Positions 1 to 64,000 of a stretch of DNA of 64,000 bases are shown here, piece after piece. How positions within the stretch are numbered: position 1 is the stretch's first letter; every line of letters starts with the position of its first letter. The notes under the pieces are model-generated. The model ran no database searches and was not told the origin of the DNA. It was given only the letters and a program-made list of their open reading frames with translations. The stretch is from Hydrolagus affinis. Lineage: Eukaryota. The stretch lies in contig JAAILG010000350.1 of NCBI GenBank assembly GCA_012026655.1, positions 1 through 64,000 of the forward strand, read 5' to 3'. The position numbers and the translations under genes are program-made.

Positions 1-350
1 ACTCTCCTCGCCCAGGTGTCAGCAGGCAGCAATAATCTACTGTACCACCATGTTACTCAAAATTATTAAAGGGATCATGAAAACACAGCAGACCACATCA
101 AGATGGTAATGTCCCTTTAAGAGCATGCGCAGCAAAGCTGATGAGTTGCAAGAATTGACGGGATCTATCAATCCATGGGCCCTGGACCCAGATTGCTTAT
201 GTCCCTTTCAGCTAGACTTACCTGCCTGAGGAAATCACCTGAAATAAGACCACAAAACAACAGGATACAACACAAAATCTTCCATCTGTTCTTTCAAAAT
301 CAAATGGGTGATATCTGAATTAATGAAAACCGTATAGAATTTGGATGCAC

Positions 351-478
351 NNNNNNNNNNNNNNNNNNNNNNNNNNNNNNNNNNNNNNNNNNNNNNNNNN
401 NNNNNNNNNNNNNNNNNNNNNNNNNNNNNNNNNNNNNNNNNNNNNNNNNNNNNNNNNNNNNNNNNNNNNNNNNNNNNN
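351..478. other. Assembly gap
   Basis: Run of N. Confidence 1.
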
Positions 479-689
479 ATATACAGTAAGATATGAGGGA
501 GAAAGGAATGGAGGGTTATTAGGAGAGGGTATTACGCTGGATAGAGGCCCATGAAACTAAATAAACACCGCCACAGATTACTTGAGTTGAAACACCTGTT
601 TCCATGTTGTATATAATTCTATGTAATTCTATATAATTTATCATTTTTGTTCAAACCGCATCTACCTGAGTAAGTAAGCATAGATAATA

Positions 690-1008
690 CTCCTGTGGCC
701 AGTGGTTAGAGCACTTGTCTTGCAAGCTGGGGAGACCAAGCTGGGGAGACCAGGCAGGTCAGGGCGAAACCTTGGGCAGGTTTCCTTACTCCACATGCCT
801 AATAATAATCCGTCAAAAAAAAAACACAATAATAAAATTGGTCATTTCAATCCACGACTGTGTGTGGGACACTGCTGTGCGCAATTGGCTGTTGCAATTC
901 GCCCACAAATATACAGTCAATTCACTTTACAGTATATTCTGTGAAGCGCTTTGGCACGTCGATAAGATGTGAAAAGCGCTCTATCAAATGCAAGGATTAT
1001 TATTATAT
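690..1008 (+). mobile_element. tRNA-derived Deu-type SINE, variant head
   Basis: tRNA-like head (AGTGGTTAGAGCAC), central GGGACACTGCTGTGCGCAATTGGCTG block, L2-like tail ending (TTA)n. Confidence 0.9.
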
Positions 1009-1250
1009 TAATAATAATTTTGATTTAGCTCCTTATCAGGTCATTGAGATGCCTCAAAGCGCTTCACAGGATATCCTGTAAAGTGGAATGACTATTTTGT
1101 TGGTGAAATCAGCAGCCAGTTGTGCACAGCAGTGTCCCATAGTGTCACATGGGAGTGAGTGACCAATCTTATCTGGGGAATTATTGTCCAAGAAACTGGT
1201 AGAAACTCCCTTTTTTTTGTATAGCACCATGAGATTTTTAACATCGCTTT
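1009..1250 (-). mobile_element. Older Deu-type SINE, tail-to-tail with the previous copy
   Basis: Reverse complement of the tail and central block (CAGCCAGTTGTGCACAGCAGTGTCCCA). Confidence 0.75.
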
Positions 1251-2680
1251 TATTTTATAGATTGTAAAATATCACAGACACATACTCAGACACATATAAT
1301 GTAAACATACAATATACACATCAAACAGCAACATCATATGGTATATACACACAGGTTAGAATTTGGGCAAAATTTAGTTTAATTTTGTCAAGGATGCTCA
1401 CCTTGAAGTCAACACAGAGTTGTGAATGCTGTCACTCTGAGAAATTCACAAAGACAAAAATGTGCTCAAGTGAGCTGGATGTTAATGATGTGCAACAACA
1501 TACATTTTAGTGTATCACCTGGGAGATAAGCAAAGGAGACAGAAGCACTTTGGTGATCTCCTCTGTGTAGGCCATTTCAATGTCCATTACACACATCAAC
1601 AGCAGGCTCCGAAACAAGGCATTTCATTGTACTCTGACATTGCAAACTGTGCGTTGCAATGAATCACTAAAACAAAGAAACTCAAGGCAACTTTCTGTCC
1701 AATTTTTCATCTTAGAACTAAAGCCATTCCCAGTTCTGTCACCTGCTGGGAATTCTTCTTCGCAGGCCTCGACAGTGGTTTCTTAACAATGCAATTCGAT
1801 AGCATTAAGCATGATGCAGAAGGCTTGGGAATTTAACACATAAGGGACAAATGCTATTTGTCCTCAGGGCAAGTGCAAAGTAGCACTTGCCCACCCATGT
1901 TGTAGGTTTTCAATGCACGCACACTACAGAGATAATGGCTCCACTCAAGGGACACTATGGACTGACTAAACAGAGCAGGACGAGAAGTTGCTGGGGGCAC
2001 ATAACAGGGACATTTTACATTACCTGGAGGCTACATGCAAATTACTGTAAATCAGCACAGACAAGACCCATCTGAAATGGACAATATGGTGTGGGGACAG
2101 CTGGTATTTAAAATAACACCAAAAAAATGAAAGGGAACAAATATCAAGTCCTGTTCCCCCTCAAGGTATATGTTTTTGGACACAGGTCCCTGCTCACGTG
2201 GTGCTGGAGATCAACAGTCCATACCTGCCCCTGTTCTTTTGCTCACTGCCTTGAAAAAACAATGCTCAATGCCACAAATTACCAGGAAGCAAATAACCGT
2301 ATTTCCTCTCGTAAACATGTTCCGTCACCCCCTTGGCGAGTGCTGCGGAGGTCTGACAATGTAAGCAAGTAACAATTACAAGAATACTTATAATAATAGA
2401 ATAATAATGTCACTTGCTTAGGAGCACATTATCGCTGACTCATTTCCAAAGCCCATTAGTGCGAGGAGCTTATATTACAATGCCACTGAGGAACAAGTGT
2501 ACTAAAGGACCTCTTGCTGCATTAAGGCCACAAATCTTACCTCAGTGTATTTTTTTTTATTATCGGCAGTCCATTATTGAAACGTTTCTGGATGCAGCAC
2601 TTGCATCACATCATTACAATCACCAGTGCATGCCCCTGACAAATGTAAATTCCCAGAGCATTTAGCTGATCATCAGCTTT

Positions 2681-4890
2681 CAACAACACCAACAAAATTA
2701 CACTTGTATAGCGACTTTCACATCAGGAGGACGTCCCAAGGCGCTGGACAGTCATTATTTCAGACCCAAGCTTGGGTCGGGGACGGGGAGGGTGGAGGGA
2801 AAGTGGAGGATTTGGGGTGACCAATGGGACCGTCAAAGAGAAGGGACTTGAGGCATGACTTGAAAGAGGCCAGTGAGGAGGCAAGGCGGAGGGACTGTAG
2901 GATGAAGTTCCAGAGATTGGGGGCAAACTGACTGAAGGCTCGTCCACCAATGGTGGGGAGGCTGGATTAGGGGACGTGGAGCAAGCCGAAATCTGCTGAG
3001 TGGAGCAGGTGGGCAGGTTGGTAGGGGGTTAGGAGGTCACAGATGTAAGGCAGGGCGAGGCCTTGGAGGGCGTGGCTTTAAATGTGAGGACCAGGATCTT
3101 CAATTGGATTCTCTAGATGACGGGGAGCCAATGGAGTCGGGCAAGGATGGGCGAGATGGGGGTCACAAAGCTTGGAGCAGTAGAGGACACGGGCCGCAGA
3201 GTTCTGGATTATCTACAACCTATGGAGGGAGGAATTGGGAAGGCCAAAAAGCAGGGCATTGGCGTAGTCGAGCCGGGATGTGATGAAGGCATGAATGAGG
3301 GTTTCAGCGGCGTTGGGGGTGAGGAAATGGCGGAGTTGGGCAATATTGCGAAGGTGAGGGAAAGTAGAGCTTGGGTGTGGGGGAGGAAAGACTGTTGAGG
3401 ATCGAACAAGACAATTAGGTTCCTGACTGGCTTGGTGAGATTGAGTGTGCAACCATGGAGGTTGATGCTGACAGTGTCTGATGCATAAAGGCACTGGAAT
3501 GAGCCAATCAGGAGGGCCTCAGTCCGGTTGATATTCAACTGTAGAAAGTTAGCTCTCATCCAGGACTTGATGTCTGACAGGCAGTCTGTCAGGATAGTAG
3601 TGGTCCTGGAGTCGAGAGTAATAATAATCCTTGGATTTGATATAGCGCTTTCACATCTTATCAACGTCCCAAAGCGCTTCAAAGAATATACTGTAAAGTG
3701 AATTGACTGTATATTTGTGGGCGAATCGCGGCAGCCAATTACGCACAGCAGTGTCCCACATTGAAATGACCAATTTTATTATTGTGATTTTTTTTGGACG
3801 GATTATTATTAGGTAAGGAAATCTTGCCCAAGGTTTCGCCCTGATTTTCCTGGAACACAGGTCTCCCCAGCTTGGTCTCCCAGCTTGCAAGACAAGTGCT
3901 CTAACCACTAAGCCACAGGAGCACATGAGCCACAGGGTAGAGGCAGAGAGATAGAGTTGGGTGTCTTCTGCATACATGTGGAAATTGATCCTATGTCTGC
4001 GGATGATGTCACCAACGGGGAGCATGTAGATGTTAAAAAGTAGGGGGCCAAGGACAGAGCCCTGGGGATGCCACAGGTGACAGTGTGGTGGCTGGAACAG
4101 CAGCCGTTGGTGGCGATAAAGTGGAGACGATGAGAAAGGTAGGAGTCGAACCAGGCGAGGGCTGGTCCGTGGAGATTGAGGTGGGAGGAGAGAAGGTGTA
4201 GGAAGATGTGTCGAAGGCAGCAGAGAGATCGAAGCAGACAAGGAAGCAAAGAGAGTCCTGATCGCAAATGTTTAGAGTCTCATTAGAGACTTTGACCAGG
4301 GCTGTCTCTACTGTGGGCAGCACAGAAACCGGATTGCGGGCATTCAAAAAGGGAATGGCGAGAGAGAAAGGAGCGCAGCTGGGAAGCAATGACTTGTTCC
4401 AGGGCCTTACAGAGGAATGAGAGGTTGGAGATGGGATGGGGAGATGGAGAGTAGGGATGGGTCCAGTGAAGGTTTTTGGTGATTACAGCTGTTTTTAGAG
4501 GGATGGGAACAATGCCGGTGGATAGCGAGAGGTTGATGATGTCAATTAGATGGGGGGCTAGGAGGTGGAGCTGGGAGATGCGGAGAGAGATGGGGATGGG
4601 ATCGAGGGAGTAGGTGGTTGGTTTCGTTTTTCGGATGAGAGCAGAGAGGGCGATAGGTGATGGTAGAGGATTGAGTAGGTAGAAGGCATTTGGAGGTGTT
4701 AAGGGAGTTGAAGTGGTGATCTGAGATAGCTTCGTCAGTGATGGTGATGTCCGAAACGGTAACGCCTGGATGATCACCAGGTCGAGCGGGTAGCCACGGA
4801 TGTTGGTGGTGGAGTGGATGTGGAGGGAGAGATTGAGGGAGGTGAGGAGGGAGGGGAAGATAGTTTTCAAATAGTTTATCATCACTGATT
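2681..4890 (-). mobile_element. L2-clade LINE, 5'-truncated and decayed
   Basis: Broken RT frames: [24 protein letters not shown]...[40 protein letters not shown]. (TTG)n-type 3' tail at ~2681. Confidence 0.93.
3620..3925 (-). mobile_element. SINE nested in the L2, variant head
   Basis: Full SINE interrupting the L2 reading frame between ...YLSAST and LDSRTT... Confidence 0.92.
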
Positions 4891-5098
4891 GGGTCAGTGT
4901 TTCAACAACACTACTAACAACTTACATTTGTTTTGTATGGGTGAGTATCCAGGCAACAGAGTTATGGATTAGTTATGCATGGTGGAGCTGGATAGACCAG
5001 AAAGGCTTTGGAATAGTCCATGGAAAGTGAAAAGGGTGTGGACAAGGGCCGCACTGGTTTTGAGGTATGAACAGAGGCAGGCAATGCCCGTGCCCTAC

Positions 5099-5396
5099 TG
5101 TGGAGTCCTGTAGCACTCGCCTTGCAAGCAACAGACCTGGGTTCGATTCCTGGCAAGGCAACACCTTGGGCAAGTTTTCTCACTCAACGTGCCTAATAGT
5201 AATCCCTCACAAGAAAAAAAAGAATAAATTTGTCAGTTCAATCGACGACTGTTTGTGGGACACTGCTGTGCGTAATTGGCTGCCGGGTGTTGCCCACAAA
5301 TGTACAGTCAATTCACTTTACAGTATATCTCTTGAAGTGCTTTGAGACATCTAGAAGACATAACAAGTGCTATATGAAATGCAAGGATTAGTATTC
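5099..5396 (+). mobile_element. tRNA-derived SINE
   Basis: Head with B-box GGTTCGATTCC, central block, tail. Confidence 0.9.
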
Positions 5397-5399
5397 TAA

Positions 5400-5700
5400 A
5401 GCGACAGAGATGGAAAAAAGTGGTCCTGGTTAAGGAAAGGATGCGAGGTAGAAAGGAAAGCTAGGGATCAAACCTGACGCCTAAGTTACGCACGTGTTTG
5501 GTTAGTCTGACGGAGAGCCTGGGGCAGTTGAGGATTTTAGACCTGCAGGAGAGAAGGCGCTGACAGGAACCAAAGGGTATGGTTTCTATCTTGCCGACTT
5601 TCAGCTGCAGGAAATTTGCGCTCATCGACGCCTTGATGTCCATCAAACAAGATGACAGGACATTAGGAGAATGGAAGTCGCAGCTGGAGGAGGAGAAATA
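5400..5700 (-). mobile_element. Old L2 fragment
   Basis: DIKASMSANFLQLKVGKIE...VRNLGVRFDP, similar to the L2 at 3209-3682. Confidence 0.75.
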
Positions 5701-6335
5701 GATTTATGGAAGTTTCAAGTTCCTCCCCAATCCTTTGCCCCCATCTCAATAAAAAGCTGCTGGCACAGTTGGTACAATGCGCAGCCATCTCCCTCTGGGT
5801 CCAGACTTGGTGTTTCAGGGCTCCGTGAGCACCAGTCTGATGAGATGTAAAGCCCTGGTCACATCTGTCACAGCTAGTGGATGTTATAGATCCCTTGGGC
5901 ACTTGCTACAGAGGTGAGAGGTATTCCCAGAGCCACACAAGCCCTCATAATAAACCCCGCTTCACACAGGAGCTGAATACAATTTGTTTCACACCATGGT
6001 TCTGATCTCTGCATAAATATCATAAACCACTATGAGCCTCTCCACCCACGAAGCGTTTCTTTTTTTATTTTGTTTTCTTTAAAACCACCAAGCTACAAAG
6101 AGAACACATGGCAGCCAGATGGGGTACAGTTAGTGATATATACTTGAGAACCCCACCAAGCAAGCTTGCTCCAGACTCTGTCTGACACAGTGATGGAGGG
6201 AGGGAGGGATCAATGTCACTCGGAATAAACCCCCGAGATATACAATATATACACATATACACTATATATATACACACACACCACAATACCCATCCACATC
6301 ATTTTGATATATAAAAATAATAATTTAAATGATCT

Positions 6336-6648
6336 CAAGTAGCTGTTCATGGTTACAGCACTCGCCTTACAAGCGTGAGACCTGTGTTCGAATCCAGGCA
6401 TATCAGGGTGAAACCCTGGGCAACTTTCCTTACTCCACGTGCCGAATAGTAATCCGTCCCCCCACCCAAAAAAAAAATTGGTCATTTTCAATCCATAACT
6501 ATTTGTGGGACACTGCCTTGCACAACTGGCTGCCGCATTTCACCCACAAATATACAGTCAATTCACTTTACAGCATATTCCGTGAAGCACTTTGAGAATC
6601 GATAAGATGTGAAAAGCGCTATATCAAATGCAAGGATTATTATTATTT
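6336..6648 (+). mobile_element. tRNA-derived SINE
   Basis: Same family consensus, (TTA)n tail. Confidence 0.9.
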
Positions 6649-7555
6649 AAGATGACATCAATGAGAACCTGGCTGCTTCTTTCTCACTTTACAGCATCTA
6701 CAAAGACAATGAGGTTTCTCATTCAAATCTCAAATCGTTTTGAAATTAATTAACAAGACAACCTTCAGATCCGACGCAGGCAACTCAGCATCCACCTACA
6801 ACCAAAGCCAGATATATATCCTACTGACAGGCACAACACTGAACACTCTCTTATTTGTCAAGGTGGATGATGGCATTGATGGGGAATGGGATGTCAGCAT
6901 TATGCATTCATACTGGTTAACTGCAGAGCAAAGCTCATTTCGGCTCTACTTCCCCAAAATGGTAGGACATAACCCACAAGCTCACAAATTTAGAAGAGTG
7001 TCCTTTCCCTCATTCCATTTTCCAGGCCAGGCAGACGGTTTTGTCCTCTTGATGGATGACGTTGACAACTGAGCGTCACTGGGAGCCAACTTGGTGGTAT
7101 GTTTGAGCTACGGCCCATAGAAGTGGATTGATACTGCCCCTAAACCTGCTTCATATGGGTGCCTTCAGAAAAGAGATGTGTTCTATCACATCCAATCTGT
7201 GTTGCATTAAAATCTTGATCGCACAGTTCAAAGGCGAGTCATCCCAAATACATACAGCAGATCTGGTTAGAAATACTCATGGACGTGATCAGGGGTACTC
7301 TTTTGGGCTTGGAGTTATTCGTTTGAGCAGAGTAGAGGGAGTTTTGCATTGAACCAGTACAGCAGCTGACAAGTGGAAAACACACACAAACAAAATCCCC
7401 TTCTTCAATAATGACAACCTTTACCCCAATGAATAAATCAGCAACATCAACAAAATTACATTGTAATATAGTGCCTTTCATGTCGGGAGGACGTCCCAAC
7501 GCACTGGATCAGAGTTTAATATACTTCTAATATCCTCTAGTGGGATTTTATACAC

Positions 7556-7564
7556 ATATATACT

Positions 7565-7602
<38 letters not shown>
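7556..7602. repeat. (TA)n microsatellite
   Basis: Direct reading. Confidence 0.95.
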
Positions 7603-7604
<2 letters not shown>

Positions 7605-8095
7605 AAGTTCTGCAGTCTTAACCTTTTTCTGCCAAGAGATATACCCAGCTTCATGACTCAGATGCGATACTGGCCAACAACTTGGGGTCTAATGCTTTTT
7701 TGGCTGGTTATTCAACCTATCCTAAAGACGAGAGTGCCCACAAGCTCGTTAAACAGCCACGTGATTAAAGAGATGGATGTGAAGAGGCGGGGAAAGCAAG
7801 CGGCAGATTAATCTGTCACACTGGACTTCAGAGCTGGTGGCTGTTTAACACTTACCATAACTATTTCAGAACTCCCTGAACACTGCCTTCTACCACTTGA
7901 TATTAGCACCTGTCCACCAGTGAAGGATATTGTAACATTGACCATTCAAAACAGCATGGGCTAGCACACACAGCGATCCAAATCAGCAGTAGTCTTGAGT
8001 AATGACATCTCTTCTTCATTAACCCAAGATAAATCATGCCCCTCTGTAAAACCTAAAACTTATATTTTTATATCCCACATTTCAGTTTACTCAGT

Positions 8096-8403
8096 TTAAT
8101 AATAATATTCCTTCCATTTGATATAGCAATTTTCACATCTTCTAGATGTCTTAAATCGCTTCACAGAATGTACTGTAAAGTGAATTGACTGCATATTTGT
8201 GAGCAAAACGAGGCAGCCAATTGCGCATAGCAGTGTCCCACAAATAGATTGAGTGGATTGAGTGACCAAATTATTATTTTTTTCCAAGAGGGATTATGAT
8301 CAGGCGTGTGGAGTGTTGCTGAATGTTTTGCCCTGTCGGGAATCAAACCCAGGTCTCTCGCTTGCAAGGCTAGTGCTCTAACCACTGAGCTATAGGACTC
8401 CAC
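8096..8403 (-). mobile_element. tRNA-derived SINE
   Basis: Reverse complement of the family consensus, ending CTATAGGACTCCAC. Confidence 0.9.
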
Positions 8404-8404
8404 A

Positions 8405-8775
8405 AACTTGGATTTGAGAGAGGACCCGATGAAGGCTTTTAAAATGCTGAGGGATTTTGATGAAACAAACAGAGAATTGATGGCTGGGATAGTTACTGGA
8501 GGGAAAAGATTGAAGATAATCACCGAAAGTGCAAAGACTAGGAAATGTTTTGTTGCAGAGTGTTATTAGGACATGAAACCTGTTTGGAACTATGGTTGAG
8601 GCAAAATCGATTGAGAGGGAATCAGATAAATATCCAAAATGGAGAAATATATAAAGGATGTGGGGAAAAAAGGCAGAAGAATGAGGCTAAATGGAAACCA
8701 CTATCAGAGCGCTCTGCAAAGGCATGATGGACCAAATGGCTTCCTTCTGTGCTGTAAACATTTATGGTTTTCTAC
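8405..8775 (+). mobile_element. Old CR1 3' fragment
   Basis: CR1-like 3' end GGCATGATGGACCAAATGGCTTCCTTCTGTGCTGTAAA preceded by decayed ORF2 C-terminal sequence. Confidence 0.7.
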
Positions 8776-10895
8776 ACTGACCTTGCCAGATCCAGGAGGT
8801 CCTAATCATGAAGAAGATGTGAGAATGAAGAAGAATACTTCTCTACAACACTTCAAGCTTGTGTTTCTTTTATTTATTTAAGGCTTCAATAGCTCAGGCT
8901 CAGAGATGAGGTCTCAAACAGACCATAGTGGGAAAGGTTGGTTGTTGCATAGCTAGTTTCGTGCAATTTGATACTTGCAATGAAAAGAACAATGTGCCGT
9001 TCTGTTCTAGAGAATGTTCCACATGTCCTTAAATCACATTCAATCACGCTTTAATACTTGAGTCCAGTTAACTCTGCAAAAACAAAGTCCAAAACGGTAG
9101 GGTGAGTCTAACTGGATAGGCAACAAGAGGCTTGCCTAACAGGATTGACAATGGCAAGCCACATAGTTTTCAGCACACTCTGGGATCAACAAGACTTGGC
9201 TCTTACCAACCTTTTAGGTGAGCAGGATGAGTCTCACTGAGGCAGAGACCGCATTACATTCCAGATAGATAGAATAAAATTTTGTGTTTAAAATCTAAAA
9301 GTATATAAACCAAACTACTGTATTAAAACATTGGGGATGGGTTTTTGATAAATCTGGCCAGTTCTTGGGCCCCCAAAACATAAAAAAAAAAGGAATATGT
9401 GCAACAAAAACACATTTAGCCAGACTCTAAAATATCATTGCAGATGCAACCTCAAAATGTGCTTGTCCCTTCCCCCCTCTTGCAACTCTATGTAGATGTA
9501 ACCATTAATATTAACAATCCGCTATCTAAATGCATCTTTAAGAAGCCTTCCACACTGAACACAATTCTGAATAAATTTGTATAACATTATAATTGAAAAT
9601 TCAGTATTTGCATACAATCAATGAGAAATAATGTAGATGGAATAGAGTTAACCTAAGTAAATATAAGGAGTTCATTGTTGTTGCTGTACTGTTATAAATA
9701 ACCTAGGTACTGATGCATCCTTTTAACAGTTTTACTGGTCACCATTTCAAATTGCATCAACATTTTTAAGTAAAGCTTGGTTTAAACTATGAACAAATAC
9801 TCTACCGGGTATTATTAACATTCATACAAAAATATGCAATTATGAAATTAAATAAATGAAAGAAATAATAACATACAGAATACTTATTAGAGAGGAATTT
9901 GCTTCCTATTGCTGCTTAATAGAGTTATACTGACAATTCTGCTGGCACATTTCTGAATCTTCATAGATATCAAAAGGGAGCTCTCCCAGTGTCCTAGCCA
10001 ACAATCCCCCAGATAAAATTGATCATTCACTTCATGGCTGTGTCCAAATTGGCTGCTGCTTTTGCCTACAAAATACACAACCACTACACTTTACAATAAA
10101 TCCTGTGAAGTGCATTGAGACGTGTCAATGACGTCATAAACTGCTATATATTTTTTGGGTTGAGCTAAAGTATTTAGTGCAAGTAGGGGGGAGAAATTCC
10201 ACAAGGTCTAGATTTATTCAATTAATTATTTAGAATCATCATTTTTGAGCAGAGTGAGGTTTGAATTCTTAATGTTACCATACACAACAAGTTGCTTTTA
10301 TACAGTGCGCTTCAAGCTATGTAGCATCTTGGAAGACTGAACAATGACTTAGTTTCATGCCGAGCTGGGAAGAAAGGGGAGGTGAGTTTAGAGGAGTCTT
10401 CTGGTGCAATCCGAAGACTGGTAATGAAGAAGGGCAAGGCAGAATGATTGAGTCAGAGAGTTCCAGAGGTAAAGTAATACTAAGATGAAAGAGAAAATTA
10501 TCAGGTCATCTTTGGGCACCGTCTCATGCCTCCCACAGACACAATGTAGAGCAGCATTGAAAACAGGCTGTCTGCCCATTCTCCTGTCTTGATAATAGCT
10601 TATGGATACAAGGAAAATAATAAAGTAACTTAGACTCATAAATCTATATCTTAAAAAATACATGGCAACGCCAGGTCACCATTTGTATCACATTGTGCAG
10701 CCTAAAATTCCGCACCTAGACAACTGTGTTATAATGGGTCTTGGATTAAAGAAAGAAATAAGACAAGAAACAAAGCAATCCCAGGCAACAACATTCCCCA
10801 CCCATCCACCCACGCACTTGCCTCTTGGACTTTTTATGGGACACTGCTGTATGTAAATTGGTCATCATGTTTGCCTACAAATATATTTCACAATA

Positions 10896-11160
10896 CATGG
10901 AAACTCCATTATAACATGATCAGCTGCACTCCATGTCTCACAATAAGCAAGGAAATGAAATATGGACAACTTCTGGCTTTTCAGATTGCTGAGGACCTCA
11001 CTTCCTGCATAAAATAATGTCAGTTCTGCTTCCATTGTACTCTATAGCGGTTGCACAGTGCGCATAGCACAAGAAGTGACATCAGCTGGACTGTGTGTTT
11101 GGTTCATGCATGGCAGCACTATATTGAGCTGTGTTATAGTAGGGGGTGGGGGTTCCTTGT
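10896..11160. mobile_element. Degenerate Tc1/mariner (Tigger-like) MITE
   Basis: TA|CATGGAAACTCCATTATAACA ... TGTTATAGTAGG..GGTTCCTTG|TA imperfect TIRs. Confidence 0.45.
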
Positions 11161-11672
11161 AATTACTGCCAATGCACTTTGACACGTTTCAATGTTATAG
11201 GCACTAAATTATTATGTGTAACAAACACATTGTAAGTATTGTCTAAACTCACTATTTGTGCTCACTATGTGCTTATTTGCCCTGTCCCTCTCCTAATGAT
11301 CATCTTATCTGTTTCATCAATTCAATATCAGTCAGCCAGTGGTATAGTGAGGCACGTTTTCATATAGATCTTTATGTGAGAATCGCTGCAGTGTAAATTT
11401 TTTTTAAAGTGATCTCCGTCGATTGGGGACACAGTTGTTGACATTCAAACAGGGGGAGAATGAAAGTTGTTCTCATGAAAGCAGTTTAGTTTCCATAATA
11501 TTACTTGCATTTGATACAGTGCCTTATCACATCTTTGAGACATCTCAAAGCACCTCACAGAACATACTGTAAAGTGAATGGACTGTATTTTGTGGGCGAA
11601 ATAATCCATCTAAGCAGAGAAGCCAATTCGTGCTTTTGGTTCTCACCCACACCCTTCGGTCCTAACGCCATT

Positions 11673-11994
11673 TAATAACAATAATAATCCTTGCATTTGA
11701 TATAGTGCTTTTCATGTCTTGTAGACATCTCAAAGAGCGTTACAGAATATACTGTAAGGTGAATTGACTGTATATTTGTGAGCGAAATACGGTAGCCAAT
11801 TGCGGACAGCAGTGTCCCCACAAACAGTCATGGATTCAAATGACCAATTTATTATGTATTGTTTTTTTTCTTGAGGGATTATTATCAGGTGTGTGAAGTA
11901 AGCAAACTTGTCTAAGGTTTCACTCTGCCTGGAATCGAACACAGGTCTCTCGCTTGTGAGGCGTGCTCTAACCACTGAGCTACAGGACTCCACA
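11673..11994 (-). mobile_element. tRNA-derived SINE
   Basis: Full-length reverse copy. Confidence 0.92.
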
Positions 11995-12162
11995 GCCGGT
12001 TCAGTGTTTCCAGCAACTACAATAAGTGTGACAGTACTACGGAAATCCCTCGGCAAAGAGAGAGAGAAAAGAAAAAAAATCACCTTTTTATGATTTACAT
12101 ATTGCTTTGCGGTCAGTCATGAAGGGTAGGAGGGGAAGGGAGAAGGCATGGAAGTGGCTAAC

Positions 12163-12186
12163 CTGGACTCTGCAAAAAGAATTAGG
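12163..12186 (-). CDS. BNC2: Candidate 24-nt in-frame microexon (PNSFCRVQ) of BNC2
   Basis: Acceptor CTTTTCCCCTTTGCAG|, donor CAG|GTTAGC, phase 0-0 matching the host intron, no stop codon. Confidence 0.55.
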
Positions 12187-12216
12187 CTGCAAAGGGGAAA
12201 AGCTGGGGTAGTTTGA

Positions 12217-12265
12217 CAGCAGCAGCCACATCAGCAGCAGCAGCCACATCAGCAGCAGCAGCCGC
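12217..12265. repeat. Interrupted CAG/CTG repeat (18-bp unit CAGCAGCAGCCACATCAG, ~2.5 copies)
   Basis: Direct reading. Confidence 0.9.
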
Positions 12266-13929
12266 CCAGCCCAGTGTGTGTGTGGCCAGGCAGCGGGAAA
12301 CGAGCAAGCCCAGCAACATAGAGTGGAAGAGGCAGCTGGCCCGAGATGCTCATTCAGCGCTTTAGCAAATCAATGCCACTTGAAGAGTACAATGCGAGCC
12401 CTCACTGGGTAGACGTCAGGGGACCAAGAAAATGCATTCTCAAGTATTTCACATTAAGAGGGAATAATGTGTTAATTTATAACTCTTCACCCTATACACT
12501 TGGATTATCCATCTGTGTCAGCGATTTGACTTCGTAAATTTATCAAAAGCACGGAGAAGGGAAGGCGTCCTCCACTCAAGAACTAGGGAATGGTACTTAA
12601 AAAAAAAAGTCCATTTTTTTTTTGCTCCTTCAGCTCTACTACGTGGGTCGCAGTACTCAAGGGAGCCCTCCTCGCACTGCGGCAGATTGCACCAGGTACC
12701 ATCATTCAAAAGTGACAGGAAGGGGAAGTTAACATCAGCAGCCAAGATTGCTAACAATTAGAATTTACTTTAAGAAAGTTTAGCAGAGCTCTTGTGTAGA
12801 TCTGCAGATAGACACTTATACACACACCGAGACACACTCTAACCCACAAAGATCAGAAGATGATCAGCTGGCAGAAGACTGTAATGAAATAACCCCACAA
12901 GGATTCTAAGGCAGCGCACGCAGACAGGAAAACTAACTTTGAAAAAGCTTAGTTGAGAGGGTCATTTAAGTGTGTGAGTGGGAAAAAAAATCCCATCAAC
13001 TGGCTGGTTCCCCAAAGCCATTTAATTTTTTTTTGCTCTTTAACACTTTGAGGAACCCACTCCCAAAACCTTAACAGGCTGCAGTTTTGGTGCCAGTTAA
13101 ACTGAATGTCATAATTTGCAGTGAATCAATTTTAACACATGTCAAATGAAAAAGTACAAGCTGGACATTTGGACACATGACAAGGTTTGTCATTAGGGTA
13201 CAAGAGGATAACATTGCACTGGCTCCAAGTTTTTTCTGTTCACCCTCTTCAGTACGTGCTGCGTAATTCTCTTCACACACCCCAACAACTCGGAATTGAT
13301 GCTAATTCTCTGTCGGGCTGGTAAGGAATAAAATAATACATCACTTTTTTCACATCAGAACTTCACTTCATTCTCAAATCACTTGACTAAGTGAAGTTAC
13401 TTTTGAGTGCAATGACTTCTCTTCTCTGGGAGGGGGGACATGGTCATAGTGGAGCTGTGGGAATGGTTGAAGTTCTCGAGATTTTGTTTATCTACATTGG
13501 GGATGAGCAAGCATCTACAAGGAAGTTTTACAGGAATGAGTAGGACGGAATCCACAACAGGGTAACATTTACACACAAAGGAGCGAGTTGGATTAAATGA
13601 AGGGTGGGATATTGGGTGGATTATAATCAGGACAAATTGGGTACAAAAGTTATTGCATGCAATGGCTCCTCACTACTATCTTGATGGAGGAGCAGGAGAA
13701 AGTGGTGGCTCGAGTTTCTGTTACAAATTTGCAGACTTATTTTAAAATAAAAAGTAGTCTGATGAAAACAAAACCAATTTTTCCCGACTTGATACTGTAG
13801 TACGTTTGTGCAGGTCTTAAAGCACTCAGCCGCCCCCCCGCCAATATAATTCCTCCACCAAACAGAATATTTTCTTCATTCCAGAAGGTGTTTTTATTTT
13901 TGTATCATTAGCCAGACCATCGAAGTACA

Positions 13930-14033
13930 GTTCTGACATAGCGTCGTGGACCCAATACATTGACTCACTTTTTCTTTCTCCATAGATGTTGCCTGACCTG
14001 CTGAGTGTTCCCAGCCATTTCTGTTTTTGTTTA
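13930..14033 (+). mobile_element. ~100-bp Penelope-like terminal-repeat element
   Basis: GATGTTGCCTGACCTGCTGAGTGTTCCCAGC core. Flanking direct repeat ATCGA(A/G)GTACAGTTC at 13919-13933 and 14034-14048. Second copy at 50827. Confidence 0.75.
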
Positions 14034-14259
14034 ATCGAGGTACAGTTCCTTGCTCGCCCTCCGAGACTCCACCTCAGTGATCACTAGTCAATGTGTTGGA
14101 CGACAGTAGGTGGTGACAGGTTGTGTGATTGGGAAGGTGGGACCAGTTGCTACAAAACTAGTCACTGTAGTTTACACTAAATCCTGTCAAGCACTTGAGT
14201 GCTCCTCCCAAAGTGAAAGGCACTAAATCAAATGCAAGGATTATTAGACACGCACCAGG

Positions 14260-14660
14260 TTTAGTCATTGGCACATGTTCCTGAGCCAGGGTTGTGGGTT
14301 CATGCTCCACTTAAACTCTCAGTTTAAAGTCACTCCATTTCAGTGGTGTGAGTATGTTGCATTATAGGAAGTTATTAATCATCCGAAAACTTGACTACCT
14401 GTTCAGGTGGATGTTAAAGATCCGATGCCATTGTTCAAAAAAGGGGAGTTTCTCCTGGAGGCTCTGGCCTAGAATCCTCCAAATAAAATTGGTCATTCAC
14501 TTCATGGTTGTTTGTGGGCTATTGCTATGCACAAAGCTGTCGCTGTGTTTGTCTACAAACAGATAATCACAACAATTCACAATTTAAAAATTCTGTGAAG
14601 CTCTTTGAGATGTCTCAATGACTTGGTAAGGCACTATATCAAATGTAAGGATTTAAAAAA
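14260..14660 (+). mobile_element. Older Deu-type SINE (SacSINE1/AmnSINE-like)
   Basis: GTTCAGGTGGATGTTAAAGATCC...GGGAGTTTCTCCTGG body, plus central block and tail. Confidence 0.65.
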
Positions 14661-14717
14661 ATTATTTCCCCCTCCGTAACCGATGACAATGAGACCAGTT
14701 GTAGTTGATGTCCTGAC

Positions 14718-14817
14718 NNNNNNNNNNNNNNNNNNNNNNNNNNNNNNNNNNNNNNNNNNNNNNNNNNNNNNNNNNNNNNNNNNNNNNNNNNNNNNNNNNN
14801 NNNNNNNNNNNNNNNNN
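14718..14817. other. Assembly gap
   Basis: Run of N. Confidence 1.
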
Positions 14818-14819
14818 AG

Positions 14820-15020
14820 GAGTTGCCAATGGGTCCATCGAAGAGAAGAGTCTTGAGGCGAGACTTGAAGGAGGCCAGGGAGGGGGTGAGGCAGAGGGAC
14901 TGCGGGAGATTGGGGGCAGAGTGGCTAAAGGCTTGCCCACCAATGGTGGGGCGGGTGGATCAGGGGATGTGGAGCAGGCCTTTGCTGAGTGGAGGGGTAG
15001 GCAGGTTGTTAAGGGGATAG
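14820..15020 (-). mobile_element. L2 3' fragment
   Basis: Similar to 2820-3030. Confidence 0.85.
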
Positions 15021-15081
15021 GAAACATGCAAAGCCATCACGAGAGCCCACCCTGATGTTTGCTGACACAACCTCCACTGCT

Positions 15082-15143
15082 CTCCAAGACAAGGCAAGAC
15101 TCCAAGACAAGGCAAGACTCCAAGACAAGGCAAGACTCCAAGA
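15082..15143. repeat. Minisatellite, 18-bp unit CTCCAAGACAAGGCAAGA, ~3.4 copies
   Basis: Perfect tandem copies. Confidence 0.95.
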
Positions 15144-16024
15144 AATTGAGGAGTTGATCGAATTTTGTTTCTGCTGGTCATTATAGCCAAACATCTTTTT
15201 ATCTCATCCACTAACAACAACAGGAATTCAGGCTATAATTGTCTTTTAAAAAAAACTATTATAAATTCCTGCCACTTCATGTGCTACACAGGTCATCAAT
15301 TGTAGGACTTTGGGCACCAACAGTGTAAGATTTGCCAGACATGCACACCCATCTGCGTGCCAACTGGCTACAGGTCAGTCTATCAAATCCAAAAATGAGT
15401 CAAATTCTACTTTGCATACTTATATACAAATTAAAAATTGATACGTACCATCAGTAACGTGCCCCATTCAATTTGTGTAAGTTTAACAAACAGATTTGAA
15501 TATTAATTTCTGCTATAACTGTCCAACCTCTAGGCATATTCATACATCTCACATGAGCTTGTGCATATTATTGCTATTTTCTTACAAAGAATTATTCATT
15601 ATATTTGAAGGTACAAATTGCAACCCATGTTAATTGACAAAAAATTAGCTCTCGGGTTTACAGTTTTCCGAAATATTTTGAGAACGTACTAGAGTAAAGT
15701 TCCCCAAATTAAAGTTTTCTTTTCATGAATGTCTCCAGAACATTGTCATCAAAGGCATTCTATGTTGGTTGATGCATCAATCCCTCTGCCTTGCCCTCCC
15801 CTTGCCTGTCTTCAGATCGCATTTGAAGATCTTTCTCTTTATGGCAGTGCCTAGGGTCACCTCCTCTCACCAGGCATGGCATTGAGCTCTGCCATTGCTA
15901 AGCGCTCCGAGTTGCTAACTCCAATGAAAGGTGCTACATAAATGCAAATTGTTGTTACTGTGTATACAGTAAGCCTTTTTGGGGGGCTGGGGATGCAGTG
16001 TTCAAAAATTTAATGTTTTATGTA

Positions 16025-16340
16025 TGAGCTCCTGTAGCTCAGTGGTTAGAGCACTCACTTTACAAGCGTTAGACCTCTGTTCGAATCCAGGCAGATCAGG
16101 GCGAAATCTAGGGCAAGTTTCCTTACTTTACATGCCTAATAATAATCCGTTATTAAACACCTTAATAATAAAAATTGGTCATTTCAATCTACTACTGTTT
16201 GTGGGACTCTGTTGTGCGCAATTGACTGCCGCGTTTTGCCCACAAATATACATACAATTCACTTTACAGTCTATACTGTGAAACGCTTTGAGACGTCGAT
16301 AAGATGTGAAAAGCACTATATTAAATATAAGGATTATTAT
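16025..16340 (+). mobile_element. tRNA-derived SINE
   Basis: Full-length copy. Confidence 0.9.
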
Positions 16341-16983
16341 ACTGTAGTATTAAACAATGGTGAGTTATAACTTGTTTCAATAGATAAGTATCTATTATTT
16401 ATTGCTTTTTTTAAAAAATGTATATATAAGCAGGTCTTCCCTCTGGGATAAAAATCTTCCCCACCGTGGAACTGGGAGTTACAGTACAATGGTATCAATC
16501 AAGAAACACAACTGTAATCAGATAATAAAAATGTAATACTGATAATATACACACAAGCAAAACGTGATAATAGGCATATTACCATAAACAATAAAAATAC
16601 TAATGTTACATAAAAATTAACCAGTTCCCTCATTAAGATGCAGTAATGAAGAGTCTATCAGTTTGGCCCTAATGAGAATCCCAGCTTCAATCACTGGTGC
16701 AGATCCCCGTCTTCAGTAATGACCAAAGATGCCTTCTTATTTCTTACAGAGAGAGAGAGAGAGAAAAATACCTCATCAAGCCTCAGTCTCAACCCAGCCC
16801 ACAACTTACTGTTCCTGTTTGTCCGAGCCCCGGTTAAATTAGCCCGTTTTTCCCAAAGGAAACCATTCTTATCAATGCCTACTACGTCAGTATAGTTAAT
16901 CCTCTTCTATGACACTTAAGGGGTTAAAATGCTGCAGTACATTTGTGACTTGTCAGTGACATATAATACCCTAGGTCCTTCAT

Positions 16984-17155
16984 NNNNNNNNNNNNNNNNN
17001 NNNNNNNNNNNNNNNNNNNNNNNNNNNNNNNNNNNNNNNNNNNNNNNNNNNNNNNNNNNNNNNNNNNNNNNNNNNNNNNNNNNNNNNNNNNNNNNNNNNN
17101 NNNNNNNNNNNNNNNNNNNNNNNNNNNNNNNNNNNNNNNNNNNNNNNNNNNNNNN
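16984..17155. other. Assembly gap
   Basis: Run of N. Confidence 1.
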
Positions 17156-18430
17156 AGAGTAGAGCTCTTGGCCATCACCGCTGTCCCTCGCTCACTCTAA
17201 TGAGTGCAGATGAATTAGTGCTACGTGACACGATTTTAGCAGCGCTCCCTCCCCCCTCTCCCTCCCCCAACCACCACCACCCCAGACAACCCTTTCCTCT
17301 ATACTGACAGGCATCTGGCAGGGGGGGAAAAAAACACACCAAAGCAACAGTGGCAAATAGGCCTGAATAGATTATCCTGCAGACTAATTTTGAAGACATT
17401 TTTAAAATGTTGATATCAACTGGGCTGTGTCCCTCTGTGAGACGGTTTCCAAACAGGATTTCACATCAGAATATGCCAATGCTAACAGGAACCAATTCAA
17501 CTAATACTGTGATTTTATTCAGAATTTCTCAGTCAATGTCCTTTTCACTGTCATTCGCTGATTCCACTCAATACCTCAGAGTATGAATACTTTATCTTTG
17601 CCAATTCTTCCTCAATAATCCTAGTTCCCTTCTAATACAATAACCCCCCCCACCACTCACCAATAGTTTACAGTTTTAGAAACCTGAAAAAACGGCTTAT
17701 ATTTCAAACCAACAGTTATTCTCAAAACTTGGCAGAATCTTAAATTTTAAGGCTAAAAGTATGGGAGATTTCAGACCTCGAGTTTGGGAACCCTGCCTGA
17801 TTTTATGTTTCCCTCCTCACCCAGTGCATTAAACACAAATGCAGAGCCAAAGTGCATCTCGGGGCAAGATCCAAGCTCTGAACCTGGGCCCAGATCAGCG
17901 TGTGTGGCTCTGCCACTAACTGAATAAACTCACCGAACCAAAGGTATTTTTTTTTTAAAAAGTTGGCTATGTATAAAAATCTTGTGAATGGATAGCTATC
18001 ATGGTGTTTTGTCACCCAGATCAATCAATTGTTTAAACCTCAAACTAAAGTGTGTCACAGAATGAGAATGTGTTCAGATTGTTTCAAGTATAGTACTGAG
18101 GTTTAGTGGCATTTCAGTAGGTGAGCCTGCTGGCTGGATTCTCAGCAGACTGTTACTGGGGAAAAAGTTAAACCTTGAAAAATGTGACACCAACAAAAAA
18201 CTGCAAAACCTCAATAAGAGTTACAGAATGTGGACTGATGTTTAACAATTTTGCAATCCAACAGTAAAACTTCCAGATAAGGACTTCTGTGCTGCTTTTT
18301 TTTCCCCCCAGTTTATCAACACCGCAAATGCTAAAAGCACATGACAAGCTGATGAAAATCATGTGTAAACTCAATATTGACAGTTACCAGTTTCCCGAGA
18401 TTTGATGTGGATTATTCTGAAAACAGTATA

Positions 18431-18797
18431 GTGGAGTCTTAGAGTTCAGTGGTTACAGCACTCACCTTGCAAGTGACAGGACCTGGATATGATTCCTGGG
18501 CAGGGCGAAATGTTGGGCAAGTTTCCTTACCCCACACACCTCTGTTTACCAAGCAGTATATAGGAACCTGGTTGTTAGTCGATTGGTGGATCACTTTCCG
18601 TGGTTAATAATCACTTTTTAAAAAAAAAACTAATTTAATCACTTAAGACTGATCATGGGTCACTGCTCTTTGCAATTGGCTGCCGCTTTTCACTCACAAA
18701 TCATACAGTCAATTCACTTTATAGTGTATTTTGTGATGTGGTTTGAGATGTCTTGAAGACATAAGGCACTAAATCAAATGAAAGGATTATTATTGTA
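18431..18797 (+). mobile_element. tRNA-derived SINE, long form with an extra internal block
   Basis: Family head and tail plus a ~65-bp segment at 18541-18605 not seen in the other copies. Confidence 0.85.
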
Positions 18798-19329
18798 TAA
18801 TAAATAATAGTAATATCCAAACAATAGATCACGTCACACTATCAATGATCACCTTTCTCATATTCACCCTCTCCCCAAAAATGACAAATGCCTCAATCTG
18901 CCGCTAACTTTTTCAGCCTCTAAAGGCATCCCTTTAGAGCCTCTGGCAGAATAGCATTGGTATAAGACTAGATAGAAGTATCACTGACATCCACCTGGCA
19001 GTGCATTGGCATTGGAGCTAAAGAAAAAAATTGCAGCTCCCAAAATCTTAACAATAAATCTCAATAACATTCTGTGAAGCACTTTTGAGATGACGCAATA
19101 ATGTGCTATATCAAATGCAAGGCTTATATTAGAATAATAATTCTTGGAATTAGCAGAGCGCCTTATCATATCATTGAAATATCTCAAAGTAGTTCACAAG
19201 ATCGTGCATGCATCAAGTTTTCATCAAAATATATTGATGTAGGAGGATCTCTCAAAGTGCTTCAAAGTGTTATTAGTTATTCATCAATTTTGATTATATT
19301 AACTTTATATGAAGCAGTTTATAATAATA

Positions 19330-19880
19330 ATAATGCTCACAGCAATGTCCCACAAACAGCTGTGTATGTTTGGCCAATTGTCTGGGGGATCAGTGGGCAG
19401 GACACCGGGAGAAACTCCCTTCTCTTTTCAAATAGTCTCCACAAATAGTGTCATGGGCTCATGCCAGCCTGCACCTAATAGTCTCCAGAACCTTATTGCC
19501 ATGGTATGTCCCTCTGGGGAGAGGACACACATTCCATTCCAGGGAACTTTCCACGTATAAATATTTTTTTATATATATATACACACACACACATACAGTA
19601 TATATGATACTTGTCTGGTTTGGATATGTTTAAGCATGGTGATGGGTTTCTACATTTGTCAGAAATAATCCTGGGAACTTTAATCTAAATAGGCAGACAA
19701 AATCTCAGTTTAACTTTTCATCCGAAGGATAGTGTATCTGACAATGCAGCATCCCCAACACTATTACTGGAGTGTAGACTGAAACCGTGAACTCCCACAA
19801 CCCACAATCTTCTGCTGAACTGCTGAAAGTGCTACCAACTAAATCAGAGGTGAGTGTGCTGCCAACTGAGCCAGGCATTT
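19330..19880 (-). mobile_element. Older Deu-type SINE
   Basis: Ends AGTGCTACCAACT...ACTGAGCC (reverse tRNA head); body like 14260-14660. Confidence 0.6.
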
Positions 19881-22800
19881 GTGGGCCTTATATTTAATCC
19901 TGCTAACAAAATCACAAACTGGGTCTGAAGACAGGAAAGACATTCAACCATTTGGAGTCTGCCTGCAGGATTAGAAGAGCAGCTAAAAATTCTACATCTG
20001 CAAAATTAACAGCATTTGAAATTGTATCCGTCATTGGAAAGATAGCTCCCCAATTCCCGATTGGGAGGTTTCTAAAAGCAGCAAGTCGCAGCTGTGTTGA
20101 CATTAAACTTGTGGAACGCGACGTGTCAGCGTAGGTTTGACACAAACAGTTACAGATGGCCCTTTGTGCTGTGGCTGAGTGCCGAAAATTTGCTGCATTG
20201 AAGGGAAAAAAAATGGGAGGAGCGGTGGTGGAGGGGGATGGAAGGAGGGTGAGATGTAAATAAAAGCCACCCTGATTTAGCTGTTAAAAGGCAAACAGTT
20301 AATGGAGTGTCAATTCTGCACACCATACCCTGGCGATGACTGTCATATGCTACAGGCTGCAGGAAGCATTTTGACTATGTCAACTGCTTAAGGCACTAAC
20401 AAGGGAAGGAATGATGGTAATGTCCCCTGATTACTGGCTGACAGGAGGGGTGGTGACATCCAGCCTCATGAACTATTAAACTAGGAATAGCATTAACACC
20501 TCGCATTCAGAGAGAGCAGCTCAAGCCAGAACAGCTTTTCAGTTCCCTGACATGGCAAGCCAGGGTACACAGTTGCACGCACAATTTTATTGTGCCTCGA
20601 CTTTATAGCCGCAGTTCTATGCTTTGAGATGGCTGAACAGTGCTGGGTGTACCAGGTCCCGCAATACGAGGGGATGGGAAAATTTGTCATCCACTTGCTG
20701 CTAAAGGGACAGTGGCAGAGGTGTCTCTCTCCACTGAAGAGCCACTAGCTACTTTGCCACACTTGAAACAGATCACGTTAATGTCCAAACAAGCCTCTGG
20801 TCCTAGCCTGTGAGATCATTTTCTCTTCAACTTTAAGATCATACAGAATTATGAAAAATCTTTCAATTCAAGTCTCAAGGTAAAAGCTGGTTCTTTGTAA
20901 GAACCGTGGAAATTGGCAGCTAAATTTAAGGATTTCTCACAATTTTGATCATCTTAAATTTTAAGATAAAGTCACCCTATGGGCTTATCTGCAGTAGAAT
21001 TTGGGTGTTTTAATCTGATGCCATACAGAATAAAAGTCCCATGTTACACAACTCGAACGCTGAGGATGTAACCTGGATAAAAATGTTATAATAACACGAG
21101 CATGGGGGAAAATTATTTGATTTTCTCTCTTTAACAGTCAGTTTGTTTCCCTTATGTTATTCTTCAAATTATTTCCTGAAAATTAGTTTTTAATTAAATT
21201 GATTTTTTTTAAAAATACTGAAGTTTTTATTGTCTGAATGGGATGGATCCAACCATAATGAAAAATATTTTTTAACAACTTGTTCAACAAAGTTTGCAGA
21301 GAGGTGAGAAGCTGCTTCTCAAACTCTGCACCTCCGTTGGTGAAAGGGATGTGTGTCCGAGCTGCGGACAGGAAAACAGTGGCAAAGCTCTCCCGCATTT
21401 CAAGCTGAGCTGTGTTGCCCACTAGGAAGCTTGCAGGAATTCCTGGTACCTACCGTCCACTTAGTGAGGGCTCAAACCTGCACTTGTCAAACAACCAACT
21501 GGTGACCATCCTCCTGGGGAAGGTGGAAAGGAGGCGAGAAATAAAACAATAAATTGGTAAATTCACTCCATGACTGTTTGTGGGACACTGATTGGCTGTC
21601 GCATTTTGCCCACAAATATATGATCAATTCACTTTACAGTATATTCCGTGAAGCACTTAATGACATCAAGAAGACAACAACAACAACTAAATTTGATTTA
21701 TAGAGTGCGTTTCACGTCAGAAGGACGTCCCAAGGTGTGAAAAATGTGATATCAAATGCAAGGATCATTAATATTAAACAGAGTTAACTGATATGTGGGG
21801 AGTAAAACTACAATTACTATAAAAACACTCATTATTTATTATTAAGTAGAGTCTCCTTGGAGCTGAACTATGTTTGGCAACGGAATGTCAGAATCAAGCC
21901 CACCGTCAGTAGCAGTGTTGGTGGCGCAGTTCCTGGTCAGGCAGGTTTGCAATATAATGCAGCACTCCCTTGAACTGCATTCAAACATCAACCTAGACTG
22001 TTAGCTCAAAGTCCTTACTTACAATGTCAGGTCTGAACCCACAACTTCTAACTCACAGGCAGAAGTACTATCAACTGAACCAGGCTGACACCGCTTAGCA
22101 ATACAAACACAAGGGTCCAGTAAATCCACATCCTCCCCCCACCCCACCCACACACACACAGGAAACTCACAAGGGAAAGTGTATGGTCCCACGAGTATAT
22201 TGTTAGATGGAGCAACAGCATTATCATCATCTGATTATTATTATCATGACTGGCTTAAACAATATTGAAAGTTCCAAGCTTGCCATGACCTGGATACCTT
22301 GTTTTAAATTTGCATGAGGCCAGTTTCAAAAGTTAATGAGAACAAAAGCAACACACGGCACTTGGCTCATTCTGCTGTTAAGAAACAAAACGGCTTGTGT
22401 GGCTGAGAGAACGCAGCTCCCTGAGCTGCCCTCGCTCTGCACACAGCTTATCCCCCGCGTCTGCTTCATTTAAAATGCACGAAGGTCCTCGTGTCGAACG
22501 CTCTGAGCTGGGAGCGGAGGCAACCTGTGCCCATGACTTGATGCTGGCTATTGCCAGCCTGGATCAGCACAGAGACTTTCAGAGCTGCCTGAGGGGAACA
22601 GCAAGGCAGAGTTAACCACAACAACGTACACTTTTATTTCACATGAGGAGCATGTCCCAAAAGGCTTTACACAGCTATATGAGAGTCCAACCTGGGGGAA
22701 TGGTGTGGGGAGAGAACGGAGGTCGAAAGTGTGGTCAAATACAATAATTAGAAACCATTCAAAACAATCAACCTTAAGTGCTGGGGCCCCAAGTTGTAAA

Positions 22801-23295
22801 TTGCAATTTCCATTTGTAAGTCTTTTGCTTTCTGGATTATGCATGAAAATCCTTAAGTGACAAAAACAAAAAGTCTATCACTTCGTACAATGGTTGTATT
22901 TTGATCAAAATGCTTTGGAAGAACTCCCCATGATTCCTGACAAGGCCCAATCAGTTTTCAGAACACACTTCTTGCCATTGTGTATAGAGAACTGAAAATC
23001 TCATGACCTTGTGTATATTTCAAATGTTCAATGTTTCGAAGGGGAATGAGAGAGAAGTATGAAGAACTACACATTTACACTTCAACCTAATTATACCTTA
23101 AGACCTTCTATAATTTTGGCCCAAGAATATCGCAAAATTATATGATTTATTTCTAAAATGTTACAAATGGAGATGTTCTGTAATTCAATGCTCCCCAGAT
23201 TCTGAATTGTTTATGATTACTGGATAATACTTGAATATGTCAGCCTAGTTAGGTAGGTAGTGCTCTTGCATCCGAAACAGACGATCAGGGAAATT

Positions 23296-23596
23296 GGGAG
23301 TCCTGTAGCTCAGTGGTTAGAGCACTCGCCTTACAAACATGTGACCTGAGTTTGAATCCAAGCAGATCAGGGCGAAATACTCCACACACCTAATAATAAT
23401 CCATAAAAAAAAAACAATAATAAATTGGTCATTTCAATCCACGACTGTTTGTGGGACACTGCTGTGCGCAATTGGCTGTCGCATTTCAGCCACAAATATA
23501 CAGTCAATTCACTTTACAGTACATTCTGTGAAGCACTTTGAGACGTCGATAAGATGTGAAAAGCGATACATCAAATACAGTGATTATTATTATTAC
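23296..23596 (+). mobile_element. tRNA-derived SINE, nested in an older SINE (~23240-23900)
   Basis: Full copy; the older element resumes after its tail. Confidence 0.9.
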
Positions 23597-24605
23597 TAAA
23601 TTAATAGCTGACAGTTCCAATGGGAGTCATGGGGAGAGCTGCATTGTTGGAGGTGCATTCCTTCGGATGAGATGTTAAGTGGACGTTAAAGATTGCATAA
23701 CATTATTGGAAAAGAGAAGGGAGTTTCTCCCATTGCCCTGGTCAACAATCGCCAAATCCAATTGGTCATACACTTCATATCTGTTTGTGTTTGCTTACAA
23801 AAATACAGTCAGAGTAAATATACTTCAGAGAAAATCCCGTTAAATGCTTTGAAACATCCTCCCGAAGTGGAAGCAACTATATCAAATGTAAGGATTATTA
23901 AACCATTAAAAAAGAGAGTTAACCCGAAAAAAGGTAAAACAGAAAAGCTTGTGGTGTGAGAGAAAAGAGCCAAGGTGTCATGGTGGTGCAAAGCCACAAA
24001 GTGTTGAGGAGCTGGGCTTCACCCCACACCTTGGTTTGCCACATCTTACCACTGCATCAAGTTCCTGAATCTGCTCCATTTACAAGAAGTTGAGCAGAGG
24101 CCACCAGAAGCAAGATGGTGGTGGTAGAGAAAAAGTTTCAAGAGCTGCTCTGCCATAGTCAGCTCCAGAGTTGTGTTCTCTAAGGTGGCGACATGCCAAC
24201 CTACCTTTCAATAGACCATGCAGGCTTAGTGCTGGGGGAAATAAAACATGTTTCAAAATACAAGAGAGCCAAGACGGTGAAAATTAATATAGTTGAACCG
24301 ATTTAGGTGGCCAAATGAGCAACTCAGCCCTGAAATAGCTACAAGGAGCCTTTGCACTACCTGTGCACAATTGGCAGCCTCGTTTCGTCCACAAAATACA
24401 ACAGTCACCACGCTTTACAGTATATTCTGTGAAGCACTTTGAGACAGCTCTAATACATGAAGACACTATATTAAATGCAAGTATTATTATTATTTCATTG
24501 AAAATCCCAAACTAAAATTATGCAGAGTGGAGATCTTGATGCTGTGATAGGAGTGCCGTCCTGATCAGTGGAGCACAGGACTAACATTGCAACAGGCTGA
24601 AGAGA

Positions 24606-24930
24606 AATAATAATAATCCTTGCATTTGATGTAGCGCTTTCACTTCTTCTAGACGTCTTACGGCGCGTCACAGAATATACTGTGAAGTGAATTGATAGTA
24701 TATTTGTGGACTAAACGCGGCAGCCAGTTGCGCACAGCAGTGCTCCACAAACAGTCGGATTGAAATGACCAATTTACAGTATAATTGTTTTATTTATTTT
24801 TTCCAAAAGGGATTATTATTAGGAGTGTGGAGTAAGGAAACTTGCCCAAGGTTTCGCCCTGCCTGGAATTGAACCCAGGTCTTTCGCTTGTAAGGCGAGT
24901 GCTCTAACCACTGAGCTACAGGACTCCACA
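24606..24930 (-). mobile_element. tRNA-derived SINE
   Basis: Full-length reverse copy. Confidence 0.92.
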
Positions 24931-25976
24931 GCTGAGAACAACAGGGACAGGCTGATCGCATGAACAGGCGGCTTCGCTCCTGGCCGAACCTTTGCCCAAC
25001 CGGACAGAATCTCTGCTTCCCCATGCTGTGTAAACCGGGTAATACTTTTCTATGCTATTTGTAGCATGAGATTTATCTTATGTTTTATATTAATGATGAC
25101 AACAACAACAAATTGCATTTATGAAGCTCCTTTCACGTTGGTAGGAAGTCCCCTAATGACAACAACACAATGCTCCTTCTTAATTACAACAAAAACATCT
25201 AAAGCAAGGAAAGTTCTTTCTTTCCCCCCGCTTTCTTTCCACGCGCTGCTTGCTCAGTTACATGACACCAGTTTGTTATCAATGTACAAAGTGTACAGCG
25301 CGTGTTTCCTTGAATCGCCCCAACTGTGTCACAATGACCTGAATGAATAAATTCCTCCTATCGCACACAGTCCTGACAATCTGGCCTCGGCTGTCACACA
25401 CACACACACACAAATCAGACACATCTTCACTCACCCAAACTGCCCAGTTACCAGATGTCTTACTCAGCAGCTAATTAGTCACTAAGGTTACTTCTTGGCT
25501 TCTAACCCTGACACTGGGGTGGGAGGCTCAGCCGATGTTCTGTTCAAAAGCTTCCTCTCTGAGCATTAATCAAGAGGCACATCGTAAAGCATGAACTGCT
25601 TCAAAACATGCCTACAGTACAGTCGGACGAGCTTAAAAAGGTTAATTGAACTACGGTGACCAACATTAATCTCATATTACTGTTCATTCAAACATAATAA
25701 TGATGGCGTTATTCCTTTAGCGTCCCCTAAAATAGTGAGTGGGAGTCAGAATATAATTTGTAGCAAGGACAGGCGCTCCTAATTAGCTTCAGCTCGAGTA
25801 ATCTGCATAAAGGTAACTTGCTGTAATAAGGTCTGCACAGTCTTAGCGAGGTGATTGCAGCACCAGCAAGAAAAACTGACCGACTCCCAGGTCTGGCTCT
25901 GTCCAGTAAATGAGCCTATGCACAGCATTTTAAGCGAAACTGTTGGAGGAACCTCTTGTGCAATTTGAGGGTGCAT

Positions 25977-26298
25977 TGTGGAGACTTGTAGCTCAGTGGT
26001 TAGAGCACTCGCCTTACAAGCGTGAGACCCGTGTTCGAATACAGGTAGGTCAGGGCGAAACCTTGGGCAAGTTTCCTTGCTCCACACGCTTAGTAATAAT
26101 CCCTCCAAAAAAATCACAATAATAAAATTGGTCATTTCAATCCACGACTGTGCGTGGGACACTGCTGTGCGCAATTGGCTGCCGTGTTTCGCCCACAAAT
26201 ATACAGTCAATTCACTTTACAGTATATTCTGTGAAGTGCTTTGAGATGTCTAGAAGATGTGAAAAGCGCTATATCAAATGCCAGGAATATTATTATTG
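25977..26298 (+). mobile_element. tRNA-derived SINE
   Basis: Near-consensus full-length copy. Confidence 0.93.
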
Positions 26299-28595
26299 CA
26301 AATCCACCCACTTCTAATTTTTAAATAATAAAAGCTGTTTAAAACCAACTTAGGTACTTGTCTCCAAAGCAGGAGTCTTCTGCTTCTCTCTCTTCCTTTC
26401 CTCAAGTCCCGAACCCATCAGGCAGTTATTGTTTTTTTTTAAAAAAACACAACTGACGGCTTTTCAGAAGGCATCAGACGGAAAACGGTTTTGTGCGAGT
26501 TTCTGACAAGAGCAGAGTTTGCACAAAAACAGAGCCTGCTCTTTATTTTACTTTTACTGGGCTGGCTGCACAGCTGTGCAGCCCTAAGGGGACGAGTTGT
26601 CGCTCCTGTTTTTATTGAAATATTCCCGTTTCAATTGAAGTATTTTTCCTCTCTTCATTTTGGTTAAAAAAAATGCTTTCCATCTCAGCGCAGTGTGTAA
26701 GTGCTTGCTGGTGGGAGGGAGGCTGGCTCGCAAAGGCATTTTAGGTTTGCAAGTTGTTAAAAAAACAGCGACCCAAACGCCTTGGGATATCCTCCCGATG
26801 TGAAAGGCGTTGTATGAATGCAATTTGTTGTTGTGGTGCAGCAAGTCTAGCTGTTGCCTCCTGGTATCTATTTCAATGCACCCTGTTTGCTCCTTCTCAA
26901 CCATACCAACCTGATGCTGACCGAGCCGTTTGCATATCTCTGGCAGGACAGCATTTCAAACGCTTTTAATGCTTGCGTCTTAATTACTCATGAAGGTTTG
27001 AGAACAATTCCAACGCCTCCTCAATGTTACTCTACCTCTGGCGCACCTTTGTGTGCAACTGCAACAAGTCTCAGGCGTGCTTTTTTTTTATTAAGCGCCA
27101 CCATCTCCTGATAAAAGACAAGGACCGAGAGACGCCTTTTGGAAACAAATAGGTTTTGTAAGTTATTTCAAGAATGAAATCTGCTCTAATAAAAAATGAG
27201 GAAAGAGTGTTATTTTAAAAGTCTGGTTAAGCCACTCCTAAAAAAAAGGGGGGAGGAGGGGGTGAGAATGCAGCTATGTGCAGATCAAAACCAGACCACC
27301 TTTCTGATGTGAAAAAAACAGGAGAAGAATGGCGAGGTAGCGTGCAGCTTGGTCCTTCGCCAGAGGAGCCGGAGAGAGAGAGAGAGAGAGTTCAGACACT
27401 CTGGTCAGTCTCAACTTGTCACAGATCAAAAGGACTGTGTAACCTCCCTCCTTCCCCACCCCTCCCCAAGTTTTGCCTCAAACAGTTACACTCTCAGGGT
27501 TATCGGGGATTGTGAGGCTCGTCAAAAAGCTGACCCTTTGTAAAGTCGAGCGCTTTTACAAGTAAAGAAATCATAAAAGCAGGATTAGAGCAGGTCTTCT
27601 GGTACCCTCTATCCCACAAAATAAATCCAGCATAGCAGCTCCACTGTGGAATGTGGCTCATCTCTACCTCAAGCCTGAGTCATTTACATGTAAACAGACC
27701 AGAGTTTATAGAGGTGAGGGAATGTGAGTTCCAGCTGCCCAGATACCTGCAGCCTCAGGTGATGGCTCAACCCAGACCCACTGCCTCCCCAGTAACGCTG
27801 TTTATCTCACACTCACTTTTACTTAGCAATTATAAAAAAAACATAAACAACTCTCTCTACCACACTCTCCAAAAAAAATACAGATGTCCCAAATGCATCT
27901 TGTGGGCATATGCACAGCACACTGCTGTTGCATATTTTACTGTCATTTTAGAAATTAATGAAAAACAACTTAAGCTAACCTCTTCAGGAATTCCGCAAAA
28001 CACTGTCATTTCATATTGGCAATATATTAAAAAAATTTATACTTAAAAATTCCTGCCCGAGATTTGTGCTTCACTCCCTCTCTTAAAACTACCCGCGTTT
28101 TATTGAGAAATCAGGCATCCACTTTAACTCAGCTTTAGTCCATAGCCCACGAAAGGCACAGACGGCTATCTGATGAGAATGGATTTCACACGGGGTAAAT
28201 AGCGAGCAAACATTCAATTTATAAATATTTATTTTAAAATATCCACAAATGTTAGTTGCTGTTTCTGCTTTTATTTGTAAAGCAATTCAAAAAAATCTCC
28301 ATCAGCTAAGAATTGATTTGACCATCAAGGAAAACACAAAATGATTTACCAGAGTGTGTTTTGAGGCAGCAAGCATATCTCACTATCTCATTGGCATTAC
28401 CAGCAGAGAACCATTTGACCATATTTATTATTTATACTGCATTTATTCATTATTTCACAATATATTTTGTAAATAAAAAGGGATGGTCACAACAAACGCA
28501 AAGACGGACGGAACAATTTTTTCCATTTTTTTCCCTTTCGGAGTGTCCGAGGGTTCCGGGAACTCCAGTCCTCCAGCTGAAGAGGCTACACTCAC

Positions 28596-28678
28596 CTGGG
28601 ATACAACACAGACGGAAAACACACTTGCGGAAATATTCAGCACAGCACATTGCATTAACTCTTCTTAGATTTTAACCC
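28596..28678 (-). other. BNC2: Candidate 83-nt cassette exon of BNC2 (stop-start or poison exon)
   Basis: Acceptor GTCTTTTTTTTTGTAG| and donor CCCAG|GTGAGT, both strong, on the BNC2 strand, in TE-free sequence. Confidence 0.7.
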
Positions 28679-31161
28679 CTACAAAAAAAAAGACACCAAA
28701 TGCATGTCACTGCCATGCAAGACAAACAGAGTGCAATCGACCCAATATTTTTAAACAAAGGACTATAAGCAGCAATTATTTCCCACAGTCACCTTCTCTT
28801 TTGTGCCTGCTGCTCATAGCTGAATTTCCGTCTTCTGAGCTTCAAGTGACAAGTGGTATTTTTAATATGGAAATATGAACAACTTCCCAGCTGTTATTGA
28901 AAATAATATGATTTAATTTAAACACTATAGATTCAGACGACCGAGAACAGATTAACCCGTCGAAGACTCAGTGAGTACCTTTTCTGCCACACCAATTTGG
29001 GGACCAGGACAAGATAACAGAGCTTTGTTTTGTCCCAATGAATACTGCGATCTGACATTGTTTCACAATGCTGAATATTTCTCTAATTGTACTCGGTAAA
29101 ACAATGGCACTCACAGTACGCCGTATTCACGGATATTACACAGGTTAATAGGTGTGCGTGCTTTTGAAAGCTACAAAGGACTCCCACTGCTCAAAAGGTC
29201 TATTCCAAATAAATGATGGTCTGTTTAGTGTTTCTAAATAATTTCCCCCACCAAAAATAATACCCTCCTTACCTATAATCGTTACTGAGGCGAGTGGTGA
29301 GGGCGTTGATTTTAAAAAATATATTCTGCTGCCTTACCAAAAATAAATCTACCTTGAATAACATTCTGTCATTGCACGGTAATCAAATATCAAACTGCAA
29401 TCCTCATCAGTGAGAATGGAACAAATAGCTGATAAAACAAAGACTCCTGCAATGTAACAAACATTCTCTACCTCCTGCCTGCTGTATAAATTTCAGCTGT
29501 AAAATTCCCATTAAGTGAATTTGTTCCTGCTCAATTTGTACTTTTCAACCAGTTTACGGTACAAATTACACAGTCACCTTCTGCAAGTAGCTAGTGCCTG
29601 GCTTCTGTTATTTCAGTCCCATCATCTCCTAAAATCAAAAGTAACAAGCCCAGTGAGTGCTTCGATTTCAAAAGAATCTCCTGTTACAATTTAAGCGGAG
29701 CAAACAGAATTGCTGCTAAAATCTCACGGACATTCCTGCAGCATGCATATTTCCCATGAAAAAAAAATGTAATTATGCGACAAACAAATTCACATCAAAG
29801 GAATTGACTCTCGACGATTAATGAACCCAAACGGCACTCGATCTTTTTTCACTGTTTGACATGTTTAAGCCTGCGTATGCTGAAGAAAGACAACAACGAA
29901 AATGAAACACTCCAGGATTTTGTGGTTCTACTTTAGATCACGGCAGCGAGCTCCACAGGCTTTTAATCCTGACAGCTCTCCGGATAAAGTTACACATTTG
30001 TATTCCCAAATTATGACCCAAATAAAAAAAAATGCAGTATTTATTGATCTGGTTTCATTCGCGATTCTTAAGCAAAGAGGTTATTTTCAGGCACAAACTT
30101 TGCTTATCTAGCCAGATGCAAGTGTGGATGACCCATTTCGATCAACAACCTCATGAAGTACAGAGTATGTGTGTGCTTTTTTTAAAAAAATACATGATGT
30201 TATCAGAGCTTTTCTTTTTTTAAATAATTCTATTCCATTTCAGAAATGAAACCCCACAGCATGTTTCACAAATCTGCATGTGATATCCTTGGATTTTTTA
30301 AAAATTGGTCAGATAAGGAAAGATGCAACACCGTATAAAGGAACAAGTTAAATCTCTTCAAGTATGAGTGCTACAGTGTAAACGGGACCACAAATGTTGC
30401 TCCCACACTCTCCTTATTTTGCACCGTTAGTTTATAATACATTTAGAGTAATGCTCACAAATCGCAGTGACACTTTCACCTCTTTCAGGAACGTATACTG
30501 TGTACGAGAGTCTTTGTACAGTTTAAACCTGCTCCTTTCTAAATGCGCTGTCTGACCCTTGCTGTCTTTCTGGATTAACACTTTGCGCGCTGGCTGGGAC
30601 ATCTCGTTCCCCTCCACCTTGGATTCGCTAGCTGAGGCTGCTCTCCTGATGCAAACTTTTTACTGACTGCGATGAAGAGACTGTGTCACACTGGTGCAAG
30701 GAAAGCTCAGAGCCGGGAGATAGAACAGCACAACACCGAGTGATGCTTTGCTCCAACTGCATCCGTAGAGATGTGCGGGCGGACGGGGTGGATTGTTCTC
30801 CACACTCGCTCTTACTAGTACCCGCTTGTTAAAGTCAAACAGCGCATTGGACGAATAAATCCCCCAAACCGTAAAATACCCCAACAAGAGGCAGAGTGAA
30901 CAGAAAACAGAGGCATTCTACCCAAAGTGCAAACGCCAGCACACTCATGTATGTGCTGTAACCAGGGTCCCCCTACAGGAGATATCGCAATTCACCTGCT
31001 TTAAATAGATACATCCAAAATAGTATCCCGCTCCAAACAATCTATACTGTACATACAGTAAGAAACGGTTAAACATGGGTCTGCAAATTCATTAAACGCC
31101 AGTAAGCAGGGGTTGTAATTTGGTGGAGACTCTGAGAGTGGACTTGACTGTATCAGGGTTA

Positions 31162-31540
31162 TTTATTGCCCTTTATTGTCTCTCCCCAATGACCAAACTA
31201 GGGAAGAATTCCACATGTCGGAACACTGGAAGAGAGAGGAGCAACCCCGGAGAAAGGTTGGGTTTCAACTTCCCTCCCCTGTTGGAGCAGTGTCCAAGGA
31301 GAAACTGGTGCTTTCGCTCAACAGAGCCAAACAATTTTGCCAGAAGAGCCGCAGCAGGGAGGGCACGTATCACCGAGTGCGTGGTACAGAGACACCGGCT
31401 TCTGTGATTAATTATTAGTTAGTACTGGCCCTGCAACAAGATTTCTGGTCTCCCATCAGAGTGAGCATGCCAAGTCCCAGCTGCCTGTAAAGCGGCCCCT
31501 GGTGCAGACGTAGATATGGGGAGAGCGCCAAGACCCCACT
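31162..31540 (-). other. Candidate alternative terminal exon of BNC2
   Basis: ~60-nt CT-rich tract then TAG| at 31541. Open for 41 codons in phase 0, TAA at 31417-31415. Two AATAAA at 31177-31172 and 31167-31162. Confidence 0.3.
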
Positions 31541-32134
31541 CTACCCAGAGAGAGACAGACAAACAGACAGAAAGAGAGGGACAGAGAAAGAAAGAGAGAC
31601 AGAGACCCGAAACTGTCTCCGCACAAGGCACTAATGACTCTCTGCTCGACTCTGGCAAGGATTCCAGCACAACAGCTCGACCCTTACAGCAGCGCGTAAA
31701 CCTGCATTCTACCACATGAAGCCAATTAAAGAACTCGGAGGGGCCCCGGAAACCTACTATCGGTTTCAGCTGAGGCTCTGTCATAAGGGGAGAGAGGGCT
31801 CGGTGCTCCGTTTATAATAAGCGTTAGGTACAATCATCTACACACATTACAAGCCTTGCTAGACCTCTCTGTGAAACTTACAGCAGCTGCCTGCACTTTT
31901 CTCCCCTTTCCTCTCTCCTCTGGCTAGACATAGCAGTGCTCTTAAGGAGGTAATGGAGCTCGCATGCACATTCCAGTGACAGCAACACAGCAGGTCAGTG
32001 ACAACAAATGAAACGGACTCCGTACAGTGATGAGGGGGGTGTGGGGGAAGAAGAAATATGCAACCCAATTCGCACGGAAAAAATAAAGCAGGAGAACAAA
32101 AAGCATGCGGAAATAGTCTTTGAATTAAACTCAC

Positions 32135-32230
32135 CTGTTGGGACATTCTGAATAGCAGGTTAGTCTCAGAGTTCTGCCATGTCCCCAGGAAACCAGGCTC
32201 TGTTGACGCTGTTCTTGTTCCAAACTGCAT
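32135..32230 (-). CDS. BNC2: Basonuclin 2, N-terminal coding part of an exon (equivalent to human exon 3)
   Basis: Translates to MQFGTRTASTEPGFLGTWQNSETNLLFRMSQQ, matching recalled human BNC2 MQFGTRTTTAEPGFMGTWQNADTNLLFRMSQQ. Ends exactly at a consensus phase-0 donor CAG|GTGAGT (32135/32134). The upstream in-frame RVRDFTLRDLSTNYS matches human RARDLTLRDSCTDNS. Confidence 0.95.
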
Positions 32231-32365
32231 GGAGTAGTTGGTACTTAAGTCTCTTAAAGTGAAGTCTCTTACTCTGACTCACACACACACTCTCTCTCTC
32301 ACTCGCTCTTTGTTTTCTCTCTCTCTCTCTCACTCACTCACAATCACTTCTGCTGCTTCTCCTGC
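32135..32365 (-). other. BNC2: Probable full extent of the BNC2 exon (231 nt); 5' part likely untranslated
   Basis: Acceptor CCTTTCAG| at 32366, then AGEAAEVIVSE, similar to human SEEAEVDVRE. In-frame TGA at 32332-32330 and 32281-32279. The pyrimidine tract is weak, so the exon could extend further 5' (a stronger acceptor lies at 32739). Confidence 0.65.
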
Positions 32366-33780
32366 CTGAAAGGTGTTGGTCGATTGTTACGTCTCTTGGC
32401 AGTCGACAGTAGGAGTGGAGTTAAGAAGCTGGCTGCACAGTGCTTTCCTTGGGGTCACTGCTCCTTTCGCACCTCCTGAACAGATACCCCGATCATTTAT
32501 GCATAGACTGTGACTCCCCAAGCACGCCCTGTGCAGCTCAGCAGCTGCCAGTCAGGTGTGCAAGTAGCAGTGATGAGATCCAACCATCAGCTCAACTCTC
32601 AGCCACTGGATGTCATTGGATAACAGCACTAGAGTCAAATGCACTAGCCTCGCTGGCAGGCACTGAATGACATCCTGTGGCAACCTCGCACAGACAGACC
32701 AGAAAAAAATACATCCAGCAAACACAGACCTGAACAATCTAGAAATTTAGAAAGCGAGAGACAGAGAGCAAAAGCTGTGGCACTTTCTGATAATCCTCAG
32801 CCTCTTTAGAGCCTGAGAGTGATAATAGAACTCACTCTTTGGCACTGCAAAAAGCACTCGAGTGATGGCTAGGTGTCATTAGTGTACCAATGAGAAATGA
32901 TGAGTAAATGTACACAATAGTGACACAAATGCACATTCCCCTCTCTTGGTCTGTTTGTCTGTCCATCTGATTGTCTGTCTGTCTCTCCCTAAAAGCTTTC
33001 CTACAAACTTTCCCTCAATACACAACACACACACACACGTACTGTACAGTACTTTCAATTTTCTGCCATTAGCAAAAAACACAATGGGAGAATATCAGTA
33101 ATTTAACACACACACACACAGAAAATGTATTATAAAGAATAACGCTGAATTTCACTAGATGAACATCCACCTGAATCCAAAAAAAGGTCCTGTAGGTAGG
33201 TGGAAGTTCTTTTTGTACATGTTGATCAATAGTCCCAATAGTGGCTGCAGTTCCTGAATGCTGCTGCTGCCGCCTGTCCTAACTCCCTTTAAAATTAGCT
33301 AGCCTCTTGATTTCTGAAGTGCCACTCAGTTCTCCAGTCAAGCTGCATACTCTGCTTCTGACCTTCCCACTAATGGCTGTTATTTGTGGGAGGCTAAAGG
33401 ACACTGCCAATAGCGCGCTTTCCCTTTCCACTCTGTCCCGCAGTCCTCCCCACTCCCGGCTCGCTGCCTGCCTGCCTGCCTGCAGCAGCACCAGCACCTG
33501 CAGTNNNNNNNNNNNNNNNNNNNNNNNNNNNNNNNNNNNNNNNNNNNNNNNNNNNNNNNNNNNNNNNNNNNNNNNNNNNNNNNNNNNNNNNNNNNNNNNN
33601 NNNNNNNNNNNNNNNNNNNNNNNNNNNNNNNNNNNNNNNNNNNNNNNNNNNNNNNNNNNNNNNNNNNNNNNNNNNNNNNNNNNNNNNNNNNNGAGGAATG
33701 TGCTCAAAGCGAGCCCAAGTGAGGTGGCATTACCAAACAAAGGGCTAATTTGGAGACCCTGCTGTGAACAATCTGTATTA
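32366..33780 (-). promoter_or_regulatory. Putative internal BNC2 promoter / 5' leader region
   Basis: TE-free sequence directly upstream of the ATG-bearing exon. GC-rich with CpGs and CTG/CAG runs next to the gap at 33505-33692. Possible donor AAG|GTCAGA at 33363. Confidence 0.35.
33505..33692. other. Assembly gap
   Basis: Run of N. Confidence 1.
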
Positions 33781-35264
33781 GAATTAGCCTTTTTTTAAAA
33801 AAAAACACAGCACGGCCACATAACTAAATGTGACAGACAGAGCAAAGCAGTTTATTAAGATACCAACTCCAAGTTTATTTAGTTCATAAACTTGCCCTTA
33901 GAAAAATCAATAGAGTCTGTACAGGGATTATTAGGCTGACTAACTAATACATCCAGGCCTGGCGTTCCCAACCCGAGTGTTAGACAATAAGCTGCCAGAG
34001 AGGTCTCAGTGTCAGAGAAATGTGCGTTTTTTTTTATTTTACTCTACCATGGACATCTACAGACAAAACAACCCAGACACCGAGGATGACCCTGTCTGGA
34101 TCTACCCAGAGGAAAGCTGGGATTTGTCATACAAGAATGTGAAAGAATCTCCAAGTTTTACATCATCCAAACTCTTATCTCTATATCCTCTCACACTTTC
34201 TTTTTCATACAGAAGAAACCACTCGAGTCTGCTCAGCGGCCGCAGCTTGAATTCCAGATTCTTTTGACGATGGGGCAAAAACATCCAGTAAGGATTTTCT
34301 TACACGAGGGAAAAAATACAGCTACAATCCGGTGTCAGGCCTAAGGGATGAGACCATTTTAAGCTGTGTGAAAAGAACGCAAAAGCATGAATATACTTTG
34401 TTGCCACGTGCTTGCTTAAAACTAAATTGTTCACCAGATCAGCTCCACTCAGGACATTCAAGGAAACAAAAGCACTGCCACAACTGATGTCAGTCACTCT
34501 GTGCGTCTCCTGTGTAAGCAAGTTTGTGGAAGGGTGCTCAGTAGTTGTGAAATAAAATAACAGCAAAAATATGCAATAACTTTCATTGAGATGTACAGCG
34601 TGGATTAAGAATGAAGAAGTGACAGGGTAGTTAGTGACTCACTGTGCTCTGTGTGCACACACTGGTGTCAATGTCATGACTTCTCCCACAGTACCGGGAA
34701 TGTGCGCGGGAGGGGGAAATAACGGGTCTCACCGTCCCATTGTACAGCATTCACTGTACAAAAGAACAGTTACCTGCCTCTCACTGAACACAATTTATTT
34801 GTATCTCATTCATTATCCTTTCAGTATTTCACAAGCCGGTATAATTTCAAGTTCGTGCAGAAAAAAAACTTTCATTTAAAACATAAGAATTTCTGAAAAA
34901 CAGAATCTTTTTATCGAGCATATTGGGGGTCTCACTTGCAAGATTTCTTAAACGCATTTTTTAAACAGCTCTGGAGGTAATTCGTATTGGAGCGGAGTTC
35001 CCACGGGTCGGTGTAATTTACATCTGCTTACTCCACAGAAGAAGTCCTCATTCACGTGACTCCTGCTTTCTCATAAGGAATCTCATTAAAATATGTCGCC
35101 AATCTGACCCCACTGTCAATAGTATTGGGAATCTTCGCCTGCACTTGATTATAATTTTGTCATTGACAATGTATTTAAAACATCACCTGTGCCAGTGATT
35201 CTTCATAAAAGTGCAGAAGTGATTGGAAAGTTGGGCTCTTCTGATTTTTTTCTCGATGTTCTCT

Positions 35265-35528
35265 TGTGGAGTCCTGTAGCTCAGTGGTTAGAGCACTCGC
35301 CTTACAAGCGAGAGACCTGGATTTGATTCCAGGCAGGGCGAAACCTTAGGCAAGTTTCCTTACTCCACGTGCTTGTGGGGCACTGGTGTGCACAATTGTC
35401 TGCCGCATTTCACCCATAAATATACAGTCAATTCACTTTTCAGAGTATTTTGTGAAGCATTTTGAGATGTCTAGAAGATGTGAAAAGCGCTCTGTCAAAT
35501 GCATGGATTATTATTTATTATTATTATT
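35265..35528 (+). mobile_element. tRNA-derived SINE with an internal deletion
   Basis: Head joined directly to the central block; the A-rich middle is missing. Confidence 0.9.
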
Positions 35529-35877
35529 CCTGGTCCAACAAAAATTAAAGCTGCTTATTTCAGGAAAACTGTAAATGTGAGCCTGCTGCTTATTTTGTAA
35601 AAAGAGATAAGAGCTCTCCCCCCATAACCCCATTTGGAAAAGCAAAATTAAAATAGGTCAAAAATATTAGGATTGTTAAAACAGTGTTATTTCTACACAA
35701 AAATCCCCGAAAGAATCCTCAGTTAACAATGATAGTAAACATTAATCTATCCTGCTGATCAGGCTTCAGATGGAGAGAATCCTTGTTATTCAGCAACATG
35801 AACAATATCAGTTGATCAATTCTCGAACAAAAAGTTTGATATAATAATATTATTATTATTAATAATATTAATATACA

Positions 35878-36250
35878 GTGTTTGAGGGTGTTTCTGAACG
35901 AATGTGTGAATGTCTGTGTGCACGTGTGAGTATCTTTATATCACTGGGTATGTATTTGAGCAGTGTGCGTGAGAGTGCATATGCTTGTGAGTCTGTACAT
36001 GATTGTGTCTTGTATGAGGTGTTTGTGTGGGTGTCTGTAAACATGATTTTCTGTGTGTAAGCGTGTTTATAAGTGGATATATGTGAGTGTTTTTCTGTGT
36101 CTATGAGTGTGTAGATGAATGTATTTTTGGGTGTACATATAGATGTTTGTGAGTGTGTTTATGAGTGTGTGTGTGCGTGTGTGGATGTATGTTTGTGTGA
36201 GTGTATTTGTGAGTGTGTATAGGTAGATGTGTGTGTATGTGTGTGGGTGG
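35878..36250. repeat. Degenerate TG/CA-rich low-complexity tract
   Basis: ~370 bp dominated by TGTG/TATG/TGAG. Confidence 0.9.
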
Positions 36251-37544
36251 ACACTGAAATAAAAGGTATACTGTGTGGATATCATGATTGATAATTTGCT
36301 GACAGCGAGTTAAATCAGGCAGGAGGGGCAATATCTCTCTGAGCATCAGCAGTGCAGGGAACTGGGTTAAAGATCAGTGGTTTGTCCATGTGACACACTC
36401 CAAAGTGTTACTAATGGCTCGGCAGGACAGAACTGTCACTGTTGCTGCCCAACATGGCATGGCCTCGCGTCATCACATGACAATCAGATCACCTCCGAGG
36501 CACAGGCAAAGAGAAAGAGCAGCGATCGTTTCTCGAAGTGGAACAAAGCAAGCAAACACTATCTTGCCAGACCTCGTGTTCTTGCCGCCCAACAAAGATA
36601 TAATACATTTTAACACACGAGCAAGTACGCCATTCGCGATGGTGGATTTCACCCAGCGGCCTGTACATGGAACCAGCTGTCTGCAGCGTGGACATGTGCC
36701 CTTCAGCCCCCACAAAATATCGTCAATTCACTTTAAAGTATATCCTATTAAGCACTTTGAGACGTCTCAACAGCACGTTAAAGCGCTCTATCAAATGCTA
36801 GGATTATTATTATGGAGCCGGCAGTCTGCTTGGTGATCACTGTGTGTTTGTGAAGAGAGACTAGTTCTCTTGCTGATAAAAACAGCCACAGTCTGCAGTG
36901 GCTGCACTCAGCCCTAGTTTCAGCAATTTTCTTACAACGCCCTCATCGATGCTGATCAGTTACCGAGCTTCAGGTTTGCTTCACCTCTGGCAGTAACAGC
37001 ACAACTGTCCTGATAGATTCCCAGTTGGTGTCTTACATCTTTCATGTCACCCTCGACCTGTTACATCTAACAGCATTGTGACAATAGAGATTCCAAAGTA
37101 AGCACGTTTGATTTCACTGAAAGGACGGCTCAAGTATACTTCAGGGGATTACTGCTGGAGTCAAGACAGGGTGCTTAGCACAAGTGTTGTACACAGGCCA
37201 ATGTTGTGTGATTCTCACGGTTGAATTTATTTTCAACCAAGGTTAGTGGGTCTTAATGAAAGTGTTATAATTGGTAGCTGAAAGCTGAAAGCCTGTAGGA
37301 AGAGAGTCATATTAAGAGGATGTGGGGGAGAGGGGGGGTTGGGGAGAGATGGGGAAGCTGAGTTGATCCCCCCCAATCCAAGTACTGAGGCTTTTGTAGT
37401 CTTATCAACTTTCCTATACACATGATGAGTATAGCGACAAGATGTTTTTGTATCTTTGTAGGTACAAAAGCAACGTACAGAAAGAAGCCAAGTGTATTGA
37501 CCTAAATGTAACCAGCAATTCTACAAAGCATGTAATGTATGCAA

Positions 37545-37850
37545 TATCAATATAATAATCCTGACATTTGAAGTAGCGCCTTATCATGCCATTGAGACAT
37601 CTCAAAACACTTCACAGGATACACCGAGAAGTTAATTGACTGTATTTTTTGGGTGGGATGTGGCAACAACAACAACAACTTTGATTTATATAGTGCCCTC
37701 CACGCTGGACGGCGTCTCAGAGCGCTGTCCGGCAACCCAGTTATGCGTAGCAGTGTCTCATAAACAGTCATGGAGTGAGTGGCCAATTTCATTTAGGTGA
37801 TTTATTGGCCAGGAAACCGGGAGAAACCCCCTATTCTTTGCAATAGGATC
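37545..37850 (-). mobile_element. Older SINE interrupted by a solo L2 tail
   Basis: Reverse tail and central block with a (CAA)n...TATAGTGCC insert at ~37663-37725. Confidence 0.7.
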
Positions 37851-38440
37851 AAGAACTCAACTTGGACCACCCTTCTCCCTCCCACCCACCGTCACCATCC
37901 CCCATTCTGGGCAATCAGAGATGGCCCTGATTTATCATGGTCCCCAGAGGTCAGTGTGAAAACACGAGGCAAGTACAGAACACTTCTGTTTTTCGTACTG
38001 AGATACCATCTTCAAACGCTTCTAGACTTCAGTGTTCATTAGTTTACCCCACCCTTACAAAAAATATGGGTATTGTATATGTAACTTCTGATGGAAAAAA
38101 AAGAGAATTTGCAACTGAATTGGAAACAATAGATTTGGGTGGAAAATAAAAGGAAGGACAAGAGAGATTATATCCACTTGCTTACTTCACCACAAATACA
38201 GGACTTGCTCAAACACTAGGCAGGAACGTGTTGCAGATGCTCCATTGTATCACGTCGGGTTACCTTTCTGATGATACAGCAGAATCCTTGGACCTTTGTT
38301 ACTCCTGGAAAGGGCATTTAAGAGAGTCGGACAAACTCAATCAGATATGTTATATCCTCTTCATCCAGCGTAACCAAGAACACAATATTACTTGGTGGGA
38401 TAATTTGGTGGGAAATATAATAATAATAAACATCCTTGTA

Positions 38441-38812
38441 CAGTGGAAGCCCGTTTATCCGTGACCCAATGAACCGGATTGCTCAACAATTCCCCATTCC
38501 AACAATCGCGATGCTCAATTTGCTCATGCGTGCAATGCGTGCGCATGTGCACTTATTAAACTTATGAACTTGGAGGTTTTTGCAGATCGGTAAACAATAC
38601 TTTTTTACCGATTTTTTACCAAGTGTGCTGAAATCTTCATTGGGAAGTAGCTATACAATATTCTGTTACTATTTAGTATGTTATTAATATAGTATGTTTT
38701 AAAATAAGTACATTTTTTGTGTTAGGTTTTCGGCAACTTGCCACCCAATTATCCGGCACCGTCAATTAGTCGACCCCCACCCCCCAGCGTGCCGGATAAA
38801 CGGCTTCTACTG
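38441..38812. mobile_element. Tc1/mariner (Tigger/pogo-like) MITE
   Basis: TA|CAGTGGAAGCCCGTTTATCCG ... CGGATAAACGGCTTCTACTG|TA, with TIRs and TA duplication. Confidence 0.88.
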
Positions 38813-41800
38813 TATTTGACAAAGTCATCATGTCAAAGAAACATCTCAAAGTGCTGCTCCACACTATTTGGGAAGACTGGGAACAGTAGGACGTCCTCTC
38901 GATGCGAAAGGCACTCTATAAATGTAATTTTGTTGTTGTTGTTGCATTTTCTGGAAAGTGTAGTAACAGTGTATTTGTCGGTGAACGCAGCAGACAATTT
39001 GCACAAAGCAACATCCCACAAACAGCCGTGAAGTGAATGACTAATTTTATTTGGTGGATCTTTTCAAATCATTCCATGTGATCTTTACCGTCCACCTGAA
39101 CAGGCAGACGAGACCTCCATGTACCGTCTCATCCGAAGAATGACAATGTATTCACCCACACTTTATCGCATTGGAACCTAAACTCTGAATTCATAGTCTC
39201 GACAAGGGGCTGAAACCAATAACGTACTGATTCAGAGACTAGATTGCTACCAACTGAGCCAGGCTGGTGCAGATGAATATTATGATAACAATGTGATAAA
39301 ATCATAAGAACAATATAATTATGTCAAATACTTTTACTTCAGATGCAGATTTACTCATGTTGTTAAAAGGAGACTTCTAAAAAGTCTCGGGTACAGCAAA
39401 AGCAATTAACCCTTCGGAGATTATCATAGCATCTTGACAGCACGATAAAATACTGAGCACTGAGTTCAAGCGTTCCTATTTGTTCGCCTACTTTCTGATA
39501 TTTAACACTCGACACACAGAGGGAATAGTTGTGAATGTGCTGAAATATCACAAACTGTAGGTGGCACTCAGAAAACAAAAGGTCAATCAAATAATCCACT
39601 GCACATCTCGATCAGCCTACGTAACATGCGTCCGACACCTCTCCTTGTCGGTGGCAGGAGGATATACGTCCAGACAGAGATGGTGAGCTGTTACATTGGC
39701 GTTCTCCATGAGAAAACCTGGGGCACTAAACAAGAAGTCAGCACATTCCATCTAACACAGGAATCTATCATTCCTCATCGCTTTCCAGAACCCACCCCAC
39801 CCCCCTATCCTCTGAATAATTTGTGGAGGGTACATCAATATAGATCTCTGTAGTTTGGCTCCCTTTCCTCTGGAGATGGGAGAATGAATTCCAGTGCCTG
39901 TCCAGCAAGCAGCCGCTGACTGACCTCAGGGATCTGGACATCAGGATGAATGGGTAACCGCCAGACCATTACTGCAAGTCGTCAGACAGGTCACACAGCA
40001 TTGCAAAGACCAGGCAGGCACTTCAACATATTCTAATAACCCTTTAATCCCCCTGGTCTGGTTTAGTGGCTGCAGTCCAAAGAAAAAATGAGAGATGAAA
40101 TAAAATAACAAACTCCTAAGCACAGCAGTACCTTGAAGCAAAAGAGGCACGTGAATTGTCTGATCGGCCAATATTTCAAACGGTATTTAATGAAATATTT
40201 TTTAAAAAGCTTACCAGTCAGCTCAAATGCAATGAGATAATTTGGTGTTACATATGCGACAGTGCCCAAAGGAGACAGGAACTTCAAAGGTTCAGTGTCT
40301 TTAGAAGACAGTGACACTCGAAACATACCTCATCATTTGCCAAGTTGTTTTGTTCTTAAGGACTATTGCAGAAATACTGCGCAGCCAGAATTTTATTGGC
40401 AGATAAACGTAAGGAATTTGCTGTGCCATTAAAGTCACAATTCCCTCTTCATTCCACTTTTCAAAAAGCTTCAAGCGAAAGAGCGGTACTTCAAGCGGTA
40501 CTGCTTGTGAAATGCTAACACTTGTTTCCCTTTTCATAGGTTTCATGCTGGCTTACATGGACATTTGGAAATGGATATGGTGTATAAACAAATCAATCTA
40601 GAGTGGTCACCAGTCTGTAGACTACTCAATAAATCCCACTTCCCATTAATCTGATTAGTTGCATTACACTACGGCGTTGTGGGACATTGCTGTGCACAAA
40701 TTGGCTGCTGGATTGGCCTACAAATACACACTCACTATACTTCAGAGATAAAATTCCATCTCGAGATCTTTGAGATATTCCAATGACATGCTAAGGTACT
40801 GCACCAAATGTAATTTTCAAAAATTGGTAGGCGATAAATGCAGCGGGTTCCAACAAGATTTCTTCGCAGAGAATCCCAGTGGAAACTCCTTCCAACATCC
40901 GGAAGAACTTCATGTTGGAAATCTGCTCTACAAGTAGCCTGCATTCCGTCAACCTTGAACTGTATATAGTTCCACTTTCCTTATTAAACAATCCCATTAG
41001 AAATCTACATTTCAGATGCCGATACATTTATCTTTTTTAGGATAAAAACTGCCTTTGAACAAAATTGCCCTTGAGTACCTTTTCTCTTTCCAGAATAGAG
41101 AGAGAGCACAATTTTAATCTCCGCTTATGCGCATATAAAATAGGGTCGATTCTTCCCTCCCCCTCTTAATAGTTGTCAAAGAACCAACATTCAACTAAAA
41201 ATGGCCGGCACTTTAAATAAAGTTTATCCTAATCACATATTATCTTAAGAGAATGTTGCTGCAGCAAAAATATTACAGTAATCTAAACCTGATGTTACGG
41301 AGCCCTAAAGGGCCATTTTCACATGAATAATTATTATGAAAAGAGCAGTAGGTTTTTTTTCCCAAATGCTTTCATTACATTACTGATTTGCATAAATGTA
41401 ACATTCCCTTCAACATTGCATTAGAAGGCACGATTGCAAAAGTATTATAGTATATAGTGGAAGACACGGCAGTGGAAGGCAAAGTGCGTGCACGGAAATT
41501 ACGAAATAAATACTATATGGCAAGTGTGACAGTTGTGGTTAAAACTATATTAAAATACATTTAACCAGGTTAAAATGCAGCCTATGTGGTCTTCTATGTT
41601 TTTTTTATCCCGAAGATGTTTCTAAAAATTATAAGTATTTTTTAAATCAGAGAAGAGCTCGCTGGAGAGAATACTGAAATGTGAGAGAAACCCTTCACTG
41701 AGATTTCACGCATAATACATGATGCACTTCATGCATTTTTAAAGAGACAGTGTCCCTTTTTGTTGGCCTACCTAGGCTCCAAAGTACAAAAAAATCAAAG

Positions 41801-43079
41801 CTGCGTATCTTGCATTTTCAGAATGTTTCATTTGTGTCAGAAATTGCCTTTTAAAGAAAAATCCTGTGCAAATACAGAAGAGATTGCCGTTGAACAAATC
41901 TGATTGGAATTAAATTGATTGAAACCTGGAACTTTTTTTGTGTGTGGTAGGGGGGAAGGAGGATGGTAAGTAGCCATCCACAATTCTTCCACAAGAGGGA
42001 AAAGGTAACTCTTTGGACTCAGCGCCCAAAATATGCCTTAAAAAGAGATCAAAACTTGCTTTCTAGTCACACTGCAGGAAAATTACTGAATTCTGAACCG
42101 CTGCTACTGCCTACCCCACCGTCAAACTACCCTCATAATAATAATAATCCTTGAATTTGATATAGTGCCTCATCACGTTGTTGAGATGTCTCCAATCACT
42201 GTACAGAATATACTGTAAAGTGAATCTTGGCAAATGCTGACCATTTTAGATGACCCTAACACACAAAAATCAAATCGAATGCAATGCAGATTTAACCATC
42301 CAAGTACACAATTCCCTTCACAAAGTTGTTTCATGGGGCAAAATTACCTGCAATGTTTAACCTGCATTGATGTGATGATTATGAAATGTCTCAAAATTTT
42401 GCACCACATTCATTATGTGAGTTAATGTGCTATCCTGCAGCATTGGCACTTCGTGACTTGGGGGCAGACGGCCGCCTGTTTCTGACCAAGTACCATGGCA
42501 TGAGTGTTCCTTTGCATTGGAACACTGAGAGTTTGATGGCAGATAACTCTATTCAATAGTAAACATTACCTTGGATTTCTTGTTTTCAACGATAATGTCT
42601 CAATCGTATAGACTGTTGTATTTCTTCTCTTTCACAATACAGTACAATAATATAGCACCTTTCACATTGATAGGACCTCTCAAAGTGCTTCACAGAGCAG
42701 AATGGGCACCCAAGATGGGGGTCAGAAACAAGGGTTATGGGGAGTGGAAAGATAATCGATAGTGTGGTCAAAGATCAAGAAACTTAATGAGCTCTTTGAT
42801 TTGCCAGAAAAATCAAAACAAAACAAACTCGAAAGCACAAAACTCCACCAACATCCACAACAAAATACAACAACAAAATTACACTTGTATAGAGCCTTTC
42901 ATATCAGGAGGACATCCCAAGGTGCTGAAAGACTCGAAGACTCAAGGCACCACAAGTTTTTTAAAATATAAATTTTGTGGCACCCCCAACTATTTTACGC
43001 ATGCATAGTGCGGGCTGCGGGCCACAAATTGGCCATCCATGCACCAGGCCTTACAGGATGCCCCTTACTTTTAGTGTTT

Positions 43080-43702
43080 ATCAGCAGCACTCACAGAATG
43101 TTGTTAACCTGTGTTGATAGTGTTACAATTTTTGGGTCACAATTTTTGCTTTCCCAAATCCTTCCCTCCCAATTATCTGCAGATAATCCAGAACTCTGTG
43201 GCCTGTGTCCTCTACCACTCCAAGCTGCGTAACCCCATCTCCCCCATCCCCCATCCTCGCCTGACTGCATAGGCTCCCCATCACCCAAAGGATCCAATTC
43301 AAGATCCTGGTCCTCAGATTCAAAGCTCTCCACAGCCTCACCCCACCCTACATCTGAGACCTCTTAACCCCTACCAACCTGCCTGCCCCCTCCGCTCAGC
43401 AGGCTCCGGCCTGCTCCACATCCCCCAACCCACCCGCTCCACCTTTGGTGTGCAAGCCTTCAGCCACTCTGCCCCCAACCTCTGGAACTCCATCCTGCAG
43501 TCCTTCTGTCTTGCCTCTTCCCTGGCCTCCTTCAAGTCCCGCCTCAAGACCCTCCTCTTTGATGGTCCCATCGGTCACCCCAAATCCCCCTCCTTTCCCT
43601 CCACCCTCCCTGGCCCTGACCCCAGCTTGTGTCTGGAACAGTGACTGTCCAGGGCCTTGGGATGTCCTCCCTATGTGAAAGGTTGTTGTTGTTGTTGTTC
43701 TC
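43080..43702 (+). mobile_element. L2 3' fragment
   Basis: AFSHSAPNLWNS...SFKSRLKTLLF and a (TTG)n tail; reverse match to 2681-3260. Confidence 0.9.
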
Positions 43703-46700
43703 AACCCACATTATAGGTTTGGGGTTTTCTTACTATATGTAAGAGCTCATTCATTAACACTATCAACAGTTAAGTCAGCTCCCCCATCAGAGACAATGGG
43801 AAGTGTATTGACTCCTACCATTGTGGAGAGCGCTATATAAATCAAAGTTGTTGTTGTTGTGTTGTTACTGTAATTCTAAATACTGTATTGCTTCATTTGC
43901 TAAGAAGGCAGAATTCCTTATTAAAGAATCTTCTTAGAATTCTCGTTGACCCAGGGTAACTCTGCTCCAGAAGTAGATTACATCAGATCCCGCAGGTCAA
44001 TTTGACATATTTCCAGTTACCTGACGGAGTCCTCCCTTGGTGCAACTCCTTTTCTTTATAAAGGAATCCCATTAAGAAATACCGAAAATTGGACCCCAAT
44101 GTGTTCAACTTCTTCCTGAATGGTGTTTCATGAATCTCCACAAAAGTCCTGTAAAAATTAATACCTGTAAACAAATAGCTACAAACAATCTGAAGTTTCA
44201 CTTGGAGAAGTTTGTGTCAGAGCGAATTAATACAAAGTTTTTATTTTTGTTAAAAAGTCTACTTACAGCAATAAAAACTGCTTTTTTAACTTCAATGTGA
44301 CAACTGCAGGCGCTTGACTAGAATTAGTTAATACACAGCTCCAGGCTACCAGAAACCTTCATGAGTATTTGTTTCAACCCCCTCCCACGCCAAGCTGATT
44401 CACATACAAGGTCACCACTCTGTTTAATGTCTTTTAAGAAGGAACACTAAGCGACAACAAATGGACGAACTTGGACTTGCTCATGTTCATTAGGAAACAG
44501 GGTTTGCCATACTAAAACATTGCATGTGTGTCTGTCTGCGTGTGTGTGAGTTGGCAGGCAAAGCCGTTTTTTTTCTTTGCTTGAGGATATGGAATTGCAC
44601 ACTAAAAGGAAAAGAAAGGGTGTTTCAATATTTCATGATTCACCATTCAGAAATACCAACCATTAACAGGCAGATCTCAAATACTTTTTTCAGAAGTTGT
44701 CTAGTAACACAAGACACACATAGCAAAAAACTTCAGTGCAATTCAAGCTGCAATACCTATCCCCCACTCCCCTGTTTAAGACCTAAAGTTTGGAGTTGAG
44801 CAAATTTTGCGACCCACAAATTGCCTTGGTAACAGAATGGATTTGGCTGGCATTCTTATTTCTGTTGCTGGGATCAACAGTCTTGATCGCACGGTTTGCT
44901 TACAAATGACACAGATCTTCACAATGCTGGATCATGCCACCCCGAGAGCCAGGAATCAGTCGTGTGGAACAGGTCAGACTGATTGTGGAGAGAAAGCATG
45001 TATTAAATGATCTTGAACTCACCACAAAGATTCTGAGATCTACTAGAGAGAATGTTGTTTGCTGATCAGATTGCGGATATGAGGGGAAAGGAAATAAAAG
45101 ATTGAATTGTTAATTGTAAAGCTTGAAAAACTAAGGCATGTCATGTTGAAACATTATATCCTGGCCATCACTGGAGGCTCACGTCAGCAGCTTTACGTAA
45201 CAGGAATGAAATGGTAGCACATTACCAGGCACTCGGGCCAGAAATTCACTTCATTCAGGTTAGTATTTAACTATTCTCCAAGGTACAATACAAATCCTCC
45301 AAAGGAAAGTGAAACTGAAAAGTCTGGTGTTAACATGAGCACAAAACACAACAGAAAAACTCAAAGCACCGAAGAAAGTAAACAGGGATGTGAAAAGCAA
45401 CACTTTTGGAATGATGTAAATCAGGGTGGCCCAGGTAGTAAATAAATAAAAATATCCACACTGCCAGTTACTGATATAGAAATCTACAGTGAATCCAAAC
45501 ATGAGTTGGTCTATGGTTTTAGAAGTGTATTAACAGTTGCCAATAATCGTTTGGTCGGTTTAGAAAATGTTATGCTCGGCTCCTCCGAATGGCTCAGCTA
45601 GTCCTTGGGGAGGAGGTAAATGGGGTCACCTTGGAGTTCAACTGGCTCCAAGGTGACAAGCTTGGCAACGGAATGTCGGAATCAAGCAGATCCTCTGTGG
45701 TAATCTCTGTAGCCCAGTTCCTATACCAGGCAGGTCTGCAGTATTCCAGGGCTCTGCTGATGACAGCCAGCCTGGCTCATCGGTAGACTTTGGAAGGGCA
45801 GATTTTTTTTTTTTTTCACATTTCAGTGAGAGCTGAGCTATACAAATTGGGAAACTTCCAGTTGAAAACATGGTTCATAGATCTGGGAATTTCATGTCCA
45901 TATGATCAGTGTGTTTTTAAAAATTGTAAGATCGGTGTAAAATTGTGAAAAGTTGTTAAATTCATGCTTGATTTTGAAGCCGTTCTTAAATAAAGAGCTT
46001 TGAAATAACCACTGAATTGAAGGATTTCTCACTACAGTATTATGTGTGATGTTAAATTATAAAATGGTTTTAAGACTGAGTGAAATTTCAGGCCTCATAA
46101 TGAGTAACAGACCTACATTGGGTCATGGCGTAAGAACACCGCAGTTGATTTCACCCCATCCAATCCACCTCATGAAAGATTTTGCATTTGATCAATGTTC
46201 CCTGAATCCTTGTGGTCAAAGTGAGTAAAGCCTCCTGAATATTCAGCCAACCCCTACATCTGCACTATTGAACCCTGGCTTCTTTCCTTCCACACACATT
46301 ATTTTACATGTTGGCTTCATGTACAGGGGAGTGGGGGGCTTTCCTGCAGAAAATGCACGTTCCATCACGCTGTACATTTCCTGGGGAAGGCATCAGTGAT
46401 GTTAACACTTATCTCAATCCTTAAGAATCTCAGTCTCTGCAGCTGAGAATTTGAGGAGAGTTTCACTAATATTGGTATCAGCAATCTGAGCTGTGGGACA
46501 CTCTGGACAATCTGCTCCACTGTGCCCCAGCCAAAATGTCAATGCCGTCCCTGAACCCATCAGCTCTCCACTCCCGCCCTCCCACCCAAGAAGTTTGATT
46601 GCTTCAGCTTTAACTTAAGAGAAATTAATTTACATTGAACATGACACTCCCTGCATCACCGCTGTCTCAATTTTTCCATTCAAATTTTTTGAGAGAAAAT

Positions 46701-47639
46701 ATTTTCTTCTTTGAGAAATGTGCTGATGTAGCAGCTGCCTAGTTTACCTATAACTAGAGAGGCCCATGCCTACTTACCTATGTCTGCAAAACACAGGTGG
46801 CAGATTGGGAACAGTCAAAGCATTATGGATGTGTAAGTTCTCAATGGGATACTAGTGGACTTATACCAGATATAACTGTACACCTCAACAACATGTCTGC
46901 ACAAGGAAACTTCCTGCTGCCTGCCCAAAATGGATCAGCCTGTCTATTAGGGTGATAGTTTGCAAGGTTATCAGGAGCCAAGTGTGAATCTAGTCTCCAT
47001 TGATGTGTCTTCCTCTCCAAGTTTGGAGCGGGCTATCTAATCAACAGTGCCACAAACTAACATGGCCCTGCAATTAAGATGGTTTTGCTCATTACTTTGA
47101 CATGATGATAAAGCACATGGGAACACTTCCATTTAGAATCTTATATAACTGTATAAAATTCCCCCTTTGAGATGTTACCTTTCATTGCTGAATTGATATC
47201 ACTGTTCCTCACAGCTCATTCGTCTAACTCTGGCAATCAGCCTTATTGCTTTCCTGTGCACTGCCTCCAGGGCTAGACAGACGTTCTATGTCAGAGTGAC
47301 CAGAAATGTACTCCATGTGCAACCTAACCAGAACACTGTACACCTTGATCATGACATCTTGGGATTTAGACTCGACTGATACAGTAATATCATCCAACAT
47401 CCTGTTTGCCTTGCTTATTGCTTAGTCACACTGTTTAGACATGATGAGCAATATTCAGCTAACTTTCCTAGATCTCTTTCAATTCCCTTTGTGAAAAACC
47501 ATTGCATCCATGCAGTGAATGACCAATTTTATCTGTGAGAGTCCAGGTAAGAGTCCAGGTAACAGCCTGGTTCAGCAATCATTACTTGTCGCCTCCCAAC
47601 ATGAAAGGAGCTATACCAATGTCATTTTGTTGTTGTTTT

Positions 47640-48035
47640 TACTCTGAATCATAAGATTCAAGACCCACATTGGAATTGTCAACTCCTAGTCTAAGCTGAA
47701 GCTCCAAATCTGAGGGAGTTGTTGCATTGTTGGAAACGTCTTCTTTTGGATGGAATATTAAACCAGGGTCCGTCTGCATGTTCAGCTGTACTTTAAAGAT
47801 CCCACGACAATATGTGAAAGCAAAGGGAGATTCTCCAGGTTTCTTGGCCAACAGTCACTCAGACAAAAATTGATCATTAACTGCATGGCTATTGGCAGAA
47901 CATTGCTGTGTACAAATTAGCTGCCACTTTCACCTACAAAATACACAGTCGTTACACTTCATAGTGAATACTGTGAAGCTCTATCAGGCATTTCACAACG
48001 TATGAGTTGCTCTATCAAATGCAAGATTATTACTG
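47640..48035 (+). mobile_element. Older Deu-type SINE
   Basis: Body, central block CATTGCTGTGTACAAATTAGCTGCC, and tail. Confidence 0.65.
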
Positions 48036-49224
48036 TATAGAAATGTAGGTCATAGTAGGGGCCATCAGCCCATTTTTTAAACATTGATGAAGCCTCCCAT
48101 CCTAGTTTGAATTCCCCGCTGTTTTCCCACACCCTATAATACCATTCCCTCTGCACGTTTGTCTAATTCCCTTTCAAATGTTCTAGTCGACTGCTTTAAA
48201 GGCACGTGTCTCTGATTTTTACTTCCTATACAGTGAATGCTGAAGCAATGTTTCTGCTCTGTAATCTGAACTGGGCTGTCGACTCTGTACTAACATTAGA
48301 GATTTATAGGCAATCCAGCAGATAGCCTGGGCTCTTTCTAAACTCAGGTTTTGAAATTTACAAAGTTGGCTTTGTGCCATTTGTGGTTGGTTATGCAGTT
48401 GACGCAAAGCTGAAGCACTGAGAGACCGCCTCCTCACCTAATTCCAAATGGACTCACTCAACATTGCATTTAACCGGGGGGACATTTGCCACATTTCACG
48501 ACAGATTCATCGTTATACCATCTAATTTGTTAGGAAATGTGACAAATCTACCCCCCATTCTACACATATTACAGGCCAACACTTTAATATCATGAACACT
48601 TTCATTTCAGAATGCAAGATACATCAACAATATCCACAGCATCATCTGTCTACCTCTCTAACACACGCCGGCAAAATCTTTTGAAGTTCAACGAGTTACA
48701 CTGCTATCGCTTGAATTGAAATCCAGTTCATGGTCATGTTCATTGGAATATGGGGACTGGTTTTAGGCCTAACTATGGGCCAAGCCAAGAGACCTCAACA
48801 GCAACTGGCATGGCACATGAGCTGTTGTTTTAGAGTGCTTCTCAGCAATGTTGGGCCTGTGTTCAAGCTCAGGGAATGGCTGTGTGTGTGAATGTGTGTA
48901 GATGTGTGTGCGTGTGTGTGGGTCTGGCTTCTGATGCTGTTTCATCCCCTTCAGTGCAATGCTGTCTTATGTTTTTTGGCACTTTCGCACTAGTTTTTCC
49001 TTCATTCGAGGCAACTATGTAGGGGAAACTATTAAATAGTGAGGTGCACACAGGTGAAAGGGTTGGGGGTGGGCGGGGGGCAAGAGTCACCCAGAGTTAC
49101 CAGACGAGTCACTCTGGCTGGAAGGTGGTCCTGTGAGAAGTTTAAGTGAGGTCGGGGTTTGACTCCCGTCATCAGTGTTTTGTCTCAATGTTGTGTATAG
49201 CATGAAATGCGTCAAATTAAATCA

Positions 49225-49450
49225 TTACACGCCTAATAATAATCCCTCAAAAAACCCAATAATAAATTGGTCATTTCAATCCATGATTGTTTGTGGGACA
49301 CTGTTGTGTTCAATTGGCTGCTGCATTTTGCCCATATATATATATTGTACAATCAAATCACTTTACAGTATATTTCATGAAGCATTTTGAGATGTCTAGA
49401 AGACGTGAAAAGCACTATATCAAATGCAATTATTATTATTATTATTAATA
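49225..49450 (+). mobile_element. 5'-truncated SINE
   Basis: Middle and tail of the family consensus. Confidence 0.85.
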
Positions 49451-49603
49451 TTTTTACAGTGGAGAGCAGCAGAGGAGGTTTCACCTACAGCCACCCATCG
49501 ACTAAAACGTAGAATAGTGTTGGAATTTTCCATGGGTGATAATTAGTATTGCACATGTTGCATTTCCCCCAGTTATATGAAGGATCTGAGTTACTATTTA
49601 GGT

Positions 49604-49899
49604 CAGCGGTTCCTAACCTCAGGTCCCGACCCAAATCAGGGTTGCGGTGGTCCTCAGTAGGGTCGTGAAGAGTCATCAGAAAAAAAAACTCCTTTTTAAA
49701 TGATGAAAAGTGCCCGAGGCGACACCGCCGCCCAATTTGTATGAAAGACCATACTAGCGAGTTGCGCTGAGTCCACAAAAGAGAATGAGATATCGTCTTA
49801 GCTGAGTTTCACTCCAGTTGGGCAGTTGCCCCCTACGGGTTGGGAGATCCTGTTGGTGGCCAATTTAGCGTCGCAGCAAAAAAAGGTTGGGAACCACTG
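49604..49899. mobile_element. hAT (Charlie-like) MITE
   Basis: TIRs CAGCGGTTCCTAACCT / AGGTTGGGAACCACTG with a perfect 8-bp TSD ATTTAGGT at 49596-49603 and 49900-49907. Confidence 0.93.
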
Positions 49900-50826
49900 A
49901 TTTAGGTGGATAATAAAAGATTCTGTGGTTCTATTTTAAAGGGCAGTGTTATTCCAGTATCTTGTCTTTAGTTGGATGTTATTAAAACAGTTAAACTGCT
50001 GAGTCAGCCTGTATAACAACAGTCACCATACTACAAAGTAACTCATCAGATTGGAGTGTTTTGAGGTGTTTCAACATTAAAAGTTGCTTACATTAATATA
50101 AATATTCTTATTCAGTATTCCCTCAGTCTCGTAGTCTGATTAGGTAACTATGAACGGCAAGACGTGTGTGTATATTGGGCGATTTACCATGCTGAGGATT
50201 GCTTTGGCAAAGCTGTGTCCTCATCTGGTACCATCAGATCCAAATATCCACTCCGAGCTTCTGAGCTGATTATTTCCATTGGATAAAAATCTATTGTCTC
50301 ACATGAGGCAACATGTTATATGTTGGGGAAAGGGAGAACTTAGAAAGTGGTGTATGATGTGATAATTAGCATTGCAAATAATATCACATCACATAAGCAC
50401 ATTTTTTCCCCCCATAGAGTTACACATGAAAAATAAAGGATTTAAAGTGAACTAACAGTTACGAAAAATGAATCCAATGTCCTAGTGGGAACGGCATTGC
50501 TTGGTGAGCACTTAGCTTTACTGACTAGGCACAGTACTTCATCTGTGTCAAGTCAGATGATCTCATAGAGATTGACAGCAGGTGTGTGAAAACTAGCCAC
50601 AGTGTGTGTCACTGCTATTCTTTCAACAATAAGGGAATAAAGGGGCATGAAAAAGGGGATTACAATGGGTGGAGGTCCACGTGGAAATAAGATATGTTTA
50701 GCCTGTTTCCGTGCTAAAACAGTCTATGTAATTCAGTATAATGTAATGTTCAGTTGATCCTCTTTCAATGAACATAATGTAGTTACTGCACTGGAGAAAT
50801 TAGCGGGAAGACATTGAAAATGAATT

Positions 50827-50925
50827 AAAAAACAGAAGTCGTTGGGAACACTCAGCAGGTCAGGCAGCATCTATGGAGAAAGGAAAAGTGAGTCGATGTT
50901 TCGGGTCCATGACTCATTTATCAGA
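50827..50925 (-). mobile_element. ~100-bp Penelope-like terminal-repeat element
   Basis: Reverse copy of 13930-14033. Perfect 14-bp direct repeat ATTGAAAATGAATT at 50813-50826 and 50926-50939. Confidence 0.8.
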
Positions 50926-51639
50926 ATTGAAAATGAATTGTTTTCCAATTTATGGTTTGCATAACGAATAAACAAATGTCTATCGAGACCTACAAACACA
51001 AAATGGACTTCCTTTAATTCAATAGGTATAAAGGTGTTGCTGCTTATTTTCTTTTCTTAAAATGCCTCCAGCCACCCTCACACAAGGAATGTGTAAGGGG
51101 AAAGGACTGAGTCATACATAAGTGTTTTCACAAGTGTTTTGTATGGTCCCATCTGATCTCTTGGCAGGACACCCCCTGAAGCCTGAGAAGATGGGTAATT
51201 TCTCCTCTCTGGAGTGGAGACACCTTGCTTTCAACTCAGCTCTTCTCACATACCAGAGGCCAAGCAGGGAACTGATAAAAGCAAGGCAGGCAAAGTCGAA
51301 CGGTAGGGGCTCAAGCTCTTTGGTCAGTGTTAAGCAACCCAGGACCCGCTCAATTAAGTACACTGAAAACAGGTTCGTATGAAGTCTCACACGTTGGCTT
51401 TTTACAAAATACAAATTTAATGAACAGCAAAGAGAAACCCAGACGCTGTGTCCCAAGTGAAATCTGATACATCTTTTGCAATTAAATATTTACTTCAAGT
51501 TAGTTTTTAGGCTTAGCGAGCTTTATAAAGGTGTAAGAACATTAAAAAAAAGTGTAGAAAGAGAAAATAAGAATCAACTCTAGCTCTGTTATCCCACAGA
51601 TCAACACACAGACTCTATTCCATCCAATTATTCTCCAAA

Positions 51640-51961
51640 GAGTCCTGTAGCTCAGTGGTTAGAGCACTCGCCTTACAAACATGAGACCTATGTTTTAAAT
51701 CCAGGCAGGTCAGGACGAAGCCTTGGGCAAGTTTCCTTACTCCACATGCCTAATAATAATCCCGCCAAAAGAAACCTATAATAAAATTGGTCATTTCAAT
51801 CCACGACTGTTTGTGTGACATTGCTGTGTGCAATTGGCTGCAACATTTTTGCTCACAAATACACAGTCAATTCACTTTACAGTATATTCTTTGAAGCGCT
51901 TTGAGATGTCTAGAAGAAGTGAAAAGCGCTATATCAAAATGCAAGGATTATTATTATTATT
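51640..51961 (+). mobile_element. tRNA-derived SINE
   Basis: Full-length copy. Confidence 0.92.
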
Positions 51962-52164
51962 AAAGAGTAAGTTCCATACAATTACACGATGATCTGTTAA
52001 CATTATCAGGCTGAGCTGCAGAATATCCATGCATTCCCCCACAACTCCATCATCTTACAATCTAGAAACTGCCATGAATTCCTTCTCAAATGAGCAGCAG
52101 GCATTGGCTTCAAGCTATAGATTGGTTCACAGAAAAGTGTTTTGAACATTCAAATAAAAAATGT

Positions 52165-52380
52165 GATCAGTTGACAGCACAGTGGGTAAATGGACTTCCG
52201 TGATAAGCCATACAGACCAGGAAGATCTCAGATCGGATTCCCAGTGCTGCACTCGCTGAGCTCTACCACTGTTGGACCCCAAAGTGACAGTGAGGGACAA
52301 CTATTGGACTCAAGAGTTCTGAGGCCAGGGAAATTATCCCAATGCTTTCCTAATCACTATCCAGTGACCCCTGCTGGACA
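52165..52380 (+). mobile_element. LF-SINE-like ancient element
   Basis: GCCATACAGACCAGGAAG and CTATCCAGTGACCCCTGCTGGA match my recollection of the LF-SINE consensus. Confidence 0.65.
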
Positions 52381-52662
52381 CTGGCTGTTTGTCAGCCCGG
52401 CTCATTGGTAGCACTCTGGTCAGAGGTTCTGGGTTCGAATCCCAGATCAGGTGAAATTCTACTGGGTCTACATTTATTCTATATCCTTAACATTTTTGAA
52501 CATCCAGTAAATGGCAACTTCTTAAATACAGCCTGAATTTTGAAGCTGTTTTTCTGTAAGTTTATTTCAATAACTATGGAAAATCAGCTCCAAAATTAAG
52601 ACTGAATTCAATAATTTGTCAAATTTTGAAGCTTCGGAAATGCTCTGAAAATACAAGAAATA

Positions 52663-52873
52663 CAGTAAAAGCCTGTTTATTCGGTACCCAATCAACCGTA
52701 ACTTCCGTATAACCGGCATCGCAATAAAAAAGGTCCGCATTTGATTAACCAGAATTTATCTGGAAAAATTCATTGAAAACATTTTTTTTTTGCTTTCTCG
52801 GCCGAATATCAGGCAGGCGCTTTAATCAGCATTGGCCAGGTCCCGAGGGTGCCGGTTAAACATGCTTTTACTG
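52663..52873. mobile_element. Tc1/mariner (Tigger-like) MITE
   Basis: TA|CAGTAAAAGCCTGTTTAT ... TAAACATGCTTTTACTG|TA; sister copy at 60135. Confidence 0.9.
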
Positions 52874-53029
52874 TACTGACCTAGGTGGAACTTCTGTTCC
52901 TTAGTTCAGGTTGACATTCCAGAGAAAAGGTATATTATCAGATGTACCATCCTTTAGATGAGTTGTTAAACTAGATGAGATGTCCTTTAGATGAGATGTT
53001 CAATCTGATCTTTCTTTTCAGATATTATT

Positions 53030-53330
53030 ATAATAATGATCATTGCTTTTGATATAGCGCTTTTCACATCTTCTAGACGTGTTAAAGCACTTCACCGAAT
53101 ATACTGTAAAGTGAATTAACTGTATATTTGTAGGTGAAATGTGACAATCAATTGTGCACCGCAGTGTCCCACAAACAATCATGGATTGAAATGACCAATT
53201 TCTTATTGTTTTTTTGAGGGATTATTATTAGGTGTGTGAAGTAAGGAAATTTTCCCAAGCTTTCAACCTGCAGGAATTGAACCCAGCATGTAAGGCGAGT
53301 GTTTTAAGCACTGAGCTATAGGACACCTGT
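53030..53330 (-). mobile_element. tRNA-derived SINE, followed by an older reverse SINE to ~53640
   Basis: Reverse family consensus. Confidence 0.88.
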
Positions 53331-54012
53331 TGGAAAAGCTGGAAATAATAAATACAATAATAACCTTTGCATTTGATATAGCACCTTATCATGTCATCAA
53401 AACAATTCAAAGCATTTCAAGCATCTACTATAGAGCATAATGATTATGTATGTTTTTAGGTGAAAACGGCAGCACAGCTGTGTCCCACAAACAGCCACAA
53501 AGGAAATGACCAACTTTAGATCTAGAGGATTGATGGTCAGGACACAGAGTGAAAGGTTCTTTTCAAACAGTGCCATGGGATCTTTAATGTCCTGAATGGG
53601 AAGATGGGACTTTGGTTTAACATCTCACCTGAATGATAAGACTGAATGACACAATTCAAAATGAGAAGCTGGCTTCTCCCGCAGTCCTGGCCAACATCCG
53701 CCAGGTGAATTATTTTCTTTACGATATCTTGTGGGACTGTGCTGACACAAACGCCTATTGTGTTCGCAACCAAAAACAGCGACTCAATGCCAGTAATTAC
53801 TTGTGAAGGTAAGTGTGACTATCTCATGTGATTTAAGGCTCTATAGACATTCATGTTCTAAGAATGCAGCTTGATTATGTTGCTCCAATAATTGATAGCC
53901 TGCCAGCATATGTAAAATAGAAACTAGGGAGAGCTACTGCGAGGTTCTGAAATAGGAGGAATCACCTTCTGCAGAGGAAAGCAGAAAACTGAGTAGTTAT
54001 AATAATAGGATC

Positions 54013-54470
54013 CAACAACAACAACAACAACAACAACAAAATTACATTTATAGAGCGCCTTTCATGTCGCGAGGACGTCCCAAAGCGCTGAGCAGTAAGG
54101 TCGGGACCCGAGCACGGGGGGAAGGGTCGGGTAGGTGGAAGGGGAAGAAGAGTAGGAGAGGTGGAAGAGTTAGGAGGGAAGCAAAAGGCACGGTCGAAGA
54201 GGAAGGTCTTGAGACCGGCCTTGAAGGAGGAAAGAGAGGAAGTGAGGCGAAGGGATTGCGGGATGGAGTTCCACAGTGTGGGAGCAGAGAGGCTGAAAGC
54301 CTGGCCACCGATGGTGGGGCGGTTAGGGCGGTGGACGCGGAGCAGGCCAGAGCCTGATGAGCGGAGGGGACGGGTGGGCTGATAGGGAGACAGCAGGTCG
54401 GAGAGATAGGCGGGGGCAAGGCCGTGAATGGCCTTGAAGGTGAGGACGAGGATCTTGAATTCACTCCATA
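54013..54470 (-). mobile_element. L2 3' fragment, CpG-rich and relatively young
   Basis: (CAA)n tail plus L2 ORF2 C-terminal sequence with many intact CpGs. Confidence 0.9.
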
Positions 54471-55731
54471 TAAGGAGTGATGTTCCATGTGCCGTTGAAT
54501 TCAGCGCACATTGACAATGTGAGAATTTGTTTGATCAGCTGAGAGTCTGACCCACAACATCATTAAGGGTATGGTGACAATGCTGATGACGTTAAATCTC
54601 ATCAACCTTATATAGCGCAACACATAAAGAATAACCCTGTGGATATTAATGTAAGGAATTGGTTTTTCAGCCCAATAGACAGAGGTGTACAGTATATGTC
54701 TTGGGACTTCCAGAATGACAGTAAAAGGCACTAATATGACAGCACCAACAATGTCGGTACTGGAGGTGCTGTCCACGGGGAGAGACGGTTACCGGGTTTA
54801 TTCTCCCACTTGCCTCACTAGTGATAACGCAGAAACATACGTTCGAGGGCATCAATAGTCAGCTTGATGTGCCCAATGTATAACTAACTAAACTCCCTTT
54901 CAACTACCTTCCTCTCCACCTTGAAACTGCAATGACTGCACTTGACTGAGGTGGTCAGTGTTGCATTTTTATTTGTAATCTTTTTAAGTGCACCGTTAAA
55001 AGCGTTGGGGAATGAAAGTGATAAGATATTTGTTCCTGGTGTGGCACAGCCAATGGGCATTACCAGACAAAATTCCACGTTGGCAAATGCTAGCTGCGGG
55101 GGTCATTTGATCCATCCCTGTGACATTTTGAATCCTTTTTTTAACACTGTGGAAATATTCATTCTGCAGGCTCTGGGCAGGCTGCTGAAGTCACTTCTGA
55201 CAGAACATTTACAGTCAGAGAAGAAGCTTCCCCAAAGAGACAGGCTCTAAACCAGCTTGCCACACACAATGTGATTGCTTTCTTCATTCCCACCCACCCC
55301 CAACCCACATTCCCCCAGGACAGGTAAATTATTTACTGACACTTACACAACTGAAGACTGCAGAAGATCAACCCGTTAAAAACAAGAAAGCTGCGGAATG
55401 GTTCACTGTGCTGTTTTGTTAATCCTTTGTCACAGCCACAATTTAACAACGCTTTACGATTTTATAACAGCTTTTCAATCACACGGCAGAATTTGAAAAT
55501 TGATTTTTTTTCCTATCTCCCTTTAAACTAATCAAATGGGAACATGGGTTATTTGCATTTGGCTGTGATAGTAGCGAATTGACAGAATTCAGTAACTAGA
55601 CACTGGAGAGAAGATCCACAGTTCTAGCTACAAGGGGAATAGCTAGCCAAGGCTTCTGTAGTTTCTTGAAATTATCATTAGAAAACAGGTTTGCTTAAAG
55701 GCTAGCTCTGATTGACCGAGGACCAAAAGAA

Positions 55732-56340
55732 TATAAGAACATAAGAATAAGGAGCAGGAGTAGGCAATTCGGCTCCTCGAGCCTGCCCCGCTATTCAATA
55801 AGAGCATGGCTGATCTTCTAATCTAACTCCATCTGCCCGCTTTATCCCCATATCCCTTAATCTCCCTATCCATAAGAAATCTATCATCTCAGTCTTGAAT
55901 ATGTTCAAGGACTGACCGTCTACAGCCTTTTGGAGTAGAGAATTCCATAAGTTCACTATCCTCTGAATGAAGAAGTGTTTCCTCAACTCTGCGTGAAAAG
56001 GCTGACCCTTAAACTTAAAACTGTGACCCGTAGCTATAGTTTCTCCAACTAGCAAAAACAGTCTCCCACTATCTATTCTGTCATGCCCCTTAATAATCTT
56101 ATAGATTTCTATAAAATCACCTCTAATTCTTCTATATTCCAGAGAATATAGGCCTAGAACCTAACCTCATAGGTCAACCCCCTCATTCCAGGAGCCAACC
56201 TAGTGAATCTACGCTGCAGCCCCTCTAAGGTCAGCACGTCCTTTCTTAAATAAGGAGACCAAAACTGCACACAATATTCCAGGTGCGGTCTCACCAAGGC
56301 CCTATACAGTTGCAGCAAAACTTCCCTACTCTTTTCTTCC
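55732..56340 (-). mobile_element. CR1 LINE 3' portion
   Basis: KSREVLLQLYRALVRPHLEYCVQFWSPYLRKD...QRRFTRL and RKHFFIQRIVNLWNSL, ending in ATAAGAAC-type terminal repeats. Confidence 0.93.
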
Positions 56341-58462
56341 ACTGGAAGACAATCAGAAGATAGGTGCCTTTCCTCGGTTATCTTCCCTGCTCTTAACTGA
56401 GCATTTGCCATTGAGTCTAACAAATGCCAAAACACTGACTTAAACCACTCCAATTACAATGAGTAAATACACGTACCAGCAATCTTATCTTGGTAAATGA
56501 GTTCAAAGCGTACTCATTTATCAAAGTTTTTGCACGCCCGGAGAGGTTAGTTTAGCAATTGCAAATCCAGTCCCTGGTGCCATTGAGTTTTAATGTCTAA
56601 TGACGGCAAACCACCACCTCTGCACACGATGTGAAATTAAAGAGAGATCTTAAGCCAGTCCTTTGATCACCTTCATTACACAGCTGTCTGTGGCTGACAA
56701 GCCAACTTGCTCAGAACTGTTACACAGGACCTCCATCTGGGTTCAGGCACTCTCCTAATACGGTCAGAGAGATTGGTTTTAAAATACAGCAGATTAATAA
56801 AATGGGTTACCAGCAGCTATTATCAGTAAAACTCCCCAGGTAAGAGTTTCCTTTCACTTCTGCAACCATAGGTTCAAGATTCATACCAGCGGGATTTCAG
56901 TTCACAATCCAGAGTGACGCTCCAACACTACCAAAGGCATGTTCAAACAGGTAGCATTTGACGCAGGACTTAAATCCGGAAAGAGATGGGTGAGATGGAG
57001 CAGAAGACGGAGGGAGATCCACATGACAGGAATGTATTTCAATATAAGAAAAGGAAGACATGTAAAAAAAAAGGGGGGGAAATGCAGCTCAATAGCTGCT
57101 TCACGGCTAACATGATGGGCTGAATGACCTTCTTCTATTCTGTAAATATCTAAGATTCTATTTGATGTATTACTTCATCATGATAACATGTCTCAAAGGG
57201 CTTCATGCAGTGATTTACTGAAATGTAATTACTGTTGTTTTATGAATAATCTCACCAGCTGATCAGCAACAGTGATGAGAGAAATGTCCAGTTGATACTT
57301 TTTCATTGAACTTGGGTGAGGGGAAAATATTAACTGGGGGACTAGGAAACCTGCCTAATATTCTTTAAATAATGTCATTGGATGTTTTAGTACATGTGTG
57401 TGGAGGCAGAAAGAACTTCAGTTTAATATCTCATCCCAACACACATCACCTGCAATAATCCCTCAGTACACCTCCCTCTCCCCCTCTCCTTTCTTTACTC
57501 GGTGTGCTCCAAGCCAATACTCTATGTTAAGGGCACTATATAAATGCAAATTGCAGTTCTTGATTCTAATTTCCTCTTTAAAGCTAATGTGGTTTCTGCC
57601 TCAACAACAACAAAATTACATTTGTATAGCGCCTTCCACGGACGGAAGGACATCCCGAGGCATTGGTTCCACACAGAGCATTCAACACATGTTCAAACAC
57701 TCAGTGTAAAAACTGTTCCCCCCAACCTTTGCTCTTTTGGTGATTACCTTAAATCTATGCTCTCCAGTTACTGAATTAGATGCAAATGGTATTATGCTAA
57801 CATCAAGACAACTTACTTGTTATATTTTAATTTCATTTGCAAGAAGAAAAAAAATCTCTTTATTGTTTTACAGCCTACAGCATGGAATACAAGCATAAAT
57901 TAGGCTGAATGCGATCTATGCAATACTTTTTCCAGTATTTTTGCGGGGTCAGCCAGACCTGACAAATGCGGAAACCCATCATCATGCTTAAGAGTATCCA
58001 GACCAAAGTGAGAATTTCCATTCCCCATTATATAGTTAAACTCACTTTCATTGTACCTGTCAGGACCATAACATTTCATATGACTTAAACGAAATCGGAG
58101 TTACAGGCAAGCAAGTATAAAATCCGATTAAACAGCCAGTAAATGCACATGTTTAGATGTGTCAGAACTTAATTTCCCCTGATTCAATACACTCAGCAAG
58201 TGCAGTAGTAGTGTTATGATTTCCTTTATAAAAATACAACTAGTGAAAAGAAATCTAAGTGTATTTTTGTAGGGAACTGAATGGGACTCGGATGCATGTA
58301 TGACCTAGGTGATTATACAATTTATCAAGATAAGATTTGGGCGAGTTTTACTGTGTTCATTTAGCTGCATTTGTATTAAACATCCAGTTTTACGTAGGGA
58401 TACAAACATTTGCCACATTGGTTTAGTTTAGACGGCAAACTAAAGTCCTGGAGTCCTAAAGC

Positions 58463-58740
58463 GTGGAATCCTGTAGCTCAGTGATTAAAGCAGCCGCCAT
58501 AGAAATGAGAGATCTAGATTCAATTCCATGCACGGCGAAACCTTGGGCAAGTTTCCTTACTCCACACACCTAATAATAATCCCTCAAAAAAACAATAATA
58601 AATTGGTCATTTCAATCCACGATTGTTTGTGGGACACTGCTGTGCGCAATTGGCTGCCGTATTTCGCCCACAAATATACAGTCAATTCACTTTGAGACGT
58701 TTAGAAGACGTGAAAAACATTATATCAAAATGCAACTATT
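58463..58740 (+). mobile_element. tRNA-derived SINE
   Basis: Family consensus with a small deletion near the tail. Confidence 0.9.
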
Positions 58741-59269
58741 CCTGCACTTCTGGATTTAATGGCCAACTGCCTTAAGTAACTGGTTTGGCTCCACACCAAA
58801 TCTGCCTGCTCAGCACGACTGCAGTTGATAGTCAACTAAATTCTAAGTAAACAGAGTGCTTCGCATATCCGTTCAAACGTGTGTGGGAATGTTTGGATTA
58901 CCCGCAAGCGTGCCAATCAGGATGCATGTGGGCAAACTTCTCCGAGCTCACAGATCACAAGTCTCCCGGCAGGTAAACCAGAGCAGCAAAGTTCCAAGGC
59001 AAATAGGATAGCATTTCCTGCTGTCCTCACACATGAGCATTCTCCCTATATGAATGTGCTCTGCACTCAACAAGCTACCAACACTTCCAGCAGCTCCATA
59101 AACTAACCTAGTGGAACCCAACTTTAAATCTGTGTGGAACATTTTCATGGGGTATTTAACCCAGGTCCCATCTCCCTGTTCTTTAGATTGACGTTAAAGA
59201 TCTCAGAATACTACTCGAAAACAGGGAGATACTTGTAGTGTTCCTGGCCAAAATAATCCTCCAGATTAT

Positions 59270-59710
59270 TATAATTAACTGGAATACTCCTTACATTTGA
59301 CACAGCAACATTCATGTCGGGAAGATGTCTCAAAGTGCTTCAGGGGATATGCTATAAAGTGTACTTTGTAGGCAAACACAGCATCCAAATTGTACACAGA
59401 AAATGTCCCATAAACAGCCATAAAGTGAATGGCCAATTTTATTTGTGGGATTGTCAGTCAGGACACCAGAAGAAACTCCCTTCTCTTACTGAATAGTGCG
59501 GGAGGTCTTTAAGATCCATTCAGACAAACATTTCGGACTTAATCTAAAAATATAGTCTGGAGTGTAGTACTCCCCACAATGCAGCACACCCCCGGTACTG
59601 CATTGGAGCGTTAGGTTTGACAATAAGTGTTCAAAATCACAAGATAGGGTTTGAACCCACAACCTTCTGACTCTTAAGCAAGAGTGCTACCCACTGAGCC
59701 AGGCTGGCAT
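59270..59710 (-). mobile_element. Older Deu-type SINE
   Basis: Ends TTTGAACCCACAACCTTCTGACTC...AGTGCTACCCACTGAGCC (reverse tRNA head). Confidence 0.7.
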
Positions 59711-60134
59711 CATTCATTCTCTTCATGGCTGCTTATGGGGCCTTGCTCTGTCTCCTCCTCTTTGAGACATTGCAATGTGATAAGGTGTTATAAAAATGCA
59801 AGTTCATTCTTTCTCTGACTCTCTGTAATGCTCGGTTAGAATTGTGACTAACCACACAGGAAAAGGCATTGATGTTAAAATATACATATTAAAATAAAAT
59901 GCTTTTAGCTTTTTAGCAATCCTGGGAAATGGAGGATTGTGTTGGGAGGATATTGTATTCATTTTCCATGAATTATGACTTTCCCTGAGTTGAAGCCATT
60001 CTGGCCTGTGGGTTTTTCAGGCTGTTAAGGTTATTTCAGGGATCTCCACTGACCCTGATCCTTTGAATTATGTTGTTGAGTCTGATGATAAAAATAACCT
60101 TTACATGGAATGAATATGGGTGAATAGACTATTA

Positions 60135-60340
60135 CAGTAAAAGCCTGTTTATCCGGCACCCTCGGTACCTGGCCAATGCCGGTTGAAGTGCGTGCCGGAT
60201 AATCGGCCGAAAACACACACAAAAAAAAGCATTTTTCTGGATAAATCCGGATAAAGGTTAATCGAATGCAGACTTTTTTTTGTGTGCCGGTTACACAGAA
60301 GTTACGGTTGATCGGGTGCTGGATGAACAGGCTTTTACTC
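60135..60340. mobile_element. Tc1/mariner (Tigger-like) MITE
   Basis: TA|CAGTAAAAGCCTGTTTATCC ... GGATGAACAGGCTTTTACTC|TA; inverted relative to 52663-52873. Confidence 0.9.
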
Positions 60341-61974
60341 TAATATTTTACAGAGCTGCTATACCGCACAAGCACAATGGCATTGCACATAAAATAGCAA
60401 AGATAAGGAACAGCTTTATAAGTTGTTCTCATTCTATCCATACAAAAATACTATCTCCTGTAGCCCCACCTTTCTCCATCACTTTATAGCAATGTACTGT
60501 ATTGTATTTGCGGGTGGAAGTAAGTGTACTCTCTTCCATATAATATCAGACCATAACTCCAAGCTTAAAAAGCTCAGTTCACAATTGTTAATGGAATGAC
60601 ATGAATGACATGAATTGGAACACATGCTCAATAATAATAGGATACTCCTTAGGAAGTTGTTAAACATGCATGTTTATTTCACCCTTGAAGGAGACTGACA
60701 TTGCTCAGGAGAGACCCAACATTGCTATTCAAATATTTTCCAGACACCTTTCTCTGTGATGCTGCCCTTTCCATGAGATATTCTAACTGCATTTGCCCTG
60801 CCCTTGTCTCACAGATTTTGTTGTACTTCCTCTTCAACACCTACATCTATTTGCTGACAAGTTCCAAATCCAAAACTCAGCCCAGTTGTCACAGAGACTG
60901 AAGCCGTCTTGCTAGCTTATGTACCTTCAAGACATAGACAGCTAGAGGGGTTAAGGCAGACGAATTAAGGAATGGAATTCAATTAGAATACGTTTCAATT
61001 CCATCAGAATACATTTTGCCCACAAATATACAGTCAATTCACTTTACAGTATATTCTGTGAAGTACTGAGACATCTAGAAGATGTGAAAAGCGCTATATC
61101 AAATGCAAGGATTATTATTATAGAAGGAGCTGCAGTGACTGATGGTCAGCTTCCAGCATGTTAAACAATGGCCACCTTCTGCGTCAATGAGGTTTACGGG
61201 GGCCTTGTTGTGTGAAGTCAATTGCTTCCAACATCACATCCTGCATATTGTGCTGCTATATAAAGCACAGGAATTGATGTTAGCATAACCTAGTAATGCA
61301 GGAAGACTAACATTCATGTGCAGTGAATTGGAGGTTTATGGACCCCAACTATCATATTATAACTAATTTTAATTTCTATCCAAGAAGTCCTAGTGGGTCT
61401 AACATGCTAACATGTTCATTGATGCGTGAAGGTTTTATTCTTCAAATGCAATGGTTATTATCCTGCACCGATGAATGGAATATTATATGTAAGAAAGTAA
61501 AGCTTTGTTGTTATTAGTGAATGGCAGGTCATGTTAGACCATATGTAGCTTGTGTAGGAAGAGGAATACGCTGATGAGAGCAATGGTTTTGGCAGAATCA
61601 ATACTGTATTAGGTTTCAAAAAGGGATTAGATAAATACGTAAAAAGAAGCAAATTGCAGGGGTTATAGGGAAAGTTCAGGGAAATGGGACTGATAGGATT
61701 GCTATAAAAGACATCATGTTCATCAGACATGATGGACTGATTAGCCTCCTCTGTGCTGCACGTTTTTATGGTTCTATTGGAAAAAGTTAACCACAATGGA
61801 ATGACGAATGAACTAGCCAGGGTAAACCAGGATGCAAAATTGGAAAATGAAGAGATACATTGAGATACAAAAAAAAATTGGGACCTATAAGGGGTGAATC
61901 TCACAGGAGATTATAAAGAAATCAGTGGAGCACTAAACAAATTCATCACATTACCTCCTATTCAACATCTACAT

Positions 61975-62670
61975 GCTCCATCTTGGTGAAATCATCCGCA
62001 GACATGGGGTCAACTTCCACATGTATGTATGCAGATGACACCCAACTCTTATCTCTCTGCCTCCACCCTCAACTCCAGACTGCCTGCCAGACATAATCCT
62101 GGATGAGAGCTAACTTTTTCCAGTTGAATGTCAACGAGACCGAGATCCTCCTGATTTTCTCCCACCAGTGTCTCCAAACTTCAGGCACTGATAGCATCAC
62201 CATCTATGGATGTACACTCTACCTTACTAATCCAGTCTGCAAACTTGGCGTCTTATTTGACCCTCAATTGTCCTTTCTCCTGCACATTCTTGCCTTCCGC
62301 CACCTCACAACATTGCTCTGCTCTGCCATTGCATCTCACCCCAAGCCGCAGAAACACTCAAGCATGCATTTAATATATCTAGGCTCGCCTACGCCAACTG
62401 CTTGTCAGCCTTCCCAACTCTTCCCTTCACAAGCTACAGATCATCGAGAACTCTGCAGCTCGTGTCTTCTCCCAGGTTCCGTGACCTTATCACCTCCATC
62501 CTATCCGGTTCCACTGGCTCCGTCCCCATCCCTCAAGAGGATAGAGTTCAAAATCTTAGTCCTTGTCTTCAAGACCTTGCTCCTCTGTACATGTGAGACC
62601 TACTAACCCCATATCAACCTGTCTACTCCCTCCACTCATCAGGCTCTGGTCTGCTCCATGTCCGCCTTCC
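61975..62670 (+). mobile_element. L2 fragment
   Basis: ...ATGCAGATGACACCCAACT (YADDTQL-like), MRANFFQLNV...LGVLFDPQLSF...RIEFKILVLVFK. Confidence 0.88.
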
Positions 62671-63084
62671 ATACGGTCTTTGAAAGGGGGGCTCATAAGA
62701 GACTTATGATTAAAATTAGGGCATGTGAAGTGGAGTCACAGAGGAGGTTGCAGAATTGATTGACAGTGGCTACAAAACAAGACAAAAAAATATAAGAGTA
62801 AAGAGCAATATTTCAGTTTGGCATGAAATTGGATGTGGTATTCCACATTGGATCTATTTTTTCAACCAATACTGATACCAAACCTGTTTGCAATGATTAG
62901 GACTCATCCTTTACTAGGAATTTATCAGCAATAAATGGTGATGGCTATCAAGAGAGAAAGAAACATAGGAATAGGAAGAGGCCATTTAGCCTGTTCCATC
63001 GTTTCTCTACTAATCCTTTCAATTCCAATTTCCCGCTTTTACCTTGTGTCCCTTAATGCATCAACCTACTAAGAATCTATCAAA

Positions 63085-63510
63085 TTGAACAGATTGAACA
63101 GGTTGGAGTTTCACTCTGGAGATGAGATGATTAATAGGGCCCTGATAGAGGTGGTTGAAATTATGAAAGGATTTGAGAAATTGGACATTGATAGTCTCTT
63201 GTTGGCAAGTCCAGAATGAGTAATCATAAATACAAGACAGCTAGTAGCGGATCTAAAGTTTAGGATCGACTCCTTCACACAGAGGCTGGTGACTATTTGG
63301 AACTCAATGTCGTAAATTGCGGTTCAAGAAAAAAACATCAACATATTTAAGAGGTAACTTGACGCATATTTGAAGGAGAAGGAAATATAGGACAAGAGGA
63401 GAGGGGATTAGGATGGGTGGAGGTTTGTGGGGAGTATTACCTCTAGAATGTGTAGGTTGAGCCAAATGGCTGTTTCTGTGTTGTAACAATCTAATAATTC
63501 TATGTAAGAT
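63085..63510 (+). mobile_element. Old CR1 3' fragment
   Basis: Decayed CR1 ORF2 end with 3' motif GAGCCAAATGGCTGTTTCTGTGTTGTAAC. Confidence 0.7.
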
Positions 63511-64000
63511 ACAGTATATATTAAACACAACCAGTAAAGCAGGGAAAATAAGTTTTTTGTTTAACTTTCTATTGAGTGTTTTGTTTTTTATTTAAAAATG
63601 TTTTCTCTGTGTGGCCATTGTGACAGATATATATAAAAGAAAATAATAATTTTGTCACTCAATCCATGACTGCTGTTGTGCACAATTGCTGCTGTGTTTC
63701 GCCGACAGTCAATTTACTGTTAATTTACAGTATATTTTTAGAAGCGTTTTGAACCATCTCAACGTGATAAGGTCTAATATCAAATGAATGAATGGGAATG
63801 GGATTAGAACCATATTTCTATTCTGAACATTGTGCCAAGATGGCTGCTTTCCAGAGGTGTGAAATGCCACCTACTCATAGCCTCCAAGACGATTTTATCT
63901 TAAAATGTAAGATCACTCAGAATCATGGAAAATTATCGAGTTTAATTTAGAAGCCGATTTAAATTGAATTGAAGAATTTCCCTTAATTCTGCGAGATCAT

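What the first reader, a model, noticed from the sequence alone, without database searches (positions are those of the whole stretch)
28596..28678. Hidden BNC2 cassette exon with an overlapping stop-start (TAATG) that could swap the N-terminus
Seen: an 83-nt unit with strong splice sites. Spliced after ...MSQQ it reads GGG TTA AAA TCT AAG AAG AGT TAA (GLKSKKS*). The last A of that TAA (28655) is the A of an ATG that runs exactly 20 codons (MQCAVLNISASVFSVCVVSQ) to the donor in phase 0, in frame with the next BNC2 exon. Known: UAAUG overlap is the termination-reinitiation signature of influenza B M1/BM2, and short uORFs allow reinitiation. Inferred: inclusion turns the conserved N-terminus into a 39-aa uORF (11 aa if started at MSQQ) and either triggers NMD or restarts BNC2 with a hydrophobic, Cys-containing N-terminus. 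That would be a splicing-controlled translational switch. Frame restoration alone has about a 1-in-3 chance, so conservation is the key test.
Basis: partly seen in the sequence, partly recalled or inferred. Interest (0 to 1): 0.8.

Follow-up and report, generated by a model that had tools for sequence, protein, structure and literature searches.

The report
Probable BNC2 stop-codon cassette exon
An 83-base stretch in an intron of the developmental gene BNC2 of a probable cartilaginous fish looks like a real optional exon that would cut the protein short, but its overlapping stop-start signal may well be chance, and that design is already known from the GAD1 gene.

Summary
The sequence description is exact. 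The 83-nt unit is the best acceptor-donor pair in the window (25.1 bits, next 21.4). Chance gives this in 0 of 300 Markov simulations, or 96 of 3000 shifts in a stricter test. It is probably a real exon (about 0.7).

The stop-start switch is poorly supported:
- An overlap with an open restoring frame arises in 4.5% of exon shuffles, and TAATG/TGATG in 2.7%.
- There is no TURBS UGGGA within 100 nt upstream, the restart AUG has a poor context, and a better out-of-frame AUG sits 5 nt downstream.
- Long or overlapping uORFs are expected not to allow reinitiation.
- 0 of 135 named BNC2 proteins carry the 20-aa N-terminus.

DNA-level conservation, the key test, could not be run.

Best reading: a minor poison-type cassette exon that lowers BNC2 output (0.5). 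Even if the switch is real (about 0.07), mouse GAD1 exon 8A (80 nt, TGATG, GAD25/GAD44) already has this architecture. It would be a second case, not a new kind.

The parts
28596..28678 (-). Predicted 83-nt (3n+2) cassette exon of BNC2
   Evidence: Top acceptor-donor pair of 150 in the window, 25.1 bits; nulls
28679..28700 (-). Polypyrimidine tract (T10) and TAG acceptor
   Evidence: rank 3 of 3931 acceptors
28701..28719 (-). Branch-site-like TGAC (starts 28709) and an RBFOX-type TGCATG (28719; motif name recalled); a 6-bp hairpin is possible but not beyond chance
   Evidence: fold z = -0.60
28653..28657 (-). TAATG: in-frame stop TAA (28657-28655) overlapping the ATG (28655-28653); stop lies 59 nt before the next exon junction
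28596..28655 (-). 20-codon open frame from the ATG to the donor, phase 0; weak start context (T-3, C+4)
   Evidence: absent from 135 of 135 named BNC2 proteins
28648..28650 (-). Competing out-of-frame ATG with G at -3, open for 18 codons to the donor
28590..28598 (-). Consensus donor CAG|GTGAGT
32135..32365 (-). BNC2 exon ending in MSQQ. Coding from the ATG at 32230. Its 5' half is homologous to coding sequence in amniotes but has two in-frame TGA stops here. Phase-0 donor at 32135.
   Evidence: closest match 30 of 32 to Callorhinchus P0026
32166..32180 (-). Out-of-frame 4-codon uORF in strong start context (G-3, G+4) inside the MSQQ exon
32366..32496 (-). Leader upstream of the MSQQ exon, similar to lizard and bird 5' extensions; probably an internal promoter or 5' leader (inferred)
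   Evidence: tblastn to P0008, P0010 and P0040

Best explanation
The unit is a real but minor, alternatively spliced cassette exon in the intron after the MSQQ exon of BNC2, in what is probably a cartilaginous fish. Normally it is skipped and MSQQ joins the AIRC exon. When included, it adds seven codons and a stop, so the BNC2 start becomes a 39- or 11-codon upstream ORF. Output of full-length BNC2 falls, through NMD (the stop is 59 nt before the next junction) and, because stops close to the start often escape NMD (recalled), through plain translational blocking. Ribosomes that resume scanning would mostly pass the overlapping AUG, which is too close and in poor context. TAATG is then a by-product of an AT-rich sequence. 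Shown: sequence, phases, splice-site strength, AUG contexts. Inferred: splicing, NMD, regulation.
For: Best splice pair of the window: 0 of 300 Markov simulations and 96 of 3000 shifts reach it. Branch-like site and RBFOX-type motif upstream. A stop in the incoming frame is the default for such an exon (85.5% of 20,000 shuffles). No TURBS core, weak AUG context and a competing AUG. Overlapping or long uORFs are non-permissive for reinitiation (PMC5972666). BNC2 is heavily alternatively spliced, with six promoters (PMC13304701 passages). One NMD-inclusion exon of BNC2, in another intron, is catalogued for mouse and human (PMC9882217 supplement).
Against: No transcript shows the exon. The stricter null still gives 1.4-3.2% per window. 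The one BNC2 entry among 1,937 mouse-human poison exons is an 89-nt exon that I place in the first intron, not this one (placement from its identifier and recalled gene structure). None of 22 representatives matching the MSQQ exon shows the 7-residue tail: by the table 2 of 22 have a 7-residue tail, and both read differently. The overlap is a 1-in-20 to 1-in-40 event for this exon, which leaves some room for selection.
Confidence: 0.5

Rival explanations
1. Pseudo-exon: a chance pairing of a T-run acceptor with a consensus donor that is not spliced at a meaningful level.
For: 96 of 3000 sense and 43 of 3000 antisense circular shifts reach the same score. No trace in 135 named proteins, in 41 distinct alternative N-terminal pieces, or in the 22 representatives. 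The first stage scans many windows, so such pairs will turn up.
Against: Top pair by 3.7 bits; donor identical to the real exon's donor; 0 of 166 antisense pairs reach it; 0 of 300 Markov simulations. A poison exon would leave no trace in protein databases anyway.
Confidence: 0.25
2. The ATG at 28655 is used, but independently of the stop. It could serve as the start of an alternative first exon from a nearby promoter, or be reached by leaky scanning or delayed reinitiation after the strong 4-codon uORF at 32180. In the inclusion form that uORF ends 19 nt before the MSQQ AUG and 54 nt before the AUG at 28655, an ATF4-like layout. The product is BNC2 with a new 20-aa N-terminus.
For: Short species-specific N-termini spliced onto the AIRC exon are common among the named proteins (for example P0046, P0049, P0086, P0094, P0103, P0106, P0111, P0121). 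CpG o/e is 0.62-0.65 over 28-31 kb against a window median of 0.40. AUG map.
Against: The strong acceptor argues for an internal exon. The AUG context is weak, with a better out-of-frame AUG 5 nt downstream. An open in-frame ATG arises in 28% of shuffles. The CpG rise is matched at 26, 38, 54 and 58 kb. No homologous N-terminus was found.
Confidence: 0.15
3. GAD1-like splicing-controlled termination-reinitiation, the first reader's switch: ribosomes ending at TAA restart at the overlapping AUG and make BNC2 with a swapped N-terminus.
For: Exact TAATG with an open phase-0 frame; chance 2.7% for this exon and about 0.5% for any-length segments. Same geometry as GAD1 exon 8A (80 nt, also 3n+2, TGATG). 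Coupled restarts tolerate poor AUG context, and some cellular cases lack a TURBS (PMC5972666).
Against: No UGGGA within 100 nt and no unusual upstream structure (z = 0.03), whereas GAD has a putative TURBS. The N-terminus is absent from 135 of 135 named BNC2 proteins and was not found in a direct but weak search. Very few cellular cases are known, so the prior is low.
Confidence: 0.07

Closest known systems
GAD1 (GAD67) embryonic exon 8A / I-80 of mouse and rat
   Same: A short 3n+2 cassette exon (80 nt) carrying an overlapping stop-start pentamer; inclusion yields an N-terminal peptide and potentially a restarted downstream protein (PMC4295415 and PMC2629816 passages).
   Different: GAD1 uses TGATG after a long ORF (25 kDa), has a putative TURBS, and both products are reported. 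Here the upstream ORF is 39 or 11 codons, there is no UGGGA, and neither splicing nor restart is shown.
Poison (NMD-inclusion) cassette exons, including the catalogued 89-nt BNC2 NMD_in exon
   Same: An optional exon with an in-frame stop more than 50-55 nt before the next junction (59 nt), in a gene with a catalogued case (PMC9882217 supplement).
   Different: The catalogued exon lies in a different intron (inferred). Here the stop is close to the start codon, so NMD may be weak. Conservation is untested.
Influenza B M1/BM2 and calicivirus TURBS termination-reinitiation
   Same: The UAAUG pentamer.
   Different: These need a 45-87-nt TURBS with a UGGGA core (PMC3035654 passages), which is absent here. 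They act after long ORFs and are not switched by splicing.
SLAMF1 long-isoform uORF4
   Same: A short uORF (29 codons) whose stop overlaps the main AUG by one base (PMC5972666).
   Different: SLAMF1 has a UGGGA-related sequence, its overlap is with the main start, and the mechanism is unproven there too.

Membership tests
BNC2 locus | Upstream exon encodes the BNC2 segment ending in MSQQ | tested here: met
   28 of 30 candidates are named basonuclin-2; 30 of 32 identical to Callorhinchus P0026
Cassette exon | Branch site, polypyrimidine tract, AG and GT donor at exon-like spacing, stronger than chance | tested here: met
   P about 0.014-0.032 per window in the stricter test
Cassette exon | Included in transcripts | not testable with these tools
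   No vertebrate RNA data available
Poison exon (AS-NMD) | In-frame stop more than 50-55 nt upstream of a downstream junction | tested here: met
   59 nt; threshold recalled
Poison exon (AS-NMD) | Inclusion form is stabilised when UPF1 or translation is blocked | not testable with these tools
   Needs experiment
Poison exon (AS-NMD) | Conserved in orthologous introns | tested here: inconclusive
   Only indirect tests: no entry for this intron in a mouse-human catalogue of 1,937; no matching tail in 22 representatives; no vertebrate genomic DNA could be searched
TURBS-type termination-reinitiation | Overlapping or adjacent stop and start | tested here: met
   TAATG
TURBS-type termination-reinitiation | Motif 1 core UGGGA about 40-90 nt upstream of the stop | tested here: not met
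   None within 100 nt of the in-silico spliced leader; only TGGGGA at about -74, within conserved codons; definition
TURBS-type termination-reinitiation | Motif 2/2* stem presenting motif 1 | tested here: inconclusive
   The 95 nt around and upstream of the stop fold no better than shuffles, z = 0.03
TURBS-type termination-reinitiation | Downstream translation depends on termination at the upstream stop | not testable with these tools
   Needs a reporter assay
GAD1-type bicistronic cassette exon | 3n+2 exon with stop-start and an open frame to the donor | tested here: met
   GAD1 layout
GAD1-type bicistronic cassette exon | Restarted protein is detected or annotated | tested here: inconclusive
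   0 of 135 named BNC2 proteins carry it, but only 120 of 787 hits were listed and cluster members could not be read
Reinitiation-permissive short uORF | Under about 30 codons and not overlapping the next start | tested here: not met
   39 codons (11 from MSQQ) and overlapping; criteria from PMC5972666

The most novel reading that the evidence does not exclude
The exon is a conserved splicing-controlled switch in jawed-vertebrate BNC2. Its inclusion converts the normal start into a uORF, and ribosomes restart at the overlapping AUG without any TURBS. They get there either by termination-coupled reinitiation or, under eIF2-alpha stress, by ATF4-like delayed reinitiation after the strong 4-codon uORF at 32180. 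This gives a BNC2 isoform with a hydrophobic 20-aa N-terminus in front of the Cys/His domain. It would be a second cellular GAD1-type exon and, as far as my ten searches show, the first proposed in BNC2.
Probability: 0.07. Interest if true: 0.7.

Novelty: new member of a known kind. Interest (0 to 1): 0.3.

Why it matters
If it is only a poison exon, it adds one more dosage control to a heavily spliced, dosage-sensitive developmental gene, which is of modest interest. If the restart is real, it gives a rare cellular test case for whether stop-start reinitiation can work without a TURBS and after a short ORF. The review PMC5972666 leaves this question open for SLAMF1 and for cellular mRNAs generally. 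It would also bear on BNC2 isoform function, which a 2026 review calls unresolved.

Tried and rejected
1. Direct protein search for the 20-aa N-terminus, as a 40-aa window stretch against proteins of 71-2000 aa: 0 of 22 candidates scored E<=10. This is weak, and excludes only near-identical representatives.
2. Fukomys N-termini (P0103, P0109, P0115), which also contain CVV: rejected. Only 3 of 4 aligned residues match and P is 0.19-0.56 against control windows. The best of 41 pieces had P = 0.02, which does not survive 41 tests.
3. Seven-residue tails in P0151 and P0154: unrelated sequences, one of them intron read-through.
4. The idea, from memory, that the unit is the human ultraconserved element uc.252: the papers link uc.252 (231 nt, chr9) to BNC2 but give no position or sequence. 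The UCE supplement of PMC9690913 was too large to read. Left untested.
5. Supplements of three exon catalogues held no BNC2 entry (PMC11632617, PMC8091538, PMC12727881), though the files held may be incomplete. The CNE supplement of PMC4489388 had only two BNC2 elements, located far from the exon.
6. Vanhoutteghem and Djian 2007, the primary map of human BNC2 exons, is not held, so whether this exon is one of theirs is unknown.
7. A concealed-branch-site hairpin like that of SF3B3 (PMC11162794 abstract): z = -0.60 and +0.61, rejected.
8. A signal-peptide-like N-terminus: hydrophobicity is not beyond composition (12% of 5000 shuffles; 6% of 397 ATG stretches).
9. Rfam, tandem repeats and local repeats show nothing notable at the unit. 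The bacterial promoter scan does not apply to this genome.
10. Isoforms hidden inside protein clusters could not be listed, so they remain unchecked.

Full report
Observation. The unit lies on the minus strand, 28678 to 28596, and is 83 nt long. It follows a T10 tract and TAG and ends CAG|GTGAGT. In phase 0 it reads GLKSKKS and then TAA at 28657-28655. The last A begins an ATG with 60 stop-free bases to the donor.

The gene. The exon ending at 32135 encodes the BNC2 segment that ends in MSQQ: 28 of 30 candidates were named basonuclin-2. The closest peptide is from Callorhinchus, 30 of 32 identical, then Cetorhinus, 29 of 32, so the window is probably from a cartilaginous fish (inference). The 5' half of this exon is coding in amniotes but has two in-frame stops here. 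Five of the six cartilaginous-fish proteins I printed begin at the Met matching 32230, and the sixth has an alternative N-terminus, so the 39-codon uORF is the right count. No other BNC2 coding exon is in the window. The frame claim still holds by arithmetic, because the 32135 donor is phase 0 and MSQQ abuts the AIRC exon in 93 of 135 named proteins.

Is it an exon? With recalled splice-site matrices the acceptor ranks 3 of 3931 and the donor 3 of 3684, the donor being identical to the known exon's. The pair is first of 150 at 25.1 bits, the next being 21.4, and 0 of 166 antisense pairs reach it. Block-wise Markov simulations reached it in 0 of 150 and 0 of 150 runs. A stricter test that keeps the real sites and shifts donors against acceptors gave 96 of 3000 (sense) and 43 of 3000 (antisense). 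A branch-like TGAC starts at 28709 and an RBFOX-type TGCATG at 28719 (motif name recalled). BNC2 is known for six promoters and very many splice forms (PMC13304701, passages). I put the chance that it is spliced at about 0.7.

Is the stop-start more than chance? In 20,000 dinucleotide shuffles of the exon body, 85.5% had an in-frame stop and 28.2% an open ATG in the restoring frame. A stop-start overlap with an open frame arose in 4.5%, and the TAATG/TGATG form in 2.7%. For random 40-250-nt segments the last two figures were 0.95% and 0.47%. In a 3n+2 exon an overlapping AUG always lies in the restoring frame, so overlap and frame are not independent. A 1-in-20 to 1-in-200 event, picked out after the fact and set against a very low prior, gives a posterior of a few percent to about ten (inference).

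Mechanistic tests. Influenza B and calicivirus restarts need an upstream region with a UGGGA core (PMC3035654, passages; PMC5972666, passages). None lies within 100 nt of the stop in the modelled spliced leader, and that region folds like its shuffles (z = 0.03). Ordinary reinitiation needs a uORF under about 30 codons and some distance to the next AUG; overlapping uORFs are expected to be non-permissive (PMC5972666, section 5 part 1 and section 16). The AUG at 28655 has T at -3 and C at +4. An out-of-frame AUG at 28650 has G at -3, and three AUGs precede both in the MSQQ exon. On the other side, coupled restarts tolerate poor contexts and some cellular cases have no TURBS, so the switch is not excluded. 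The peptide's hydrophobicity (GRAVY 1.44) is matched by 12% of 5000 shuffles and 6% of 397 window ATG stretches.

Conservation, indirectly. No vertebrate genomic DNA could be searched. None of 135 named BNC2 proteins carries the 20-aa N-terminus; these come from 28 hits and the best 120 of 787. None of 41 distinct alternative N-terminal pieces matched 28450-28900 beyond chance; the best P was 0.02. The same kind of comparison did detect the conserved leader at 32496-32366, so it can work. A direct search found 0 of 22 candidates (weak). Among 22 representatives matching the MSQQ exon, 2 had a 7-residue tail by the table; 8 were read, including those 2, and none had this tail. A catalogue of 1,937 mouse-human poison exons holds one BNC2 exon of 89 nt (PMC9882217, supplement search and passages). 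I place it in the first intron from its identifier and the recalled gene structure. Three other catalogues' supplements had no BNC2 entry. The primary human exon map (Vanhoutteghem and Djian 2007) is not held and a UCE supplement could not be read; either could bear on this. Isoforms hidden inside protein clusters stayed unchecked. These negatives weigh against a widely used protein isoform and say little about a poison exon.

How it most likely works. Skipping gives normal BNC2. Inclusion turns the start into a 39- or 11-codon uORF ending 59 nt before the next junction. This lowers BNC2 by NMD or, since stops close to the start often escape NMD (recalled), by blocking translation. Any resumed scanning would favour AUGs further on; the first in-frame Met lies 65 residues into the AIRC segment (counted in P0157), past the Cys/His-rich N-terminal domain. 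Confidence 0.5. Rivals: pseudo-exon 0.25; stop-independent use of the AUG 0.15; coupled restart 0.07. The stop-independent rival covers an alternative first exon, which is common in BNC2, and ATF4-like delayed reinitiation after the strong 4-codon uORF at 32180.

Comparison with known systems. Mouse GAD1 exon 8A is an 80-nt cassette with TGATG that yields GAD25 and, by reinitiation, GAD44 (PMC4295415 and PMC2629816, passages; the 1994 primary paper was not read). The proposed switch is therefore a known kind. The unit shares its geometry but fails the TURBS motif test and the permissive-uORF test. It meets the sequence criteria of a poison exon. My ten paper searches showed no description of this exon or of a BNC2 stop-start, but the library lacks most subscription papers. 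Other papers seen: PMC2776513 (passages), PMC6506863 (passages and supplement search), PMC7388226 (passages), PMC4489388 (passages and supplement search), PMC11162794 (abstract).

Verdict. Observation confirmed; interpretation partly supported; probably a new member of the poison-exon kind. Interest 0.3. Novel reading: probability 0.07, interest 0.7 if true.

Noticed in passing
window 32180-32166 (-): An out-of-frame 4-codon uORF in the strongest start context of the MSQQ exon (G-3, G+4), ending 19 nt before the MSQQ AUG. It arises from the T-W codons and a following T-GA junction. The W and the D/E two to four residues on are nearly invariant in the named proteins, so the mini-ORF could be conserved and choose between the two in-frame starts. 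DNA of other species was not available.
   Followed up: partly
window 32365-32231 (-): The 5' half of the MSQQ exon aligns with coding sequence of amniotes and bony fish but has two in-frame TGA stops within GA/GT repeats. It looks like 5' UTR in this lineage.
   Followed up: partly
window 32496-32366 (-): Sequence upstream of the exon matches lizard and bird N-terminal extensions (10 of 11 residues to P0008 and P0010) but is not an open frame here. It is probably a conserved internal promoter or leader that annotation translates in some species.
   Followed up: partly
window 18495-18466 (-): A 30-nt candidate microexon with a strong acceptor (10.8 bits) and AAG|GTGAGT donor, open in phase 0 for 10 codons; it would be a frame-preserving insert after MSQQ.
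   Followed up: no
window 1518-1402, 314-222 and 24231-24205 (-): Further candidate exons in the same intron (117, 93 and 27 nt), each with a stop in phase 0.
   Followed up: no
window 8328, 23299, 24854, 25982, 35270, 51641: Six tRNA-like copies (Rfam RF00005; ARAGORN calls four of them Val or Ala) scattered on both strands, most likely heads of a tRNA-derived SINE.
   Followed up: no
P0024 and P0025 (Petaurus): A different, frame-preserving 27-aa insert between MSQQ and the AIRC exon, showing that this intron hosts cassette exons in other species; no match to the unit.
   Followed up: yes
window 28719-28701 (-): A 6-bp hairpin pairing the TGCATG motif with CATGCA around the branch-like site; not more stable than shuffles.
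   Followed up: yes
window 351-478, 14718-14817, 16984-17155, 33505-33692: Four assembly gaps (588 N in all); none is near the unit.
   Followed up: yes
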